Below are positions 1 through 64,000 of a stretch of DNA of 64,000 nt, piece by piece. Source of the stretch: Sphyrna mokarran (lineage: Eukaryota); assembly GCA_024679065.1 (NCBI GenBank), contig JAGIQG010000016.1, positions 44,516,001-44,580,000 on the forward strand, read 5' to 3'. Position 1 is the stretch's first letter. Each line of letters opens with the position of its first letter. The notes beneath the pieces were generated by a model. That model was not told the origin of the DNA, ran no database searches, and worked only from the letters and a program-made list of their open reading frames with translations. Position numbers and translations under genes: made by a program.

Positions 1-671
1 TTGGCATAGTTTTTCCAGCTTTAGTGAAGGTAAATAGGCTTTTTAGCTAAGCTTGTCATTTAAGACAAATATCCAACCTAAAAGCCACAATTTCTTTACA
101 ACATTTAGGCCTTATATCAGATTTGTCTAAGTCTGTAACAAATTGATGATTGGGTAGATTGTAAAGTTCATATTGGACACTTTTTGGAATGGTCACAAAT
201 AACTCTTCTTAATAATTATGAGTTACAGGACCCTATTTTAACTGGCAGACTTTATTTTAACTGGCACATCCCTAATCAGAATCAAACTGGGCAGTTAAAA
301 TGGAACGGGAGAATCACCCATTCATTTTCTGTCCTGATCTGATTGCCTGCAATTTAAACTTTCACTCGATAGGCCTCCACCTCATGATTATAAGCCTCCA
401 ATGATAGCATTGACAGTATCTTTGCTCATTCTTGGAAGGATTACTTTTTCAGAAAGTCAAAGTGAGTATGATGAAAACAGAGGATTTATTTCTTATCATA
501 GGTCAAGGTGATCACACTACTTCAGATGAGTTGGAGAATTTTCAGTTTTCTGTATGTCTAATTTATTCAGATGCATTTCAAATTATTGTACCTTTTGTAG
601 GCTTTATTTATTTTAAAATTATGATGTTATATTTACATTTATTCTGTTGAATATGATATCAAACTTATCAC

Positions 672-893
672 AGAATCATAGAGTACCTACAAAGCAGAAG
701 GACACTATTTGGTCCATCAAGTCTGCACATCCTCTGAAGACCCAATCCTAACTCTGATAACCTGCAGCCTCGCACATCCATCATAACTAATACACCTAAT
801 GTACACATTAAGAGCAATTTAGTGTGGTCAATCATCTACCCTGCATGTCTTTGGACTGTGGAAGGAAACTAGAGCACCCGGAGGAAACCCACA
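672..893 (-). mobile_element. Partial HE1-like V-SINE
   Basis: Reverse-complement V-domain (tctttggactgtggaaggaaactagagcacccggaggaaacccacac) plus tail. Confidence 0.8.
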
Positions 894-1800
894 CTATTAT
901 TGCTATTAACATTAACCACTATTAACATTTATCTGTTTTTCAATGCTTCCTCTATTCTATTCATCCATTTAATTCTACAGTAACTTCATATGTAAGTACT
1001 ACTTTAAACAAGTCAGCATTTTTTTAACTAAGTTATTGTACCATTTAAATTGTAATAAAAATTAATCTTGAGAATTATAATGACCTAGATTCCAAAGATT
1101 GCTGTTAGTAATAATAGTTAAAGTTGACAATTTCATTGTCATTGCTACCATAAAATGTAGAAATCCATAAGATGCTGTCAGTAATTCTATGCTTCTCCAT
1201 AGGATGCACAATTGAAGTTCCCACATTGTCTACGATTAATAAAGAAACTGAGTTACTGACAATCTGTCTTTTATGATATTATTCTCATTGTAAAAACTTT
1301 GAAAAAGCTAACATTTTATTGTGAGGTGAATCTGGCACTTTAATGGTATACTTAGTTCATAAGTCATGCTGAACAGCCTTGCTGACTGAAAAACAAATTT
1401 GATTTTTGTGAAATATTAAATTACGATAAAATCAGATATTTAAAATAATGTTTTAAATGTTTATGATTTTTCATTGTAATCTCGAGTATGTCGCAATCAT
1501 TTTTATTCAGCTCTGTAACATTTGCTTAAGAGTGAAGAATAGTCAGTGCATGCACTTCTGAGGTTTTCTGTCTATGAGAAGTGATTGACTGCTTCAGTAT
1601 GATTGACTGCTTAATGACATCCCTATTGCCAGATGCCTGGGGATCCTCCTTGGTGCCTGATTCAAACTTACTTTGAAAAGAGAGAACCCATGTCCCTGAG
1701 AACATCAAATCTCTGTGGGCAGTTTCTTTTGAGGTCAGTGATGAGTGCTGCGAAATCCAGGCTACAGAGTTTACAACACAGAAAATGGCCATTGAACGCA

Positions 1801-2500
1801 AAATCACAGAATTGTTACAGTGCAGAAGAAGGCCATTTGGGCCATCATGTCTGCACTGGCTCTCCAAATGAATATCGTAACTCAGTGCCATTTCCCTGCC
1901 TTTTCATTATTTCTATTCAATAAATCATGTAACTCCCTCTTAAATGTCTGGATTGAACCCACCTCTACCATACTTCCAGATAACACATTCAAAACTCGAA
2001 TCAATTGTTGCATGAAAAAGTTTTTTCTCACATCACATTTGCTTCTTTTGCAAATCACTTTAGCCTTTGCCCTCTTGTTTGTGATCCTTTTACGAGCAAG
2101 AACAGTTCCTCCCTATCTGCACTGTTAAGCCCACTCATGATTTTGAACAACTATCAAATTTTCTCTCCAAGGAAAACAGACCCAACCTTTCCAATCTATC
2201 CTCACAACTGAAGTTTCTCAGTTTGAAATCGTATTTGTAAACCTCCTGCACTCTCTCCAATGTGTTCGCATCCTTCCCATTTGATGGAATTACACACAAT
2301 TACATTTGGAACTAGCACGCAATATTCTAACCGAGATCTAACAAGTATCTTGTATAAGTTCGCATAACCTCCTTGCTCTTGTACTCTATGCATCTGTTAA
2401 TAAACCCAAGATACCATATACTTTATTAACTGTTATCTCTACCTTTCCTATCATCTTCAATAATATGCACGTATCAGCACCCATTTACGAATGTTACCCT
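1801..2500 (-). mobile_element. Degraded CR1 LINE 3' fragment
   Basis: Minus-strand LYKILVRSRLEYCV motif and CR1/HE1-type tail (revcomp of ...gggccaaatggccttcttctgcactgtaacaattctgtgattt). Confidence 0.8.
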
Positions 2501-3751
2501 TTATTTCATGTCTCGAGACACATCTCGTCATGCTTCCACAAAATTCTGTCAAAATATTAATCTTACCCAAACATATAGGTGTCTATTTCCTGCTGTCTCA
2601 TATACTTATCTAGCTTTTCCTTACATATATCCATATAGTTTGCCTCAACTGTGTGGATATGGTACTGAGGTCTAACCATAAAGTTTTTCTCCTGAATTCC
2701 CTATTTAGTTTATAAATGAGTGTTTTGTATTTATGATCCCTAGTTTTGGGCTCATACTTAGAAACATGTGGGAGATTGGTTTTGGTGGGGCAAGAATGGC
2801 ATGTGATGGAGAATCCACTGAGAGTCCTCAAATGGCTTTTACACTGGTGGGATTTCCTGTTCTGCCCCACGACCCACAAAAATGACCCAATGGTGCTCCT
2901 GCCATGGAAGTTGTTGTACATTTAAATATCATTAGCATGCTCCCCCACTGCATTATCCCACTGAAAGGCTTGCCTCTCTCTCCCCCCCGCCCCCACTTCC
3001 TTCCACCAATATGAAGTCACAAGAGTGGGGTTTACAACTGCTTTCGACAAACAAGGACTTAGCGATAAGTGCAGCCTGCAGGAGGAGAGGGGTATGCATG
3101 GGCCTTGTCAGTGCCAGAGACCAGTGCTGGGGATTGGCTTCTGTTGGGGAAATTTGAGGTTGAAGATGGGTATCTGTGAGGAAAGGGGTTCTGTTTACAG
3201 GGCAGAGGGTGTGATCCTTTGTTTAATTTTATTTTCAAATCAGGGTGCCCTTTGAGATGGATGCTTTGATGTGTCAGGGTGGAGGTTGTTGGTGGGATGG
3301 GCTCATCCAGTATGATGTTGTGTGTCCTATCCTTTTCCCTTTGTTTCAAAGTTGTTGAAAATTTGGCAAGGTTGCTGTGAACTACTTTCTGCTTTTCCTG
3401 CCTGAGACAACACTTTGAAAACAATTGATAAAATTTTGCCCATTATCTCTACATCAACCATATCAAATTACTTTCATTTCAAATACATCTATTAAGTCAA
3501 CATTCTCTTTTCTATAAAAAAGAATGCTGAGGCCATTCAATTTTTCATTATGCCTCTAATCTTTCAGTCCTGGTTTCAATTTGCAAATCTTTGTAATGTA
3601 CTTTCTGCAATGCATCCATATCCTACATGGAGATCAAACTGTGACAGTACTTTTGAAGCATGTTATATTAAGGATTTTAAATTCAATAGAATGTCTTTTC
3701 TTTAAAAGGCACTTCTCACTTTTGGGTTAAAGATAAATCTTGCATTTACAT

Positions 3752-3886
3752 AGTAAGAAGTCTCACAACACCAGGTTAAAGTCCAACAGGTTTATTTGGT
3801 ATCACAAGTGCTGCTCTTTGTGCCCTTCATCACTTACCTGATGAAGAAGCAGCAACCACCTCAGTCCAACCCTGGCACCTCCACAG
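3752..3886. mobile_element. Penelope-like mini-element with TSD
   Basis: agtaagaagtctcacaacaccaggttaaagtccaacaggtttatttgg...cttcatca...cctgatgaag...cagtccaaccctggcacctccaca, flanked by cttgcattta[c/t]atag at 3739-3753 and 3887-3901. Inserted in what looks like the end of a reverse Deu-SINE. Confidence 0.8.
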
Positions 3887-4105
3887 CTTGCATTTATATA
3901 GCTCTCTCAGGGTGTGTAACTCCATAGATAATGAATGATTCACTTCTGAAGTGTTAAGTAAGCAAGAATTCACAACCAGCAATGAGGGTCATGACCAGAC
4001 ATCATTCTTAGCTATGAGTTATCTATTTAGATGATTTTCACTAGTCTGGGGATAATTTTTGGGGCTACCTATTAATGAGTATTTATTTTCTTATTGCATC
4101 CCCAG

Positions 4106-4916
4106 GTACATACCAGGGCCAGTTTACAGGAGGGATGCGCCATGGATATGGAGTGCGCCAAAGTGTTCCGTATGGGATGGCCACCATGATCCGCTCACCC
4201 CTACGCACCTCACTTACCTCCCTCCGCAGTGAGCACAGTAACGGGACCGTGCTGCAACTGGAGCCACCAGCTGACTCGCTGGCCTTGGCCACCCCATCTG
4301 TCGCTGCTGCCTCAGCTTCTGCCTCCACCATCGGGCCAAGTCGTGGTGGTTTTGCCCTGAGTCTCCACAGTGCTGGTGATGCTGAGCAGAAGCCTAAGAA
4401 GAAGGGTCTATTCCGGCGAGGATCACTGCTGGGTAAGCTGAGAAAGAGCGAGTCCAAGAGTTCACTATCTAGCCAAAGGAGCAAGCTCAGCTTCCTCAAG
4501 AGTGATGCCGGCCTCAGCTCAGCTGCCAGTGACGCCAACTCCACTGTCAGTCTGGGTGAAGGCGGTGATGACTTCCCACCTGTTGAATCTGATATCGATG
4601 CCACCACCACTGAAAGTTACATGGGCGAATGGAAGAATGACAAGCGCTCAGGATATGGGGTCAGTGAGAGGTCAAGTGGCCTCAAGTATGAGGGCGAGTG
4701 GCATGACAACCTGAGGCACGGCTATGGCTGCACCACCTTCCCAGATGGCCATAAGGAAGAGGGCAAATACAAAAACAATGTGCTGGTAAAGGGCAAGAAG
4801 AAGCACCTGATACCGCTGAGGACCAACAAGCTGAGGGAGAAGGTGGAAAGGAGTATGGAAGGGGCACAAAGGGCAGCAGCTATTGCTCGGCAGAAGTCAG
4901 AGATCGCTTTGTCCAG
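4106..4916 (+). CDS. JPH2: Junctophilin-2 coding exon 2 (MORN VI, joining region, MORN VII-VIII, start of alpha-helical domain)
   Basis: Translates as [26 protein letters not shown]...RSEHSNGTV...RGGFALSL...[60 protein letters not shown]...[20 protein letters not shown]. Acceptor ttgcatccccag|GT at 4105/4106 (phase 1) and donor CAG|gtaagc at 4916/4917 (phase 2) match the recalled junctophilin exon 2 structure. [24 protein letters not shown] and [11 protein letters not shown] favour JPH2 over JPH1/3. Confidence 0.95.
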
Positions 4917-5197
4917 GTAAGCAAGTCTGAAACATTTGCAGTTTAGAAATCAATTTTGGAACAATAGAGGAAAATAGGTGATATTGAATTAACTGGCCAT
5001 CATAAGGAACTTCTGATAGTACAGTCAAAATTCGTGCAGACAATCTGATAGCACCCATTTTGCACCACTGCCCAAGATCAATTTCTACCTTTGGTTCCAA
5101 TTTTGGGGAAGGGAAATTGGACTACCGATCACTGACATAAGAATCAAACAGTAATGCTGAAGAATACCATTGAAATAAGTAACTCAGTAAATAAATG

Positions 5198-5402
5198 GAT
5201 TTCCTCTGGGGCCTCCAGTTTCCTCCCACAGTTCAAAGATGTGTGGGTTAGCTTGACTGGCCATGCTAAATTGACCCTACTGTCGGGCATTAGCGAATAA
5301 ATATGTGGGATTACAGGATTTGGACCTGGGTGGATTGCGGTCCGTGCAGACTTGATGAGGTAAATGGCCTACTTCTGCACTGTTGGAATTCTATGATTCT
5401 AT
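5198..5402 (+). mobile_element. Partial HE1-like V-SINE
   Basis: tttcctcccacagttcaaagatgtgtgggttag...ggccatgctaaattg...aatggcctacttctgcactgttggaattctatg. Confidence 0.8.
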
Positions 5403-5769
5403 TCTCTGACTTCCCAACTGAGCTGTGGTGTTGCCAGCGTTTGAGAATGATAAGTGATCAGAAGCTCAGTGAGAATATCATGGGTAAGAAATGTGAGTGC
5501 TTGGTCCATAGGAGCCCAAATGTTCTCTGTGGGGCCAGGAAGTGCAGGTAGATCTATTAAACAGAATTCCTCCTGAACATTTCTTTAAATATGGAAGCAA
5601 GTACCAGTTCAGTCAGCATTTAAAATGCCGTTGGGATTCTAATGAACTAACAGGACAGTTGGCTTCTGTTATTGATTATGCAGCCACCTATAGCAAAATG
5701 TTCAGTTAAAGTGGTGACATACAGGAATCGAGTGGGAACAGGACAATATGTTTTTGGAGACAGGTTGAG

Positions 5770-6600
5770 TAAAGCTATTTCTGATATTTCCTATTTGACT
5801 TCCTCTACCTTGTCTCACCTTCCTGTTAAATTCTGCACTTCTTTAGTCACTGATACTGGTCTGAATTTCATTCAGTTGCTATTCTATTCTTTCCATTACT
5901 ATAAACAGGTTGTTCCTCCCTGGGCATTATCTTATACATCTTTCTCACTGCTCTGTCTTGCTTCTCTGTAATATGACTGATATTCCTGTCATCTACCCAT
6001 TCCTTTTCTGGTGCAGCTATTTATTTTGGTTTATCTCTCCAGGACTGAATTGGATCTCTGTCAACTTCCTTCTCAAGTGGGATTTTATATCACTGTCAGA
6101 TGCCTGGCCATCTCTTTTGCTGCTTCTCTTGCACAGCTATTTGCCCTTCTTGCCCTATGTTCACTAAATATGTATTTATCATCTTTCTGTTTCTCTCCTC
6201 TGTATTCTGTGCTTCTATTCATTTGTCTGCTTCTGTTAAAATTTCTTAATTGTGCCTGTTTTCGTTATTCTATTTCTTTCTTTGACATATCTAATTGCTT
6301 TTGTTCTCTTACTGAATTGCTTTGTCCGTCCCTTTTGCTACATGCATTTCCCTTTTAAATACCGCTTTTCAATCTCAGATGTCTGTTTGTCTCTTCCATA
6401 TCTTGAGGCTCTGATTTCTCTCTTAAATATTATGATCTGTTGCTTGTTTGTTTCATCCTTGTATCTTCCATCTATCCTTTCCTTTCAGCTCTTCAATGCC
6501 CACCATGTCATTATTCACAGCTTATTGATTTCCTGCCGCTAAATATTTCTTGTTTATTTAACACTGACTGATCTTTCTTCTTCTTCCTATTTTATTTGGC
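5770..6600. repeat. Pyrimidine-rich low-complexity tract
   Basis: About 800 bp with strong T/C bias on the + strand, producing overlapping Leu/Phe/Ser-rich spurious ORFs. Confidence 0.7.
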
Positions 6601-9065
6601 ACCATAATAACATTGCATTACATCACATCAAGTTATTCAGTCAATATAGTTGCCAAAACCAACTTGACTCTTAGTAATTAGTACGTTGGAACCAACATGT
6701 ACATCTGAAGTACTAACATAATGTCCAACAGAAAGTTTGGATGAGGTTTTACATTTTCTTATATTTTCTTCTCACTGTTCCTAAGCAGAAGCACAAGATG
6801 GATGCTAAACCTTTGCCAAAAGTGAAGGATGGAAAATTACAGTAATTGTTAACTTAGCTAATCTCACTTTCTAATGACAAAATACAGAGTACCTTTGATA
6901 GAACAGGTTGCTTGTTCTACTCCCAAACAGAGGATTGTGCTTAATGGGGATAAACCTCAAAAATATACTGTAGGAATGAATACAAAATAAATTCAAAGTG
7001 AAAATTTAGAAAAAGTAAACTGAGTCTAACATTTTACCTACCATCACTGGTTGACCTGATACTTTCTGTATACTTTTAAGGAGCAATTTTATAAAGTTGC
7101 CAGGACTTCCAGTATAACACTTGAGCATTTTTAAGTAAACCTAATATTTCACAAAATTAGTTGGTACTTAATGCAAAGTTAAGAATTTAAGAGACTACTT
7201 TCTTGTGTTTGTCTCACTTCAGTGCAATGAAAGAATTTTGTTATATTAAGCTGCTGGTCCATTGAAAAGTTTATGAATGTGCTTATGGAAGTAAATTTTC
7301 AATGGAAACTTGAAACCAAACCTAGCTAATGCATTCCCTGTGTATTTTGAGGTAATTTCCTGATTGCACACATCAATCCCCTCCCCAGTCCTCCCTATCT
7401 CTTTGATGAATGTGTTTACTTGTTCTTGGCTTTACCTTTGTCACAATCTGTGCGGGAAAATCATAACCAAAATGACCAACTTTGTCAAACAATTCCCAAA
7501 ATAAAGTAATTGTCAACAAGGGGGCAAATTTGACCTCCTTGGGACTAAGACTCATTTGGGGTGGCATTGGGAGGGGAGGGGAAAGTAGGGATAGAGAGCC
7601 GGATAATGGAATGTTATCCACTATGGAGGCCAGCAGGAAAACACGTTAAATCCTCTGTCCCAATCTCATTGAATATGCACTCAGGTCTTTTGCGCCGTAT
7701 TCTGTGACAGGGCAGACCTGATTCCTTCAAATAAAATATAAATTTAATTTTAAATTGTTGATTCAACAGAGATATTCATACACAAACACAAGTATCCCAC
7801 CCACATCCCCACAGACATATGGCACCATGTGCATCCAAAATTCTCTAAGTCAGCCTATGGTATGTAGGATCTCTTATGCTCCCACTCAATCAATGTGACC
7901 CCAGAGTTACATTCATCAGCAGCTGCAATCCATCCCTAGTCCCCATAGAAGGTCAGCACCCAAATGGTACATTTCTTCAAAACCTCTAGCTGGGTCCATG
8001 ACATTCTTGATGGCACAAATTCCCTAGCGATTCCTTTAGCTATTTCTTTTAATAAAACCTCATTTATCAGTCTAGTTGGCTGTGGTAAAATTGAAGCATA
8101 GCAGTGGAATTATCCAATTCACAATCCCTGCTCTAACCATGATTTTTGTTCTATTCTTTTTAACTGTATTACACACACAACTCCATGTGTGTCCTCTCTG
8201 TTCTACTTTACAGTTTATTTGCCTCTGGCTTCATGACATCTGTAACTTAACTTTGTATTGCTTGCTTCAGGTCAAGGCTCACCTCTGAACCAGTACTTCT
8301 TACTAGTCAAGAAAATTATAATTGATTGCTCTACAATTGATGCAAACTTTTAAAATCCTTTTCAAACTTTCTTAAAAACAATTCCAGATTCCCTAGACAT
8401 TTTAAAGAAATTATAATGTTTCTTACAGTTTTAGTTAAAGAGTCATAATACCTTTGTTTCGGATTATTTCTAGCTACAAAAATCAATTGGTTTATTGCAA
8501 TTTTTTGTCTTAAGGTCTGGGCAAGCACTGTCTCATAGTCATCTGTTCTGACTTCAGAGTCCCTAGCCATTGAGGATGGCTGGGGTTTCGGGATTGTGGG
8601 TGACCAGGATGTCAACTTTCTCCCCTCCAGAAAGTGAAGGCACATTTCACTGCTGTCCAAATGAGTGGAAGATATCCTAGCAAATGTGCGTGGGATGAAA
8701 TAATTTACAATCATTGTATTGGTTGTAGACCTAGCCTGTCTGATTTCATTATGTATATTCATTGTGTATAGCGTGGGGCCTTGCTTTTAAACTTGTGCAC
8801 ATTGATATTGATACATAAACTGGTACATTAAAACAACGTTATGTCATTTTTGCATGTAAACCAAAATGTTCTTTTTTCAACAAAAAGCAATAGCAAACTT
8901 ATTGCAGCAATAATGAGCTGATCGAAAATTGACAATGCTAAATTTTAACTTTCTGAATGGGCCTTTAAGTCAAAAGTAATATAACTGCGCTGGCAATTTT
9001 GCATAAACATTTTTAAAAATCACATATGGTCGTAAATGTGTGTTACCTTCAGCAATGTAAGTCCA

Positions 9066-9400
9066 TAGGGGGATTTCTTCCATCACATCTGCCATGGGAA
9101 TCAGGTGGGGGGAGAGGTATTAGGGCAGACTATGCAAAGGTCCATTGACCTTGGGCAGGATTTTCTGGTTTTGAGGTGCGTGCGGTCGGAAAATCCTGCT
9201 CACATTTTTATTTTCGGTATGAAGAAGTACAGTGGTAGAGTTTACTAGAATAGTTAGAAAGCAGATGCAATGAGATCGAAGATAGGGGGTGGAATTTTCC
9301 CATCTCGTCGGCCATGGGAATCAGAGCAGGCAGAGAGAGCAGACCATGCAAAGACCTGTTGACCAGGCAGGTTTTCCGTTTTGGGGCAAGCGTGGTGTTA
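9066..9400. mobile_element. Two adjacent copies of a short (~140 bp) MITE
   Basis: 9066-9201 and 9285-9395 share gccatgggaatcag...cagac(c/t)atgcaaag..c..ttgacc..ggcagg.tttt with GG(A)ATTTT/AAAATCC termini. Related copies at ~25329-25432 (inverted), ~32338-32460 and ~47893-48040 (inverted). Confidence 0.7.
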
Positions 9401-11451
9401 TAATAAGTCAGGCACCAATTATTATCTTCCACTTCAGTCCCTATATATCCTATCACCATTTTCTTTAACCAGTGGATAAGCATATTTTTGGCGCAGACTT
9501 CAGCATGATCACTGTAATATCTCTCCAAGAGGAGAGTGGGGAAGGTCTGCGGTTTCTTTGCAATCAGTGTTTAGCTTATGTGATATTTCTCTGTTATCTA
9601 TGCTGAGAATCTTGGAACCAATCAGAAACAAACATAAAAATATTCCACATATCACTCTCGGATCTAGTGCAGTTCTATCAGAAAAGCTACAAGGCAATAG
9701 ACGAGTACAGTTTATTTGGCAATTAAAAAAGTTTGTTCTTAATTCTTCTTGCAATGAGTAATAGAGTTATGTGAGATCTATCTTGTTTTACAACATCCAT
9801 CCTGGCTTGTTTGTAAGAACCACTTAGATGCTTCCAATGACCAAAATAAGGCAAGAGCTTTTATCCACAGACACTCAGAGATGATATTGGCAAGATCATG
9901 AAATGAAGTGTTTGTAGGAATTGTTCATTAATTTAGAAGAAAAACTTAACTGTTTAGATAGATGGCTACGCTGAATTAGTCATACGTTTCCTTGGTTACT
10001 ATTCACAACAGATCAAGCTTGAATGATTTAAAATGCAAAATCAGAACTATATTGTTTTCTTGAAAATTATGAGCTGGGGAAGATCGTATAGTTAGTCCAT
10101 CTGCTATAGCTTGTTTTGTGTGTTGCCACCAATTCCATAAGAGGAATTTTAATTCCATCCAGCCAGTTAGTGCCAGATGGAATGAGACTTAAAATCCAAG
10201 TGGTGGATTTATCACTCTTTCCACCCCAGTACCATTTAACAGAACTTCCTTGAATAAACATAAATGAAGATTCAATGATGCCATTGAGACCCAGATGCAA
10301 TTTTAAGTGCCAGTGAGCAGATGCACTGCTCAATAAAACTTGGCATGTACCAAGTGGATGTCTTGTCAGGTATGTTTAAACCTTAACTTTTCATGAATTC
10401 AAGAAGATAGAGTGCTTTTCCAGGCCCTGTGAACAGTATTTGGGGAACTTCTTAACCACAATACACTCCTCTCAATTTGCCTGACTGCCAGCCTGCTGGC
10501 CTTTGGGAGGCCCCAACTTTGACAAGCCAATCTAACCAACTGTCTCTGAATGTCCATTTTGGACAGGCAGCTGGTTGCTGGAATGGTGTCAAAGAACAGC
10601 CATTAAAATTATGTCCCACTGGTTTCCTGCCTGGGAGTTAAAATTCTCCTTCACATACTAGAAGCTGATTTGAAGACTGAAAGTGCCCTCTGTTTAATTT
10701 CACCCGTCAGAATTCAAATTATTTATTTGTACCATGGAGCACATTTTAAAATGGGCTTCTCCGTTTTTAGCCAGAGTTGCAGTTTTATTGTTGTGACATT
10801 TATACGTGAAGTGTAAAATCTGTATTGCACATTTTCTCTGACACAAAGCTCCTGATCATTCCCCTCCTGCTATGTCACCCGAAAATCAAACAACTCTTTG
10901 AAATGCCACATTTCATCTCTAAATGCAACAATTGAGCTGCAAAGAATTGATTACAATATGTAATAATTTTAAAAACTGCCATTTCAAGATTACTTCAATC
11001 TTGAACTCAATTTTGCATTTGAGAAAATAATTAAAATTTATTGAGGTCCATGCAACTTGAAAGAGTAAGTGGATCTGAGCTGATAACTTTTAGAAATTCA
11101 AATTTCTGGTGCCTTATATAGTGACATTGGTACTACATTGGCCAATAATGACATCAGTGTGTCTATGCTATTTTAATGAACAAAAATAATGATCAGATTG
11201 TTGTCTGTGGATTACGGCATTGCTAAGTAGTACCACTGTTAGTTTAAGAAGTGCACAAACAAAATATGCATTTTAAATGTTGCAACTACACTAGAACCCT
11301 GAGAATTAATTTCTGATAAAACTTTGGCTTTAGTATTATTTAAAAAGATCTAGCAGTTCACATTTTTTAAAAGGAATAGTTTCTCAAACTTTTGTAGGTC
11401 AGCAGCAACACAACTCTACCACAATGCTAAGAGAATTGACAACGTATGTTG

Positions 11452-12379
11452 AGTTTATTATATACATATATGAAAATGATTTGGAAATAAACATAGCTGG
11501 TCTGATTAGCAAGTTTACGGATGATAGTAAGATTTCTGGAGTTGCGGACAGTGATGAAGATTGTCAGAGAATACAATCTCTGACAATCAGGATATAGATA
11601 GGGTGGAAATTGGGCGGAGGAATGACAGATGGAATTTAATCCAGACAAATGCGAAGTGACGCATTTTGTTAGATCCAGTTCAGATGGGAGCTATAAAAAA
11701 ATGGCAGATTCATCAGGAGCAGAGACATACAGAGAGATGTGGGAGCACAGATCCTTAAAAGTGACAGCACATGTGGAAAAGGTGATGAAGTAAACATATT
11801 GCATGCTTGCCTTCCTGGGCTAATGCATTGAGTAAATTATATTATAGCTATATAAAATCCTGGTTAGGCTATATTTGGAATGTGTCCAATTCTGGTCACC
11901 ACCCTACCAGAAAGATGGAGAGGCTTTGGAGGGAGTACAGAAAAGATTTACTAGGATGTTGCCCAGTATGGAGGGGATTAGCTATGAGGAGAGATTGAAT
12001 AAACTGGAATTGCTGTCCCTGCAAAGACAATGAAGGCTGACCTAATAGAAGTTTATAAAATGATGAGAGGCATAGATAAGTTGAACAGTTAGAAGCTTTC
12101 TTCCAGGGCAGAAATGACAATTACAAGGCGGCACAAGTTCAAGATAAGGGGGGAGAGGTTGATGCGTAGAGGAAATTTTTTACACAAAGAGTGATGGGGG
12201 CCTGGAACACACTACCAAGTGAGGTGGTTGAGACAGACACAATTTAAGACTTATCTGGATAGACACGTGAACAGGAGGGGAATAGAGGCACACAGGCAGT
12301 TGATCTTGTTAGGACAACATGTCGGCGCAGGCTTGGTGGGCTTAAGGAACTATTTCTGTGCTGTACTGTTCTTTGTTTC
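11452..12379 (+). mobile_element. 5'-truncated CR1 LINE fragment (different subfamily, short 3' UTR)
   Basis: NDLE...LISKFTDDSKI, WQMEFNPDKCEV.HF and a degenerate LE.CVQFWSP, with tail ...tgtgctgtactgttctttg. Confidence 0.9.
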
Positions 12380-25985: not shown

Positions 25986-27484
25986 CATTGACTCATTATT
26001 CAAGAAGAAAGACAGACCTCTGAAATGCACTCTAAAGATGGAAGATAGACTCCCGAGGAAGAAAATGGATTTCCAGAAACACTCTGAGGCTGGAAGGCAG
26101 ATTACAATAAAATTGAATGTGAAAGCTGTATCTGTAAATACTCCTCCTATCCACTGCTGTAGTCTTCCCAGGTCTGGGTTGCTGACGGCCTCCATTCTAT
26201 GGAATCCCAGGCATTGTTCAAGTGAGTCCTGACATCTGCACACTACGCTGTTCCAGACATGGCACCGGCACATTTTCCCATTGGCATTTTACAGAATCAG
26301 GCATGGGTTGGAAGATTCTGGTTGGGCCTTCATCTGCATTTCCTTGGCGGATGTAAATCAGTTTCAGACCAGCCTCCACTGGATTTCCTGATCTGCCGTT
26401 GGGACACTAGCGAAAGATACTTCCAAGATACCATGAGAAATTCACGCAGGGTATAACTTATTTTTGTTCTCTTGTTAAATTCTCCTCACTCACCCACTGT
26501 TGAACCCACCAGCAGGATCATGGGAGAACTTTGCCCCAGATGTGATTCTGAACAATCCTAATTTCTTCAGTCAAGCCCCAAATGCAACATTTTTATTTTT
26601 GCTGTAAGCATATCCATAATGGATTAATTCTAGATGTATTTGTTCATTTGTTAATAAGACAGCTAAGACTAGTTTTTGTACAATGTATTTACCTCCGCAG
26701 TATGACAATGGATTTTGGCAGTGCCATCATTTGAGGAAGTGCAGACATTTTATGTTTCTTTGACTTCTGTCAGCAAGTTGAGAGTGGTGACAATATTTTC
26801 TTATTAAGATTTGGTAGCATTTCTGTTACCCAAAGATACATCCAGAAAAGGCAGCAAAGCTATAATACAACAGATACTGGAGGTTTAGGATTTGCTAATT
26901 GTTCCAATGGGAGATATCATTTACTTGCTGATCTATGTGAACACATTTATTTCTGAACACGTGTAAAGTTACAATATTTGAAAAATTTGCAGAGTGATCA
27001 TATATAATTCTTTGTGGAATTAAAACATAGCTGTTCCACACTATGCATCAGAAAAAAATAAATTAAGTTTCACTCTAACATGTCACAGAGGTCAGAGCTG
27101 TATGGTGATCCATAGGTGGATATGTGGTCAGTATATAATCGTAAGAAAACCAGCATTACAACTTTATTAATAGAAATCCACAGATGTACATTGGATTTGA
27201 ATGGCTAGGATTTAACTGCTCTTCAGCCTCTTCTGCTGGATCTGTGGTCTTCCATATTTTGATTGGCATAATTAAATGAAATGCCAGTGAAATGCCATCA
27301 ATTAAATGATGACAGAAGTCATCATTTTATGTATTTTGCGTCATTAGTGCCTGCCTTACTAATGTTGCTGTAATGACTTCAGTTGTTTGCTTGTCATCTA
27401 ATGTTGCTGAGGCATCAAACAGAGGGTTTAGAAATTTAATGGTTGTCAGAGCCTATTGTAGTCAGTGCCATGCAGGTTTTGCAG

Positions 27485-27765
27485 TGGTGGCTTAGTGGCA
27501 CAGTGGTTAGCATTGCTCCTCACAGCACCAGGAACCCGGGTTCAATTCCCGGCTTGGGTCACTGTCTGTGTGGAGTTTGCACGTTCTCCCTGCGTCTGCT
27601 TGGGTTTCCTCCAGGTGCTCTGGTTTCCTCCCATAGTCTGAAAGACGTGCTGATTAGGTGCATTGACCCAAATAGGCGCCAAAGTGTGGAAACTAAGGGA
27701 ATTTCACAGTAACCTCATTGCAGTGTTAATATAAACCTTATTTGTGACCAATAAAATAAACTTTT
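27485..27765 (+). mobile_element. V-SINE with an alternative 3' tail
   Basis: A/B boxes and V-domain, then ...gggaatttcacagtaacctcattgcagtgttaat...aataaaataaacttt. The same tail occurs alone at ~60680-60790. Confidence 0.85.
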
Positions 27766-27866
27766 TTCACTTATTTGTTTTTATATGTAGAAGACTGCAC
27801 ATTATAAAAGGCATTGAACATGGGAAGGAGTGGGGTGGATTGGGTTTTTCGGTGTATTGTACAGTT

Positions 27867-28207
27867 TTACTTGGAGCTGATGTACTTAGTCAGTGCATTT
27901 ATCCCCTCTGACACAATATGCTTGGCCAGTCTGTACCTTCTGGGAGCTAATGATGCTGCACTTGTTGAATTGGGCCAGAAGGGAAGTCTCATCTGTGATG
28001 TGTCGAAGATGTCATTCACGAATGAGTTCATAAAGCTCATGGCTTGGGAGGAGATGCTGGTGTCCAGGTGAATCTGTTCATCATTTTGTAGATAGAGCAA
28101 CTCTCCTTTCAGGACCTCCCCCTCTTCTTGCCACTCTTCATTGGTGGTTTCTTCTGGGTTTTTTTGCTGCCCTTCTTGGACATTTGTCTTTTCTTTTCTT
28201 CAGACGT
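27867..28207 (-). pseudogene. Histone H2B pseudogene
   Basis: Minus strand reads (ACG)SEEKKRQMSKKGSKKTQKKPPMKSGKKRGRS*KESCSIYKMM / QIHLDTSISSQAMSFMNSFVNDIFD / ITDETSLLAQFNKCSIISSQKVQT / LAKHIVSEGINALTKYISSK*. The likely start codon is ACG, there is an in-frame TGA, frameshifts, and the AVRLLLPGE segment is deleted. Confidence 0.93.
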
Positions 28208-30307
28208 GGTGCATGCAAACTGCAGACACATTGGGTGAATTGTAAAAACTGTCATTTTTAATTGCTTAGAGCTAATAATGATGGAGAGCATAAAATGCAC
28301 AGATTCATCGGGCTCCTATTCCTGGAAAATCATATAGTGAGACATTTTTTTCTTTTGGAACATTGAGGCACCTATGGCATTCAACGCTTTCAATAAAGGC
28401 CTTCAGTTAGAGTATCACAACAGTGCCAGCTGCATTGTACCAGTATTACTACAACAGGGTTTTGTGCAGAGAAATCCTCATTTGCTTGGGCAAATCTAAT
28501 ACCTTAAATGATTTGGCTAGGGCTTTACAAACCATGGCTTTAATTTACAGCAGTGTCCCTTGTCCACATTCACCAAGTTAAGAATCAGACTTATATTAAC
28601 TGTAATGCATTGATTCAACAATACCAGCAACAATTTGTACTCTCAAAGTGGGTTGAGCAATAGGTAATGGTAATGAACTGACAGGAGTTGGCTTTCGAGT
28701 ATTGTCTGCTATGTTTTTTGTTGAATATACTGATTAAGGCAGTCATTACAAGAAGCTCAGTGTTGTCTGGAGACAATATTTATTACCAATTTATTATCTA
28801 TATTCCGTAGGAATTTTTATTACCTATTCTTGAAAGATCCTGAAAGCCCGTTTGGAAGGAGTTAGGACATTGGGCAGTTAGGTTGAGAGTTTCTGTGTCT
28901 TAATGTGCAGATGGACAAGATAAAACGTAATGCTTTATTTCATACATTTGGAGACGAATGTTGTGTGTTGGAGTATAACCCTTGTTGACTAAGCTGTTCA
29001 TTGCACAGACTGGTGTTGTCATGCTTATCTTCTTCCTTCAGTTGCTGCTACCTTTTTCTCCTCTTTCAACTTGGGCTATGGAGAGTATTTTGTGCCCCCA
29101 TTTGCCTTGTGTATAAATGGTCTTAGGGGTACCAAATTTTTCAGGGATAGAAATGCAATTTGCGATGGCAGGACTTCTCAGATTGTCCCTGCCTCCACCA
29201 ATGAAGGAAAAGGATTCCTGCCATGCAATGTTGGGAACCCCATTTGAATACATTATAATATAATTAGTGGGCATTCCTACAGCAATCTCCCCAACACTGG
29301 AAAATCTGCTCGTTGCAGCATGATATCACATTGGCATTTTTCACAACAGCTTTTTAAAGACACAAAACTGGCAAACTCAATTCCATGGGCAGATGGTTCC
29401 CACACCTTATCCAGTATTATTTTTGAAGCAGATAAAAGGAATTGCAGATCCAATGGAAGTGTAAATCAGCATTGGGCTATAGTGGATCAGCTGCCTGTTT
29501 ATAAACACCTCTTGGTTTTACTTTCCATTGCTCTATTCAGTCTTCTCATTTTTCCACATTCTAGTCTCTTTTATACATTTGTGTGCCCCAGCAACTGAAC
29601 TGAGATCAGGTTTTTGAAAGGTAGAGAAGAGAAGCTGTAATCTAGCACTGTGGCAGTTCATTGTTGTATTACGGGATTGCTTTGCTCTTATAGGCAGATG
29701 AGCTTTACTTAATGTGTAAATTGAAGCTCTAAAACTGTTCAAAATATATTGAGGGTGTTAATAAACATTTAACAAGAACCACTTTCTTATAGATTTATTT
29801 ATACTACACTTCTTGCTTACTGCTGGGACTCTCACACCTTTGGGTTTTAAGAACACTTGACAAACTTTTGACTTGAAGGATCATTTTTTGTCTTTGCACT
29901 CTTCTTAGCAGGGAGCTTCAGTGAACAAGAGCAGGTTGGAATTTTCATGGTGTACTCTGACTTTGAAGGCCTCTACTAGAAGTACAACATTGAAAAGTTT
30001 TATCCACATTGCCATTTTCTATTGAAGTATACCCATGACAAAGAGAAGCATTAAAACAGCCTTCATCTCCATTTACACCATAAAAGCCATTTCTGTTTTA
30101 TATAATGTTGGATGAAGCTTTTCATATCTAGTTTTATGATTCCATTAAAGATGATGTTAAGTCAACAGATTACGTTACAATTTTCTCTTCTTATCTTTCT
30201 ATTTTGCTAATAACACTTATGTATGTTAGAAGAGATTAAAATTTAATTGGACGGTTACACTGTCTATATGAGTATTGTAGCAATACTATTTTAAGAACAT
30301 TGTACGA

Positions 30308-30570
30308 GGGAGGCACAGTGGCACAGTGGATAGCTGGATTCAATTTCAGCCTTAGGTCACTGTGTGGAATTTGCATGTTCTCCCGTGACTGCCTGTGTAG
30401 GTTTCCTCTGGGTGCTCTGGTTTCCTCCCACATTCCAGAGATGTGCATATTAGGTGAATTGGCCATGCTAAATTGTCCCTTAGTGTCCAAGGGTATGTAG
30501 GTTAGGAGAATTAGTGATTTAATCCGTGGGGTTAAAGAGATAGAATTGGGACTGGGTAAGATGCCTATCT
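30308..30570 (+). mobile_element. Degraded V-SINE
   Basis: ggcacagtggcacagtgg head, V-domain and ggccatgctaaattg. Confidence 0.8.
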
Positions 30571-30574
30571 GGTG

Positions 30575-31200
30575 GCGAAGGTATACATTGGAGATCCCTC
30601 TACACAGAGATCCTCCCCCAGTATCTTGGGGACCTAGCAGTTCTATACAACCATACATACTGGTTCATGGGCTCCCAAGACACATGCCCTTTTTGAAATC
30701 TTGTGGAGCCTGTGGATCATGTCTATATTACATGCTGTAAAGTGCACTCCCTTTTCAGTTGCTTAAAAGACATTTTATTGATGTTTGTTTGCATTTTAGT
30801 CCCATGCTCCTGATCTAAGGGCACTGGTGCGGAGGGGGGCGGGAAAAGCGAAGGACCTCCTCATGAACCTGCTCCTGAGTCTTACCAAACTTGCCATCAA
30901 CAGGTCCAGACTCAGGGTGACTGGGAAGTCGTCTGACCTGACAGTCTATCCCTCTACCTCAGCTGCATTTGTTGCCAGGTATCCCTGGAAAGGAAACATG
31001 CGGTATCCAAAGGCCTTCCGTGCATGCTGCGTACCGCAGGGTTTGGGGTGTATTGACGACTCTTTTAATCATTGTAGTTTGATGTTTTTAAGTTTCTTTC
31101 TACTTTGGTTTTTGTTTCAGGTGTTCCATTCTTTTTAGGAGCTGCCCCCTTTAATTTGTCAGTTGATTTGGTTTAGTTCATTTGGTTAGTTAAAAAGATT
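30575..31200 (+). mobile_element. Tx1/L1-clade LINE ORF2 C-terminal fragment
   Basis: WRSLYTEILPQYLGDLA...CGACG...VDHVYITC...LHFSPMLLI*G...RRGAGKAKDLLMNLLLSLTKLAINRSR resembles the zinc-knuckle end of Tx1-like elements. Confidence 0.7.
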
Positions 31201-33354
31201 GACTGGATAAGATACTCTGCTGGAGAGTTGGTCCAGATTTGGATTTACTGTGCATAACGTTTAGAAATTTTGTATAAACCTTTAAAATTGACATATAGAA
31301 AAGAGCAGTCATTTGAAATGTAGAGACATGTAAAGGCATTGCCAAGAGCGTTCTGTACATGCTTTGATTCAGCTTCATAACTAAAACTGTATCCTTAGGC
31401 TTGGTTTTACATTTCCCCGTTGAAGGCAGGGTGGGGTTCATTATTTCCATTGCACTGCCTGCCCACTGCATAGCCATCCATCCTAGTCCCCACCACAATC
31501 TACTTGCAGGGGTGGTGGCATCATTGAATCAATTGAAAGTCTTAATCCCACTTGAAGGCCTCATCCAGCCACTGACAGAACTTCATTTGTAGACCTACGC
31601 CAAGTGGCTGATGTGGCAGATTTCCCTACATGGACTGGTGGTTACAGGGGAGAATGCTCTGTAATGGGGTTATTAGATGACACCCTTCCAAGTTTGTATC
31701 CTCACTGAGTTGCTCTTGCCCGTTGGACTCTCAAGTCATAGCCTTTCTTCAAGCTATTGTCATAGATTCCATGATTCTCACTGTGTTCTGTAATTTTAAT
31801 TATTCTTTGGTTCCATTATACTTGCTCGATCTGCATTAAGATTAGGGTTAGATCTGAAATGTGTTGCATTTGAAGATGCTTTAACCCCAAACTGGAATGG
31901 TGGTGAATTCATGTGGTGCATTTAGACTATTAGAATTTTTATGTTGAATCCCTGGACACAATGCCCCTTAACATTAGAAAGCCTAGGTGCATACTACAAA
32001 TTGAAAGCTATTATTAGCAAAATCTCAAAATCATTCAAGATAGCAGCTGATTTACTTGGTGGCCTCACAATCAGTATTTGTCATCTCCATATTTTTGGGT
32101 GAGGAATGCTGCATATGTTGGGTTTCATCTACAAAGATATGAAAATGTATAACTCTACTGAAGTGAGACAATAGGATAAATGTAATGAACTATGTAAAAC
32201 TGTGTAAAACTATGCTTGAAGCAAGTACAGATGAGAGAATCAAAAACGGAGTGCTGCATGCAGCTCTGTTCCTCAATAGTCCCTCTTTGTGAATGTAACT
32301 CATTGGAGAAATTGTTGGATTCACCATCATGACATTATGGCTAGAATTTTACTGCCTGCCATTGGGAATTGGAATGGGCAAGGGGCAGATAATGGGAAGA
32401 TCTGTTAACCTCAGATGGAATTCTGCAGTTTCAGGGCAAGCAAGGCTGTAAAACCGTGCACTGTAAGTCAGAGATGTAATATGGCAAAGCAAACAGTCAT
32501 TGTAGGGTTTGATAGGGAATCCTGACTAATGCAATCTTACCAAATAGTTAAAGATTTTAGCACAGTTCTCATTGTTGTGAGAGAAATGGCCCTGACATGT
32601 AAAAGGGTTGGGGCAGTAAACCCAGAAATCTTGGGAATGCAGTTTGTTCAGCTGGGCCTAATTGTCAATATTTTATCCAGTTTCCTGAGCAGTATCAGAT
32701 CAGGGGAAAATTTTCCTGCTGTCATTTTGGCCACGCTTAGTGGAATGAATTTACGGCACTCTGTGCATCACAGAGTTCGTCATTTGATTTACGCCAGTAG
32801 TGGCAGGGTGGGGGGAAAGTGGGGGCAAGCCTATTCCTGCCTGAGAAACCAGCATTGGACTTCATGTGGGGCTAGTGTGCATGCGCTCATCTCCCAGTAT
32901 AATGGGAGATTGGTTGACAAGTGTTCCCCCATCCCCATCACCACCCTTCCGATCTCTCCCTGAATGCCGGCCTCCTGATGGCAGATTTAGCTCTGATTGC
33001 CAGTCCCACACTCCCAATGATTGGATGCGCCCTCCTGATAGAGGCTCCCACCCCCAATTGTTGCCCCCGCTCTCCGATGGCTGGTCTCTGAGCCCTGGCC
33101 CCACCACCAGCCTCCACTCCCTATGCAGAGTTCTCCCTTTCCTTCTACCTCCTCCCAACCCTGGTCTGGCTCCATCCCCATTTGGTCCTGCCCCCTCACG
33201 CCCCAGCCCATTGGCACTGCTTGATGCCCAGTGGCATTGAGAGTGTGCCAGACTGGCAGTGCCAGCATGTCCAGTGGGCAGTGCCAGTCTGCCAGGCTGG
33301 CAGTGCCAGATTGGCACTAAGGAGTGCTCCCCTTTCCTCCCCAGGATAGAATAG

Positions 33355-33531
33355 TGCAGAATATTAAACAATCATTGGCACACATTCCTACTTCTGACCT
33401 TATGATGGACGGAAGGTCATTGATGAAGCAGCAGAAGATGGTTGAGCTTAGGACACTACCCTGAGGGCCTCCTGCAGAGATGTTATGGAGCTGAGATGAC
33501 TGATCCCCCCACACCAGTCCCCCCCCCCCCC

Positions 33532-33572
<41 letters not shown>

Positions 33573-33820
33573 ATCTTCCTATGTGCCAGGTATGATTCCA
33601 GTAAGTGGAGAGTTTGCCCATTGACAGTCATTGATTACAGTTTTGCTAGGGCACCTTGATGCCATACTCAATCAAATGTGGCCTTAATGTCAAAGGCTGT
33701 TTCTTTCACTTCACCTTTGGAATTCAGCTCTTTTTTGTCCATATTTCAATCAAGGCTGTAATAAGGATGAAGACAAGAATGTTTTTCCTCTTGTTGGTTC
33801 CACTGTCACCTGCCACAGAT
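33355..33820 (-). mobile_element. CR1-group LINE RT fragment interrupted by a poly-C/(CA)n tract
   Basis: Minus strand: LESYLAHRKITV...QSSQLHNISAGGPQGSVLSSTIFCCFINDLPSIIRSEVGMCANDC. Confidence 0.85.
33519..33569. repeat. Poly-C plus (CA)n microsatellite
   Basis: Run of C followed by (ac)n. Confidence 0.95.
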
Positions 33821-34090
33821 CCGGTTATATCCTTCAGTCACATTGGCCCTGAGACTTACTCAGGAGTAGGAAGAGATTGGTGGGGAGGGTTTTTTACATG
33901 TCCTGCAAAAATTAATCATAAGACATCTCGTTTTCAATTGATTTCCTGACATTGATAGGCTGACTGCCTGTCATGGGGTGCGGCCTAGAAATTACAAAAG
34001 AAATGGGATTGAATATCATGATAGCTGAGTTTGGACATTGCGGACAAGAGAAGCTTGGGGAATGGGAGTGGCTTGAGTTGGGGTTGACTG

Positions 34091-37000
34091 ATGCCTCACC
34101 TGTGTACAGTGTCATATGTGGGAGTTCATGGAGGCAAGACGTCTCCTGAAAGTCCACATATGCGTCAAGTGTTTGGAGCTGCAGCATCTGAGGGCTCGGG
34201 TCAAGCAACTAGAGCGGCGATTGGAGGTGCATTTTCAGTCAGGGAGAACGATGGAATAATGGAAGGGAGGCACAGTAAGGTGGTGGACCCAGAGCCTAAG
34301 GTTGGGGAACCTGACCCTTACAGGTGGATTACTGTAAGGAAGGGGAAAAAGGAGAGGGGAGACAGTCCAAAGACTTCCCCAGTGGCAGTGCCCCAAAATA
34401 TCGAGGGCAGAGGAGTAGAAAAGATAAGGCAGGAAGACCAGAGTACCTCAGAGGGGAGAAAGGGGGCTAGAAGGGAGATAGTGGTGGGGGATGGGAGAGT
34501 TAAAGGAATAGATAGGCTCTTCTATGGTCAAAGGCAGTACTCTAGGATGGTAGTTTGCCTCCCTGGAGCAGGGGTGCAAGATGAGTCAGACAAGGTAGAG
34601 GGCATTTTGAAGGGTGAGGGGACTCAGGCAGATGTGATTATTCACATAGGAGAGAAGGATGTAGGAAGGAAGAGCAGGGAGAATATACAAAGGCAGTTCA
34701 GGGAATTGGGAGTAGGCTGAAGAGCAGGGCCTCCAGGCTGGCGATCTCAGGGCTGCTACCAGGGCCAAGTAACAGTGGGGCCAGGAGAAATGAGATCCTA
34801 CAGTTGAATGCGTGGCTGAAGGATTGGTGTAAGGCAGAGGGTTTCATATTTGTGGATAACTGGGAAGTATTTGTGAAAGAAGGGCACCTGTATAGAAGGG
34901 ATGGGGACCACTTAAATGGGAAGGACATGAATATCTTAGCTGAGAGGTTAGCTGGAGTGTTTCAGCAGGGTTTAAACTAATATGGAGGGGGGAGGGGCTG
35001 AGACTGATAGCTCGATAAGGAGCGAGATGGGAGGTAGAATAAACTTGGATGAGAAGAAATACATCAGGGAGAAGGAGGTTCTGAATGGGCTTGGAGGTCT
35101 GGAGTGTGTCTGTTTCAATGTGAGGAGCCTAACAGGAAAAATGGATGAACTTAGGGCCTTAATGTTTGCAAGGAACTTGGATGTGCTTACAGTGATGGAG
35201 ACGTGGTTAAAGGAAGGGAGCAGTGGCAGCTGAATATTCCTGGGTATAAGTGTTTCAGGCGTGACAGAGGAGGGTCCAGAAGAGGTGGGGGAGTGGCGTT
35301 GTTAGTTAAGGAGAGCATCACGGCGGTGCAGAGGGAGGACAATACAGAGGAGTTAGGAGTGGAGTCGCTGTGGGTGGAGTTGAGGAATAGAAAGGGGGTG
35401 ATTACTATGCTAGGGGTATATTATAGGCCAACCAACAACCCGCGGGTAGTTGAAGAAGGCATATGTAAAGACATTTGGATAGGTGCAGAAAGAACAGAGT
35501 CGTTATAGTGGGAGATTTTAATCTCCCTAGGGTGGATTGGAAAGTACCTAGAGCTGGGGGTTTGGATGGGGAGGAATTTGTAAAATGTGTACTGGAAGGA
35601 TCGTTGGAGCAGTATGTGGCTAGCCCGACTAGAGAAGGGGCTATATTGGATTTAGTTCTAAGTAATGAGCCAGGGCAGGTGGTTGATGTTGTAGTAGGGG
35701 AACATGTGGCTAACAGTGACCACAATTCTGTCTACTTTAGGATACAGATAGAAAAGGATGCTTGTTGCCCTAGGGGCAGGGTGCTGAATTGGGGGAAGGC
35801 TAACTACAGTCGGATTAGGCAGGAACTTATGGAAACTGATTGGGAGCGGTTGTTCGAGGGTAAGTCCACGCTAGGCATGTGGGAATCTTTCAAGGGAATA
35901 CTGAAAATGTTGCAAGAAAGATATGTGCCGGCTCAGAGGAAAGATGGCAAAGGTAGGATTAGAGAGCCATGGATTACTAGGGATATTGAGGACTTGGTTA
36001 GAAAGAAAAGAGAGGTGTATGTTAGGTCAAAGCAGCTGGGAACGGAGACAGCATTGGAGGAATATAGAGAGAGTAGGAGGGAGCTCAAACGGGGAGTTAG
36101 GAGGGCAAAAAGGAGGCATAAAATGGTTTTAGTGGATAGGATTAAGGAAAATCCAAAGGCTTTTTACTCCGATTTTAGGAATAAAAGGGTGGTTAGAGGA
36201 AAAATCAGACCACTTAGGGACAGAGGAGGGGAACTGTGCTTAGAGTCCGAGGGAATGGGAGAGATCCTGAATGAATACTTTGCGTCAGTATTCATGAAGG
36301 AGAGGGGCTTGTTGACTGGTCCTGTCTTTGAGGGAACTGTGGACCAGTTGAAGGAAATATCCATATCGAGGGAGGAAGTGTCAGAGCTTCTAGGTAGCAT
36401 TAAAACTGATAAATCTCCGGGGCCTGATGGCATTTATCCCAGGCTGCTTAGGGAGGTGCGAGGTGAAATTGCTGGGCCTCTGACGCAAATCTTTGTCTCT
36501 TCTTTGAACACAGATCAGGTCCCAGAGGACTGAAGAATAGCTAATGTTGTACTGTTGTTTAAAAAGGGTAGTAGGGATAACCCTGGAAATTGTAGGCCAG
36601 TGAGTTTGACGTCAGTGGTAGGGAAGATGTTGGAGGGGATTCTTAGAGATAGGATGTGTAGGCACTTAGAGTGTTGCGATCTGATTAGGGATACACAGCA
36701 TGGCTTTGTTAAAGGGACGTCGTGCCTTACAAATCTGTTAGAACGTTTTGAGGAGGTGACAAAAATGGTTGACGAAGGGCGAGCAGTTGATGTCATCGAT
36801 ATGGATTTCAGGAAAGCATTTGACAAAGTCCCTCATGGGAGGTTAGTTGAAAAGGTCAAGGCTAATGGGATACGAGGACAGGTAGCTAGATGGATAAGTA
36901 ACTGGCTTGGTAATAGGAGACAGAGAGTAATAGTGGAAGGGTGTTTTTCTAGCTGGAGGCCGGTCATTACTGGTGTGCCACAGGGCTCGGTACTGGGACC

Positions 37001-38428
37001 TCTTCTATTTGTAATATATATAAATGACTTGGAAGAGGGAGTAAGTGGAGTGATCAGCAAGTTTGCAAATGATACAAAGATGGCTGGACTTGCGGATAGT
37101 GAGGAGCATTGTCAGGCGATGCAGCAGGACATAGATAGGCTGGTAGCTTGGGCAGATAGATGGCAGTTGGAATTCAATCCTGATAAATGCGAGGTGATGC
37201 ATTTTGGGAAAAAGAATGTAGTGGGGAGGTATATGATAAAGATATGTAGACCTATTAAGAGTATAGAAACGCAGAGGGATCTGGGGGTGCAGGTGCACAA
37301 GTCTCTGAAGGTGGCAGAGCAGCAGAGAAGGTTGTGAAGAAAGCATGTGGTATGCTAGCCTTTATGGGAAGGGGTCTAGAGTACAAGAGCTGGCCTTTAA
37401 TATTGCAGTTGTATAAAACGTTAGTTAGACCTCACTTGGAATACTGCGTCCAGTTCTAGTCGTCCTACTACCGGAAGGACGTGGAGACTCTGGAGAGAGT
37501 GCAGAGGAGGTTTACCAGGATGCTACCTGGTATGGAAGATCTGAGTTACGAGGAGAGTTTAGGCAAATTGGGGCTGTTTTCCTTAGAAAGATGTAGACTT
37601 AGAGGAGATCTAATAGAGTTGTACGAGATTATGAGAGGTATAGGTAGAGTAAACAGGGTTAAGCTTTTTTTCTAGGATGGACTCAAATAGCACGAGGGGT
37701 CACTGGCTTAGAGTGAGGGTTGTAAGGTTTAATTTGGATGCTAGAGGGAGTTTTTTCACACAGAAGGTGATGGTATGAATCGCACTGCCAAGTAAAGTGG
37801 TGGAGGCAGGCACTCTGGAGTTATTTAAGTGATACTTACATGGGCACATGAACAGAATGGGAATGGAGGGATGTAGAAAACTGATTTAAAATAGGGATCA
37901 TGAGCCTTGTGAGTTCCCTGGGAAGTGTGTAAATAGATGATGATATTGATGTATTTGTTTTTATCCTACAGGTGCTTTGGTCCGCCTTGTTGTCTAACAA
38001 GGGTCATATACACGATGGGTTGTGAGAGGGCTGCTCTTGGATTTTTTTTTCAAGAGTATCCTAGTGCTTCACGCTATTAGTGTACGCATGACCTGCACCA
38101 TTTGACGGGCAACACGACAGCTCAGTGACTATCGCTATGCTGTGCAGATACATGGATTTGGACCTGTGTCTGTGGGAGTTTGCACATTCTCCCTGTGCTT
38201 GTGTGGGTTTTCTCCGGGTGCTCTGGTTTCCTCCCACATCCCAAAGATGTGCTCTTAGGCTGATTGGCAGAACAAAATCTCCCTAAAGTGTCTCAAATTT
38301 GGTTTCAATTCATAGATTTATAAACATAGACAGGGATCATGGGTAGAAGTGGGAACATGGGGGTGGTGGCGCGGGCTTGTCGGGCCAAAGGGCCTGTTTC
38401 CCGTGCTGTTTTTGTTCTTTGTTCTTTG
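34091..38428 (+). mobile_element. Near-full-length, inactivated CR1-clade LINE (HER1-like)
   Basis: ORF1 remnant: CVQC...CVKC zinc finger plus leucine zipper (from 34101) and SGNH esterase motifs (VVGDG..., CLPGA, VIIHIGEKD), ending TAA at 34980. ORF2 remnant: APE endonuclease (FNVRSL, ETWL, GGGVALLV, GVYYRP, VGDFN, LDLVL, SDH) and RT (KSPGPDG, RPVSLTS, DFRKAFD, GVPQGSVLGPLLF, KFANDTK), ending ~37889. Several frameshifts and stops. 3' tail (TTGTTCT)n. Possible TTGACTG TSD at 34084-34090 and 38426-38432. Confidence 0.95.
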
Positions 38429-40057
38429 ACTGTGGGGATCTGATTGGTTGTTGGGTCTGGGGAATCATTTCACAATCCCGGTTCACAAACAGTGTAACAA
38501 GGGGATTTAATTCATGGATCTGATCCTTATTGCCATCTTTTACCAGTTGTTGTTTTTGAGGCCTGAAAATGCTAGCCCTTAAATTGAAAATAACATTTTA
38601 GTTTGAATGGAGGCACACAGCCTACTTCAAAAGATTTTAATGATTGATTCGCCCACCACATGGAAGCAAATTGGTTGCCTTCCCCTTCTATTCATCTCTG
38701 AAAGAACGGACAAGGGTGGAGTAGAGAAATGTTGGGCACAGATTTGTAATGTTAATTTCCCATCTGTCCTCCAACTCATCTATCCTTCTAGAAAGATAAA
38801 TATTTGTTCTTCAGACAATACTTAAACCAAAATATTAAATGGCAGCACAGTGGGTGAAGTGCATCTGTCATCTGCCTGTTGCTGCAGTGTCACCCATTTT
38901 GAGAGTTGGGCCAAATTTAGTTGAGCCACTCATTCTCCTTGTCTTCCTTAATCCCTTTAGTAATACATTGTGGAATTGCATCATGTATTCATTACCTCTC
39001 ACATAAGTTTTGAAGCCTTAACTAATTGTCTGTAGCTTTCACATGGCTCAATTTCAAAACACAGTCTAAAATAAAGAAAACAAGAAAAATGAGTAAGCAA
39101 ATGCCTCTGATACAACTAGAAAGTTATTGAGAAATTTCTATGGGTACTGATTTACATCCTGCATAATTAATAAGTTCTGATCTATTGAGTTTCCCCATGA
39201 CCTTCCAGACTGTTATGAAAACTGGAACTGCTGTTTTCAAGAACACTGTTGCTTGTATAATTGCTCTGTCAATGTCTGGAAAAGTACTTGACTGTTCTGT
39301 CAGCAGTTGAAAATAATAAGCTGGCAAAATTCTTGTTGCAATTTTAAATTCTAAATTCTGCACGCCCTCTCAGTGTTCCAGCCATTACCACAGGAGCTAA
39401 ATTAATTAGTGTAATCTGAGCAGTGCTTTGATTTCGTGATATTAAAGTTCATATCATAGAAAATGCTGTAGAGACTCTTCAGCAGCATGTAGACATAAAT
39501 AGAAACAGGTCAGAACCCAGTGATAATACTAGTACGCAGTTTCCTGAATAACATTTTCCAATATTTTTGTAGTCTGAAAATTAAAGTTAATTGTCCAACC
39601 TATTGAATGACCTATTTAATTTTAGAGTAAGTAAGGAATGCTCATATACAAGTCTCAAAAATAATTTATAAGATAATTTTATCTTTAAATATTTAGGTAA
39701 AAATTAGCCTTGCATGTAATATACAAATTAATATATTTCAAGATAGCATTGCATAAGGGATCAAATGCAATCTTCAGGTGAAGCAGGATTGGGGGATATG
39801 AAATAATTGAAACAAAGCATGCAAATATAATGCAATTCCTCCAATTTAAAACCAACATTCAATCCTTAGTTTTGTATTTAAATTATAAATTCTTATGTCC
39901 ACATTTATACTTGAAGCTATTAATGTAAACATATCACATTAATTATTCACTGATGGGATTGTAGTCATGAACATGGCTGAGGTCATTTGGTGCTGTGGTG
40001 CAAATATGAATGCGTAAGCTTTGATTTATGTACATGAAAATGCACATCATTTCTGCT

Positions 40058-41160
40058 TTTTGATTTGGTTTGATTGGATTTGATTTGTTATTGTCGCATG
40101 TATTAGTATACAGTGAAAAGTATTGTTTCTTGCACACTATAGAGACAAAGCTTACTATTCATAGATAAGAAAAGGAGTGCAAAATATAGTGTTACAATCA
40201 TAGCTAGAGTGTAGAGAAAGATCAAGTTAATGAAAGGTAGGGCTATTCAAAAGTCTGATAGTAGCAGGAAAAACTGTTCTTAAGTCAGTTAGTACATGAC
40301 CTCAAGTTTTGTATCTCTTTTCTGGCAGAAGAAGATGGGAGAGAGAATGTCAAGGGTGTGTGAGGTCCTTAATTATGCTGGTCGCTTTTCCGAGGCAGCA
40401 GAAAGTGTAGACCGTGTCAATGAGTGGGAGGCTGGTTTAAATGATGGACTAGGCTTTGTTCACAACCTTTTGTAGTTTCTTGCTGTCTTGAATGGCACAG
40501 GAGCCATACCAAGCTGTGATACAACAAGAAAGAATGCTTTCTGTGGTGCATCTATAAAGTTTGGTGAGAGTCGTGGTGGACATACCAAATTTCATTGGGC
40601 TCCTGAGAAAGTAGAGGTGTTGGTGGGCTTTCTTAACTATAGTGTTAGCATGGGGACCAGGATAGGTTGTGTGTGATCACCTAAAAGCTTGAAGCTCTCA
40701 ACCATTTCTACTTTGTCCCCATTGATGTAAACAGGGGCAGGTCCTCCACTATGCTTCCTGAAGTTGATGACTATCCCCGTTGTTTTGTTGACATTGAAGA
40801 AGAGATTATTTTCTTCACACCAGTTCACCACATTCTCAATTTCTTTCCTGTACTCTGTCTCGTTATTATTTGAAAGCCAACCCAGTACGGGTGATCAGCA
40901 AATTTGAAAATCGAGTTGGAGAGGCATCTGGCCACACAGTTATAGGTGTATAAGGAGTATAGTAAGGAGCTGAGGATGCAGCCTTACTGGGCACCGATGT
41001 AGAGGATGATTTTGGAGGAGATGTTGTTGCCTATCCTTACTGATTACGGTTTGTCAATTAGGAAGTTTAAGATTCAATTGCAGATGATGGAGTCAAGCCC
41101 CAGGCCATGTTTGGAGATGAGTTTTGTAATAAGAATGATAGTATTGAAAGTTGATCTGTA
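40058..41160 (-). mobile_element. Rex1/Babar-type LINE 3' fragment
   Basis: Minus strand: KFAD..., NNNETEYRKEIE, VNWCEENNLFFNVNKT...VINFRK...VYINGDKVEMVESFKLLG. Short (tttga)n-like tail at 40058-40090. Confidence 0.85.
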
Positions 41161-41964
41161 GTTATTACCACTATTACCAGGTTTGACTGCCAATTCCTCA
41201 GCTTCCTGCCATTCATCTGGCCTGCCAGTGGGAATAGCATCAGGTAGATTTTACATGTCCTACCTACAGGCAGGGACATGGCATATTGAACGCTGAGAAT
41301 CCAAGGGAGCACACTAACCCCTGAGAAAAGAGGGACATCCTCACTCCACACCACATAAGCATGAAGAACCCAACCCAACCCCTCATAGTCCCCCTTCCCA
41401 TCAGCCCACTCATTCCCTTGGTCTCCCTCAGGCCACATACTTTTGTTGTGTTAACAGTGCAGTGCTCTCTGATACAGACATCCTGAACTAGAGAGTACTC
41501 AAGGAGGTAGGTCCAGTGGCCATTTGCCCATCAGCTGCTACCATACTGCAAAGCAAAAGGTTCCTGGGTGGGCTTGTGTTTTGGGCAAAAAGTTGACCTC
41601 GCCATGCTCCACCGGGATGGAGGTATTGTGGCTGGACAGCCTCTGCTAGCCCTGCCAGACCTCAATTCACCATGCCAGACGTGATCTTCGGGCAACCATG
41701 TGATCAATGTCTGCATTCCTACCTCTCAGCTGTGAAAATTCTGAAGTGCTCACTTTAATCTCCAAACTCCCTGGTCTGGTTCCCTGGCAAGATTTTAAAT
41801 CATTTCAACACTCTATTCTGCAGCATATATCTCCACGTAGGTGTGATCAGACCCCTTTTGAAGTCCTTTGACAGAGAGAGTACGCCGCAAAATTCCATTG
41901 ATCTTGACCACAATGTTGGCAGAATCTAAGCCTGACTGTGAGCCTGTGGTTTCACTTCCTCTTT

Positions 41965-42100
41965 GAAGTTGCAATGTGGTTGACTTTCAACTACCCTCTG
42001 AAATGGCCTAGCAAGCCACTTAATTCAAGAGCAACTAGAGATGGGCAACAAATGCTGGCCCTGCTAGCAGTGCCATCATCCCATGAATGAATAAAAAAAC
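41965..42100 (+). mobile_element. LINE 3'-tail fragment
   Basis: ccctctgaaatggcctagcaagccact...gatgggcaacaaatgctggcc...catcccatgaatgaataaaaaaa resembles a shark CR1-group 3' end with an A-tail (recalled). Confidence 0.6.
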
Positions 42101-43769
42101 AGTTGTATGCGATGCCAAGTCAAGATGTCAATGTCAGGGTCCCAGGGGGCAGTGCACTGTTGGCACTGTCAAGGCAAGTGGCCTGAAGGGAAATTGAGTA
42201 GGAAGTCTGCGGGGGGAGGTGGTCTTAGAGGGGAATCTGAGAGTGAAGGGGGATGACTTGGGCTCTGAGGGGCAAGGGGGGAATGAGTGGGAGTCGGGTC
42301 ACCCTTATGCCTGCCTGGTGAGGGGAGTTGGGGCTACCTGTTTGTCAATTAGGGGAGAGGATGTCTGTCTTTGCTGAGAGGTTTGTGATGCTACCCTGGT
42401 CAGCAGAGAGACCACCATTTATTTTTTGGGTCAAGGGAAGGCTGTCTCTGAGCACGGTGATCAGGTCACCCTTTCAAAATGATGACCCAGTCTCTGAACA
42501 GCAAGAATGGCCAGTGAGTCGCTTAAAATGAGTGCGTAAGCATTTTTCAGGTGAGCAAATCCCACCTGATTGCTGCTAATGGCAGCAGGAAACACTTTTG
42601 CTTTCCCGCTGATCTGGCACTTAGTTCTAAGTGGGAAAATCAGGCCCAATATTACAGTTGCCATCTGCTGCTAGGTGACCTGTAACCAACCTGCTCTATG
42701 TGGTAGCTCTGTCTGGTAGATCAAAGCTATGGGGGTCATATTAATCCACAAAACAGGCTGGTTTTAGGTTGGGTGGGAGATTGCAACTTTAAAAATCTGA
42801 AACAGGAACCAACATGCTTCGAACCTGCTTATATCTGATTTTAAGAGGGGCAGTGATAATTTGTGTCAGTCATTTTAGTCATATAAGAAGGTCCCATGAG
42901 TTTATCCTAAAACATTTTTTATTTTTAACTCATGTGGGAAATTTGGCTGGTAAAAGGAGGCAAGAAAGGTAGAAGCAATGCTTGTGGACTAAAAAGAATA
43001 GGAATGTTTCTCTGGGCCCAAACTACCATCTAAACCCAACTCGAAATACACTTTCTCCCCTATCTGTCATAATTAGACGTGCATCTATCCACCCCTACCC
43101 CCACCACAGTGGTCTGTCTATAATCCCCTATGATTTCTCCCCATGATCACTCCCTTACTCTTCCCTCGACCGCATATTTGCTCTTTCCTCCAACTGCCCT
43201 CTTACTTCTCCTGTACCTCACTGCTGGTACCCCAATGCTTTCCCAAATGTGAGCATCATTTTTCCCGTGTTTCCCAATAAACCACTTCCACCATGTTTCC
43301 CTCAATCATATAGCAGCCTCGACCACATTCCCTGCCTGCTTCTTTACTAATGCTGTGCTACAAACCTCTGCCTATAGGCTCCACCTGACAGACAGCGAAC
43401 CTATCAGTCAGCCTGGCTGTCAAAAGAAAAACTGAAGATAATGTTTTTAAATATTCAGGAAACTTGTATTTTCGGTGTCCTCTTTCATTGCTCCTCCCCA
43501 CAGCTCAATAAATATTGAGATCCATGTCCTCAATATTTCTATTGTCACCTATTTTAAGATTAGTACAGAGATCATTTGCAGTATTAAACCAGACATATAT
43601 TAAGCAAGTAACTGATAGCCAACTCTTCCATCTCTTTGCTGACTGAGTACCAGCTGCAATCTAGCATAACTGTTGTTAACACAAATGTATTTTTCGAAGT
43701 AGATGAGGTGATTAATTGACATTTGGGCATGTTAGTTATGGCCACAAAAACTGCCTTCCCTTTGTGCAA

Positions 43770-43960
43770 GAATGTTGTGGAACTAAGAGTCCAAAGAGTT
43801 GAGCACTAATCTAAGCTAACATTTCAATATAAGGGGACAGTTGAAATTGTTGCCTTTTGGATGAAACATTAAACAGATGCATTACTTACCATATCTGATG
43901 GACATTAAGGATCCCATGGCCCAATTTGAAGATGAATAGGGAAGTTCTGAAATATCTCTG
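43770..43960 (+). mobile_element. Degraded Deu-SINE
   Basis: ttttggatgaaacattaaac...tggacattaaggatcccatggc...tttgaagatgaatagggaagttct. Confidence 0.65.
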
Positions 43961-46429
43961 TCAGTACTTACTGTTATAGGGTGTTTGTTACAGTTTGGTA
44001 GGTCTGAAGAAGCCCTTGTAGTCATATGTAGGTTAACTGTAAATCTCTGTAGAGCTATTTACAAAAGTACAATAAAGGGTAAAGTGAGAAGCTGTCTCTT
44101 TGCTTGCTGGTACACACTGCTCTGTCCAATATCAAGCTGACCTTAGATTTTTATCCTGTGCTCTTTTATGTCACTATGTACATGGTATTCTATCAGCTTC
44201 TCTATTCCTCCACTCATTAACCCTATATGCGCCAGACCCTTATATTACACATCTTTCAGCTAACATCACTGAAACAGATTCACTCCGTTGCTATTTGAAA
44301 CTTTGCTGTGTTTTCTCACATGATTTGTATCTAACAGAAATTGTTCAAGGACATTCCCTTTTACATCTTTTAGAAGGAGAAGCAGTGCAGGAAGGAGTGA
44401 AGGAGAATGAGACAGCTTTTGAGGAGGCTGTGCATTCCCTTTTTCCACTCTATATAGGAGTTACAGATTTTGTAGAACTTATATAGATCTTAGTGGGTGG
44501 TTTTGTGGCACAGCTGGAGCAATGACTATCTGCTTGATTAGGCATATCTGGCCATGGTTCAGATCTTTGTGGCCCAGGATTGTTTCAGTTAGCTACTGGG
44601 GACAAGTGCAACATCACCTAAGTACCACTGAGGTATAATATATCTGGTAATTTTAGATCTTTTTGGAGAGTTGAGAAATTTAACCAGGTTAACATGAATG
44701 ACCTCCAGACATCAACATGGTGGGACTACCAGTGTTTTTAATGTTGGATTTCCAAGAGCACAAGATGGTACTCACATACTGTTAATATCCTAAATGTCCA
44801 ATTTGTGTTTTATTGTTACACAGCTTATTTTGTGAGCTATAGGCAAAAAATTCTTCAATAATTTCACCTTTATTTACTGCCTTGTATGATTAGTATAATA
44901 TAACATATCTTTATACTTTTTTATATCTTTTCTTTCTTACTGACAAATAGCTATACTCATTGAATGATATAATACAACCAATGTCCTCAGCTTCTCAATC
45001 ACTATTCCTGAGTATGTCCTATCTCATAAAAAAAACAGGTCTACCAGAGGGTGGCAGCACATAAGATGTGGTTGGGAAGGAGGGGCTACCTTTGAGAGAT
45101 CACAACATCGGCTTCTTACATTATGATGTTTATGACATTGAGTTAAACGTGGGCAAGGAAACCTCCTATTGACTACCTACAAGCCTCCCTCAGTTGATGA
45201 ATCAGTACTCCTCCACCACGTGAAAAAACATTTGGAAAGGAGCACTGATGGTAATAAGAGTACTTCAGTATCCATCAAAAATACTGGTTTGATACCATCA
45301 CTACTAACAGAGCTGGCTGAATTCTGATAGACATACATGTCATGCCACCATAAAAAAGTCAGGAACAATTATCATACATTTAAGTATCATTAGCGTACTT
45401 CCCCACTGTATTATCCCCTATGTAAGGAATTTCCCCCTGCAGGTGTAACGTCACATCGGCAGAGTTTACAAAAGGCTTGAATCCGTAAGGATCTACAACA
45501 GGTAAGTACGGCTGCTGGGAGGAAGAGAGGGTCATGTTTGGACATTAACCTTGTAATGTCAGAGTGGCGTCCACTTGGGTGTTTTGGGGTGAGGATGTGT
45601 TCGCAAAGGGGGAGGGAGGGTTCCCTGTCTGCTAATGGGGAGGTGAGTGGGTTCAATTTCCATGGGGGAAAGGAATCTTATTTTATTATTTTTACTTTTA
45701 GATTGGGGAAAATTGATCTGTCAGGGCTGAGGTTGCTGATGGATGGGCTCATTCAGAGTCCCCCCTACCCACTCACCCACCCAGTCACCTAATATTATGG
45801 ATACCGTCCCTTCCATTTTTTTCAAAGTGCTTGAAAATTTGATGGGAATAGCTGGCAGGCTGCCTCCTGCTTTTGCTGCCTGAGACAGCATTGGGAAAAA
45901 AAATAATAAAATTCCACCCCAGGCCACCAAGGCGTGTTGTCAGGAAGAAGTTGAATCTGACTCTGATTGGCACTCCATAGAAGTTCAGGGCCAAAGAGAT
46001 AAAAAAAATGTTTCTTAGTGGGTGTGGTCACCTTGCGTTTTGTATTGTGAAGCAATTCAGAACACCTTACAAAGATATGCCAATTATTTTTCAAGATCTA
46101 CATTGCTCTTTTCACATTGTTTTTTAAAGATACTGGGCTTTGGTTACTGGCCAGTTTTTTTAAAACTCTCCTGGCTCCTTGTGTGCTTTTCCAGCCTATT
46201 CCCACGCTCTCTAGCTCCAAAATACATAGAGGCTTTGAAACTCAAGTGTAGCCTGCATCCGAACCTTTGCAGTCATCAAGCAGATGTTTGTCATCATTCT
46301 GCTGAAGAACGTTAATGACATGGCCAAGAATCGGCACTACAGCAAAGGGAAGTCTGCTGAACTGCCAGGGTTGCTACTTTACTCACCCTCCTCCCTCAAA
46401 CTTTCTTCATTTATCTGTTTAAGGTGCTG

Positions 46430-46650
46430 ACTACTGCTTGTGAAGGTTGTATACGTGCTGGCATTTCCAGTATTTCACACATGTGTTTGTCCAAGTGTGA
46501 ACAAAAACAATGATTGTCCATCAGTCATTTCCAGAGGACATCACAGCTGAACTCACCAACCACCAACACGTGGACTTTCCATCAAAAGTCATTGGTAATC
46601 AAGAGGAGGAAGTAGAGCTGAGTTTTCACTTTCCTGGTCTCTGGTGCTGT
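46430..46650 (-). mobile_element. Ancient LF-SINE-like fragment
   Basis: ggacatcacagctgaactc...gactttccatcaaaagtcattggtaatcaagag resembles the LF-SINE reverse complement (recalled). Similar + strand remnants at ~24770-24960 and ~44500-44610. Confidence 0.45.
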
Positions 46651-46665
46651 GGATATTTTTAACAG

Positions 46666-46777
46666 AGTAAGGTTTTACAACACCAATTTTAATCCAACCA
46701 ATTTATTTGATGGATTAAAATTGGTGTTGTAAAACCTTACTGAGTTTACCCCAGTCCAACGCCGGCATCTCTACATC
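46666..46777. mobile_element. Penelope-like hairpin mini-element with a 13-bp TSD
   Basis: Perfect 31-bp inverted repeat (46666-46696 / 46711-46741) followed by ccccagtccaacgccggcatctctacatc. TSD atatttttaacag at 46653-46665 and 46778-46790. Confidence 0.85.
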
Positions 46778-47384
46778 ATATTTTTAACAGCCCAGCCGCT
46801 AAAGATTGCTTATTTAAAATTCACTAGTGCAAACTATTTTATCTGTTTTGAATTAATTACACCTCAAGCAGTATTATCCCATATTTGTGTTTATATCAAA
46901 CACAAAACTAACGATATTAAGTCAGTCCAAAAATTAATCAGCGATTTATAGAAAAAATGACAATAAGTGCAGTTAAAGTATATTGGGGAAAAAAGGGAGA
47001 AATTTTAACATTCCTTGTGTTAGGTGGTGTTGATAAAATTGAGCAGGTCAGTCAGTCATCCCTCTATTCTCATCCCATGGGAATTTTAACACTACTATTT
47101 ATAATGGTGAATAATTGGTTGCTTACATGTATGTAAATTGGGCCTTTTAATTGTAATCTGAGCAGGAGGATTACTTTGCTTACTGAAAGTTGCCTTGAGG
47201 ATTGAAGGAACTTGAAAGCTAAGTGTTAAATTTTTCTTTGTGAGGCCAGAAATAGCGCAAGTGTTTCTTCAAACCTAAAAGGAATGAATCAGAGTCCAAT
47301 AGCATATTTCCTTCCCACCTGCAACAGCCTGAAAATGTCTCTCCCTGTTACTTATCCTCCAACAGGTGAGTGGCATCTAGGCTG

Positions 47385-47570
47385 CCCACAGTCCATGGAT
47401 GTGTGGATTAGGTGATTGACCATGCTCAGTTGCCCCTTAGTGTCAGGTGGGCTAGCTAGGGTGAATGCATGAGGTTAGGGGGATAGGACCTGGGTGGGAT
47501 TGTGGTTTGTGCTGACTTGATGCATCAAATGACCCCCTTCTGCACTATAGGATTCTATTATTCTATGATA
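47385..47570 (+). mobile_element. Partial HE1-like V-SINE (3' half)
   Basis: cccacagtccatggatgtgtggattagg...ttctgcactataggattctat. Confidence 0.75.
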
Positions 47571-48324
47571 ACATGACAGCTCTCACTGTTTCAGAAGAGC
47601 ATCTGACCAATTAGATGTGAATGAGCTAAGAAGTTAAACTAATTGGGCCTCGGGTTGTTAAGGATTATGATCCAAAGCTTTCTAATGTGAAGTGTGGTGA
47701 AATGGTTGAATAGAGCGGATTTTCTCAAAATTGAAGCATTATTCATTGTATAAAATTCAAGTTACAAAGCCACATTCACCGTTAAGAGATTGAACAAAAA
47801 GCTGTGAAAATTATCAAAAAAAAAACTAACTTAACTTTAAAGTATATTCGATGTGAAACGTCTGTAATTAAAAAAAAAACTGTGACCCATGATGGGTGAG
47901 ATTTTCTGGCTGCATGTGACCCAAGACTGGAAATTCCTGCCCAAGGTCAATGGACCTAAGTCAATTAAAATAAGTCAACCAAATTTTCTGTCCTGCCTGC
48001 CACTATTCCCACAGTGGACCGAATGGAAAAATTCCCCCCAAAATATTGTAATATTCACACTGGGCTTTATTGATACAAGCTATTGATTGACATAAACACC
48101 GAGAAGGTATCCATATGCTAAAAATGCACTTGACATCTGTTTAGTGTGATTGCTGCATTGTTCATCATTCAGAACCATTACTTGAATATTATACATATGT
48201 TAATAGATAGCAATATAATTTGAAACAATCTGTTTTTGTTGTTGCTATTTTTATCAGTTTTGTTCACAAAAAATAATTCTGAATTTTTAAAATTGTTAAA
48301 CATATTCTTCACGTCAACTGAGAT

Positions 48325-48630
48325 ACTTAGAAACCATACAAGGTTTCTACAGTGTAGAAGGAGACCATTCAGCCTGCACCAGCTGCAATCTCACATAGGC
48401 CCTAACCCCATAACCCCATATATTTATACCACTAATCTCTCTAATCAACACATCCTGGGACACTGAGGGGCAATTTAGTATGGCCGCTGCACCTAACCTG
48501 CATATTTTTGGACTGTGGGAAGAAACCGGAGTACCTGGGGGAAACCCAAACAGACATGGGGAGAACGTGCAAACTCTGCACAGAGAGTGACCCAATTTGA
48601 GAATTGAACCCCGGTCTCTGGAGCTGTGAA
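48325..48630 (-). mobile_element. HE1-like V-SINE
   Basis: Reverse-complement V-domain (ggagaacgtgcaaact) and B box (gaattgaacc). Confidence 0.85.
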
Positions 48631-49555
48631 TTTGATTCCTGGTTTGGGTTACTGTATCAATGCGTGTGTTGTAGTAAGGTTTGATTTATGAGCTACCTGT
48701 AGTTAAAATGGAATTTTTCCTGTGAGTCAAAGCCAGTATGAGAATTTTTATTTGTTAATCAATGAAAACAGAATGCTTGAAAATAATTACTGAATGCAGA
48801 ACTTTGGGAGGAGAGAGAATGACTTGCAGAAGCATGTGAATGAGTTGTACAAGTCTTTCTTTAGCTTTGTGTGAATTTCGATATGACTGGAAAATGTGCA
48901 ATACAATATTGTCATGCAAATACTTAACATATTCATATCCAGCTCCTGTTTAAAATAGTATAGATATAATGTCACAGCTTAAATTATCAAAGGTGCCATA
49001 AAGCTGCACCCTTGCACTAACTACAGAGAGGAGAGATTTTTTTCTGCATTCCTTTCTATTTAAAACTAATTTAAATTTCATAGCCCCAAATTTTTAGCAG
49101 CAGATCACCCTTGAATAGAGTTCAGGTCAATTGTTTTGCTATTGTAGCTGGTTAGAAGAAGATATCAGTTTTCTGGGTGTCCGTTGAAAGGCCTAGTTTC
49201 TCATACACTGCAAAGGTATCAACAATGACCTAAAGTTCAGTTTTGAATTCAAAGTGTATATTCAATATGCTGTAACCCAAATGGTATCAAAAGTCAAAAC
49301 TTGTGACAAAGCTGAATCATTGTCAGTAAACAGTAATTATCTTGAAGAATTTGTGTCTTGTCATTTCATATGTTGATTCATTTTCCCATACCATCAAGTT
49401 CGTTAATTGCTAATGACCAGGTACTCCCGTTTCCCCCAGCCTTTCAAAACAAAATAACCGTCAGCTGGACAAAAGTCACCCAAGATCTGCTCTCGGCAGT
49501 AAAACCATTTATGCAGCTCGCAGATTGCAAATGCCCTGCCTGAGTCTCTGGACTC

Positions 49556-49950
49556 ATGATGTGGAGATGCTGGCGTTGGACTGGGGCAAACACAGTAAGA
49601 AGTCTGACAACACCAGGTTTAAGTCCAACTGATTTATTTGATAGTAAACTCACAAGTTTTTGAGGTTTCCCTCTTCATCAGATGAATGAAAAGTACTGGC
49701 CTCAGACAGAGCATATAACAGCACAGACAGTTTACAGATTACTGATTAGAATGCGAATCTTTACACCTATTCAAGCGGCCAACAATGTGAGTGGAAGAAG
49801 CGTTGAGCACAGGTTAAAGAAATGTGTATTATCTCCAGACAGTACAGTAAATGAGGTTTAACAAACATAGGCAAGTCATGGGGGTTACAGATAGTGTGAC
49901 ATGTCACGTCATGAACTGGACTTAAACCTGGTGTTGTCAGACTTCTTACT
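49556..49950. mobile_element. Penelope-like element fragment with inverted arms and a 12-bp TSD
   Basis: atgatgtggagatgctggcgttggactgggg end, perfect 36-bp inverted repeat (49592-49627 / 49917-49952), and TSD gtctct[g/a]gactc at 49544-49555 and 49951-49962. Confidence 0.85.
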
Positions 49951-50634
49951 GTCTCTAGACTCAGCCAGATGCCAGGGCTACATTAAGTGCAAAGGTTTGA
50001 TGTCCCATCTTACGCCTATATAATGTGCATAACTGCATGGTTATCTATACTGAAGAATATTTGCAAAACTTCAGGTCACTTCCCCTAATCTATTCCACAT
50101 CCAGTTGCAATTAATTTCCTTCCTCTATATTACTTCTAAATATGCCTTTTGCAAATGTAATTCCTTGGCTTTCCGCCAGATTGTTAATCAACAGAAGAGG
50201 ACCAGCACTGAGTTCCAGTCCTCTTCCCTTGTAGCCAAGCCCTATTGGAAAGCTATCCTATTTAAAATCATTCCTTGTTGATGGTCTCAGAACATTGTTG
50301 GAACATAAATGGAACATTTCTTGTAACCATAACAATAAGCATAAACATTATCAAAATTAATTTAGCAAGATGCTATGGTGATTAAAAGATGTTGCTTATA
50401 ATTGAATTCTGAAATCATGTTCTGATGGTATTATCTTTATAATTGACACAACCTTCCTGAACCCCTTTGAGGGAGGAATGTACGTACAAAGTGGCTTTGC
50501 ACTTAAAATGCTTATTATTAACTGTTGATAAACCATTGTTGGTTTCTGCTGACAAAATGTCATTTCAACAATCTAACATTGTTTTCCATTCTATAGTTGT
50601 TTAATTAGATGTTAGCTTTGGCATCATTTAACAT

Positions 50635-50870
50635 ATTGCCTCTGAAGATTTTGGGTTCAAATCATACATCAGAGACCACAAATCTCATTATCTAACCTAA
50701 CACCAATACATCCCTGAGGGAGTGCTCTTGAAGACACCATTGTTCAGATGAGATATTAAACAGAGGCCCCATATGCTCTACCAGGTTTACATAAAAGTCC
50801 TTTACGATTAACCACATAGCAGCATGTTCTCCCAAGTGTACTGGCCAATATTTATCTTTCAATCCAAATC
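50635..50870 (+). mobile_element. Deu-SINE (SacSINE1/AmnSINE-like)
   Basis: gagggagtgct...cagatgagatattaaacagaggcccc...taaaagtcc...gttctccc...tggccaatatttatc matches the recalled Deu-domain. Confidence 0.75.
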
Positions 50871-53800
50871 TGAATTCCATATTCGTGCTGTTTATTGATT
50901 AGTGTGCCCAACTGAGTTATCAATTTCTAATCATTGAAGAATTATATGGAATGGCCATTATATTCTTGTACTATTTCTAGAGGTGAAACATGTGTGTTTT
51001 ATCGTCTAGAAAATAAAACGGGAAGTGTAAGGGTGATCATTGGTGGAATCATAAATATCAGATGCAAATCATGCTACTTGGTTCATTAATTCCCAGTCAA
51101 AAAATGGCAATGAGGCAAGCTATGGCTTTGCTGAGTTGCCAATATAATTAATTACATTGAATATGGAGCACTGTTGCTGTTTCAGTTATATTAATCACTT
51201 TATTGATTATGTTTAAATACTTAATTACATTAACAACTAACACTTGTTGGAGGATAACAGACACACACATGTTTGTATGCATATATTAAAATAGTTTGTA
51301 ACAATGTCAACAGTTCAAAACAACTACCTTGGGAACGATTAGTTTTTATATTTGTGTCAATTTCTGGTGGCTGCATTTAAAAGAAGTGCTTTGTTCCCCA
51401 AGAACTCAGTGTACAGGTCTTTTGAAAAATTGATCTAGAGCTCAGCTTTTGGACTATCTGCTTCCAGTCTGTTACTCTTAGTTCTCCAAGTAGAGATCAT
51501 CATGGAGAACATGCATTCATTATGAGCATTGCTATATGGTATGAAAAATATCCAAGAAATGATTTTCTTTTGCGACAAATTTGAGCCCGTGCAATCTTCT
51601 GTGGGAATAGTGGTGCATACTCAAACCCAGAAAGCAAATTTGTGCCAGCAAATTTTGATCTTCCTGGGTCCTTGTGGGTGGAGTTGTGTGAAATAAGTAG
51701 TGGGATCACAGAAAGCTGATTTAATACTTTAGCATATCATTAATGAGCACACCTGCCGGGAATTTCTCATTCACCAGATATTCAGCAGACGCCAGAGTAC
51801 ATTTTACAACAGCTCCACAGAAGCATGAACTTGGCACCTTCCCCTTTGAGGGGGAGTTTGGAGGTGAGCGGTCAGGCAGCCAGCATCCCCTGGGATGTTC
51901 ACTGCTCAGGGTGCATTGGACAGTATTCAGGGCATTCAGATAAGTGACACTCGAAGAGGAGTCCACAGAGTTCACTTGTAGACCTGACCTTCCCTTTAGA
52001 GTGTCCCTTGCTTTAGGGGGGTTGTGAAGGCTGGTGTGCAGGCAATGCTTCTTGTTTCCTCCTCTGTGTTCCTGTCCATTATCACAGCTGAAGAAGTGCC
52101 CTTCCTTAGTGTGGCTGGCCATAAGGTGGGAAGGCGTGAAAACAGGAGGCTCAGCACTGCGGATGACTGTGAGTTACCTGAGTGAGTCTCGTGAGAAGGT
52201 GGGCTGTCAGGGCACAGTAGGAAAATCAGGAATAGGCTACGTCTCCTCTCATGCGGCCTAAGGAGCCTCACACTTGAAGGAGGATGACTCCAGTGTGATC
52301 AGAATACACACTCAAGCAGCAATGTGAGGACAAATGAAGGCCCAAACAACGTTCAGGGGTGTTTACATAAATAATTCAAGAATACCTGTTCCAAACATTT
52401 CATGTTTAATTTTTTAAATAGCACTGCTGGGAGTGGGGCTATTGGAATGATGAGCAGTGATGGAGCATGGACGGAAGGGTGGTGTCTCATGCTATTGAAC
52501 TCGTGTTTAAATGGGAATGATTAAGATAGGTTGCTAACAAGATCTGTATGGTCCAAGATGACAGCTCGTGTGTCAGATCAGTGTTAAAGGGTGGTTGGCA
52601 CCTCAATCAGCTTACCCTCCATGCTTCCGTTGCCTGTATAGCGTATTCACACTGAGCCTTACAGTCAGCTCACACTGCGCAGGCCACCTCAGTATTCCAG
52701 ACAGTAGTTTTCTTTAGTTTCCAACTTCTGTAGCACCAACCAAGCAATCAAATTTTGTAGCCCATATGCCCAATGTGGATCATCCAACTGCACGCACTTT
52801 TATTAGATTTAGATCTTTATCTCCTTCATGTAATCAATGAAATCCCATTATTATCAAAAATCCACTTGAATTTCTACTTGGGAGATCTCAGAATGAGATC
52901 TTCTCCCCCGCCACTCTAAAATGCTGTAAAACGTGTTCAACATGGTCATTGCATCTTCTGCTGCTGTTGCCCTGATGTGAGATGTGGATTGATGCAAGGA
53001 GAACTCTAGGTAAGTTGAGCAAGTAATGTAAGTGGCAAAAAAACACAGTTGACACAGTTTCAAGGTTGAAGAAATGAGGCTCTACATTGTCTTATTAGTA
53101 GTAGAAAATCAGAGGGTTTTACACATGTCTGGAGAAAGCTGTGGTTGGCACATCCAATCATTAATTTGTCATTTTTGAGCTAACATGCAAATGAAGTAAC
53201 CATGGAGGTAACAGGCAAGATAGTTTTAACTCCAAAGAGGATTAAGTGTAAGATTATTGTTTCTTTGCACGAACCAAATAAACTTAATCAATAAACTGTG
53301 TAATAAATTGAAAGTGTATTTTCCTAAAGAGAAAGGAGATGTGTATGGAGCTGATTGAAGACTTTGTGAAACTTCACATTTGTTTGGCCTACTAATCTTC
53401 TTGCTGATGGTTATAGTAGACTTTGCAACCAAAGTGCACTGGACCTCATTAATGGACTGTGATCTTGGTCCACGCAGTTGGAGAGAGTAAAATGGACCTG
53501 TGTGTTGGATTGTGGCAAGGATGGTGAGGCTATCCATGTAAAAAGAATGGATTGTTGCTACTTAGTAACCCATTGTACAGATGAGATTCTCCCTGCAAAT
53601 GGACTCAAAAAGTGTGCAATCATATTCTGGACATTTTAAGGTGCCTCTAGCATTGCCTTTCACTCATCTGTAGATAGCTGCACTGTCTATGATATACCTG
53701 TAGTTGGACGAATACTTGTTATTGCACTGGCTCCTGGTTGCCAGCATCCTAACTAACCTTCTTGGGGACCCATTGCTTGTTGTTGCACCTCCTGACCCTG

Positions 53801-54659
53801 TGCCTAATTGCACCAGTTCCTGCTCCTTCTCATCTGGATGAGAGGCACTAAAAAAAGGTAAGTTACCTGGAGCCTATATCATCTAAGCCTTAGTGGATCT
53901 GTGATTGAATTACAGTACTCAATCTACTGAGCATTTTCCATTCAGGTTTCCACCATCCCAGAGGCATCAAGCCAGTTCTGAGTGTTATGTCTGGCTTTCA
54001 TCTAAACTTGGCATCCCCACCCTACTCCTTTTACATAAAGGATATCCTGAGCAGAGGTCATTGTTCTTTCTGTTCAAATATGACTTTGCGTAGAAACATT
54101 GCTCTTCGCCAGGGCCGTGATAGCCATATGCGAGAATTCTCCTTTAGACACTGTTCAGTTTGCCTCCATTATCCTGAAGACTTTATAGAGAAACCATTGC
54201 ATTGGCATCATAGAAAGATTTATCACTTGAGCTCTTGTCAATTTGGACCATTCAACCAGGAGAATGGAAGTTTAGAATCAGGACTTTGCTACCATCCACT
54301 AGCTGTGCTCATTGGAGTCATTCACCTTCCTCCCTTGATCACTGCCTTTAACTGCAGCTAATGACAAATTGTATAGAATCAATTACAGCAGCTCCAGATG
54401 TTGTTGGGATCTCAATGTTATGAGATCTATGAGTCCAACTGCCATGTGGAGTTCACCAAAAGAGGAGAACACGACTGAGCATGATTTTCATTAGTCCTCT
54501 GATTATTAGGATGTCCTTTCAGTCAGTCAATTGTGCTTATCTTGGAGTCCACCTTACCAACATCTGAAAAGACCCTCCACCCACTTTGAGGAATCGCAGT
54601 TTCAGAGCAATGGCATTGCATAACTGAGAATCCCAAAATAGTGTGCATGGCATTTAAGA

Positions 54660-55400
54660 CTCAGTCCACCATCTTTGACTCTCCTCTATCACCACCAACT
54701 TCTCTCCACCATCTTAAACCCACCAATACAATCATTCTTCTCCCCTTCATTCACCCTTGAAACTCTCTCTAATTATTTTTATACTTATAATCATCACTCA
54801 ACATATGCCTAACTTGTTGTCAGAGTCACTGTCCCCATACTCAGCCTTTTCCTCACTCCTCCTGTTATCCAAACCAACTGTTTAATTTGTTTTCATGAAT
54901 TCTCCATGAAGCTTTCAGCTACCAGAATATCACCCTAGAACCTGCCACCCATTTGCATCCCACTTAACCCACTTTTACTTGTTTTATCTGCTGCTCAGTA
55001 TCCTCAGTTCAATCCCAGGAACCCCACCATCAACAGTGCAGACCTTGCTTTCTCAGACCATCTGTCTCCCACCATCCCTGCCCAGAAAGCCCCTCTCTCA
55101 CTCAACCAGATCCAACAACCAAGGCTCTTCCCCCCATCCCATATTACTGCTAACCCACATTTTTAGACTGCCTATCTCCCTGTTCAAGACCATCTGTTTT
55201 CCTTCCCTGGACAGATCCCTCTCTGTTCCAGACAATTTGAACTCCTTCCCTGGCCAGTCTCTCTTCCTTTCACACTTCATCTTCTTCCTGTATCCAGCCT
55301 CCGTTCAACCCTTCCACCATACCACTTTTCCACCCTTAGACTGCCTCCCATATGTAATCTCCGCTCACCCTTCCCACCTAAGCCTGCCTTCTGTATAGCT
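54660..55400. repeat. C/T-rich low-complexity tract
   Basis: G-poor + strand with a Pro/Ser/Leu-rich spurious ORF. Confidence 0.6.
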
Positions 55401-55429
55401 AGAGAGGTCCCTGAATTTTTTTTGATTAA

Positions 55430-55955
55430 TGTAACAGAAACTGAGTTGGATGTACAGGTTCATATATTTATGTGATACTAGAAGTGCGAGAAGCTAGGTT
55501 GTAGCAAAAAGAAACAGTTTTACCTGTGTTCAGTTGCTGGAGAGGGCTATTTAAAAATAGAAGCCTCCAAGCTTCTCTCTCTATTTCCCTTCAAAGTCTC
55601 TCTGGAACTTCAAGCACAACTTAAAGCAAGTATGCCTGAGTTTGCTAACTGTATTTGAAGTGGGGTATAAGTCTATGTTAAGACTTTTGCTTAATTGGAA
55701 CTGAAATAGTGATAAGTTAGAAATTAAGAGTTTTTTCATGTTTAAAGATTGTTCAATAGTTAAGAGTTAAACTGCTTCATTTTGTTAGCATTATGCTTAA
55801 ATTGTGTAATGAATAAAGCTTGATTTGATTAAAAGTTCCTTTATTTGTTGATGGATTTACTTTTGAGACAAAGCATCCTTTCTTTGCATGGGAAAAGTTT
55901 TGGTGTCTAATCTGACTTCATAATATAACTTGGGGTGGGGTCCAGCACCCTAACA
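55430..55955 (+). mobile_element. Possible solo LTR
   Basis: Starts TGTAAC, ends CCTAACA, has an internal aataaa (~55812) and is ~525 bp long. No clean TSD. Confidence 0.4.
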
Positions 55956-56763
55956 CTAGTACTTCATAAGTGTACTAATAAAGTCCTCCACATATAAATT
56001 AATGAAATCTGGACGTCACCTCATGCTGCATTTTGAACTCCAGTCTACCGTACAGAAATCCAGTGCTCTCTTTGTCTCTGCAACTAGAGCTACTAAATGC
56101 AAAACTATGTTAATATCACATGCTATTAAAAAAACTTAGGAAAATAAAAGTAAAACAAAAGAAGGGAATTCTGTTTGTGTAAATATCTGTATCAAGAGGA
56201 ATAAAGAATAATTTAAAGTATAAGTGGCCTTTAAGTGTGATTATTTTTAAAAACTTTGATGATGTAAAACTTTGGAAGTGCGCTGTATAGATGAAAGTCA
56301 TGAAATATTGGGCTAGTTCATTAAATCTGTCTACTTCACCAAAGTGACTTCCTAACTTAGAACCAAACAATATTATTACTACAAAACCAAAATAGATATT
56401 ACAGCAGTTTCTCAACATTTTGTGCCTAGAATTGACATGATATTTGTTTGGACCACATGATAACTTCCTGATTTCTAGCCTCAAATCATCATTGAGAAAG
56501 AAAAGCAACAGTGAGTTACATAAACTCCATTCCAGAATAGAAGAGAGTCAATAAAAACAAAATTGAATGGAATAATGGAGATTATAACACTGGGGCATTC
56601 TGATGCAAACGTTTTATAAAACGGTGTCAACTTCTTGGTACCCTTTCAGTGATGTTGAGAATTACATTGATTTAGTCAAAAATTGAACTTCATGATGTTT
56701 TTATATTCTGTGCTTTAAAGGTTTAACTGTCAGTTTCTAACCACCTTTACTGTTTCCTTTCAG

Positions 56764-56882
56764 ATCTTCACATGCAAAAACCAAGGCTGAAGCAGCAGAT
56801 CAAGCTTCACAGGCTGCAAGCAATGAATCCGCTATTGCAAGGGCGATTGCCAGAGAGCTGTCTCCAACCTTTTATCAGCCAG
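56764..56882 (+). CDS. JPH2: Junctophilin-2 coding exon 3 (alanine-rich alpha-helical region)
   Basis: Acceptor tgtttcctttcag| with a branch-like ttctaac upstream. 119 bp, in phase with exon 2, translating as (R)[39 protein letters not shown](G), versus recalled human [41 protein letters not shown]. Donor CAG|gtgttt. Absent from the ORF track. Confidence 0.95.
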
Positions 56883-59800
56883 GTGTTTATATGATTTTAA
56901 AATTCTGTAAGATATTCTGTACATAAAAAAACAGAAATAGATTGTTCCATAGGAAATCAGGAAACAGTTAAATAAATTCAATAACAGCTTAAAACGCTGA
57001 AGCTCAATGGATGGAACTGCTCAGTCTCATTGCATGGGTATGCAATAAGTCTTGTGCATATAATTCATGCAATGTTTTATATATCTGATTTGTTTAACAA
57101 GCTGCTCTCTTAGCAAAATGATGATTAGATTACTAGAGAAAATCCAGGCTTTTCCAAGTCCTGTACAGAGTTCAAGAACATATTTATTACTGACATTTAA
57201 ATTTGAACAGAAATTACCTGCTGGTTTTCCAATTGCCTTCATAAAGCCACAGATGCCAATACGTACTCAGGATTGGTAAGGCTGAGAAGGATTTTCTGAT
57301 AGGAAACCTAGATGTAAGGATTTCCAGACATCTGGCAGCAGAAATTAACTGAAGAAAGTTTTTAAAATTGTTTTGATTTATTTCTCACATGACAGACAAT
57401 CTAATTGACAGGTTGCTGCCTCTCAGGATGGAAAGCTTCTGGAAAACAGAAGACTACACAGATTGTGGGGAGCAGGGGGAGTGGTTGGTAAGGGAGGGTA
57501 TCCAGTTATGTGCAGGTAAAATGTTCAACATGGAGGGAAAAAAACTCCTGTGCCTCCTGGCCTGTAAGCAGTGCATTAATTGCACAAAACTCACGGATCC
57601 AACCTGTTGGTGGAATTTTGGCAAAAAATTACGAAGGTTAGAAGTTTTTGACTGTTCACATTTCACAAGGTGCTCTGAGAAATCTCTATTCACTGCAGCA
57701 TGCCCAGAGAATCCTGCAGGCACAAACGGCTGGAAAATTCCAACCTAAGCATCATAAAGATGAGAAAACTGCAGGAATCCGCACAGATCTGTACAGAGTG
57801 GATCAGACCGCAATGGAGATCTTTCAACCTTGTCTTATCCGATTTTCAGCGAGGTGAGGTGGTAAGATCAGGCGAGAGGCAAAAAAGTCAAGTTCGCGCC
57901 TGTTTTTTTGTCCTCCCCCGATTGTACCAGCACTATTTTGCTGGCAAAATCGGCTTTGTGCTCAGAAAGGGCACAGAATCAAGTTAAATATTAATGACAT
58001 GTTTTTTGCTCGTTTGGCACTTCAAATCTTTTTGTAAAATTCAGCCCTTACTCTTTTTTTAAGAGAGTGGTGAATTCCATGCCAGTTCTGGGAAGGTTGA
58101 GGCCTTGAAAGGGCTCTCAACATACTGGTGAATCTGATTGTAAAGCACTAGGGCGCCATTTTGAAAGGGCACTCCAATCTCACGAAGCACTGTAAGATCC
58201 CCTCCATGGATATCGGTGCACATACCCCACGTCCCCCAGTAACGGCTTGTTTCTCCGCTCTCCTCCCCAGCGTGAGTCAACAATATTGAGGCATTGGATC
58301 CTTCCTAATGTTTTCCCTTTATAGCCCCCACCCCTTGGCAGTGCCACCTGGCACACTGGCAGTGCCACCTGGCGCTCTGACAGTGTCCATCAAGCACTCC
58401 TAGTGTGCCAAATCAGCATTGCCAGTATGCCAGGTGGACACTGCCAAATGGGCATTGTCCAGCTATGTCCCAGACCTCCCAAGGGCTTCAATGGCATGGT
58501 CATCACACCAGTGCTAGTGATTTTCACTGGGTTCTTGCCACCCCAAAGCTTGGAAGATCCCAGGAATTCGGAGAATCTGTCATCGAATGGACTAAGCATA
58601 TTTAAATGCTACTTTAAATAGGCTGATCAGCTCTGTGCCCTTTCTGAGTGAGATCTAGTTTACACCAATAGCAAGGGGTCGGAATGATTACAATCCATTT
58701 GGTGCTGGGCGTGGAGTCCATTTTTGGGCCACACGCAATTTTCCAAGATTAGCGTAATCTGCTCTAGGTGTGGTGAGGCCAGAAACCACGCCCTTTTGTT
58801 TTTATGTACCACGATTCCCAAAGCCCAGCAAACTTGACCTTTACCCACTTACAAATTAAAATGCTATTAAAATGAGGATAGGCATCCTCTTTAAAAGATT
58901 TCAATAGCTGACCCACCTACCATCTGAGAAATGGGTTGTCCACTTCCCCAGCCATAAGTCGTTGGAACCGGAAATAGATGGACTTGAAATTTTAAATATT
59001 TTTGTGCATTCCTACGTGTGCCCAATTCCCACCAGTCTATGAGGATTAAAATTGCCATTGTAACGTTCAATTGAAGAAAGCTTTTCAAGCTATTGGCCTC
59101 ATCATTCTATATTGCCAAACCTACTGTTACAGTATACTTCTTTGAGGAAAAGCATGTAAAGGTGTTGGTTGTAGAAATCCAATATGAATCCACATTCCTG
59201 CTCAGCCACAAGGTAGATACTAATTTACCTAGGCACCTAATCATAATTTGACACTGCAGTGAGTCAGATCCATTCAAATTGAATGAAAATGAGTCAGTAG
59301 ATTTGGATTAATTTAATTCCTGTTGCTTCCTTATCCTATATTCCTGTAATCAAGGACAATATAACTGTAGAGTTCTCATTTGTAAAACTTTGCAGGGCTT
59401 CTGAATTATCTTGCAAGGAGTAAAATTCTCTCTAAATCTATATGGCATTCAGTATGAGAAGCATGTTAGTATGAAGCAAATGTGGAGCTTTGTATTGTTA
59501 TTTAAATGTTTTTTAATGAATTTAAATTAATGTAAAAAACTGATGAATAATGTTTTTCATCCTTCATTAAATCAAGGCAGCATTTCCAGTGTTCATTCAA
59601 TATTTTTGTGGATTATTCCCATTAGAGTAATCAATATTTTTTTTGTACATTGACAAAGAGCAAATAGAGGTTTAATAGTAATATTTTACTGGAATCAAAG
59701 GGTGTGAATTGTTCAAGTTCTGCTCTTCTGCTGAAAGTGTAAGTAGGGCTGGACATGAAGTGATTGAGATTGGCATGAGAGTGACCTCAACTCAAAACCT

Positions 59801-60679
59801 GGACACAATCTATACTGTAAAAGGGACCAATGCATCCATCATTTTCTGTGGTATGCGAATGTCCGCCATGCATCCAAGTATACTGCAATAATAAGTTTGG
59901 TATTGTGGATGAAAATCAAAACAGTACCTTGCTGTTTATCAAGGTGTGAGTCCTTGTAGTCATCAACATAATTCTTTTGAACTCTCAAAATGCTCTTTTG
60001 CTGTTTTCCTAATGACAGTTGACCATTTGGCAAAGAATTGTCACAGGAATATATGCATCACGCCTTTGCTGCCATATTGGTAAAATTAATAAACTTGCTT
60101 CATGTCTTTGTACCTTCAGTTGGCTTTGGTAAAGATGAAACTAACACTATATCTGGTGATTCTACCTCTGGATAATGTTATGATGGAAAAGAAGACTAGT
60201 TGCACAAAACGTTTACTACTTCTGAGAGGAGAGGAATAAATGGGAGGGACTAAAGGAGAGAAGGAAGAGAAAAAAGTGGAAAAGAAGAAAGAGCAATAAT
60301 GGCAAGACAGAAGCGGAGAGGAAGATATGGGAAGAAATGGAGAGAGAATGATGATGGAGATGGATTGGGTCAAACAGAAGAATGGGAAAAGGGCGAAAAG
60401 AAAGACAAGAAGGGGTATTATTATCTTAGTTCTAGTGGAGCAACTCAACTCTTTAATCTTCTGTTTGATTCACTTTGTAAACTGTGCTGTGCTTGGGTTT
60501 TATTCTGCAGTGCTAAACACTTTCAGGATTTTGTGGGCCACTTCAGTTTAATCCTCAGTTTGATGTTCAATATTGGGAGCGTTTTATTCTGGGTTTTTGT
60601 CCAGTTATACAAGGCTATCCTTTGCAATGTCATATTCTGGTGATGTAAGCATGGCCTCCTTTCATCTCAGTTTATGTGC

Positions 60680-60790
60680 ATTGACCCAAACAGATACTGG
60701 ACTGTGGCAACTCGGGGAATTTCACAGTAATTTCATTGCAGTGTTCATGTAAGCCTTACTTGGCACTAATAAATAAACTTTAAAAAAAAT
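60680..60790 (+). mobile_element. SINE 3'-tail fragment (same tail as 27485-27765)
   Basis: gcattgacccaaacag...ggggaatttcacagtaatttcattgcagtgtt...taataaataaacttt. Confidence 0.75.
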
Positions 60791-61859
60791 TAGGATGTTT
60801 TACTATCTTAAAGACACCATATAAAAACAAGTGGTTTATTTTTTCATTTCTGTTCCAAGTTCAATCTATTCGGTTAATTCTTCCAATGCTGTGTTTTTTT
60901 TAGATTGTATTTATTTTAGATTAAACTTCTGGACTTCCTTTTTCATGTTTTAAACAGCCCTGGTGCATAACCTTGTGTCTCCTAACATTATGTTCCCAGC
61001 ACTATCAGCAAGTGCAGTGCATTTGGAACATTGCCATTATGTACCATTTTTAATAAGCGTAATGAGAGGTTAATATTTATAATGAACTAAATGACAAGCA
61101 TAAATTAAATATGAATTCTTCAATCTATTTTAATAGATTGTAAGATTGGGAGATGCAATCATTAAAGTAGACAGTAAATGGCAGATGGTTGCCAGCTTAT
61201 TCCAGTTTCAGCAGGTTGACAGCTGGTGTAATGGTAGCAGTTTGTTAAAATCCAGACTGGATAGTTGTGACATTGACCACACGTTTTTTTTTATGACTAG
61301 CATGTATGTGAATCCTGGGCATGCAGCCATCCTGAAATCGAACTGTGCTCTCAATTTGAAAAGTGTCAGCATTAACCTTCGTTTGGTTTCACAGGGAACT
61401 TTGACTGTAAAATTGGATCTTGATAAATTTGTTTTGTGTTCAGCCAATAAAAACAACCACAGTCCAAGGTATTGCTCCTTCTGAGAGCCCAGCCAAGACC
61501 AAAGACGAGTACAGCCGAAGAAACCTTGTAAATGATCCACTGGCTCCAGTTAGAGTTGAAGAGAGACTTATTTTAGTTGCATTGCACCACTCTGATATAC
61601 TGGCTGGTAGTTTATGATGGAGGTTGCTGAAGCATTCTTATTGGCATGATGCACCAATCCGTGTACGCTAATAACCCAGTTGCTGCAATGGATGGGCTCT
61701 GTCCTTCTCTGCTCGTACAGAAATTGATTCCACTCTGCCATTCATCCACTGGTGGGATGACCCAAATTAAACTATACAGCTTTGATCTATGCTCATCATT
61801 TGCCTCTGCTGACATTGATAAGACAGGGGTCAATTATTATGTGAAACTTTCAATTGAGA

Positions 61860-62800
61860 AAATATTTGATAGACCTTTTAAAATCATGAGGGGTCTGGAC
61901 AGCATAGAGGGAGAGAAATTGTTCCCATTCATGAAAGTATGAAAAATGATAGGGCACAGGTTTAAAGTAATTAGTAAAAGATACAATAGTAAGTGATTTG
62001 AAGTAATCATTTTGTGCAGTGGGTTGTTGGAGTCTGGAATGTTCTGCCTGAAAATGTGTTTATTGTAGGTTCAGTTGAAGCGTTTAAAGAGGAAATAGAC
62101 TGTTATCTGAAAAGGAAGCATGTGCGGAGTTTTAGGGAGAAGGCCGGAGAATTAGGTGAATTGCTCATTCGATGACCTAGTGAAGACATGAAGTGCCAAA
62201 TGGTCTCCTTCTGTGCCATAACATTTGTGATACTGTGAATTTAAACCAGTTTTCTATTAATTTGTTTGCATGTTATTGAAACATATAAGATTATTGGGGA
62301 CTTGACATATCTTGGATACTGGGACTCAAGTTTCAAATTGTTCCTCTAGTTTCAAGTTAGGGACACAGTTTAAACTTAGGAGTCTTCCATTTAAGATTGA
62401 GATAAGCATAATTGCTTATCTCAATCTTCCATTTAAGATTGAGATAAATATCTCAGAGGGTCCTTAGTTTGTAGAATTCTCTTCTCCAGAGACTGGGTCA
62501 TTGAATACATTCAAGGCTGAGTTAGATAGATAGATAGGCAGGAAAGAATAGTTGAAGCCACAGTCAACTCTGTATAATCTTATTGCAGTGCTTCCCAAAT
62601 GTTTTCCCACTGGGATCCCAATTTGAGTCTTCAAAAGTGCTATAACTCTCAGTGAAAATTGTATGAGGGTGATAGGAAAGAAAGACAAGCTTGCAACCCT
62701 AGAATCATCTCATAACCCCAGTTTAGGAAGCCTTATCTTATTGAATGGCAGAACAAGCTCAAGGCATCAAATGGTCTACTGCTATTCCTAATTTTGTGTT
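61860..62800 (+). mobile_element. Two tandem, old CR1 3'-end fragments (~61860-62240 and ~62270-62800)
   Basis: FKIMRGLDSIEGEKLFP, gggcacaggtttaaagta and tails of the ...aaatggtctccttctgtgc / aaatggtctactgctattcct type. Confidence 0.75.
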
Positions 62801-62939
62801 CTTGTCCACAATGCCAGTGCTCACTGTCAAGTTTTTAAATGGGCAAAGATCTTAGTTTTATTCAGTTACTGAAATGATTATAAGATGGAACAGAAAAATA
62901 CTTGGAATGGGCTCTAAATCAAAAAATTAAGTATTCAAA

Positions 62940-63425
62940 TATAAAATACTGCAGATGTTGAAAACTGAAATAAAAAGGGGCAACTCTGGATTTATTCCAC
63001 ATATAGCCTCTGTGGAGATAGAATTAGTATTTTGGTCTGATTACATTTTTGTCCAAACTGGTAAAAGTTGGACATCTAGTATGTTCTATGTAAGTACGGA
63101 GGCTGGAAATAGAGGAGGCCGGGGAGGAGGAACAAGAGGACAGTGTGTGTTGTAAGGTAGAAGGCCAGAGAAATTAAATTGACAAAAGGGATGAGAGCAC
63201 AAGGCAAGGATGATGGTAATGCAGCAAATAAAGAGGAAAAAAAATTAAATGGGTCCAGAGAAAGTATAAGTGAGAAAAGCAGAAACATTATCACTGCAGT
63301 CCGAAAATTTGTTCAAACCTAAAATTGTTGAACACTGTGTTGGGTTTAGAAGGCTGTAAGAAAATAATTGAAAGATGACATGCAGTTCCTCATGCTTCCA
63401 CTCAGCTTCATTGGAATAGTCTTAA
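62940..63425. mobile_element. Degraded Penelope/Neptune-like fragment (second family)
   Basis: aaatactgcagatgttgaaaactgaaataaaa...tctgtggagatagaa... then aaattgttgaac...agaaggctgtaa resembles recalled chondrichthyan PLE pseudo-LTR sequence. Confidence 0.5.
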
Positions 63426-64000
63426 GAACCTTCCTCCCTCTTCCCCTTCCCCTGAACTTACACCTTTACAGGGACAATTCTCCCAGCTTCCTGTGCAAAA
63501 GCAGCATAGCGGGCTATGAAATTCAAGTGGAGGTTTAACGGGCTCGCTGTTGAATGCCACGGCCTCTGTGAATCTCTGATAGCTGGATTTTCACCACTGT
63601 TAGCTCCACGCCAGAAATCAGAATGGAGCTGTTTAATTTAAATCCTAATTTGAATCTATTTTGCAATGGACCCATTGGAGTCTCTGCCCCTGCCAGGAGT
63701 ATTTCAGTCCAGGAGGGGCTTACAATAGCTTTCCACCAGCATGGAGCAGGAGGCCCAAACCTTTGGAGTGAAGCTGGGGGCCATCGAGATCCCCCAGCAG
63801 GTCTGGACATTGCAGGTTGACAGTGCCAGCCTAGCCACCAGGCACAGTCTAAGGGGCAAAATGCCAAAGCTCATCAAGCATCAGTCAATGCCTTGGGGAC
63901 AGGGTCTAGTGAGGGCAAGGCTTATAGGGAGCAGGGCCATTATGGGGGGGAGATCAGTGATGTGGGTTTCCCACTGCTACTTTGTACTGACAGAGGGAGG

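Follow-up and report, generated by a model that had tools for sequence, protein, structure and literature searches.

A lineage of CR1 LINEs in Sphyrna mokarran carries an insert of ~470 bp between the ORF2 stop codon and the 3' tail, which was gained once and contains the front of a V-SINE, i.e., a tRNA-derived head with damaged promoter boxes followed by the V-domain. On the sequence evidence, this lineage is a real LINE-SINE chimera of single origin with evidence of constraint. The conserved parts of the insert would probably serve the LINE RNA as a cis element (probability roughly 0.6), most likely in RNA stability or nuclear export.

Two copies of this lineage, copies A and B, lie in the window, i.e., the whole 64,000-nucleotide stretch of DNA analyzed, together with a third CR1 and a free V-SINE that serve for comparison (Table 1). 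We presume the free V-SINE to be of HE1 type and to have HER1 as its LINE partner, the comparisons being with sequences of this genome rather than published ones. The ~540-bp 3' UTR that a preliminary description had recognized in both copies is indeed common to them (85% identity over 548 columns), and the third CR1 has, as that description held, a short UTR from which the insert is absent. The 210 bp described as unique sequence are present too, but comprise an 82-bp spacer and a conserved block that is predicted to be structured. The flanks of copies A and B are not colinear, their sole match being 64 bp between the 3' flank of A and the 5' flank of B; this, together with the differing flanks of other genomic loci, rules out a local duplication. 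Frameshifts and stops interrupt both ORFs of copy B. The match of its ORF1 fragment to PF13472 (esterase; E = 1.8e-5) is under the curated cut-off, and its ORF2 remnant matches PF14529 (E = 7.5e-10) and PF00078 (E = 4.7e-31). Other repeats in the window are a near-perfect 42-bp inverted repeat (46661-46746), a 102-bp inverted pair 2.1 kb apart (19045-21402), and a dispersed 54-bp repeat (3748/49590).

Table 1. Positions of the CR1 copies, their parts, and the comparison elements in the window.
Feature	Position	Strand	Remarks
CR1 LINE copy B, subfamily Y	34090..38428	+	lacks 5' UTR and ORF1 start
ORF1 remnant (copy B)	34090..34980	+	Cys/His motif, leucine-zipper-like start, SGNH/GDSL esterase
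ORF2 remnant (copy B)	34976..37889	+	AP endonuclease and reverse transcriptase; PF14529, PF00078
ORF2 stop TAA (copy B)	37887-37889	+	
Variable spacer (copy B)	37890..37971	+	3' end with branch-point-like motif, pyrimidine tract, CAG
3' splice-acceptor-like AG (copy B)	37970-37971	+	motif kept in subfamilies A, C, Y, X, Z
Conserved 134-nt block (copy B)	37972..38106	+	predicted three-way junction; source not found
tRNA-derived SINE head, remodelled (copy B)	38107..38165	+	A box mutated, B box deleted; predicted hairpin
V-domain (copy B)	38166..38267	+	83-88/101 identical to same-genome free SINE consensus
Variable spacer 3' of V-domain (copy B)	38268..38360	+	not reliably alignable between deep subfamilies
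LINE-native CR1 tail (copy B)	38361..38428	+	stem-loop motif and TTGTTCT repeat
CR1 copy A, subfamily Y, 5'-truncated	13842..15322	+	
ORF2 stop (copy A)	14785-14787	+	
Acceptor-like AG (copy A)	14864-14865	+	
Block (copy A)	14866-14993	+	
Head (copy A)	14994-15052	+	
V-domain (copy A)	15053-15154	+	
Third CR1 (comparison)	11452..12379	+	outgroup lineage, short UTR, same tail type, no module
Free HE1-type V-SINE (comparison)	25626..25985	+	A and B boxes, ATTCTATG-type tail

We searched the 2.77-Gb genome with the unique part of the UTR, which returned 2249 candidates, 40 of which were scored and 30 fetched. In each of the 29 non-self loci among those 30, ORF2 is joined to the UTR, V-domain, and tail, in agreement with the contiguity that the preliminary description had proposed to check; the flanks of these loci differ, and one locus is broken by an insertion. 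A reverse search from the ORF1 end gave 19/20 loci that continue through the V-domain, the 20th being rearranged with its fetched segment clipped. Stretches totalling 1.2 Mb, picked irrespective of their content, contained 19 head remnants, from which we extrapolate ~44,000 module copies (Poisson range ~26,000-69,000). Full-length module elements measure ~4.7 kb and contain both ORFs: the ORF1 consensus frame has 322 codons, and the ORF2 consensus frame has 998 codons, stop to stop. The CR1 hallmark of 5'-truncated copies with a stem-loop and a short tandem repeat at the 3' end was also seen. Subfamilies Z and X are very young, with mean identities to their own consensus of 1.000 and 0.996, respectively, among the best matches. 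With ORF1 and ORF2 both present in the lineage, and with an open ORF2 of 961 codons in one young Z copy, the suggestion that an autonomous lineage retrotransposes the chimera as one unit stands.

Some copies show additional arrangements. Full-length Y elements have a common start ~330 bp before ORF1 and an internal TATA-like motif; copies L072, L073, L082, and L123 have an extra partial unit upstream that ends ~30 bp past a TATA-like motif and resembles a tandem-monomer promoter. ORF1 of the full-length Z copy L311 contains a nested ~660-bp piece from a different young CR1 family. In the module copy at G000:C1:30029300-30030500, two pieces of the same family as this copy, one from the 3' end in inverted orientation and one from ORF1, split the V-domain.

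A tree of ORF2 ends was built from in-genome elements only, with midpoint rooting and clade support taken from branch values. Its input was 151 CR1 ORF2 ends, drawn from a content-blind sample and the window, of which those with 330 or more aligned bases (94) entered the tree. The module was carried by 18 of the 151, one of which was left out for its length, leaving 17 rows in the tree. These 17 rows make up one side of a single branch (support 100/95); outside it lie a module-free sister (100/100) and, among short-UTR branches (99/96), the third CR1 of the window. The remaining ORF2 ends, among those listed, have short UTRs as judged by eye. Targeted searches yielded subfamilies Z, A, X, and C and the sister S: the head and V-domain were present at 20/20 loci of Z and 19/20 of A, and at 0/20 of S. 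Since the module CR1s form one clade nested among short-UTR CR1s, the SINE piece was gained once by the LINE; the nesting and the tRNA head remnant bear out the direction, from SINE to LINE, that had been proposed from the window. We hold this architecture and direction with high confidence. An imperfect repeat of a ~7-base motif of the sister's UTR occurs on both sides of the insert, and would be a weak fit to target duplication or microhomology.

The origin and the end of the module each allow a competing account. LINE origins have been proposed for SINE bodies (PMC5786205), and the V-domain could accordingly have been born in a LINE UTR and passed later to SINEs; this is scarcely credible given that the module clade is nested among module-free CR1s, that the module contains a tRNA head remnant, and that V-SINEs are also listed from zebrafish, lungfish, and frog (PMC3747384). 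The preliminary description had further supposed that the LINE swapped its end for a SINE tail, which would now be used in RT recognition. A similar stem-loop core in all tails compared, and a patchy similarity of the spacer after the V-domain to the 3' half of the SINE, would suit such a swap. However, the module tail is identical to that of the module-free sister CR1 at 52/61 (A) and 46/61 (Y) positions, versus 35/62 (A) and 36/62 (Y) for the HE1-type SINE tail; the TTGTTCT repeat also terminates the sister LINE; and the module-type tail was absent from all 66 free SINEs with a readable tail (of 141 heads). The swap is thus contradicted on the tail comparison and extremely improbable. The tail is the LINE's own, so the insert sits between the ORF2 stop and the native tail. 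Nor do the module CR1s have the 3' tail in common with HE1 that marks HER1, the 35-36/62 identity being to the HE1-type tail of the same genome rather than to a published HER1 sequence. In some copies, a run of 6-10 A bases replaces the TTGTTCT end (11/19 Z and 2/14 X; 0/13 A and 0/16 S); poly-A tails are described as unique to Zenon among CR1-group elements in PMC13343379.

The head remnant is homologous to the head of the free SINE, its alignment score being reached in 0/2000 shuffles for A, C, and Y and in 1/2000 for Z. In the basal subfamily A, its alignment to the free SINE head is full-length, with 3 gap positions and the B-box region included; in C, Y, X, and Z, ~19 bases are missing at the B-box region compared to the free SINE. 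The A box is mutated in the embedded head and the B box is degenerate (A) or deleted (C, Y, X, Z), such that the head lacks the boxes of a working Pol III promoter, and the states of the B box indicate that the promoter was likely lost stepwise. None of 19 sampled head remnants starts at the head, as an independent unit would: 18 have the block upstream, and the remaining one begins just inside the block. Calling this tRNA-like head decayed was misleading, as it has SINE homology and damaged boxes but has been conserved since the promoter boxes were lost.

The V-domain reported in the UTR is confirmed by its match to the free SINE consensus (Table 1), and it agrees, by eye, with published V-domains of Racla, Ac1, and MER6 among the supplement sequences compared. 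Among 60 free SINEs, we found none that lies nearer to the module V-domain than to the free SINE consensus, a result that speaks against continuing conversion from today's SINE family. By eye, the module V-domain has two states in common with mammalian MER6 and unlike the free SINE consensus, and differs from MER6 by ~6 substitutions and 1 gap over 87 bases. Because of these common states, the donor may have been an older V-SINE type than today's consensus.

Conservation was assessed in the five deepest subfamily pairs (A-Y, A-X, A-Z, Y-X, and Y-Z) with fourfold sites as the reference. Fourfold sites, which are possibly near saturation or partly constrained, were 60-68% identical in these pairs, whose consensus sequences are related and hence non-independent. 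Identities were markedly higher in the head (85-93%; Fisher p 1e-4 to 6e-3 against fourfold sites), the V-domain (90-94%; p 2e-7 to 6e-5), and the tail (90-96%). The flanking spacers showed ~47-68% identity and large gaps. Second codon positions were 87-92% identical in the same pairs, the V-domain changing about as slowly. Block identity was 72-88%, and the lowest value, 72% for Y-Z, was not above that of fourfold sites (p = 0.38). As the V-domain outlasted the promoter and changes slowly, in a lineage whose young copies are near-identical, the constraint appears to be independent of Pol III transcription.

The block is predicted to form the same three-way junction in all five subfamily consensus sequences, with a 6-bp closing stem, a short hairpin, and a long irregular hairpin. 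For the sense strand, fold z-scores lie between -3.5 and -4.5 in four subfamilies (C, Y, X, and Z) and at -1.8 in A; for the antisense strand of X and Z, they are near 0. In 7/7 directed comparisons, the fold fared better than under randomly placed substitutions by all three measures, i.e., base pairs retained, energy, and structure distance (p 0.003-0.027). Two-sided changes occur at 3/46 pairs of the fold, one of them doubtful, and the short hairpin is lost or altered in two Z-related copies. We found no block copy outside the module in the 2.0 Mb examined (0.07% of the genome). Covariance models of Rfam 15 gave no match at E<=5 in copy B and 3 chance matches, none inside the UTR, in two young copies; no known RNA family or tRNA gene was matched in the insert. 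Likenesses to an HDV-like ribozyme, Y RNA, and snoRNA were rejected given misfitting pairings and the blank Rfam result. A coding role was likewise rejected, as 2- and 3-base gaps separate the subfamilies and the frames close; for a 42-aa frame in the insert, the search found no longer protein, which is weak evidence.

Directly before the block, a pyrimidine tract and CAG/G are kept in subfamilies A, C, Y, X, and Z and in a sixth variant. The spacer before the block has shrunk from 166 to 21 nt in Z and been replaced in X, and the tract and CAG/G remain. At the level of motifs, the site has the features of a 3' splice site, i.e., a branch-point-like motif, a pyrimidine tract, and a YAG. By an ad hoc score devised after the site had been seen, it came out on top of all YAG sites in Y (208) and in Z (202). 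An AG/GT "ratchet" reading of the junction was discarded, since subfamily X has AG/GC and position +5 is weak.

At the 5' end, Z copy L311 has a donor-like site, a branch-point-like motif, and a pyrimidine tract just before the ORF1 start, possibly marking a small 5' UTR intron in Z. The ray CR1 consensus starts in the supplement of PMC13343379 show a similar 5' UTR arrangement by eye.

Contigs of runs X2, X3, and X22, from three further organisms, cover the block and head region, with the extra TT of the basal subfamily present in X2 and X22. This is a weak hint that the module may predate the species splits.

In the scenario that we favor, a fragment of host sequence or of a host transcript (intron end, exon, SINE copy) would have entered the short UTR of one CR1 in a single event, through template switching or nested insertion. 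The Pol III boxes would then have been lost in two steps while the element went on copying via its own tail, with RT recognition still on that native tail. LINE-level selection would now retain four parts: the acceptor-like site, the block with its fold, the hairpin of the head, and the V-domain. Long stem-loops, like factors that bind pyrimidine tracts or 3' splice sites, can promote the export of RNAs or protect those whose 3' UTRs are long. We consider it probable that selection on the module acts for the LINE; RNA stability or nuclear export as its specific job is a tentative assignment. The module is not required for success: it was present at 18/151 of the ORF2 ends sampled, and a larger young family does without it, which argues against a large benefit.

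The insert could instead be a passenger that is of no use to the LINE, entered once, and seems conserved only because co-active elements undergo conversion or template switching. Consistent with this, module-free CR1 families are equally young and more numerous, the Y-Z block identity does not exceed that of neutral sites, and the V-domain states common with MER6 (by eye) would allow for an older SINE type as donor. Such a passenger is nevertheless unlikely: the head and V-domain stay stable between spacers that turn over, a free counterpart of the remodelled head is missing from the sample of 19, none of the 60 free SINEs favors the module V-domain over its own consensus, and the block fold was retained beyond simulation. 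The V-domain by itself gives no fold signal (z 0 to -1.5), and may therefore act on DNA; together with the head remnant, it could serve as an enhancer or antisense promoter at the 3' end of the element, in line with the exaptation of conserved SINE bodies as regulatory DNA reported in PMC5786205. Since the fold of the adjoining block is sense-specific in X and Z and the block lies directly behind a strand-specific acceptor-like site, we regard a DNA-level role as highly unlikely.

Real splicing would be the key function if an upstream donor, whether in the 5' UTR, at the ORF1 end, or in a host exon, were joined to the module; the product would be a subgenomic or chimeric RNA whose last exon comprises the block, V-domain, and tail. 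The first rank of the acceptor-like site within the entire element in both Y and Z, its survival of the deletion that left a 21-nt spacer, and a strong donor-like site just before ORF1 in Z would accord with this. Yet spliced retrocopies were found neither among 14 odd junctions in Z (versus 3089 native ones) nor among the 36 inspected of 208 odd junctions in Y. In the Y consensus, the donor-like site of the 5' UTR is missing, and the module-free sister also has strong internal donor-like sites. Splicing as the key function thus seems quite unlikely, and a cis element of the LINE RNA remains our preferred reading of the conserved parts. Contigs of four runs from four organisms cover the region as far as the head remnant, and joints into the acceptor were absent from 15 of 100 joints listed; as these contigs are short and only guessed to be RNA, they speak neither for nor against splicing.

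The HE1 V-SINE/HER1 LINE pair of sharks and rays (listed in PMC3747384) is the nearest known system, with a tRNA-derived head followed by a V-domain, a CR1-type partner with a stem-loop tail, and the same genome context. There, the SINE borrows the LINE tail, whereas here a LINE UTR holds the SINE head and V-domain; compared to HE1, the embedded piece has damaged Pol III boxes and no SINE tail. In MER6/MER6A, a MITE that captured a V-SINE (PMC6887750), a V-domain without its head was picked up and propagated by a transposon of another class. That element is DNA-based and non-autonomous, in contrast to the autonomous retrotransposon with the V-domain within its transcript seen here, and the conservation of module CR1s, unlike that of MER6, is measurable against their own coding sites. 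Possible SINE-to-LINE transfers also include Ingi-3_AC, a possible Ceph-SINE recombinant in the 5' UTR, and RTE-1_DAn with its tRNA-like sequence (Kojima, 2018; PMC5786205); in the sections of that paper compared, these are short 5' UTR or tRNA-like matches presented without a tree or conservation test. The same sections report that LINE comparisons gave nothing similar to conserved SINE bodies. Canonical vertebrate CR1s (PMC13343379) resemble the module CR1s in their esterase-type ORF1, APE and RT ORF2, and microsatellite tail, but their UTR is <100 bp rather than ~540 bp. The text of PMC13343379, as distinct from the consensus 3' ends in its supplement, has no mention of a V-domain UTR in the parts compared. 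Our comparison also took in the supplement of PMC5804259, and no description of a V-domain-bearing LINE UTR was found in the narrow literature searched, which lay outside Repbase and Dfam. What would be new here is the SINE front inside the UTR of an autonomous LINE; V-domain capture by another transposon is already known from MER6.

Annotation would wrongly split each of the ~44,000 estimated copies into a LINE and an independent SINE, and the acceptor-like site in every module copy could exonise in host genes. Three models have been set out for the conserved domains of SINEs (PMC5499810), and here the V-domain lies in a protein-coding retrotransposon, where it has outlasted its promoter and lends itself to a simple deletion test in a LINE reporter. 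It is possible, if doubtful, that an autonomous LINE has domesticated the V-domain of its parasite, along with an orphan splice acceptor and a three-way-junction RNA not described before, as a cis module that raises the fitness of the carrier RNA. If true, this would be the first LINE in which a role of the V-domain is assayable in cis, and it would explain the conservation of the V-domain across animal SINEs.
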